From an uncultured virus (IMG/VR IMGVR_UViG_3300009136_000003) (taxonomy: Duplodnaviria > Heunggongvirae > Uroviricota > Caudoviricetes > Crassvirales), in IMG/VR virus record IMGVR_UViG_3300009136_000003: 20,000 bases of DNA; one strand, given 5' to 3'. The position numbers and the translations under genes are program-made. Numbering within the stretch: position 1 is the first letter of the stretch; the number at the start of each line of letters is the position of its first letter. This document shows positions 1 to 20,000 of the stretch, one piece after another. Below the pieces are notes generated by a model. The model was given only the letters and a program-made list of their open reading frames with translations. It did no database searches and was not told the origin of the DNA.

Positions 1-2
1 CA

Positions 3-290
3 CCTCAAGACTTTGTAAAGGATTACTTAGACGAGGATGGTATGCTTAAGGATTCAGTTGGATACCACAAGTCATTAGCCGTGGCAATGAACCCTGACAA
101 GTTTGCTAAGTTCTTTTATGAGCAAGGTAAGGCTGAAGGAAAGGATGATGTAATGAAACAGACTAAGAACGTGAATATGTCTGCAAGAAATACACCTGAA
201 TTTTCATCACAAGGGGGAACGCAAGTTAGAGCCGTCAATCCCGACTCAGGACGTGGCTTGAAAATAAGGAGCAATAAGAAAAATAATTAA
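3..290 (+). CDS. C-terminal part of a putative capsid scaffold/assembly protein (5' truncated by window)
   Basis: Frame is open from position 3 (PQDFVKDYLDEDG-MLKD...), so ATG 42 is probably internal. Contains AMNPDKFAKFFYEQG and lies directly upstream of the capsid gene. Function inferred from position. Confidence 0.55.
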   Translation, partial: PQDFVKDYLDEDGMLKDSVGYHKSLAVAMNPDKFAKFFYEQGKAEGKDDVMKQTKNVNMSARNTPEFSSQGGTQVRAVNPDSGRGLKIRSNKKNN

Positions 291-308
291 TATTAAAAAT
301 TAGAAAAA

Positions 309-1760
309 ATGGCAGGACAAGTAAATGCAACGCCCGGATTCGATTTGCAGCCAAGTGCATCGCAAACACCGTTATCCACAAATTATATTACCAACTTTGA
401 TTTCTTAAATCAGTATCTTCCGGATACTTACGAAAAGGAATTTGAGCGTTATGGTAACAGAACAATCTCATCTTTCTTACGTATGGTAGGTGCTGAGATG
501 CCTTCTAACTCTGACCTTATCAAATGGGCAGAACAAGGAAGATTACACACGAAGTATGTAAACTGTCTATCTACAGGAGCAGCAGCAGATGATGTAGCTA
601 CTATTGGAGTGAATGACGTTTTAGTACCGGCAAATCAAGCAGCAGGACAGGCATCGCAAATTGCGGTACGTGTTGGTCAGACTGTAATGGTTATTGGAAA
701 CGCAGGTGGCGGTTCTAACAAAGCTATTGTAACTGCGGTTAATACTGCAGCAGCAACCTTTGACATAGCTTACTACGAAGCAGCAGGACAGGCTTTTGGT
801 CAAGCAGAGGTTTGTACTGTATTTATTTATGGTTCAGAGTTTAAGAAAGGAACAAACGGAATGCAAGGCTCTTTAGAGGCTGATGACGTAATCTTTGAAA
901 ACTCTCCAATTATCATAAAAGATAAGTACTCTGTATCAGGTTCTGATATGGCTCAAATTGGATGGATTGAGGTTACAACTGAGAACGGTGCTTCAGGATA
1001 CCTATGGTATTTGAAGTCTGAGCACGAAACTCGTTTACGTTTTGATGACTATCTTGAAACTGCAATGATTGAAGCTGTTCCTGCTGAAGTAGGTTCGGGT
1101 GCAATTGCAGCTACAGGTGATGTAGGAAACAAAGGTTCTGAAGGTATATTCCACGTAGTCTCTAACAGAGGTAACGTATGGGGTGGAGGAAATCCAACTA
1201 CACTAGCAGAATTTGATACCATTGTTAGTCGTTTAGACAAGCAGGGTGCTATTGAAGAGAACGTATTATTCGTTGACAGAGATTTCTCTTTTGACATTGA
1301 TGATATGTTAGCTACACTTAACGGTTACGTTGCAGGTGGTTCTTCTAACTCAGCTTCTTTCGGTTTGTTTGACAACGATACTGAAATGGCATTGAACTTA
1401 GGATTCTCAGGATTCCGTAGAGGTTACGATTTCTACAAGTCTGATTGGAAATACTTGAATGACCCAACAATGCGTGGTGGTCTTGCAGGTGGAGCAGGTT
1501 CAGGTAAAGTAAGTGGTATGTTAGTTCCTGCAGGTTCTACTTCTGTTTATGACCAAATCTTAGGAAAGAATGCAAAGCGTCCTTTCTTACACGTTCGTTA
1601 CAGAGCTTCAGAAACTGAAGACAGACGTTACAAGACTTGGATTACAGGTTCAGCAGGTGGAGCACAGAACTCTGACCTTGATGCAATGGAGGTAAACTTC
1701 TTGTCTGAGAGAGCAGTATGTACTTTAGGTGCAAATAACTTCTTTATCTTCCAAGATTAA
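309..1760 (+). CDS. Major capsid protein
   Basis: 483 aa. YLPDTYEKEFERYGNRTISSFLRMVGAEMP..WAEQGRLH and a C-terminal FLSERAVCTLGANNF resemble MCPs of Bacteroidota/crAss-related podophages (recalled, not searched). Followed by an intrinsic terminator, as capsid genes typically are. Confidence 0.85.
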   Translation: MAGQVNATPGFDLQPSASQTPLSTNYITNFDFLNQYLPDTYEKEFERYGNRTISSFLRMVGAEMPSNSDLIKWAEQGRLHTKYVNCLSTGAAADDVATIGVNDVLVPANQAAGQASQIAVRVGQTVMVIGNAGGGSNKAIVTAVNTAAATFDIAYYEAAGQAFGQAEVCTVFIYGSEFKKGTNGMQGSLEADDVIFENSPIIIKDKYSVSGSDMAQIGWIEVTTENGASGYLWYLKSEHETRLRFDDYLETAMIEAVPAEVGSGAIAATGDVGNKGSEGIFHVVSNRGNVWGGGNPTTLAEFDTIVSRLDKQGAIEENVLFVDRDFSFDIDDMLATLNGYVAGGSSNSASFGLFDNDTEMALNLGFSGFRRGYDFYKSDWKYLNDPTMRGGLAGGAGSGKVSGMLVPAGSTSVYDQILGKNAKRPFLHVRYRASETEDRRYKTWITGSAGGAQNSDLDAMEVNFLSERAVCTLGANNFFIFQD

Positions 1761-1773
1761 GTAGATTAAATAT

Positions 1774-1808
1774 AGGATGGTGTCTTCAAGGACACCATCC
1801 TTTTTATT
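1774..1808 (+). terminator. Rho-independent terminator after the capsid gene
   Basis: AGGATGGTGTC-TTCAAG-GACACCATCCT, a perfect 11-bp stem, followed by TTTTATT. Confidence 0.9.
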
Positions 1809-1829
1809 ATAAACTTTAAATTATATCAA

Positions 1830-2582
1830 ATGAAAAAAGGTACAAAAAAATTTGTAGATAAGACTTACAAACTAACAAGAGACGCAGCTCCTCTTTCTTT
1901 TATGCTGCCAACTAGAAACTCAAGAAGGTTTCCATTATTACACTTTGATGATGTAACAGGTACAAACCGTGCTCTTAGGTATGCACGTAATCAAAACTCA
2001 CCATTTGAAGATGAGCAGGATGGGAATGCTATACTAGAGCCTGTTATTTTTGAAGATGGTTTCTTAACCGTTCCAAAAAATAATCAGGTATTACAAGAGT
2101 TTTTACACTATCATCCATTAAACGGTAAAAAATTTAATGAAGTAAATGAGGCAAAAGATGCAGCAGAGATTGTTCAAATCTTAAACTTAGAAGTAGATGC
2201 TTTAATTGAAGCAAGACAGCTTTCTATAGAAATGATAGAGAATGTTAGCCGAGTATTATTTGGAAAAGATTCATCTAAAGTATCAACAGCAGAACTAAAG
2301 CGTGATATTTTAATATTTGCAAAGAGAGAGCCACAAGAGTTTTTAAATATTCTTGGAGACCCTATGCTGAAACTACAAGGAAATGTTGCTTTATTTTTTG
2401 ATAAGAAATTACTTACCTTTAGAAAAAACCAAAAGGAGGTATGGTTCAATACTTCAAGTAATAAAAGTAGAATGCTAGTAGTCCCTTACGGAGAGGATGC
2501 AAAGTTTATTGTTGCTTCTTATTTATCAAGCGATGAAGGATTAGATTCATTAAAATTACTTGAAAGTATTTTAGAGTCTTAG
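1830..2582 (+). CDS. Hypothetical phage protein (post-capsid gene)
   Basis: 250-aa ORF with an A-rich initiation region, bracketed by two terminators. No recognisable catalytic motif. Confidence 0.7.
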   Translation: MKKGTKKFVDKTYKLTRDAAPLSFMLPTRNSRRFPLLHFDDVTGTNRALRYARNQNSPFEDEQDGNAILEPVIFEDGFLTVPKNNQVLQEFLHYHPLNGKKFNEVNEAKDAAEIVQILNLEVDALIEARQLSIEMIENVSRVLFGKDSSKVSTAELKRDILIFAKREPQEFLNILGDPMLKLQGNVALFFDKKLLTFRKNQKEVWFNTSSNKSRMLVVPYGEDAKFIVASYLSSDEGLDSLKLLESILES

Positions 2583-2607
2583 TAATAAACATTATAAGAT
2601 AGAATAG

Positions 2608-2637
2608 GAGGTCACAAAATGTGACCTCTTTTTTTTT
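2608..2637 (+). terminator. Rho-independent terminator
   Basis: GAGGTCACA-AAA-TGTGACCTC, a 9-bp stem, followed by T9. Confidence 0.9.
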
Positions 2638-2640
2638 CCC

Positions 2641-2648
2641 TATCTTTG
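2641..2648 (+). promoter_or_regulatory. Bacteroidota-type -7 promoter element (TAnnTTTG)
   Basis: TATCTTTG in the intergenic gap, just after the terminator and 14 nt before ATG 2663. No clean -33 TTTG element. Confidence 0.65.
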
Positions 2649-2662
2649 TAAAAAAGTTTACG

Positions 2663-3622
2663 ATGATAAACGCAGTAAGAAACACAGTACTATCTGTGTT
2701 AAATAAAAATAATTACGGATACTTATCTCCGTCAGATTTCAACTTGTTTGCAAAACAGGCTCAGTTAGATATATTCGAGAATTACTTTTACGAATACAAC
2801 TATCAAATAAACAAAGAGAATGCTCGTCAGTCAGGAGATGGATATGCTGATATTACAAAGAGTATAGAGGAGGCTATTGATTTGTTTTCAGAAACAAAAG
2901 GATTAACTCAAAACTTTGAAAGTTTATATTTTGCACCCTCTCAAACTACTACAGGTAGTGATTACTATTTATTAAATAAAGTATTAATACAACAAGGACT
3001 TTTAGATGAGGGTACTACAACAGCAACCACAGGAGGTGGAAACAAATTAATTGATGACCAAGCAGACTTTACAGTAGATGTAAATATAGGCGATATAGTA
3101 GCAGTAGAAAATAATGGTATAAAGTATGTTATAGTTACCTTAGTACAGGATTCAACAACACTTCAGACAACAGGAGGAAATTCTTTTTGGAACTCAATAG
3201 GGTTAAAGTATTCTATTTTTAAAAAAGGAAGCAATCTAGAAGAGGCAGAGCAAGTTGCTCATAGCAAGATAACTATGCTTTCTAACTCTATATATACCGC
3301 ACCAACACTAACTTTCCCTGCTTATACTCAGGAAGATATTAATTTAACGGTATATCCTGATACAATAAAAGCGGTAGGGCAAGTAAAATCTCAGTACATA
3401 AGGTATCCTAAAACCCCAAAATGGACTTACATAGACTTACTAAACGGTGAGCCGGCATTTAATGCATCGGCTGCTGACTATCAAGACTTTGAAATACCAT
3501 TAGACGATGAGGTTAATTTAATTTTAAAGATACTTCAATACGCAGGTGTATCTATTAGAGAGTCAGAAATATATCAGTTTGCACAGGCAGAAGAACAACA
3601 AGATAATCAAGCACAACAATAA
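2663..3622 (+). CDS. Putative tail ring/tubular (head-tail adaptor) protein
   Basis: Start moved from GTG 2621 (inside the terminator hairpin) to ATG 2663 (MINAVRNTVLSVLNKNNYGY), giving 319 aa. FNLFAKQAQLDIF and YIRYPKTPKW resemble ring proteins of crAss-related phages; synteny agrees. Confidence 0.6.
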   Translation: MINAVRNTVLSVLNKNNYGYLSPSDFNLFAKQAQLDIFENYFYEYNYQINKENARQSGDGYADITKSIEEAIDLFSETKGLTQNFESLYFAPSQTTTGSDYYLLNKVLIQQGLLDEGTTTATTGGGNKLIDDQADFTVDVNIGDIVAVENNGIKYVIVTLVQDSTTLQTTGGNSFWNSIGLKYSIFKKGSNLEEAEQVAHSKITMLSNSIYTAPTLTFPAYTQEDINLTVYPDTIKAVGQVKSQYIRYPKTPKWTYIDLLNGEPAFNASAADYQDFEIPLDDEVNLILKILQYAGVSIRESEIYQFAQAEEQQDNQAQQ

Positions 3623-4548
3623 TGGCATATATATCAGAATATCAGTATTACGAAAATGGGGGAGCAGCACCAATAGATAATAATTGGGGTTCATATCAGT
3701 ATGTATCCTTGTATGATATAGTCAACAATTTTATGTTGATGTACGCAGGAAACCATAGTCTTGTTAACAACGAAGAGAGATACAGAGTTTTATTTCACGC
3801 AAAACGTGCAGTTCAGGAACTAAATTATGATGCGTTTAAAGAGATAAAAATATTAGAACTAAACGTAGATAGTCAGTTAAGGTTTGTACTTCCTCAAGAT
3901 TATGTTAATTGGGTTAGAATATCTCAGTATAGAAACGGATTGTTATTTCCTTTAAGCGAAAATATTCAGACACAATCTTCTGCTGCATATCTTCAAGATA
4001 ATACAGGAAAGATTTTATTTGATGTAGATGGTAATATTTTAAGACCTGAGTTTTCTAATCTTGATTATGATAGAATTGTAGGTATGGGGCAAAGTATATA
4101 CTTAGACCAAAACAATGGACAGTTCAATGGACTTCCGGGATACAACTGTGATGGTAATTGGTATTTTGAGTTTGGTATTGGAGCAGCGTTTGGATTAAAT
4201 ACAGAGACTGCAAATGCAAACCCAACGTTTACTATTGATAAAGCTGCAGGTGTAATAAACTTTAGTTCAAGTATGGCTAATCAAATAGCTGTCCTTGAGT
4301 ATGTTTCAGATGGAATGGAAGGCGGGGATGACTCTAGGGTTAATGTCAACAAGTTATTTGAGGAATATGTTTACGCATTTATTGAGTTCTCAATACTAAA
4401 CTCTAAACTTAATGTTCAGGAGTATATTATAACAAGAGCAAGAAAACGCAAGGGAGCACTTCTAAGGAACGCAAAAATAAGAATAAGCAATATACATCCG
4501 GGAAGATTATTAATGAACCTGAGAGGTCAGGATAAGTGGATTAAGTAA
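3622..4548 (+). CDS. Putative tail ring/tubular protein
   Basis: 308 aa, coupled to the upstream gene by a TAATG overlap. Contains LFHAKRAVQELNYD, LPQDYVNWVRIS and LEYVSDG. Lies just before the stabilisation protein gene. Confidence 0.6.
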   Translation: MAYISEYQYYENGGAAPIDNNWGSYQYVSLYDIVNNFMLMYAGNHSLVNNEERYRVLFHAKRAVQELNYDAFKEIKILELNVDSQLRFVLPQDYVNWVRISQYRNGLLFPLSENIQTQSSAAYLQDNTGKILFDVDGNILRPEFSNLDYDRIVGMGQSIYLDQNNGQFNGLPGYNCDGNWYFEFGIGAAFGLNTETANANPTFTIDKAAGVINFSSSMANQIAVLEYVSDGMEGGDDSRVNVNKLFEEYVYAFIEFSILNSKLNVQEYIITRARKRKGALLRNAKIRISNIHPGRLLMNLRGQDKWIK

Positions 4549-4549
4549 T

Positions 4550-7500
4550 ATGGCAAACACATCTAGAAATTTTATTAAGGGTATAATGAACAAGTCGCTA
4601 GATGAGCGAATTATTCCTAACGGACAATATATTGATGCGTTGAATGTTCGTATGGGTTCTACTGAAGGTTCAGAGGTTGGTGTTATAGAAAACACCAAAG
4701 GAAACGAGCTATTGACAAGTCTTTCTTTTGAAGGAAATGCTTTAAGCTCATCAGCTAGATGTATTGGTGCTTATGAGGATGGTGCTAACGAGACCTTGTA
4801 TTGGTTTATTCACGACAGTAATTTTCCTTCTTCTCCTACAAATAAGATTGACTTGATAGTATCGTATGATACTAAAACAAGCAGTACACAATATCATATT
4901 ATTTCTATAGATAGCGGATTATCAGATGGTAACACAACTTTAAATTTTAATCCAAAGTATCTTATAACAGGGGTAAATAAAATAGAAGAATTATTATATT
5001 TTACAGACAACTATACAGACCCAAAACAAATAAATGTAACAAAAAATTATACCAATCCTGAATCAGGTGTTGATACTTTTTCTTTAGAGTCATTGCTTGT
5101 TATTAAAAAACCTCCGACAACATCTCCTATTATTGAGCCTGTTACAACTAGTACTACAAGTAACTTTTTAGAGGACAGGTTTATTTCTTTTGCATACAGG
5201 TATAGGTATGAGGATGGGGAATACTCTGCAACATCTCAGTTTAGTAACCCTGCTTTTATACCGGGTGCATTTAACTATAACTTTGCAACTGCATTAAATG
5301 GAGGTATGTTAAATACTAAGAACGCAGTTAACGTTACTTATAACACAGGAGGCCCTTTAGTTAAGTCTATTGACTTATTATTTAAGGATATGAATTCTTC
5401 TGTAATTAAAATTATAGAGAAAATAAATAAAGAAGAAGACGGTATACCTAATAATGTTGAGCGACAATATATTTTTGACAATAGCAAAATATTTACAGTA
5501 CTCCCCTCGTCAGAGATATTAAGACTTTTTGACAATGTACCTAGACTAGCTGACGCTCAGACTCTTATGGGTAATAGGCTTATGTATGGAAACTATCTTG
5601 AGGGATATGACTTAAAAGATGCAGATGGTAACGTCACTAAATTAGAGTATGTTACAACTTTTGATTCTGAAGAAGTTGGATTAGAACAACTTAGCTACGC
5701 AAATGGGCCGGGTTTATATAATTGGGTTGGGTCTGAAACAATACCAAAAGCTGTGATACAAATAAATTTTGCAGGCATAGAGCTTAAAGCAGGTAGTATT
5801 ATTAATATAACATTAAGATTTAGCTTTTCTAAATGGTCAGGTGCAACTCCATCACCTATTGAAGAGCTTCAAGAGACAACTATAGATTTTGCGTATACAC
5901 TACAAAGTGATTTCAACAATCCTTACGAGCTTTCTATTTTCCCTGACTTTGTACAAAGAATAGGTGAGGTAGGTACTATACAGACTGTAGAAAACTGTAG
6001 TCTAGGTACAACGTTTACAGATATATTTAATTGTTCAATTTCAAATGAGGTAAGCATTCCTGCACCTGTAGGAGGCTCTGCATTTAAGTTTGCAAGTGGT
6101 ATTAGCTCAGGAGGACAGCCTATACGAATTATTTCTGCAATAGGTTCTAATGTAATTAGTTTTCAGCTTCCTGCAATGCAATACGTAGACAATGTTCTTG
6201 CTCCGACTAGAAGTTATTATGAGTATTATCAAATAAATTTATCATCAGTTTATTTTCAAGAGGTTGGAGACCCAAAAAGTTTACATAGCAACAGGGGGTA
6301 TGAGATTGGAATAGTATATATGGATGAGTTTAATCGTATGACTACTGCATTGGTTAGTGAACAAAACACAGTACAAATACCTTGCTCTGCTTCAGTAACT
6401 AAAAACTCTATACAGGTAAATATACCACCTTCTCAAATAGCACCTTCTTGGGCAACACGGTATAAGTTTGTTATTAAGCCTGACAAAGAGGATTATAATG
6501 TTATTTACTCTAATTTCTTTTTTAGAGACCCAAGTTCAGGTTCAGATTACTTTTTGCTTGAAGGACAAAACTCAACAAAAATAGAATTAGGGGATGAACT
6601 AATTGTAAAGGCAGACACACAGGGTGCAAGACAGAATTGTACTTGGACTACAGTATTAGAAAAAGAAGCACAGCAACAAGATTTTTTAAAGCCTCCTCCT
6701 GTGGATGAGAATGCTAATGATATACTTCTTCCGGGAGGAGTTTATATGAAACTTCAAGCTAATAATTTCTCTACAGAATTAAAACCAAATTCAAACATAT
6801 CACCGGGTGAAATTGCAGAATCATCTTCTAGCGGTGGAACGTGTCCTATAGTGCAATACCCCACACAACTTTATAATGATTTAACAAATGCGTGGGAGGA
6901 TATAGAAATATTGGCAGGTTCTAGAGTATCTATAAGAATTAGTAACAACAGAAGAGGTAACGAGAGTGCAATGTGGGGTGGTGTTGATAAAAGAAATTGG
7001 GAGGTAGACACTAGCTTTATTTCAAATGATGATTATGGCTCTTTTTATCTATGGTTTAATGGGGATAATATTGCTCCTGCGTTAGAAGCTCAGGCAGTAG
7101 AAAAAATTCCAACCGATTGGGAGTTTAATTATACTGATGTTCTTGGAGGATTATCTAATGTTTGTAATGATACCACTATATCTTTAGCGTTTATAGATTT
7201 AGGAGCTAATGGAGGAATGAGGTTGCAGGTTAAGGGAAGTCTAGGATATAGTAATGAAAAGAAAAGAACTAACTTACAAGTAGAAATAGCTATAATACTT
7301 TCTAATAGTACAATTATTTTTGAGTCAGACCCTCAAGATGCATCACCTGATTTATGGTACGAGTCTTCTGAGTCTTACTCTATCGATTCATTAGGACAAC
7401 ACACAGGAAATTTTCAAAATCAAAATTTTTCTGCAAACATACCCGCCATTATACGTACTGCATTTTTTAATTGCTATGCGTTTGGTAATGGTGCGGAAAG

Positions 7501-9400
7501 TTTTAAGATTCAAGACTCTATAGTTGGCAAAGAACTTGTTTTAGGAAACAGAGCTACAACAACAGACTCTGAAGTTTATGGTGAGGAAAGAAGATTTTCT
7601 GATATTACTTATAGTGGAGTTTTTAACCCTGAGTCAAACATAAATAAGCTAAATGAATTTAATGGTGGACTCTTAAACTTTAAAAAACTAGAGACATCGT
7701 TTGGCCCTATTAGAAAATTATTTGCAAGAGAGACTGATGTGTTGTCGCTACAAGAGGATAAGATATCTTATGTATTAGCAGGCAAGAATTTATTGTCTGA
7801 CGCAGCAGGAGGAAATGCTTTAACGTCAGTACCTGAAGTTTTAGGAACTCAGATTGCAAGGATAGAGGAGTTTGGAATATCAAACAATGCTGAGAGTTTT
7901 GCTGAGTGGGGTTCAGATAAATATTTTACGGATGCCAAGAGAGGTGTTGTTATAAACTTAAAAGGTTCAAGTGCTCAGAACGAGCAGCTTCAAGTAATAT
8001 CATCAAGTGGTATGCGTACTTGGTTTAGAGACCTGTTTAATGAAACTTTTACAAGTCAAAAGTTAGGTGGGTTTGACCCATATATGAACGAGTTTGTGTT
8101 GTCGTCTAATAGAATTAAAAAACCTACAATCGAAGTATGCAAGAACTGTGGCATAACAGAGTCGTTTGTAATTAAAGATGTTGGATATCAGTACTGCTAT
8201 AATGTAGGAGAATTGGTTGGAACGGTTGATGTTAACTACAGCGTAGAGCTTCCTGTGACAGGAACGTTTGAGGTTATAGCTCTTTATAATGGCGTTGTTA
8301 CTACTACAGGTAGTGTTAGCACAAGTGGGGTATTAACATTCACAAAAGATGAGGTGTTAGTAAATGAGGTTTTAATTAGTATAATTCCAACACAAAGTAT
8401 AGATATAAGTTTAACTGTTGATTGCCCTATAGGAGACATTGTTACTATTGTTTTAGTAAATATTAGTAATGACGCTGATGCAGGGGAGACAATACACGAT
8501 GAGTACAGATGGACAGATTCAGCATTTCAGTCTCCATTACATTCATCGGGCGTTACTTTTTTATCAGGGCCAAGTCCTATAGTTTCTTTATATGAAACAA
8601 TTACAGGGCCTCAAGGTGGTGGTGTTATACCATCAAATAATGCCACGATAACAATAAGTTCAGATAAAAAAAGTACTGACACGTATGATTTTAATATTAA
8701 TTCAGACAACTTTAGATACCTAAGAACTAATATATTATACGCTAATACAACCACGCAGATTCAGTCATTACTTTTATCAAGCACAATACCGACACCAATA
8801 AATATTCCTACAGGAGGAAATACTGCGTATACTGCTAGTTTTAATATGCCAAATACAGGTCAGTATTTATATCTTATTTGGGACTATAGAGATGCTACAC
8901 CAATAGATTTGTGTTACGACAACGGTACTGCTCAGGCAGCTTGTTGTAATTGCCCTGCAAGTAGTTCTATATTTTTACTTGAAGACTGTGAGTCAGGAGC
9001 ACAATTTACTGTTGAAGATACATACCAAAACGGAATAGGAATTAACTCAGTTGTTCAGTACGTTCAAGGAGTAGGAGCAGGTGCAGGGACATTTGTTTAC
9101 TGTGGCCGTATAATTAACTTTGGTGTTACCGCAAACGCAACCTTATATTCTAATGAAACTCAAACCTGTGGGGATGTTTCAAATTGTAACTTTGATTCCG
9201 CTGTAAGTTGTTCTCAATATACTGTATCCACATACGCAAATACAGGACAGGGGTATTCATACACAGATTGTAATGGAGTATTCAGGAGTGAATTTATAGG
9301 TGGCTCAAACGGATATGATTCAGATACATTCTGTGCTCAAACAGGCTCAGTAGACCCCGGAAGCAATTACCTATCATTTGACGGAGATTGTCAATTTTAA
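4550..9400 (+). CDS. Tail stabilisation/muzzle-like protein (N-terminal and central part) with a Cys-rich C-terminal extension
   Basis: 1616 aa, beta-rich. N-terminal FIKGIMNKSLDERIIPNGQYIDALNVR, then LYFTDN, FAYRYRYEDGEYS, GNRLMYGNY, FGISNNAESFA, YFTDAKRG and GGFDPY resemble the P22 gp10/crAss muzzle-type family (recalled). 16 Cys after about position 8110. Confidence 0.7.
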   Translation: MANTSRNFIKGIMNKSLDERIIPNGQYIDALNVRMGSTEGSEVGVIENTKGNELLTSLSFEGNALSSSARCIGAYEDGANETLYWFIHDSNFPSSPTNKIDLIVSYDTKTSSTQYHIISIDSGLSDGNTTLNFNPKYLITGVNKIEELLYFTDNYTDPKQINVTKNYTNPESGVDTFSLESLLVIKKPPTTSPIIEPVTTSTTSNFLEDRFISFAYRYRYEDGEYSATSQFSNPAFIPGAFNYNFATALNGGMLNTKNAVNVTYNTGGPLVKSIDLLFKDMNSSVIKIIEKINKEEDGIPNNVERQYIFDNSKIFTVLPSSEILRLFDNVPRLADAQTLMGNRLMYGNYLEGYDLKDADGNVTKLEYVTTFDSEEVGLEQLSYANGPGLYNWVGSETIPKAVIQINFAGIELKAGSIINITLRFSFSKWSGATPSPIEELQETTIDFAYTLQSDFNNPYELSIFPDFVQRIGEVGTIQTVENCSLGTTFTDIFNCSISNEVSIPAPVGGSAFKFASGISSGGQPIRIISAIGSNVISFQLPAMQYVDNVLAPTRSYYEYYQINLSSVYFQEVGDPKSLHSNRGYEIGIVYMDEFNRMTTALVSEQNTVQIPCSASVTKNSIQVNIPPSQIAPSWATRYKFVIKPDKEDYNVIYSNFFFRDPSSGSDYFLLEGQNSTKIELGDELIVKADTQGARQNCTWTTVLEKEAQQQDFLKPPPVDENANDILLPGGVYMKLQANNFSTELKPNSNISPGEIAESSSSGGTCPIVQYPTQLYNDLTNAWEDIEILAGSRVSIRISNNRRGNESAMWGGVDKRNWEVDTSFISNDDYGSFYLWFNGDNIAPALEAQAVEKIPTDWEFNYTDVLGGLSNVCNDTTISLAFIDLGANGGMRLQVKGSLGYSNEKKRTNLQVEIAIILSNSTIIFESDPQDASPDLWYESSESYSIDSLGQHTGNFQNQNFSANIPAIIRTAFFNCYAFGNGAESFKIQDSIVGKELVLGNRATTTDSEVYGEERRFSDITYSGVFNPESNINKLNEFNGGLLNFKKLETSFGPIRKLFARETDVLSLQEDKISYVLAGKNLLSDAAGGNALTSVPEVLGTQIARIEEFGISNNAESFAEWGSDKYFTDAKRGVVINLKGSSAQNEQLQVISSSGMRTWFRDLFNETFTSQKLGGFDPYMNEFVLSSNRIKKPTIEVCKNCGITESFVIKDVGYQYCYNVGELVGTVDVNYSVELPVTGTFEVIALYNGVVTTTGSVSTSGVLTFTKDEVLVNEVLISIIPTQSIDISLTVDCPIGDIVTIVLVNISNDADAGETIHDEYRWTDSAFQSPLHSSGVTFLSGPSPIVSLYETITGPQGGGVIPSNNATITISSDKKSTDTYDFNINSDNFRYLRTNILYANTTTQIQSLLLSSTIPTPINIPTGGNTAYTASFNMPNTGQYLYLIWDYRDATPIDLCYDNGTAQAACCNCPASSSIFLLEDCESGAQFTVEDTYQNGIGINSVVQYVQGVGAGAGTFVYCGRIINFGVTANATLYSNETQTCGDVSNCNFDSAVSCSQYTVSTYANTGQGYSYTDCNGVFRSEFIGGSNGYDSDTFCAQTGSVDPGSNYLSFDGDCQF

Positions 9401-9413
9401 AATAAAATAAACT

Positions 9414-9872
9414 ATGGCAGTATATTACTTAGACGGAACAACACTATCAAACTCAACAGCAATATACGCTGATGTGGAGTTAACTATCTGCGAGTCAGAT
9501 GGGTTTTACTCTGATGGTGTTATTGTTAGACAGTTAGTTAATTGTGTATTACTTAATGTTCAGAGCTGTCCGAGTTGCCCTGACCCTAACCCTCCTAGCT
9601 ATACGATATATCGTTCTGCAATACAATCAGATTGTACTAATTTCTGTCCCGGTAACGCACCTAATTTTTTAATTTCTGTATCAGTACAGTCACCTTCTAT
9701 TTGGACGGATTTAAGTCTTGGTGATGAATTGCCATTGGCTGACGGATGGTATGCAACTGCGGCTACATCTACAGATACAGCAACAGGTAATTATAAAATG
9801 TATAATATGTTAAATGGTCAAATATCAGATATAAGAGTATGCTCTGCTACAGGGCAATGCCAAGCACAATAA
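9414..9872 (+). CDS. Cys-rich small structural/decoration protein
   Basis: 152 aa with 8 Cys. Two loosely similar halves (SDGFYS...QSC and ADGWYA...RVC). Confidence 0.6.
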   Translation: MAVYYLDGTTLSNSTAIYADVELTICESDGFYSDGVIVRQLVNCVLLNVQSCPSCPDPNPPSYTIYRSAIQSDCTNFCPGNAPNFLISVSVQSPSIWTDLSLGDELPLADGWYATAATSTDTATGNYKMYNMLNGQISDIRVCSATGQCQAQ

Positions 9873-9885
9873 ATAAAATATAAAT

Positions 9886-10689
9886 ATGTCCTTACCAACA
9901 AATACAAATAATACTTTAACATACGATAGCCAAGCAGGAGGTTGGCCATCGTTTTATTCTTACTTTCCTGATTGGATGATTGGTATGAATAATTACTTCT
10001 ATTCGTTCAAAGAGGGTAACCTTTACCGTCATAATACCAACGAGGTACGTAATAATTTTTATGGAGTTCAATATACAAGTACGGTACAGTCTGTATTTAA
10101 TGAAGGCCCTCTTGAAAATAAACTATTTAAAACCATTAACATAGAGGGAGATTCAGCTTGGGGTGTTACATTGCAAACTGATATACAGGACTCAGGATTT
10201 ATTGAGGCAGGTTGGTTTGAAGAAAAGGAGGCATCATTCTATGCCTTTGTAAGAAACTCAGGTACTGTTCCTGCACAAACTAGCGAGTATGTGTTACGCT
10301 CTTTAAATGGTATTGGAAGTAGTGAAACCATTACAGGAGCAGCAGACACTATTAATTTCTCTACAGACATCGAGCTAGACACTATGATGTCAGTTGGTGA
10401 TATGATGTATTATATTAATAGTCTAAGTAATACACCCACTCTTGCAGGGCAAATAGAGATTATAAATATAAACCTACAGTCAGGAGTTAATCAAGTTACA
10501 ATAGACACCTCAGTATCCGGTAGTGTTCCTATTGCAGGACAAGAGATTTTCTTTTTCTATATTAAGAACTCAGTTGCAGAGTCTCACGGAGTTTTAGGTC
10601 ACTACTGTGTTTTTGATATTGTAAACACCTCAACAGAAAAAATAAACTTATTTACAGTCGAGAGTGAAGTAATGAAAAGTTATCCGTAA
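9886..10689 (+). CDS. Putative C-terminal moiety of the tail stabilisation/muzzle protein
   Basis: 267 aa. TLTYD...GWPSFYSYFPDWM..MNNYFYSFK.GNLYRHN...NNFYG...VFN..P...KLFKTI matches what I recall as the segment following GG(F/Y)DPY in unsplit homologues. Confidence 0.55.
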   Translation: MSLPTNTNNTLTYDSQAGGWPSFYSYFPDWMIGMNNYFYSFKEGNLYRHNTNEVRNNFYGVQYTSTVQSVFNEGPLENKLFKTINIEGDSAWGVTLQTDIQDSGFIEAGWFEEKEASFYAFVRNSGTVPAQTSEYVLRSLNGIGSSETITGAADTINFSTDIELDTMMSVGDMMYYINSLSNTPTLAGQIEIININLQSGVNQVTIDTSVSGSVPIAGQEIFFFYIKNSVAESHGVLGHYCVFDIVNTSTEKINLFTVESEVMKSYP

Positions 10690-10695
10690 AATTCG

Positions 10696-10703
10696 TACCT
10701 TTG
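10696..10703 (+). promoter_or_regulatory. Bacteroidota-type -7 promoter element (TAnnTTTG)
   Basis: TACCTTTG in the 18-nt gap between two genes, 4 nt before ATG 10708. Confidence 0.6.
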
Positions 10704-10707
10704 CTAT

Positions 10708-11205
10708 ATGGTAGAAGAAGACCAAGGAATACAAATACTTGAAGATGTAACCTCACATACAGGTATGTTGTGGGAAAGAATTTCTTTGTTTAGAAAACAA
10801 ATACAAGAAATTCCGGGAGCACTAGAGCATCATACTACTGAGATGGATGAGGCTATGCCTCTAAAGCATCATATAAAAGATGGTGTATACACGAGAGAAA
10901 TATTTATGCCAAAGGGTATGGTCGTTATAAGTTTCATACACAAGACAAACCACCCATCATTTTTTATGAGTGGCGAGATGTCTATAATTACAGACAAGGC
11001 AGAGGTTAAAAGAATAAAAGCACCAATGGTTTTACAGACTGAAATGGGCACACAGAGAATAGCTTATATGCACGAGGACTGTGTATGGGCGTGTGTATAC
11101 AGGACAGATTCAGAGACAGTTGAAGATGCAGAGAAGGAGTTGTACACAGAAAATTTTATGGAACTCCCTGAGTATATAATAAATAAAAATAAGCAAATAC
11201 AATAG
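10708..11205 (+). CDS. Phage cupin-like (double-stranded beta-helix) protein
   Basis: 165 aa. HHIKDGVYTREIFMPKG..VISFIHKTNHPSFFMSGEMSI...APMVLQTEMGTQRIAYMHEDCVW is a cupin-like strand pattern with His residues. Confidence 0.65.
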   Translation: MVEEDQGIQILEDVTSHTGMLWERISLFRKQIQEIPGALEHHTTEMDEAMPLKHHIKDGVYTREIFMPKGMVVISFIHKTNHPSFFMSGEMSIITDKAEVKRIKAPMVLQTEMGTQRIAYMHEDCVWACVYRTDSETVEDAEKELYTENFMELPEYIINKNKQIQ

Positions 11206-11207
11206 TT

Positions 11208-12194
11208 ATGGCAGCAGTAGCAAGTTCAATAATAGCGGCATCAGTAGCAATAGCAGCAGCAGGAACAGGGATGGCGATGTCTTTTGACGCAGCAGCAAAA
11301 GCAAGAAAAAAAGAAGAGCAAGCATTGGCTGAGGTTAAAAATAAAATGTCAGCCGCTCGTAAGAAGCTAGAAACCAATTATATGGATGTCTTAGCTATTA
11401 ACAAAGAACCGTTTGAAAGACAGCGTGAGGCTTTATTATCAGCCGGAGCACAAGCTCTTGAGGCAGGTATTGAAAGCGAAAGAGGTGGAGCTGCTACAGC
11501 AGGTAGACTTTTAGCTGCACAGAACGAGGCACAGGGTCAGGTTCGTGACGCACAGAGCGATAGACTTTTCGACCTTGAGGCGGCACAGGCGGAAGAGGAT
11601 TCAAGGCTTAGAGATATAGGTGTTCAGTTAGACTTGGGTGAGGTTGCAGGTGCTCAAGATGCAGCAGCGGCAGCAGCAGACAAGGCGGCTATGATGACAA
11701 ACCAAGGTTTACAAGGTGTTGTAAACACAGCAGCAGCAATAGGTTCAGCAGCTCCGTTGTACGCTAAAAGTGGAGCAGCAAGACAGGCGGCTGTTATTAA
11801 CAGACAGGGTGGCGGACAAGACGCAGTAAATGATACAGTTAGTTCACTTAATGACAATTTTACAGTTGGAATGACAAGTAGCGACAAAGTAGGATTCAAT
11901 GTAGGTGATGTTAAAACTGCAGCAACACTAGGTTCAGGTGTTGATGGTGAGGCAGGTTATGTTGCTCCTACTCCTGAAGTTTTGTATTCAGAACCAAGTT
12001 CTGATTTTGCAGCCGCTACAAATAAGTATAAAGGTGTAGATATTACTGAAATAATGAACAACCCAAGCAAACAAGAATTTGATGCTTTTATGTCAAAGCA
12101 AGACCCTAAATGGGCAAGAGATTTTAGGAAAAATGCATTAGGAATAAAGACAAAAGCAGGTCAAGCAATAGATTTTTTAAACCCTTTTAACTAA
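11208..12194 (+). CDS. Putative internal virion/ejection protein
   Basis: 328 aa. Hydrophobic Ala/Gly-rich N-terminus (MAAVASSIIAASVAIAAAGTGMAMS), then an Ala/Gln-rich helical region and a second GLQGVVNTAAAIGSAA segment. Position is analogous to podovirus pilot/ejection genes. Confidence 0.6.
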   Translation: MAAVASSIIAASVAIAAAGTGMAMSFDAAAKARKKEEQALAEVKNKMSAARKKLETNYMDVLAINKEPFERQREALLSAGAQALEAGIESERGGAATAGRLLAAQNEAQGQVRDAQSDRLFDLEAAQAEEDSRLRDIGVQLDLGEVAGAQDAAAAAADKAAMMTNQGLQGVVNTAAAIGSAAPLYAKSGAARQAAVINRQGGGQDAVNDTVSSLNDNFTVGMTSSDKVGFNVGDVKTAATLGSGVDGEAGYVAPTPEVLYSEPSSDFAAATNKYKGVDITEIMNNPSKQEFDAFMSKQDPKWARDFRKNALGIKTKAGQAIDFLNPFN

Positions 12195-12198
12195 GACT

Positions 12199-14193
12199 AT
12201 GAGTTACTATAAATACAAACCTCGTGACCCACAAGTACAGGTAAATTGGACAGAAGCGGCAAGTAACCTTACAGCGGTTATTCAGGATGAGGTAACTCTC
12301 AGAAAAGAAAAGAAGTCGGCTATTGATGAGGCAACTCGTGAATACCAAGACCAACTAAACAATCAGCCACAAGGCGAGAGCACCTCTATAAGAGAGTGGG
12401 GATTAAAGTTTGGCGACCAAGCTCAGAAACAAATGATGATGCAAGAGCAGCTTTTAAAAAGCGGTATGCTCAATCCAAACGATTACACTCTAATGCGTCA
12501 GAATCTAGTTGACGGAACAGACCAAGCTTTTTCATTAATGGAACACTACCAAGAGGTATACGCAAACAAGATGGAGCGTATGAATTCACAAGATATAGCT
12601 ACATCATCTCAAGCACTTGAAGTTTGGATGATGGAGAATGCAGAGGGGTTTGCTAATTTTAATAACAGTCAGTTAGCCATTAATCCTGAGACAGGAAAGG
12701 TTACTGCGGCTATGATGAGAACTAACTCTGAGACAGGCGAAAGAGAACTAACCAAAGACCCTAATCAGTTTGTAGCGGTAAGTGCATTACAGGGTCAGAT
12801 ACTTACGGAGTATGATAAGTTTGACGTAGGGGCTGTGTCTTCAAAGTTTGTTGAGGAAACAGGGGCTTGGACTACAATAGAAAAGCTAACAGGTAGTAGG
12901 CTAGAGGCAGGTCAGTTGCTTACAAGCATTGACCCAACATCAAAAACATTAACTGAAGTAGACAGGGCGGCACTTGCAAAAGCATACCCCGGAGAAGATA
13001 TGGCGAGTATTATTGATATTTATCTTTCAGCAGAGAACGCAGCGATAGATGGTATCTTTGGAAACCCTTATAACCTAACATCTGTACTTACAGAGAATGT
13101 TGTTATGGCTGACAATGGAAAGAACTATACTTTTACCTACGATGAAGCTGAAGCCAATGCAAACCCTGAAATGATTCTTATGGAAAGACAGGGCGAGAGA
13201 AATGTCCCTGTGTTTGATGAAAGCAGAAACAAACACGCAGCAGAACAAGAAAAAGCTATACGCTCTTGGATGCGTGTTGATATTAGAAATAAAATAAACA
13301 AAGAAGAAAAAGCTGTGTCTGTTAAAGATTACACTCCTCCTACTTATGCTCCTAATTATACTGACCCTAAAGATGTAAGGGATGAAAAGAGGAAACTTAA
13401 AGAAGGAAAAGGACTTCAATCTCTTTGGAACTCTATGTTTGGTGCTACTGCTGAAGAAAGAAAAGGTATTGTACAAAATATAATGTCTAACCCTCTTGCT
13501 AGAAAAAAGGGACTTATAGCACTTATACCTTCTGATGATGGAAGTAGTATAGAGTTTATTTTTAATAATGACACACCTAGCAGGACAGTAGATATTTCAG
13601 GAGCTACAGGTGAGTCTTGGGCTCAGTTAGGTATTGAACTTACTGATTTAACTTTAGAAGATGCAGGTGTAGCAGATGGTGTTTATAATACGGACTTTAA
13701 AGATGTTGGTGCAGACAGAAATTTATGGCAAAAATATAATGTAGAAATAGACAATATGTTTGAATCTGATTTAGGTCAAATGAATTATACTAAAGAAGAA
13801 GATGAAGGGTTCTTAGGACAGAAAGAAGGCCTTGTTGCAGATAAACTAAATGAGCTATATGGGAAATACGGACTTGTTGTAAAACCATCGAATAACGCAA
13901 TTGATAATGAGGTAATTCTTACAATGTCAGGATATAATGGTACTACTGAGTTTCCTTCAACAAAAACTTTTAGCACAAATATATATACAAATGTAAACCA
14001 AGATAAAGAGTTACGAGAAATGCAAAAATGGATTACAGCAGCTCTTGCATCAACAAATAGAGTTGGTATGCTTGCTAAAGATAAAGGATTCTCAGGTAAA
14101 AAAGAGTTAACACCTGCACCTGCTGCACAATATGGCCCTTGTGTTGATGGGAAAAAATTAGACAACGAATCAGGAGTACCTGTAGACTGTTAA
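12199..14193 (+). CDS. Putative internal virion/ejection protein
   Basis: 664 aa with a helical Q/E/M-rich N-terminus. Lies between the small ejection-like gene and the giant gene. Function inferred from synteny only. Confidence 0.5.
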   Translation: MSYYKYKPRDPQVQVNWTEAASNLTAVIQDEVTLRKEKKSAIDEATREYQDQLNNQPQGESTSIREWGLKFGDQAQKQMMMQEQLLKSGMLNPNDYTLMRQNLVDGTDQAFSLMEHYQEVYANKMERMNSQDIATSSQALEVWMMENAEGFANFNNSQLAINPETGKVTAAMMRTNSETGERELTKDPNQFVAVSALQGQILTEYDKFDVGAVSSKFVEETGAWTTIEKLTGSRLEAGQLLTSIDPTSKTLTEVDRAALAKAYPGEDMASIIDIYLSAENAAIDGIFGNPYNLTSVLTENVVMADNGKNYTFTYDEAEANANPEMILMERQGERNVPVFDESRNKHAAEQEKAIRSWMRVDIRNKINKEEKAVSVKDYTPPTYAPNYTDPKDVRDEKRKLKEGKGLQSLWNSMFGATAEERKGIVQNIMSNPLARKKGLIALIPSDDGSSIEFIFNNDTPSRTVDISGATGESWAQLGIELTDLTLEDAGVADGVYNTDFKDVGADRNLWQKYNVEIDNMFESDLGQMNYTKEEDEGFLGQKEGLVADKLNELYGKYGLVVKPSNNAIDNEVILTMSGYNGTTEFPSTKTFSTNIYTNVNQDKELREMQKWITAALASTNRVGMLAKDKGFSGKKELTPAPAAQYGPCVDGKKLDNESGVPVDC

Positions 14194-14218
14194 CGGTAAT
14201 TGTAATAAAAAAAAATAA

Positions 14219-17200
14219 ATGGCAATACAAGAAATATATTACACCACTCCAAACGGAATGAAGATGAGTCAGACCGAGGCATTAGAACGCTACGGTAGTG
14301 AACAGTTTGATGCATTGGTTAACGAAGGTCAGTTAGTAGAATTTATTCAAGAAGAAGACCCTGAATTAAACCAAGGAGATAGTTTCTACGAATCACCCAA
14401 TGGAAATGTTTATACCGAAGGTGATTTAGCAAATCGATATGGTCTTGAAGCATTTAACAAATTAATAGACGAAGGTCATTTAAAAAAAAAAGATTCTCCT
14501 CAAGAAGTATCAAGCTTTGGGGGTGGAGATTTAGAGCCAACAGAGACTTTACCATATCAAGATTTACCTGAACCTACTGAACAAGATTTTTTTGAGGGTG
14601 GATTTGGGGATGCACTAAGAGGATTTGATGCTATAGTACCTCTAGGTATTGGAGACTTTATAGATGATATGACTCGTGCTGTTGCAGGTGGTATAAACCA
14701 AGGTATTGCAGGAGAGAACGCATCAGACCTTTTGTTCGCAGGGTCAATGGCTACGGATGAGGATATCGCTAGCTATATTGAAGCCAATCAAAACGCTCAA
14801 AAGTATGGGTCTTCTCAGGAAATGCAGGAGTACCAAAAAACCTACGAAGAATATGGAGGTGTTTTAGGTGTTGTTATGGGTCTTGCTAAATCAGGATTAA
14901 CAATACTACCCGAAATAATGTTAAGCTCATTTGCTGCTATGGCAGCCAACTCAGATGCTTTGGCTGCGGGAGGAACAATTGTTGGAGGTAGTGCAACAGC
15001 AGGTGCTTTAACAGCAGGTGCAGGAGCATCCGTTGTTGTTCCTGTAGTTGGAACAGTAGTAGGAGCAGCAGCCGGAGCTATTACAGGAGCAGCAGCATCG
15101 TTACCTTATGCATTTGCTGCGGCTAGTACGGCATTAGAAATGGGTGCTACTTTCTCTGAACTACTTCAAGGAGAAATTGATGGAGAATTAACTCCTGAAA
15201 AAATTAAGGCAGCCTTAAGCAACGAAAAAACTTACACAAGCATTAGAAACAAAGCAGTTGCAAGGGGTATTACTATAGGTGCTCTTGATATGCTTTCAGG
15301 TAAAGTAGGTGGTAGAATTGCATCTTCTGTATTAAAAAAAGGTGCGAGAGCTACAGGCATATCGTCAAGGGCTACAAAAATAAAGGCAGTAGCTGCGGCA
15401 AGTGCTGTAGAAGGAGTAGGTGGTTCAATAGGTGAGACTGCAGGTATTGCGGCAACTAATATAATTGGTGATACTAAAGGTCAGGATTTTGACATCTCTG
15501 AGATTATACTTGAAGGTATAGCTGAAATACCCGGTGGTGTAAAGGATATGGTTTCTGCTAGGTTTAGTAAACCTAAATATAAAGTAAACGGAGAAAGAGT
15601 TGATGCGGCTACCATAGACAGTATGATAGAAACAATGACTCTAGAGCAGCTTACCGAAAGTAGGATACAAATAGACAACGATTACGAGGGGAGAGATGCT
15701 GCATTGCAAGATAGAAAAGTAACACTATCTATAGAAAATCAGGTAAGAAAAGTAATACCCAATATTACTCCTGAAGCTGTTACTGAGATAGTTACGTTAC
15801 AGAAAGAACTACAATCACTTGAAGGAAACAAAACCGAAGTAGGTAAAAAAAGAGCGTCAGAAATTAGAGGTTCAATTAATGAAATTATGACCAATGAAAC
15901 TGCAGAAGCAGGTGTCGTTGAGGTAACAGATGAAGCGGTTGTTGCTAGAATAAAAGAGATTAAAGGTGACGACTCTGCTTACACTCAAGAAGAGTTTGAC
16001 AATATTAAAAAAATATTAGAGGCTGAAAATGAAGCTCAATTAGTAGAGGCACAAGAGGAACAGGTAATAACAAGTACTGAAGAGTTTAGAGGACTTGAAC
16101 AGTCAGAACAAATAGATTACCTAGAGAAGGCAACTAAAGAATTAGCAGCAGAGGCTGAAGCAGGTGGTAAAGTAGATTTTGAAATAACAGAATCACAAGC
16201 CTTGACAAGAGCAAATCAATTATTCCAAGATAATAAAAATGAAATAGGTAGACAAGAAAGGTTAGACAGTAGAGCGGAGAAAGAGAAAAAACAATTTGGA
16301 GAACAACACGCTGATGAGAAACTACCTTACGAAAAAGGTGCTGATGGAAAAGGAAGAGCTAAACTATACGACATTACAAAACCTAATGAGAAAGGAGTTG
16401 TTACTGCCGAGTATGTAAATCCCGAAACAGGAGTTGTAGACGTTATAATTAGCGGACAAAATGATGATAATTTTGTAGGGTATGTTAGGGTTTATGAAAA
16501 CGGTAAGCCAACAAATATGTTTACTGCTAAGATGGAGTCAACAGGAGACGCTTTCAAAGATATGATTACCGATGCTGAGGCTAAACTTCCTGACAACGCA
16601 GAGGTTGTTGAAACAACATCGATATCTATAGACGGATTAAAGTCATCTAGTAAATCAAAGCGAACAGAAAAAGTAGACGCTGATGGAAATGTTGTAACAA
16701 GACCAACGCCATATAGTGCCGCTACAAAAGAGTCTGTAGCAAGTGCCAAAGGAACTGACACAAATCCTTTTGAAAACTTTAAAACTACTGATAAAGCTGC
16801 AGCAGAAGCAGAGGTCGCTAAGATTGAAGCTGCATATCCGGGGATAACTGCAACAATAAATAAACGAAAAGGGCCTCCTGCTCCTCCACCTAGACCGGGG
16901 ACAAAAGACAAAGCTTCTGCTAAAGCAAAGCCTGAATATACAGTTTCTGTAAACCTTCCTGTTTTAGTGTCACCTAAATCAAACAACAAAACAAAAGTAG
17001 AAACAGATGCCGTTAAAAATTCACGTAAGCAACAATCTAAAGTTGAGCAGCAGGTAGACAACGCTAGAAAGGCTTTGAAAACTATTGACAATGAGATTAA
17101 AGTGGTGTATCATACTGACGATGCGTCTTACCGAGATGCTACAAACGAACAGTCAAGGGAGCAGTCTACTAATGGGGAGTATAATCCTACGACTAAAACC

Positions 17201-20000
17201 ATACACATAAACGGAACGAAGGCTAATAACAAAACAGTAGCACACGAGGTGTTCCACGCATTGCTGTTGAGGACAGGGATAACTAACGAGCAGGCTAAGG
17301 CTATTACGGATAAAATGCTAAAAGCGGTGAAGAAGACTGCATCGCCTGAGTTGATTGAAAAATTAGAAAAGTTCTCTAGCAATTATAAATCCTCACTACA
17401 GAGCGAGGAGAGTATAGCGGAGTTGTTTGGGTTACTAGCATCAGAGTATCCGAACCTAGACGCACCTACTCAGAGTATAGTAAAGAGATGGCTTGATAAG
17501 ATAGCTAAGATACTAAGGCTTAAGCCATTTACTGACGCTGAGGTTATTGACTTACTAAATGCGGTGTCTGCAAAGGTTGAGGCAGGACAAGAGATTACAG
17601 AGCAGGATGTTGCTATACTAGATGGTAGTGTTAGTGGTGTTATAAATACAAAAGCGAGAAAGCAAGCCTCTGTATTAACAAGTTTTACTTTGAAAAGGTT
17701 TCCTACAAATACAAATATAAAGTTATCGGAGGATACTCCTTTAAGTGATTTCAATGAAAAAAAATCCAACCTACTTGAATCGGATAGAATGACAGGAGCT
17801 TTTATAGCTGATGCTAATAATAATCCTGTGTTTAAATTCTTTGGTGGAATATACTTCCCACAGATAACAGGTAAGTGGTGGGCATCTAGAACTATTTCTA
17901 AGGCGAATGGGGTAGCCAAGAATATGAACGCTAATAGAGACAAGGATGGTTATATTTATGCAACACCAATCATAATGAAGCCGAACTCTCATATGAGTAA
18001 TCAAGATATGTTTGAGACTGTGTGGGAGTTTATGAAGTTTGATTTAAGGTCAAAGTCTAGTAAGGTAACTAAGAAGTTATTTCACGAATACTTAACCAAA
18101 GCTCTTACATTAAAATCAGTAAACTTATCTGAATCGGACTTAAATATAAAAAAGTCTGACAACATAGAAGTAATGATTAGTAAGCTAAACGATGTTTTAC
18201 TAGGCAAAGAAATAGATAATCTTAATTATGATTCTACTAAACCTGAATCAATAGATAACGCTAAAACAATAATTAAAGAATCAAACCTTTCGTTTGAAAA
18301 AAGGAAGGCAATTATAAAAGGTATTTTAGGAGACCCTAAGATAACCGAAGACAGAAAGTTTCCAACGGCAGGTTCTATATCAGAAGTGGCATCTAAGTTT
18401 GAGGAAGAAAAAACTAAGCAGGCAACTAAACTTTGGGATGTAGTAATGCTGATGAGAACAAAAGGAACTTTGTCTACAAAGGTTACTCCAAAGTCAGATG
18501 AATTTTACCATAAGTCATATCCTGCAGAGATATTTTCAGACCAAGAGATAGAGGTTTTCTTTTTAGATGGAGCTTATAATATAGACACAACATATCCTGT
18601 ACTTACTCAGTCATCAGGAAAAGTTTTCTCGTGGAAGGAGTATTCTGAAAAACATCCATCAGCGGCAATGGCATTAAGTCAGTATGGTAGGACTGCTAAG
18701 TTATCACAAGCTAGTGGTGATATAGTAGCAAGCCCTCAGTCTCGTAAGCAGAAGCCTAACTACAAAATAGCAAAAATTAATACACCCAACACAACTATAA
18801 ATGTTGTTGAAGGAGCAGGAACTGATAGTTTTGAGATAGCAACTAAAGATTATAAAGCCACCGAAGGAGTAGAAGGCTCTACAATAATTGGTTTTGTTAA
18901 AAATAAAGATTTTCCGGGAGAAAAAAAGAAAGAAACAAGGGGAGAGATTTTTATTCTTCAAGTAGGTGATAAAGGAAAAGGAACAGGTACTTCTTTAATG
19001 TTAGATGCATTAAGATTAATGAAAGAAAATGGAACAAAAACTGTTAAGTTTACAGTTCCAAGTAAAGAAGGAAAACCATTTAATGAATCTTTAGTTCGTA
19101 AGGGATATATAAATTTACTTAAAGTAAGCGATAGAACCGGTACTTCTGAATATGAAATAACAGATAAGGTTTTAGAAGACGCACCTCAGTCTCGTAAGCA
19201 GAAAATAGGGAGAACTACAAGACTAGCTCCTAATGGAAAGCAATCTAACTTAACTGACGTGCAGTATGATGCTGTAAGAACGCCTGCGTTTAAGAAGTGG
19301 TTCGGTAATTGGGAGACAGACCCTGAGAATGCGAGTAAAGTAGTGGACGAGAATGGTGAGCCTAGAGTTGTATGGAGAGGCAGGGACACAAGTAAAGGTG
19401 ATGTTGGAGATGTAATAGATATTGGAAAAACCAATGAGGGTGCTTTCTTTGCTGATAATAAAGAGGCTTCCGATTTGTTTATGTCTGAGTTTTTAGGAAT
19501 TAAAAAAGGTGATTATGAAATAATTGAATCGTTTTTAAACATAAGAACCCCGGAAGTATTTGAAGATTTTTGGAATGATTTTATGGGTAATAGAAATTCT
19601 AATAAACCTAATTATAAATACGAACCAAAAAAAGGTGTTGATGGAGCTATAATAAATGATGACGTTTGGCTACAAGAATCAGAAATAGATTGGAAAGAAG
19701 GGCAGTTTGATGAAAATGGTAATCAATTAGAAGAAGAGGTTATTAAAGAAATCGCTTTAGAAGGCAAGCAATTTATTGTTTTTAAACCTAACCAAATAAA
19801 ATCAGCCGATGGCAGCAACACTACTTTTGACCCAAACAAGCCGTCTATACGTAAGCAACAAGACGACAGCAAAGAGGTTAGTGAAATAGAGGGTGAGATT
19901 CAATATTTAGAATCCGAGATTGCAGACAAGCAAGAGGAAATTGCGGCTGAAAAATCTGATACCAAGGATGACATACAGAAAAAGAAGGATGAGATAGCTA
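14219..20000 (+). CDS. Giant polyvalent virion (ejection) protein, 3' truncated: zincin + unknown domain + GNAT + ADP-ribosyltransferase-like domains
   Basis: Manually translated from ATG 14219 (MAIQEIYYTTPNG...) with no stop to the window end (at least 1927 codons). Absent from the ORF track because no stop falls inside the window. A-rich initiation region. Confidence 0.9.
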   Translation, partial: MAIQEIYYTTPNGMKMSQTEALERYGSEQFDALVNEGQLVEFIQEEDPELNQGDSFYESPNGNVYTEGDLANRYGLEAFNKLIDEGHLKKKDSPQEVSSFGGGDLEPTETLPYQDLPEPTEQDFFEGGFGDALRGFDAIVPLGIGDFIDDMTRAVAGGINQGIAGENASDLLFAGSMATDEDIASYIEANQNAQKYGSSQEMQEYQKTYEEYGGVLGVVMGLAKSGLTILPEIMLSSFAAMAANSDALAAGGTIVGGSATAGALTAGAGASVVVPVVGTVVGAAAGAITGAAASLPYAFAAASTALEMGATFSELLQGEIDGELTPEKIKAALSNEKTYTSIRNKAVARGITIGALDMLSGKVGGRIASSVLKKGARATGISSRATKIKAVAAASAVEGVGGSIGETAGIAATNIIGDTKGQDFDISEIILEGIAEIPGGVKDMVSARFSKPKYKVNGERVDAATIDSMIETMTLEQLTESRIQIDNDYEGRDAALQDRKVTLSIENQVRKVIPNITPEAVTEIVTLQKELQSLEGNKTEVGKKRASEIRGSINEIMTNETAEAGVVEVTDEAVVARIKEIKGDDSAYTQEEFDNIKKILEAENEAQLVEAQEEQVITSTEEFRGLEQSEQIDYLEKATKELAAEAEAGGKVDFEITESQALTRANQLFQDNKNEIGRQERLDSRAEKEKKQFGEQHADEKLPYEKGADGKGRAKLYDITKPNEKGVVTAEYVNPETGVVDVIISGQNDDNFVGYVRVYENGKPTNMFTAKMESTGDAFKDMITDAEAKLPDNAEVVETTSISIDGLKSSSKSKRTEKVDADGNVVTRPTPYSAATKESVASAKGTDTNPFENFKTTDKAAAEAEVAKIEAAYPGITATINKRKGPPAPPPRPGTKDKASAKAKPEYTVSVNLPVLVSPKSNNKTKVETDAVKNSRKQQSKVEQQVDNARKALKTIDNEIKVVYHTDDASYRDATNEQSREQSTNGEYNPTTKTIHINGTKANNKTVAHEVFHALLLRTGITNEQAKAITDKMLKAVKKTASPELIEKLEKFSSNYKSSLQSEESIAELFGLLASEYPNLDAPTQSIVKRWLDKIAKILRLKPFTDAEVIDLLNAVSAKVEAGQEITEQDVAILDGSVSGVINTKARKQASVLTSFTLKRFPTNTNIKLSEDTPLSDFNEKKSNLLESDRMTGAFIADANNNPVFKFFGGIYFPQITGKWWASRTISKANGVAKNMNANRDKDGYIYATPIIMKPNSHMSNQDMFETVWEFMKFDLRSKSSKVTKKLFHEYLTKALTLKSVNLSESDLNIKKSDNIEVMISKLNDVLLGKEIDNLNYDSTKPESIDNAKTIIKESNLSFEKRKAIIKGILGDPKITEDRKFPTAGSISEVASKFEEEKTKQATKLWDVVMLMRTKGTLSTKVTPKSDEFYHKSYPAEIFSDQEIEVFFLDGAYNIDTTYPVLTQSSGKVFSWKEYSEKHPSAAMALSQYGRTAKLSQASGDIVASPQSRKQKPNYKIAKINTPNTTINVVEGAGTDSFEIATKDYKATEGVEGSTIIGFVKNKDFPGEKKKETRGEIFILQVGDKGKGTGTSLMLDALRLMKENGTKTVKFTVPSKEGKPFNESLVRKGYINLLKVSDRTGTSEYEITDKVLEDAPQSRKQKIGRTTRLAPNGKQSNLTDVQYDAVRTPAFKKWFGNWETDPENASKVVDENGEPRVVWRGRDTSKGDVGDVIDIGKTNEGAFFADNKEASDLFMSEFLGIKKGDYEIIESFLNIRTPEVFEDFWNDFMGNRNSNKPNYKYEPKKGVDGAIINDDVWLQESEIDWKEGQFDENGNQLEEEVIKEIALEGKQFIVFKPNQIKSADGSNTTFDPNKPSIRKQQDDSKEVSEIEGEIQYLESEIADKQEEIAAEKSDTKDDIQKKKDEIA
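14237..14482 (+). repeat. Tandem protein repeat (49-aa period) at the N-terminus of the giant ORF
   Basis: YYTTPNGMKMSQTEALERYGSEQFDALVNEGQL versus FYESPNGNVYTEGDLANRYGLEAFNKLIDEGHL. Y, PNG, RYG, E, F, L, EG and L are in exact register. Confidence 0.85.
17036..17656 (+). other. Zincin-like metallopeptidase domain within the giant ORF
   Basis: GEYNPTTKTIHIN...TVAHEVFH (HExxH at 17243-17257) and a downstream EESIAE (17405-17422) that could supply the third Zn ligand. Confidence 0.85.
18734..19203 (+). repeat. Perfect 20-nt direct repeat CCTCAGTCTCGTAAGCAGAA at 18734-18753 and 19184-19203
   Basis: Two identical copies 450 nt apart, in the same frame, both encoding PQSRKQK. Confidence 0.95.
18755..19183 (+). 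other. GNAT acetyltransferase-like domain within the giant ORF
   Basis: IFILQVGDKGKGTGTSLMLDALRLMKENG (motif A-like, KGKGTG at 18971-18988), followed by TVKF..PSKEGKPFNESLVRKGY (motif B-like). Confidence 0.7.
19205..19849 (+). other. ADP-ribosyltransferase-like (ART-PolyVal-type) domain within the giant ORF
   Basis: LAPNGKQSNL..VRTPAFKKWFGNWE..SKVVDENGEPRVVWRG..GAFFA..FLNIRTP..GVDGAI..FIVFKPNQIKSA..FDP follows the motif order of the polyvalent-protein ART family. Confidence 0.75.

What the first reader, a model, noticed from the sequence alone, without database searches (positions are those of the whole stretch)
17021..19861. RKQ-punctuated effector array: a candidate virion-injected, self-cleaving polyprotein
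Seen: RKQ occurs five times in the giant ORF (17024 NSRKQQ, 17657 KARKQA, 18743 PQSRKQK, 19193 PQSRKQK, 19850 PSIRKQQ). Each copy sits at a domain boundary, dividing the C-terminal half into a zincin (211 aa), an unknown domain (362 aa), a GNAT (150 aa), an ART-like domain (219 aa) and a following coiled coil. I saw none in the first ~930 aa, and rough composition predicts fewer than one by chance. Established: phage polyvalent proteins (Iyer/Aravind and colleagues) combine zincins, GNATs and ARTs and are proposed to be delivered into the host with the DNA. Inference: RKQ is the recognition site of the in-cis HEVFH protease, which releases separate host-takeover or anti-defence enzymes. The last copy (FDPNKPSIRKQ) occupies the position of the 'DIR(F/Y)S' tail I recall in other ART-PolyVal proteins, which would suggest lineage-specific protease/site pairs.
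Basis: partly seen in the sequence, partly recalled or inferred. Interest (0 to 1): 0.9.

Follow-up and report, generated by a model that had tools for sequence, protein, structure and literature searches.

The report
Cut-here code in phage giant protein
A giant protein that a marine crAss-like phage probably carries in its particle is a string of enzymes separated by a short Arg-Lys-Gln tag whose middle letter changes, in related phages, in step with the protein's own built-in zinc protease, which makes the tag a concrete candidate for the long-predicted cutting sites of such proteins, although no cutting has been shown.

Summary
RKQ occurs 5 times in the open giant ORF (14219-19999), at the stated coordinates. 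Composition predicts 0.22, and 0 of 20000 shuffles reach 5. Four of the 5 sites lie in low-confidence, probably disordered linkers and one is borderline. The modules are a zincin, an unknown conserved domain, a GNAT fold and an ART-PolyVal domain.

RKQ is the local form of a wider junction motif, (D-A-)P-Q-S/T-R-x-Q, found in hundreds of giant virion proteins of uncultured crAss-like marine phages. The middle residue x is uniform within a protein and differs between lineages: K, E, Q or S.

The motif type follows the in-cis HExxH zincin, not the neighbouring modules. The unknown domain can be 97-98% identical between proteins whose zincins are 37-42% identical, and its flanking motifs then differ. 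Pairs with zincins at least 60% identical share the type in 217 of 219 cases.

No other endopeptidase was found in a complete related genome. Cleavage is inferred, not shown. Synonymous conservation of CGY-NAG-CAG and breakpoint clustering show the junctions are also recombination joints.

The scan has noted similar junction "dialects" on other DNA. No paper found describes this motif.

The parts
14219..19999 (+). Giant ORF, open at the window's 3' end (1927 aa seen; relatives are 2800-4100 aa)
   Evidence: full-length relatives
14219..17023 (+). N-terminal region (aa 1-935), free of RKQ. It contains a Gly/Ala-rich hydrophobic stretch (about aa 215-310) and ends in a Pro/Lys/Ala-rich low-complexity tail.
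   Evidence: phrog_32588 on aa 144-561
17024..17032 (+). RKQ site 1 (NS-RKQ-QS, CGT AAG CAA), the N-junction of the zincin
   Evidence: The same junction reads KP-RKQ-V in many relatives. First 10-residue block of the model has mean pLDDT 46.
17033..17656 (+). Zincin (gluzincin-like) module. HEVFH is at 17243-17257 and the conserved Glu-Glu (aa 1063-1064) at 17405-17410.
   Evidence: Sub-threshold Pfam zincin hits. Weak fold matches to PPEP-2, SprT/Spartan-like and TTHA0227, Z 5.0-5.7.
17156..17164 (+). R-E-Q inside a loop (aa 978-982) that is inserted only in K-type zincins. This is the only Arg-Glu dipeptide in the 1927 aa.
17657..17665 (+). RKQ site 2 (KA-RKQ-AS, AGA AAG CAA), zincin/unknown-domain junction
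   Evidence: Inside the pLDDT<50 segment aa 1114-1154. Relatives have R-E-S, R-E-D or R-Q-D here.
17666..18742 (+). Unknown, very conserved domain (aa 1150-1508)
   Evidence: pLDDT 70-96. Up to 98% identical in relatives. Weak PUA-like/YTH/ASCH fold matches, Z 5-6. No Pfam family.
18743..18751 (+). RKQ site 3 (PQS-RKQ-K, CGT AAG CAG)
   Evidence: The pLDDT drop starts at aa 1507.
18734..18753 (+). First copy of an exact 20-nt direct repeat, CCTCAGTCTCGTAAGCAGAA
18752..19192 (+). GNAT-fold module (aa 1512-1658), a mobile cassette
   Evidence: Fold matches Z up to 9.5. Found in 8 proteins at different positions. No Pfam hit.
19184..19203 (+). Second copy of the 20-nt direct repeat
19193..19201 (+). 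RKQ site 4 (PQS-RKQ-K, CGT AAG CAG)
   Evidence: Inside the pLDDT<50 segment aa 1655-1663.
19202..19849 (+). ART-PolyVal module with its conserved LAPNGK...WFGxW N-terminal extension
   Evidence: PF18760, 52 bits; pLDDT 88-93 for the extension
19850..19858 (+). RKQ site 5 (PSI-RKQ-Q, CGT AAG CAA), the tail of the ART module
   Evidence: Inside the pLDDT<50 segment aa 1867-1886.
19859..19999 (+). Start of a long acidic helix (coiled-coil-like), cut by the window end
   Evidence: helix at model residues 376-402 and 408-418
4550..10689 (+). Upstream crAss-type muzzle genes, which place the giant gene in a virion block
   Evidence: PF25731 and PF25729; PHROGs virion structural proteins

Best explanation
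The giant ORF encodes a polyvalent virion (probably ejected) protein of an uncultured crAss-like phage of marine Flavobacteriia type.

Architecture: in complete relatives, a central array of swappable enzyme modules (zincin, unknown domain, GNAT, ART) lies between long N- and C-terminal regions. The window shows the N-terminal region and the array. Every joint of the array carries the peptide (D-A-)P-Q-S/T-R-x-Q in a flexible linker. In this phage x is Lys.

Most likely function: the peptide is the recognition and cleavage site of the protein's own HExxH gluzincin, which cuts the array into separate enzymes, in the capsid or after delivery.

My inference on the cut position: the cut falls next to the invariant Arg, with x as the P1' residue read by the S1' pocket. 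That pocket is the main specificity pocket of zincins (recalled knowledge). This would explain why x can be re-tuned (K, E, Q, S) while all sites of a protein follow.

The same joints also serve as recombination joints for module exchange.

Shown here: the motif, its excess, its position in linkers and at homology breakpoints, its lineage-specific dialects, and their association with the zincin clade. Inferred: cleavage, the identity of the protease, the scissile bond, and delivery into the host.
For: 1. Excess and restriction.
- 5 RKQ against 0.22 expected, and 0 of 20000 shuffles reach 5.
- In 16 K-type loci the giant ORFs hold 67 RKQ against 7.8 expected, and the other ORFs 3 against 3.8.
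- In the complete 60.8-kb relative G002 there are 6 RKQ in the giant and 0 in 53 other ORFs.

2. Linkers. Four of 5 sites lie in pLDDT<50 segments between folded modules.

3. Boundaries.
- 21% of 5330 internal HSP ends lie within 5 aa of an RKQ, against 2.8% at random.
- The GNAT cassette occurs in 8 proteins at different places. It is flanked by SRKQK in K-type proteins, by IKRSQL in P0063 and by EPRRK in P0082.

4. Extended motif. Conservation runs from -5 to +3 (D-A-P-Q-S-R-K-Q-K).

5. Dialects.
- Relatives have R-E-Q/D, R-Q-Q or R-S-Q at the aligned junctions.
- Both flanks of the unknown domain change together in the 68 proteins examined.

6. The type follows the zincin.
- L002 (E-type) has an unknown domain 97-98% identical to K-type P0002/3/6-9, but a zincin only 37-38% identical.
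- P0011/L003 (E) against P0014 (Q): unknown domain 98% identical, zincin 42%.
- Pairs with unknown domain >=75% and zincin <50% identical: none of those listed shares the type.
- Zincin >=60% identical: 217 of 219 pairs share the type.
- N-terminus >=60% with zincin <50%: 0 of 4. C-terminus >=60% with zincin <50%: 0 of 3.
- Zincin >=70% with N-terminus <45%: 32 of 32.
- With sites within 60 aa of the zincin left out: 92 of 92 pairs at zincin >=60%, 36% at 45-60%, 26% at 30-45%.
- Clusters at 70% identity with mixed type: zincin 0 of 11, N-terminus 2 of 6, C-terminus 2 of 12.

7. Protein-level selection. Sites with other codons (AGA AAG CAA at 17657; AGA AAA CAA in L010, L039, L041) keep R-K-Q.

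8. Catalytic residues. H1009, E1010, H1013 and E1064 are invariant, and E1063 is kept in 90 of 91 labelled zincin domains.

9. No other protease.
- The Pfam and PHROGs scans of G002's ORFs (52 and 27 ORFs) find only an M15 endolysin.
- Peptidase_S78 is found in 0 of 5 complete relatives.

10. Homologues of at least 1900 aa without this zincin: 0 of 14 have 3 or more copies of any R-[KEQS]-Q, against 39% of 248 with it.

11. Iyer et al. 2017 (PMC5512222, passages read) predicted processing of polyvalent proteins by embedded zincins and cite phage P1 DdrB as a processed case.
Against: - No cleavage product has been seen. Everything is sequence inference.
- The pair counts are not independent, because relatives share labels. 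I count only about four or five independent swaps: L002 against the K clade; P0011 against P0014; P0166 against P0176; P0211 against L045/L050/P0091; L045 against L061.
- The motif type could follow any factor inherited together with the zincin.
- One pair with a 61%-identical zincin differs in label (P0139 K, P0146 'E'). P0146's R-E-Q/D sites do not look like junctions, so it is probably misclassified.
- P0012 is mixed: R-E-D at three junctions and R-Q-Q at one. P0002 carries PQSREQ next to PQSRKQ.
- At the 20 canonical PQ[ST]R[KEQ]Q sites the Arg codon is CGY in 20 of 20 (background 11%), x is NAG in 20 of 20, and the last Gln is CAG in 17 of 20, while the flanking codons vary. This is a nucleotide-level constraint that the protease model does not explain.
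- Charge covariation inside the zincin is ambiguous. Columns 977 and 1093 swap sign with x, while 1048 and 1090 go the same way as x.
- RKQ is not avoided in the other phage proteins (3 against 3.8 expected).
- Pfam does not place the zincin in any family above its cut-off. Fold matches are below the noise level (Z 5.0-5.7).
- Iyer et al. note that the N4 virion RNA polymerase carries such a zincin and is packaged uncut.
Confidence: 0.55

Rival explanations
1. Recombination joint only. The conserved linker, at DNA level, is the homology that lets modules be swapped, inserted and deleted. The uniformity within a protein comes from gene conversion among linkers. The protein is never cut.
For: - Breakpoints cluster at RKQ.
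- An exact 20-nt direct repeat flanks the GNAT cassette.
- CGY-NAG-CAG is kept at synonymous sites in 20 of 20, 20 of 20 and 17 of 20 canonical sites.
- CGT makes up 4 of the 5 Arg codons in the window's sites but only 6 of 61 Arg codons in the ORF.
- The complete relative encodes a Sak single-strand annealing protein and a PDDEXK exonuclease.
Against: - Junctions written in other codons (AGA AAG CAA, AGA AAA CAA, AGG GAA TCA) keep the same amino-acid dialect as the rest of the protein. Conversion of short DNA tracts would not do this.
- The flanks of a 98%-identical domain carry the recipient's dialect, not the donor's.
- The motif extends over 8-9 residues with varied flanking codons.
- Recombination alone gives no reason for the link to the zincin clade.
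Confidence: 0.15
2. Real cleavage sites, cut by a different protease: an unrecognised phage maturation protease, or a host protease met after delivery. The zincin would then have another task.
For: - Recalled precedents: internal proteins of T4 and phiKZ-like phages are cut at short motifs by the prohead protease.
- Iyer et al. note the N4 virion RNA polymerase carries a zincin yet is packaged uncut.
- Many ORFs of the relatives have no family assignment.
Against: - No protease family other than the M15 endolysin appears among the ORFs of the complete relative that were scanned.
- Peptidase_S78 is found in 0 of 5 complete relatives.
- The motif is not enriched in capsid, portal or other virion proteins, as targets of a prohead protease usually are.
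- A host protease would not explain dialects that differ between phages with 98%-identical modules and follow the zincin.
Confidence: 0.17
3. A nucleotide- or translation-level signal, for example a programmed pause at less-used codons between domains to help folding, or another DNA or RNA signal. The amino acids would be a by-product.
For: - The core CGY-NAG-CAG is conserved at synonymous positions while the neighbouring codons vary.
- The three sense readings of NAG (K, Q, E) are all used as dialects.
- Over 80 giant ORFs, CGT is 699 of 7796 Arg codons but supplies 41 RKQ, against 54 for AGA, which has 5208 codons.
Against: - Many junctions keep R-K-Q with AGA, AAA and CAA codons.
- The S dialect is CGC TCA CAG, not NAG.
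- The K-S-K-S-Q and R-K-K-Q dialects do not fit the pattern.
- A pause signal gives no reason for one uniform middle residue per protein.
Confidence: 0.05
4. Chance, or a by-product of Lys/Gln-rich low-complexity linkers.
For: The linkers are rich in K, Q, S and P.
Against: - 0 of 20000 shuffles reach 5 copies.
- RKQ is among the three most over-represented tripeptides in 10 of the 121 proteins then held.
- The motif is kept at aligned junctions across relatives.
Confidence: 0.01

Closest known systems
Polyvalent proteins of phages and conjugative elements with a zincin-like MPTase hub (Iyer, Burroughs, Anand, de Souza, Aravind 2017, PMC5512222; abstract and passages read)
   Same: One polypeptide combines a zincin, an ART-PolyVal domain (Pfam PF18760 passes its cut-off), a GNAT fold and uncharacterised domains in a phage. 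The paper proposes that the embedded zincin processes the polypeptide.
   Different: The paper names no cleavage motif: 'linker' occurs 0 times, and none of the 12 'cleav'/'processing' passages shown (of 30 places) gives a site. Here a defined 8-9-residue junction peptide is found, with lineage dialects tied to the zincin clade. This zincin does not reach any Pfam family's cut-off.
MARTX toxins (PMC2900308, passages read; PMC5218395, abstract only)
   Same: N- and C-terminal regions flank a central array of modular effectors. An in-cis protease is said to cut at a fixed residue in 'unstructured segments between effectors'. Effector content varies by gene exchange.
   Different: MARTX toxins are bacterial secreted toxins of eukaryotic cells, with a cysteine protease activated by InsP6 and P1 Leu. 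Here the carrier is a phage virion protein, the candidate protease is a metallopeptidase, the site is R-x-Q, and the target would be a bacterium. This is an analogy of design, not homology.
Crassvirales virion cargo and muzzle block (Bayfield et al. 2023, PMC10172136; searched for terms)
   Same: The giant gene lies just downstream of genes matching crAss_MUZ and crAss_MUZ_C, in the part of the genome where crassviruses encode proteins carried in the particle.
   Different: The paper's text holds none of the terms cleav-, proteoly-, protease or scaffold. The complete relative here is about 61 kb and no RNA polymerase family showed up.
Prohead-protease processing of internal head proteins (T4 gp21, phiKZ gp175; recalled, not read here)
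   Same: A short motif marks the cleavage sites of proteins stored in the capsid and delivered to the host.
   Different: Those proteases are separate serine proteases that also cut capsid proteins. Here no such protease was found and the motif is confined to one protein.
Demarcating motifs of polymorphic toxins (VENN of CdiA, PxxxxDPxGL of Rhs; recalled, not read here)
   Same: A short conserved peptide marks the joint where variable modules are exchanged by recombination. In Rhs it is also an autoproteolysis site.
   Different: Those have one joint before one C-terminal toxin. Here there are several joints per protein with lineage-specific dialects.

Membership tests
Polyvalent protein (Iyer et al. 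2017) | Two or more unrelated effector or enzyme domains in one polypeptide of a phage or conjugative element | tested here: met
   Zincin motif, GNAT fold (Z up to 9.5) and ART-PolyVal in one ORF of a phage virion block
Polyvalent protein (Iyer et al. 2017) | ART-PolyVal domain (PF18760) | tested here: met
   45.5 bits on the whole protein and 52 bits on the segment; cut-off 31.2
Polyvalent protein (Iyer et al. 2017) | Membership of the zincin in the MPTase-PolyVal sequence family | tested here: inconclusive
   Pfam scan at E up to 5 lists only sub-threshold Astacin, M78, M91 and DUF5700 hits. No polyvalent-type MPTase family was listed.
Polyvalent protein (Iyer et al. 2017) | Carried in the particle and delivered with the DNA | not testable with these tools
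   Only gene order and the depositor's label 'structural protein' on the elemo phage homologue, 33% identical over aa 907-1237
Gluzincin metallopeptidase | HExxH motif | tested here: met
   HEVFH at aa 1009-1013. H, E and H are invariant in the 91 labelled zincin domains shown and at least 90% conserved in A2.
Gluzincin metallopeptidase | Downstream Glu as third zinc ligand | tested here: inconclusive
   E1064 is invariant and E1063 is kept in 90 of 91 domains, 50 residues after the motif. Its role as a ligand is inferred, not shown.
Gluzincin metallopeptidase | Zincin fold | tested here: inconclusive
   Foldseek gives no match at E<=0.001. VIA-align gives Z 5.7 to PPEP-2 (6fpc, 125 aligned, rmsd 5.2), Z 5.3 to 6mdx and Z 5.0 to 2ejq, all under the noise level of about 8.
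Gluzincin metallopeptidase | Peptidase activity | not testable with these tools
   Needs an assay
Self-cleaving effector polyprotein (works like MARTX) | Recurrent site in unstructured linkers between effector modules | tested here: met
   4 of 5 sites lie in pLDDT<50 segments and 1 is borderline. Breakpoint clustering.
Self-cleaving effector polyprotein (works like MARTX) | Site specificity matched to the in-cis protease | tested here: met
   The motif dialect follows the zincin clade. The pairs are not independent and there are about 4-5 independent swaps.
Self-cleaving effector polyprotein (works like MARTX) | Cleavage at the sites | not testable with these tools
   No proteomic data on hand. 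A cut next to Arg or Lys would also be invisible in tryptic digests.
GNAT acyltransferase | GNAT fold | tested here: met
   Most of the 50 rows listed are GNAT-fold proteins. Best is 6edw_A, Z 9.5, 126 aligned, rmsd 3.5, covering model residues about 10-150. The model's confidence there is only 45-79.
GNAT acyltransferase | Sequence membership in a GNAT family | tested here: not met
   0 Pfam families at E up to 5 for aa 1509-1658
Crassvirales-type virion block | Muzzle protein genes next to the giant gene | tested here: met
   PF25731 (E 3.5e-12) on ORF 4550-9400 and PF25729 (E 1.4e-16) on ORF 9886-10689

The most novel reading that the evidence does not exclude
R-x-Q is a natural, re-programmable cleavage code. 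The in-cis gluzincin cuts after the invariant Arg and reads the middle residue in its S1' pocket. That pocket has been re-tuned at least four times (Lys, Glu, Gln, Ser), each time followed by single-base retuning (AAG, GAG or CAG) of every junction in the protein, including junctions of freshly imported modules. The giant protein would then be a phage counterpart of a MARTX toxin: a particle-borne carrier that releases a shuffled set of anti-host enzymes inside the bacterium. The dialects would be orthogonal protease/site pairs that stop co-infecting relatives from processing each other's cargo.
Probability: 0.3. Interest if true: 0.9.

Novelty: new variant of a known kind. Interest (0 to 1): 0.75.

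Why it matters
Polyvalent proteins are widespread in phages and conjugative elements. Their processing by embedded zincins has been a prediction since 2017, without a single defined site.

A short, countable motif with lineage dialects that track the protease makes the prediction directly testable. One construct from this window (17021-19861) holds the protease and five sites.

If the code is real, it gives three things. It allows unknown giant phage proteins to be parsed into modules. It offers a set of natural orthogonal protease/site pairs. It shows how phages import new anti-host enzymes by recombination at the joints and then retune the joint by one base.

It also flags the 360-aa unknown domain, 98% identical between otherwise distant phages, as a module under recent horizontal spread.

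Tried and rejected
- Whole genome of the window: not held. The nearest record, G001, is a 16.5-kb fragment that does not reach the region. Sites beyond base 20000 could therefore not be sought. In relatives the sites are confined to the central third.
- Near-identical DNA in named phages: none.
- PDB by sequence: 0 matches at E<=1.
- Foldseek against PDB with the 998-residue model: nothing at E<=0.001.
That model left aa 1507-1889 unmodelled, so a second job covered aa 1509-1927.
- Complex prediction of the zincin (aa 937-1146, with Zn) and the linker peptide (aa 1640-1682): no verdict, score 0.02 against a mark of 0.34, controls not run. This is no evidence either way.
- Avoidance of RKQ in other phage proteins: not seen. 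G002 has 0 against 1.7 expected, and 16 loci have 3 against 3.8. The power is too low to say more.
- Charge-swap columns in the zincin: ambiguous and confounded by descent.
- The single RKQ in ORF 10708-11205 and the conserved NL-RSQ-LG in the ORF upstream of S-type giants: no sign that they are junctions.
- Stand-alone copies of the unknown domain: only 2 short proteins, from contigs under 1.7 kb.
- Literature: 'crAss-like' + 'cargo proteins' + 'proteolytic' gave 0 papers. The ejection protein/polyprotein/metalloprotease search gave nothing relevant. The strings PQSRKQ, QSRKQK and APQSRKQ gave 0 papers. A search for the elemo phage paper did not find it.
Full report
**What is in the window.** All large ORFs lie on the + strand. 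ORF 4550-9400 matches the Crassvirus muzzle protein (PF25731, E 3.5e-12) and ORF 9886-10689 matches its C-terminal domain (PF25729). Most other upstream ORFs hit PHROGs labelled virion structural protein. The last ORF starts at 14219 and is still open at 19999 (1927 aa). G+C is 31-44%.

No named phage has near-identical DNA. By protein, 79 phage records match. Sixty-eight of them are Flavobacterium phages of the 'elemo' group, at 33% identity over aa 907-1237. There the match lies in a 3694-aa CDS that the depositors call 'structural protein'. The window is therefore the virion block of an uncultured crAss-like phage of marine or aquatic Flavobacteriia type.

**The observation.** RKQ stands at aa 936, 1147, 1509, 1659 and 1878, exactly at the coordinates given, and nowhere in aa 1-935. 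Composition predicts 0.22 copies, and 0 of 20000 shuffles reach 5. The other ten ORFs hold one RKQ in all.

The modules between the sites are as described:
- HEVFH is at aa 1009-1013, with only sub-threshold Pfam zincin hits.
- A 362-aa domain has no family.
- A 150-aa module has no Pfam hit, but its model matches GNAT folds in most of the 50 rows listed (best Z 9.5, 126 residues, rmsd 3.5).
- ART-PolyVal scores 52 bits against a cut-off of 31.2.
- The tail is a long helix.

**Linkers.** Two AlphaFold models were made.

In the first (aa 930-1927, 30 sequences) the zincin has pLDDT about 60-85 and the unknown domain 70-96. Segments under 50 are aa 930-935, aa 1114-1154 (which holds RKQ-1147) and everything from aa 1507, where RKQ-1509 begins.

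In the second (aa 1509-1927, 19 sequences) the segments under 50 include aa 1509-1538, aa 1655-1663 (RKQ-1659) and aa 1867-1886 (RKQ-1878).

RKQ-936 sits at the edge of a low segment, at the start of a low-confidence helix, after a Pro/Lys/Ala-rich tail. So 4 of 5 sites are in likely flexible linkers and 1 is borderline.

**RKQ is one dialect of a wider junction motif.** The closest IMG/VR relatives L002 (4082 aa) and L003 (3133 aa) have no RKQ at all. At the aligned positions they read SP-RE-S/D, QS-REQ-K, AT-REQ-R, SA-REQ-K and SI-RED-R.

Homologue searches gave these sets:
- 585 proteins with E<=0.001 among 8000 scored, 120 listed.
- 470 proteins with E<=0.001, 150 listed.
- 79 further loci.

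RKQ is among the three most over-represented tripeptides in 10 of the 121 proteins then held. Its contexts include DAPQS-RKQ-K/I, DAPSI-RKQ-K and QKP-RKQ-V. Twenty of 80 giant ORFs from loci have 3 or more RKQ.

Other lineages carry TPQT-RQQ-K, IK-RSQ-L, K-S-K-S/A-Q or R-K-K-S/Q at the same kind of joint. Over 131 distinct K-type sites, conservation runs from -5 to +3 (D-A-P-Q-S-R-K-Q-K).

Tandem-ART proteins end each ART with DI-R-F/Y-x-x-GG, and the zincin-bearing giants have SI-R-K-Q, R-E-D or R-Q-Q in that column.

**The sites are module boundaries.**
- For 43 proteins with 4 or more RKQ, 21% of 5330 internal BLAST alignment ends lie within 5 aa of an RKQ, against 2.8% for random positions. 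Within 15 aa the figures are 40% against 7.7%. These ends are redundant, not independent.
- The GNAT module occurs in 8 proteins at different positions. It is flanked on both sides by SRKQK in four K-type proteins, by IKRSQL in P0063 and by EPRRK in P0082. It has no such motif in P0116, which lacks the zincin.
- In the window the cassette is flanked by an exact 20-nt direct repeat (18734-18753 and 19184-19203).
- The unknown domain is almost never a separate gene. Only 2 small proteins were found, both from contigs under 1.7 kb.

**The dialect follows the zincin.** In the 68 proteins with a complete unknown domain, its two flanks carry the same dialect: ARKQ/SRKQ, SPRE/SREQ, SPRQD/ATRQQ, KSKSS/KSKSQ, RKKS/RKKQ.

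Two cases are especially clear:
- L002 (E-type) has an unknown domain 97-98% identical to those of K-type P0002, P0003 and P0006-9, while its zincin is 37-38% identical to theirs.
- P0011/L003 (E) and P0014 (Q) share a 98%-identical unknown domain but have zincins only 42% identical.

None of the pairs listed with unknown domain >=75% and zincin <50% identical shares the dialect.

Among 76 classifiable proteins:

| Pair class | Pairs sharing the dialect |
|---|---|
| Zincin >=60% identical | 217 of 219 |
| N-terminal 600 aa >=60%, zincin <50% | 0 of 4 |
| C-terminal 800 aa >=60%, zincin <50% | 0 of 3 |
| Zincin >=70%, N-terminus <45% | 32 of 32 |
| Zincin >=70%, C-terminus <45% | 25 of 25 |

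When sites within 60 aa of the zincin are left out of the classification (50 proteins), 92 of 92 pairs at zincin >=60% share the dialect, 36% at 45-60% and 26% at 30-45%.

Clusters at 70% identity that mix dialects: zincin 0 of 11, N-terminus 2 of 6, C-terminus 2 of 12.

The exception at 60% is P0139 against P0146. It is probably a misclassification, because P0146's R-E-Q/D sites do not look like joints.

These pair counts are inflated by relatedness. I see about four or five independent swaps.

**Which protease?**
- H1009, E1010, H1013 and E1064 are invariant, and E1063 is kept in 90 of 91 labelled zincin domains.
- In the complete 60.8-kb relative G002, the Pfam scan (52 ORFs) and the PHROGs scan (27 ORFs) find TerL, portal, a capsid-type virion protein, muzzle proteins, an M15 endolysin, GroEL/GroES, a Sak annealing protein and a PDDEXK nuclease. 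They find no maturation protease.
- Peptidase_S78 is absent from 5 of 5 complete relatives.
- Of 14 homologues of at least 1900 aa without this zincin, 0 have 3 or more copies of any R-[KEQS]-Q, against 39% of 248 with it.

Fold searches place the zincin only weakly (Z 5.0-5.7 to PPEP-2, an SprT/Spartan-like protease and TTHA0227), below the noise level.

**What does not fit the simple protease story.** At the 20 canonical PQ[ST]R[KEQ]Q sites in the loci:
- The Arg codon is CGT or CGC in 20 of 20 (background 11%).
- The middle codon is AAG, GAG or CAG in 20 of 20.
- The last Gln is CAG in 17 of 20.
- The Pro, Gln and Ser/Thr codons before them vary.

In the window 4 of 5 sites use CGT, which makes up only 6 of 61 Arg codons in the ORF, and 5 of 5 use AAG, which is 36% of Lys codons.

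So the dialects K, E and Q differ by one base in an otherwise frozen core. I read this as joints that travel with modules between phages and are retuned by one transition. P0012 and P0002 look like intermediates. But the synonymous freezing itself is unexplained.

Junctions written AGA AAG CAA or AGA AAA CAA still keep R-K-Q, which argues that the amino acids are what is selected.

RKQ is not avoided in other phage proteins. Charge-swap columns in the zincin are ambiguous.

**Mechanism proposed.** In complete relatives the array lies between a long N-terminal region and a C-terminal region of about 1200 aa. The N-terminal region has a Gly/Ala-rich hydrophobic stretch and no sites. Sites run from aa 997 to 2003 of 3267 in G002.

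This layout, with an in-cis protease and sites in unstructured linkers, is the design of MARTX toxins, here in a phage.

I infer that the zincin cuts next to the invariant Arg, with the variable residue as P1'. This rests on recalled knowledge that zincin specificity lies mainly in S1', and that Lys-N- and Asp-N-type metallopeptidases exist.

**Prior knowledge.** Iyer et al. 2017 proposed zincin processing of polyvalent proteins, cite P1 DdrB as processed and N4 vRNAP as uncut, and give no site. The crassvirus structural atlas does not mention cleavage or proteases. No paper holds the motif strings.

Earlier notes of this scan describe similar junction peptides with 'dialects' in other giant phage proteins on other DNA. 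I did not test those.

**Verdict.** I class it as a new variant of a known kind.

Noticed in passing
window 17666-18742 (aa 1150-1508): The unknown 360-aa domain is the best-conserved part of the family. It is 97-98% identical between phages whose zincins are about 40% identical, and it has many invariant residues (ESDRM, GG, W, YHKSYP). Its model gives weak PUA-like/ASCH/YTH/EVE matches (Z 5-6). It is almost never a stand-alone gene. It looks like a recently spreading module of unknown activity, perhaps one that binds modified nucleic acid.
   Followed up: partly
window 17024, 18743, 19193, 19850; loci L002-L068: The junction core is frozen at synonymous sites as CGY-NAG-CAG (20 of 20, 20 of 20 and 17 of 20 at canonical sites), while the neighbouring codons vary. 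The K, E and Q dialects differ by the first base of the middle codon only. Unexplained.
   Followed up: partly
window 17150-17164 (aa 978-982): K-type zincins carry an inserted loop reading R-E-Q or R-K-Q just before the strand that leads to the HExxH helix. E-, Q- and S-type zincins lack it. In the window it holds the only Arg-Glu dipeptide of the 1927 aa (RE: 1 seen, 5.8 expected). It could be a pseudo-substrate or a self-cleavage loop.
   Followed up: no
L084-L086 (record G002, complete 60.8-kb relative): The related phage encodes GroEL- and GroES-like chaperonins, a Sak single-strand annealing protein with a PDDEXK nuclease, and a 676-aa DUF285-repeat protein. No prohead protease or RNA polymerase family was detected.
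   Followed up: partly
window 14861-15148 (aa about 215-310): A Gly/Ala-rich hydrophobic stretch (…GGTIVGGSATAGALTAGAGASVVVPVVGTVVGAAAGAITGAAAS…) in the N-terminal region. It resembles membrane-inserting segments of ejection proteins.
   Followed up: no
proteins P0043, P0064, P0067, P0076, P0081, P0083, P0104, P0108-P0110: Proteins with tandem arrays of ART-PolyVal modules join them with DI-R-F/Y-x-x-GG followed by LLAPNG. Of the five in this set long enough to be checked (at least 1900 aa), four lack this zincin and HExxH. The joints may be a different junction code.
   Followed up: no
L042 5117-6610, L045 5762-7279, L050 4814-6298: In the three S-type phages the ORF just upstream of the giant gene keeps NL-RSQ-LGYE at aa 320-324. 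In total there are 5 RSQ in non-giant ORFs against 0.9 expected. This may be plain conservation among close relatives.
   Followed up: no
window 10708-11205 (aa 29): The one RKQ outside the giant ORF (LF-RKQ-IQ), in a small tail-fibre-like protein. It has no Pro/Ser context and is probably chance.
   Followed up: partly
window 18752-19192: The GNAT-fold cassette lists the anti-CRISPR acetyltransferase AcrVA5 (Z 7.2) and tRNA-acetylating toxins TacT/AtaT (Z 7.0-7.5) among its fold matches. It carries a KGKGTG stretch that resembles the acetyl-CoA loop of GNATs (recalled motif).
   Followed up: no

Follow-up and report, generated by a model that had tools for sequence, protein, structure and literature searches.

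A giant polyvalent protein gene of an Elemovirus-like phage with effector cassettes joined in frame at a short repeated linker

The window analyzed here is a 20,000-nt stretch of DNA from a marine, Elemovirus-like phage whose host group is Bacteroidota. Its 3' part is occupied by a giant gene (Table 1), and the genes upstream of it match PHROG virion families and crAss_MUZ. As in the polyvalent proteins defined by Iyer et al. 2017, a single ORF, encoded by a phage inside its virion gene block, combines a zincin-like metallopeptidase (MPTase) carrying HEXXH and a downstream Glu with a GNAT fold, an ART-PolyVal domain and unassigned modules. Typical polyvalent partner domains occur in relatives of the gene, namely LPD23 (L100, L028) and ParB_N (L123). 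Its MPTase is 41% identical to an Elemovirus protein annotated as 'structural protein', and the giant protein is probably packed in the virion and injected.

The modules differ in how they were assigned. The zincin module gave only weak Astacin/M78 matches below the cut-off; its HEVFH motif and downstream EE are invariant in 89/89 aligned sequences. ART-PolyVal scored above its own cut-off in the window ORF. The GNAT module had no Pfam match and takes its label from structure: an AlphaFold2 model with pLDDT 90.3 matches GNAT structures (best E 1.9e-5). Stand-alone relatives of this module exist.

Table 1. Features of the giant gene, with window coordinates
Feature	Position	Strand	Remarks
Giant polyvalent protein gene	14219..19999	+	>1927 aa; ORF open at the 3' end of the window; largest and final gene of the virion block
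Linker copy upstream of MPTase, NS-RKQ-Q	17023..17035	+	13 nt identical to 19849-19861
Zincin-like metallopeptidase (MPTase)	17036..17608	+	HEVFH at 17240-17254, EE downstream; GC3 0.41
RKQ junction after MPTase	17657..17665	+	Arg codon AGA; same peptide without common DNA
Module B	17666..18733	+	without Pfam or PHROG match; GC3 0.29
Repeat copy 1, PQSRKQK, left joint of GNAT cassette	18734..18753	+	exact repeat
GNAT-fold module	18752..19183	+	450-nt cassette unit when one linker is counted; GC3 0.14
Repeat copy 2, right joint of GNAT cassette	19184..19203	+	26-30 nt common with linkers of relatives
ART-PolyVal module with conserved LAPNG leader	19204..19848	+	PF18760, residues 1710-1870, E 1.7e-11; GC3 0.27
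Final linker of window, PSI-RKQ-Q	19849..19861	+	variant that stands before the C-terminal core of L001 and L108
Charged helical segment, start	19862..20000	+	in L097, L098 and L111 directly upstream of MPTase

A preliminary description of this DNA had reported an exact 20-nt in-frame direct repeat 450 nt apart around the GNAT module, and we found it as described: CCTCAGTCTCGTAAGCAGAA lies at 18734 and 19184, encodes PQSRKQ, and exceeds every other maximal exact repeat in the window in length (runner-up, 16 nt). The core was said to recur upstream and downstream, and it does, at 17023 and 19849, though these copies share 13 nt, one more than claimed. AGA is indeed the main Arg codon of the gene (35/61), and four of its six CGT codons encode the Arg of an RKQ. 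Given the gene's own codon usage, the two PQSRKQ copies would be codon-identical by chance with a probability of 0.005, and identity was reached in 4/300 synonymous resamplings; together with the CGT codons at variable junctions, this places the identity of the repeat beyond amino-acid constraint. The contrast in GC between GNAT (0.30 at 18901-19140) and zincin (0.43 at 17221-17460) was also as described, and the proposed per-module comparison of GC3 ran from 0.14 in GNAT to 0.41 in zincin (Table 1). A fifth RKQ, AGA-coded and overlooked in the preliminary description, lies at 17657.

To place the gene among its relatives, we collected 176 loci, 169 of them with an MPTase match, which with the window gave 129 distinct genes; the relatives were the best 80 of 117 in one listing and the best 80 of 88 in another. 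Genes shorter than 1300 aa were excluded from the codon, linker-variant and wider breakpoint counts, leaving 123. The record nearest to the window (G001, 16.5 kb) gave no MPTase match, and GNAT alone as the query found no locus in the viral contigs.

The preliminary claim would have been wrong had domain order been fixed, and among the relatives it is not. The GNAT cassette is 96.8% identical at the DNA level in L100 and 97.7% identical in L101, with alignments that span 18734-19202 and 18730-19203 and so end at the repeats, and its neighbors there differ from those in the window. The MPTases of these same genes are ∼75% identical with synonymous sites near saturation; among identical residues, 95-96% of codons are identical in the cassette versus 51-54% in the MPTase. 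Upstream of the cassette we found six kinds of neighbor (window, L100, L101, P0001, P0003, P0004) and downstream four (ART, two cores and the module of P0007), all joined to it at SRKQ. Module B is likewise followed by the linker and then by three different modules in L101, L103 and L111. The variable array is internal, ahead of a conserved core of ∼1100-1400 residues, and in L100 the GNAT cassette ends in a core-type linker; such hybrid linkers fit homology-driven crossing.

Alternative alleles were also present in Logan contigs (contigs, not reads) from four runs of four studies, which we compared with those of the window; replaced, extended and GNAT-less alleles were all joined at the repeat. 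In X1, module B continues at 18750 into the start of the LPD23-type module, whose own end is joined to 19184. Among the X4 contigs, one carries module B, ∼490 other letters and a linker, and another carries a different module and then GNAT from position 18734 onward; repeat 2 has also gained an 18-residue spacer. X7 holds a GNAT-less allele (18751 to 19210) with 26 linker-like letters between, in frame, and X8 has GNAT (18724-19202) with other flanks. We did not accept a further X8 joint, 17023 to 19860, as a deletion because unknown letters lie between. Thus the idea that cassettes are gained, lost and shuffled without breaking the frame stood for replacement and insertion, but the exact 450-nt deletion joint was absent from the contigs of the four runs.

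One alternative is an assembly artifact, in which a 20-30-nt repeat common to co-occurring phages led metagenome assemblers to connect their modules. The close relatives are all metagenome contigs, Logan contigs often stop at the linker, and the window's own junction between module B and GNAT is bridged by 31 letters on both sides in none among the matches listed. However, several Logan contigs (X4 records 14 and 15, X8 record 30) extend across a junction by hundreds of letters in both directions, and the same architecture appears in the separate assemblies L001, L002 and L107. Such an artifact could explain single combinations at most, and it takes for granted the very result reported here, linker DNA that different phages already have in common between modules that differ; we regard it as highly improbable.

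If domains were exchanged at the repeat, as had been predicted, then breakpoints should fall on it. Across 15 hand-picked close genes (alignments ≥150 nt and ≥85%), 19/26 pairwise alignment ends lay at a linker, where linker windows make up ∼7% of the region, and some ends fell inside the linker itself. In the wider set of 123 genes, 34/68 collapsed breakpoints were at a linker versus 3.1% per gene; the other 34, about half, were away from R[KQ]Q, some of them within ART or module B. These breakpoint counts, like the codon counts below, come from related genomes and should not be read as independent events.

R[KQ]Q is abundant in the variable region, with 42, 46 and 119 occurrences in three identity bands of relatives versus 3.3, 5.0 and 15.6 expected; it is not enriched in the N-terminal part and is absent from the two genes upstream of the giant gene in G002. 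At these variable junctions, its Arg was written CGT in 34/35, 26/35 and 37/99 cases, versus 139/1417, 222/3021 and 523/7916 for other Arg in the same bands (a background of ∼10% in the first). At the first junction after the MPTase, which is more fixed, CGT was found in only 1/7, 1/11 and 2/20; the peptide is kept there, mostly with AGA.

These data bear on an alternative explanation, in which conservation acts on the linker peptide alone (a cleavage or translocation signal), its DNA identity reflects just the recent common origin of copied linkers, and breakpoints are confined to it only by selection against junctions elsewhere. The R-x-[Q/S] peptide is indeed family-wide, with mixed codons in the distant band (37/99 CGT, 38/99 AGA) and distant variants RKS, RQS and RFQ; RKQ is retained with AGA after the MPTase; and Elemovirus linkers are not DNA-identical. 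Both the wider conservation of the peptide than of the DNA and the AGA-coded RKQ after the MPTase indicate that the linker also has a protein-level job, which is probably that of a cleavage site. A predicted complex of MPTase, a 31-residue linker peptide and Zn scored 0.09, below the mark of 0.32, and is taken as evidence neither for nor against cleavage. Several observations on the DNA speak against the peptide-only explanation. Unrelated modules of GC3 0.14 to 0.60 end in nearly the same 18 nt, and of 24 PQSRKQ linkers, 14 that follow unrelated modules are identical over 18 nt. In addition, 26-30 linker nt are exactly common to genomes with near-saturated synonymous sites, the two junctions of L103 share 35 nt and those of L100 share 30 nt, and alignments end within the linker itself. 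We therefore consider a purely peptide-level explanation unlikely. Separately, an exact 18-mer scan of viral contigs returned 11 stretches; four were L001-L003 again, and seven, lying in reading frames 35-86 residues long, were discounted as chance matches.

A dedicated site-specific system, shufflon- or integron-like, could also produce shared joints if a recombinase read the CGTAAGCAG core and exchanged at a fixed position. The core CGTAAGCA is invariant in 10/10 aligned junctions, CGT is enriched even in distant lineages, and all four matches in the window lie in the giant gene. A tyrosine integrase, the recombinase expected of a shufflon or integron, was found in 0/5 related records, of which two reach 90% completeness or more (PF00589, which covers tyrosine integrases only; the control matched 14/14 genomes). 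By eye there is no dyad symmetry at the linker core, the stretches common to linkers range from about 9 to 35 nt, hybrid linkers exist, and other clades carry linker DNA of their own, all of which makes a fixed-site recombinase very unlikely. As a separate candidate, we rejected CGTAAGCA as a Chi-like genome-wide motif, its matches falling in the giant gene in 4/4 cases in the window and 4/5 in G002.

The likely engine is instead short-homology recombination via a phage annealing protein of the Sak/ERF kind. G002 encodes Sak (PF06378, E 1e-55) adjoining a DUF3799 nuclease and DUF3127, and Sak was present in 2/5 related records; ERF was found in 0/5, and ERF and a 5'-3' exonuclease are annotated in Elemovirus. 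PMC3945230 gives 30 bp as the minimum homology for Red-beta, by which a 20-nt joint is short.

We conclude that the preliminary observation was correct and its interpretation largely supported: this is probably a polyvalent gene whose cassettes are swapped in frame at the linker by short-homology recombination, with the linker peptide separately constrained. The repeat, the mobility of the cassettes, the breakpoints at linkers, the codon uniformity at variable junctions, its loss after the MPTase and the presence of Sak in 2/5 related records are direct observations. In the mechanism we propose, the protein has conserved N- and C-terminal bodies and the MPTase, behind which comes a variable series of effector cassettes (GNAT, ART-PolyVal, LPD23, ParB-like, DUF7178 and unassigned modules). 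Each of these closes with the short linker motif [P]-x-[S/T/K]-R-[K/Q]-Q, whose DNA is, within the clade, a common homology island of 18-30 nt. When related phages co-infect, a Rad52-like annealing protein (Sak or ERF) with an exonuclease would most likely cross over at the linker, so that cassettes would be replaced, added or lost with the frame intact; unequal crossing or slippage there may yield the mini-units of 9 and 18 residues. The linker peptide would most likely be the site where the MPTase releases the modules. Because of this peptide requirement, a junction would be useful only with a linker, and repeated exchange would then keep the DNA of active junctions uniform.

A more tentative possibility, which we think less likely to hold than not to, is that the linker is a two-level code under selection on both levels, as peptide an MPTase cut site that releases each injected effector and as DNA a population-wide standard joint, whose rare codons persist because it is advantageous to stay compatible with the common cassette pool. 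If true, the gene would amount to an array of cassettes that resembles an integron but lacks an integrase, contained in one reading frame and common to a phage clade.

The closest cultured homolog is the giant structural protein of Flavobacterium phage elemoA (Elemovirus; MT497074.1, 3667 aa), which has the related MPTase, homologous virion genes and R-x-Q at module junctions. Unlike in the window, the sole R[KQ]Q of that protein is AGA-coded, and no cassette change was seen over the 6 kb compared in 68 Elemovirus records. Polymorphic toxin systems, as described in PMC3482391, similarly use recombination to exchange effector domains while the delivery body stays constant, and autoproteolysis often releases the domains. 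In those systems, stand-alone cassettes supply a new C-terminal tip along with an immunity gene, whereas here several internal cassettes are chained. No orphan module ORFs of that type flank the giant gene in G002, where one of five CGTAAGCA matches lies outside the gene. Polyvalent proteins, in the parts of PMC5512222 available, share the MPTase hub, GNAT beside ART, ART-PolyVal and LPD23 (here in relatives) in one polypeptide, and are predicted to release their domains autoproteolytically via the MPTase and to arise by repeated domain accretion; its main text lacks the word 'linker' and names there no junction motif, cleavage site or DNA exchange route. We found no description of in-frame joints in polyvalent proteins in the literature searched, which left most subscription journals outside. 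The linker would offer a nucleotide-level route for domain gain and trade where the founding paper gave accretion only, and R-x-Q/S is a candidate site for the long-predicted self-processing by MPTase. Since the linker divides giant proteins into modules, it also yields a list of candidate, probably injected counter-defense effectors of Bacteroidota phages.

The original lambdoid papers reportedly proposed short conserved boundary sequences to explain phage mosaicism. According to PMC3029335, most mosaic boundaries have no recognizable sequence of this kind; the model itself, homologous recombination at a short common sequence giving sharp mosaic junctions, resembles what we describe, as homology between mosaics starts and stops at the linker. 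The difference is that a single gene here contains several joints, which sit within its reading frame and code for a conserved peptide. The gene would be a clear natural case of the boundary-sequence model operating inside a gene.

On every testable feature, the giant protein falls within the polyvalent proteins described in the available sections of PMC5512222, because it combines a zincin-like metallopeptidase (MPTase; HEVFH and EE invariant in 89/89 sequences), a detected ART-PolyVal domain, and a GNAT-fold module. The latter, bracketed by the repeat, had no match in a Pfam search; its predicted structure (pLDDT 90.3) matches GNAT structures, and a search of protein representatives gave 88 relatives, many of which stand alone. 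Distant relatives in other proteins (P0013, P0042, P0055, P0066) lie between repeated G/H/P-rich spacers, contexts which suggest that other linker systems also use this family as a cassette. Genes upstream of the giant gene have matches to virion families and to a crAss-type muzzle domain; among cultured phages the MPTase is closest (41%) to the giant 'structural protein' of Elemovirus, a group that infects Flavobacterium; and public runs containing the stretch are mostly marine.

Repeat analysis bore out the proposed exact 20-nt repeat, in frame and 450 nt apart, which is the longest exact repeat within the window (runner-up, 16 nt). Recomputed module GC figures agreed with those of the preliminary description, and GC3 varies between modules: 0.41 (zincin), 0.29 (module B, preceding the GNAT), 0.14 (GNAT), and 0.27 (ART). 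As had also been claimed, identity between the copies exceeds peptide needs (p = 0.005 for the same codons in both; 4/300 synonymous resamplings). CGT writes four of the five RKQ of the protein and 6/61 Arg codons of the gene. The charged helical segment after the last RKQ may have been relocated or duplicated via a 13-nt repeat (17023/19849), with a second MPTase possibly past the window's end.

Features of the window, related loci (L) and a related phage genome record (G002)
Feature	Location	Observation
ORF with repeat	window:14219 (start)	open at window's 3' end
RFS motif	window:15560-15568	residue 448, N-terminal body; conserved in L001-L003
Short proline run KGPPAPPPRPG	window:16870-16900	upstream of MPTase
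RKQ copies	window:17024, 17657, 18743, 19193, 19850	all at module borders
20-nt repeat	window:18734, 19184	codes for PQSRKQK
Charged helical segment	window:19862-20000	directly upstream of MPTase in L097, L098, L111, joined without linker
Mini-units (9 or 18 residues)	L001:11681-11734; L100:6594-6647; L097:4343-4369; L031:11999-12025	little beyond linker; in some alleles, missing from close relatives (L097 vs L098)
Tandem of two distinct GNAT cassettes	L100:8034-8939	one a Pfam Acetyltransf_10 match, other the window's cassette
156-residue cassette	L111:11696-12163	GC3 0.60; flanking modules 0.31-0.32
Leucine-rich 20-residue tandem repeat module	L004 (protein residues about 1830-1990); L066; L079; L146	in variable array; long exact DNA repeats
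Own GroES/GroEL pair	G002:C1:42546-44422; L177:35607-37420	

Scans of viral and metagenome contigs yielded at least 129 distinct genes, the window's included; all close relatives are metagenome assemblies. Cutting relatives at R[KQ]Q delimited a variable array, flanked by the MPTase on one side and a conserved C-terminal core on the other, and domain order proved not to be fixed: modules (among those named, LPD23, a second GNAT, ParB_N, and DUF7178) differ in kind, number, and order. Alignment of the window's GNAT cassette gives 96.8% identity with L100 (18734-19202) and 97.7% with L101 (18730-19203), where its neighbours on both sides are different. Because codons of identical residues are the same in 95-96% of cases in the cassette versus 51-54% in the MPTase of the same pairs, sequence comparison indicates a recent transfer of the cassette between diverged genes. 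The cassette also occurs in four more proteins with yet other modules before or after, joined at SRKQ again. At the linker after module B, L101, L103, and L111 each carry a different module. The 156-residue L111 cassette is probably a recent foreign module with the linker already fitted.

The expectation that indel breakpoints fall on the repeat held in part: across 123 genes, with R[KQ]Q linkers scored and R-x-S linkers left out of the count, 34/68 collapsed clusters coincided with an R[KQ]Q linker, compared with 3.1% per gene (8/13 in the closest group). The other half lay elsewhere; examples are an indel in module B and the point where the conserved ART leader ends. Among 15 close genes, 19/26 alignment ends in the variable region fell, in both genes, between -25 and +20 nt from a linker; such windows cover about 7% of that region.

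Logan contigs of four public studies (X1, X4, X7, and X8), which show presence only, were aligned to window 14000-20000. In X1, module B (4 differences/1185 nt) continues at 18750 into the start of the LPD23-type module, whose end joins 19184; the window's arrangement is also present, with 0 differences across 19184-20000. X4 holds module B with about 490 other letters and a linker, another module that leads into GNAT at exactly 18734, and, at repeat 2, an inserted spacer of 18 residues. In X7 an in-frame allele lacks GNAT and has a 26-nt linker-like insert, and X8 has GNAT between foreign flanks. These replaced, extended, and GNAT-less alleles agree with the proposal that the joint lets cassettes be gained, lost, or shuffled in frame, but the exact 450-nt deletion was absent from the Logan pieces listed for the four studies, none of which bridged the window's own left junction (B/GNAT). 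We consider the in-frame DNA joint in this gene well supported.

In counts spanning related genomes, whose events are not independent, all three identity bands showed an 8- to 13-fold enrichment of R[KQ]Q in the variable region but none in the N-terminal part, and RFQ was enriched too; CGT was used at 34/35, 26/35, and 37/99 variable junctions in the three bands (other Arg, 7-10%), versus 1/7, 1/11, and 2/20 at the first post-MPTase junction; and PQSRKQ linkers had 18 identical nt in 14/24, behind unrelated modules. Other lineages have RKS- and RQS-type variants at the same junction, and within a gene other clades repeat linker DNA of their own. From the enrichment, the CGT contrast, and the common 18-nt linkers, we infer conservation at both levels: the peptide with or without common DNA, and uniform DNA where exchange is active. 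Either selection on linker DNA or homogenisation through exchange could account for that uniformity. Since 68 Elemovirus records show cassettes unchanged across 6 kb and the Elemovirus giant protein has a single R[KQ]Q, written AGA, the DNA joint is confined to some lineages.

Homology-driven crossing fits better than a fixed cut, because shared linker stretches range in length from about 9 to 35 nt, and because mini-units and hybrid linkers occur. Among five related records, tyrosine integrase and ERF were each found in none and Sak in two (in G002 adjoining a DUF3799 nuclease and DUF3127); Elemovirus annotation includes ERF. In the available text of PMC3945230, Sak and Erf are Rad52-like phage recombinases and the Red-beta minimum is 30 bp, so joints of 20-30 nt would act at a low rate. 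The linker peptide is most simply a candidate MPTase cut site; section 8 of PMC5512222 predicts MPTase processing of polyvalent proteins and names no cut site. The RFS motif agrees with a broader R-x-[Q/S] pattern and might mark an additional processing site. Gene position and analogues such as phi24B gp47 (an analogue for injection in the available text of bioRxiv 10.64898/2026.04.10.717836) suggest that the giant protein would be injected into the host.

In the literature searched, which lay outside the supplementary files of PMC5512222, we found no published account of in-frame DNA joints in polyvalent-type genes. By membership tests, the gene differs from shufflons (on tyrosine integrase in the five related records) and from polymorphic toxins, although the latter exchange cassettes similarly (available text of PMC3482391); it operates like the boundary-sequence recombination described in the available sections of PMC3029335.
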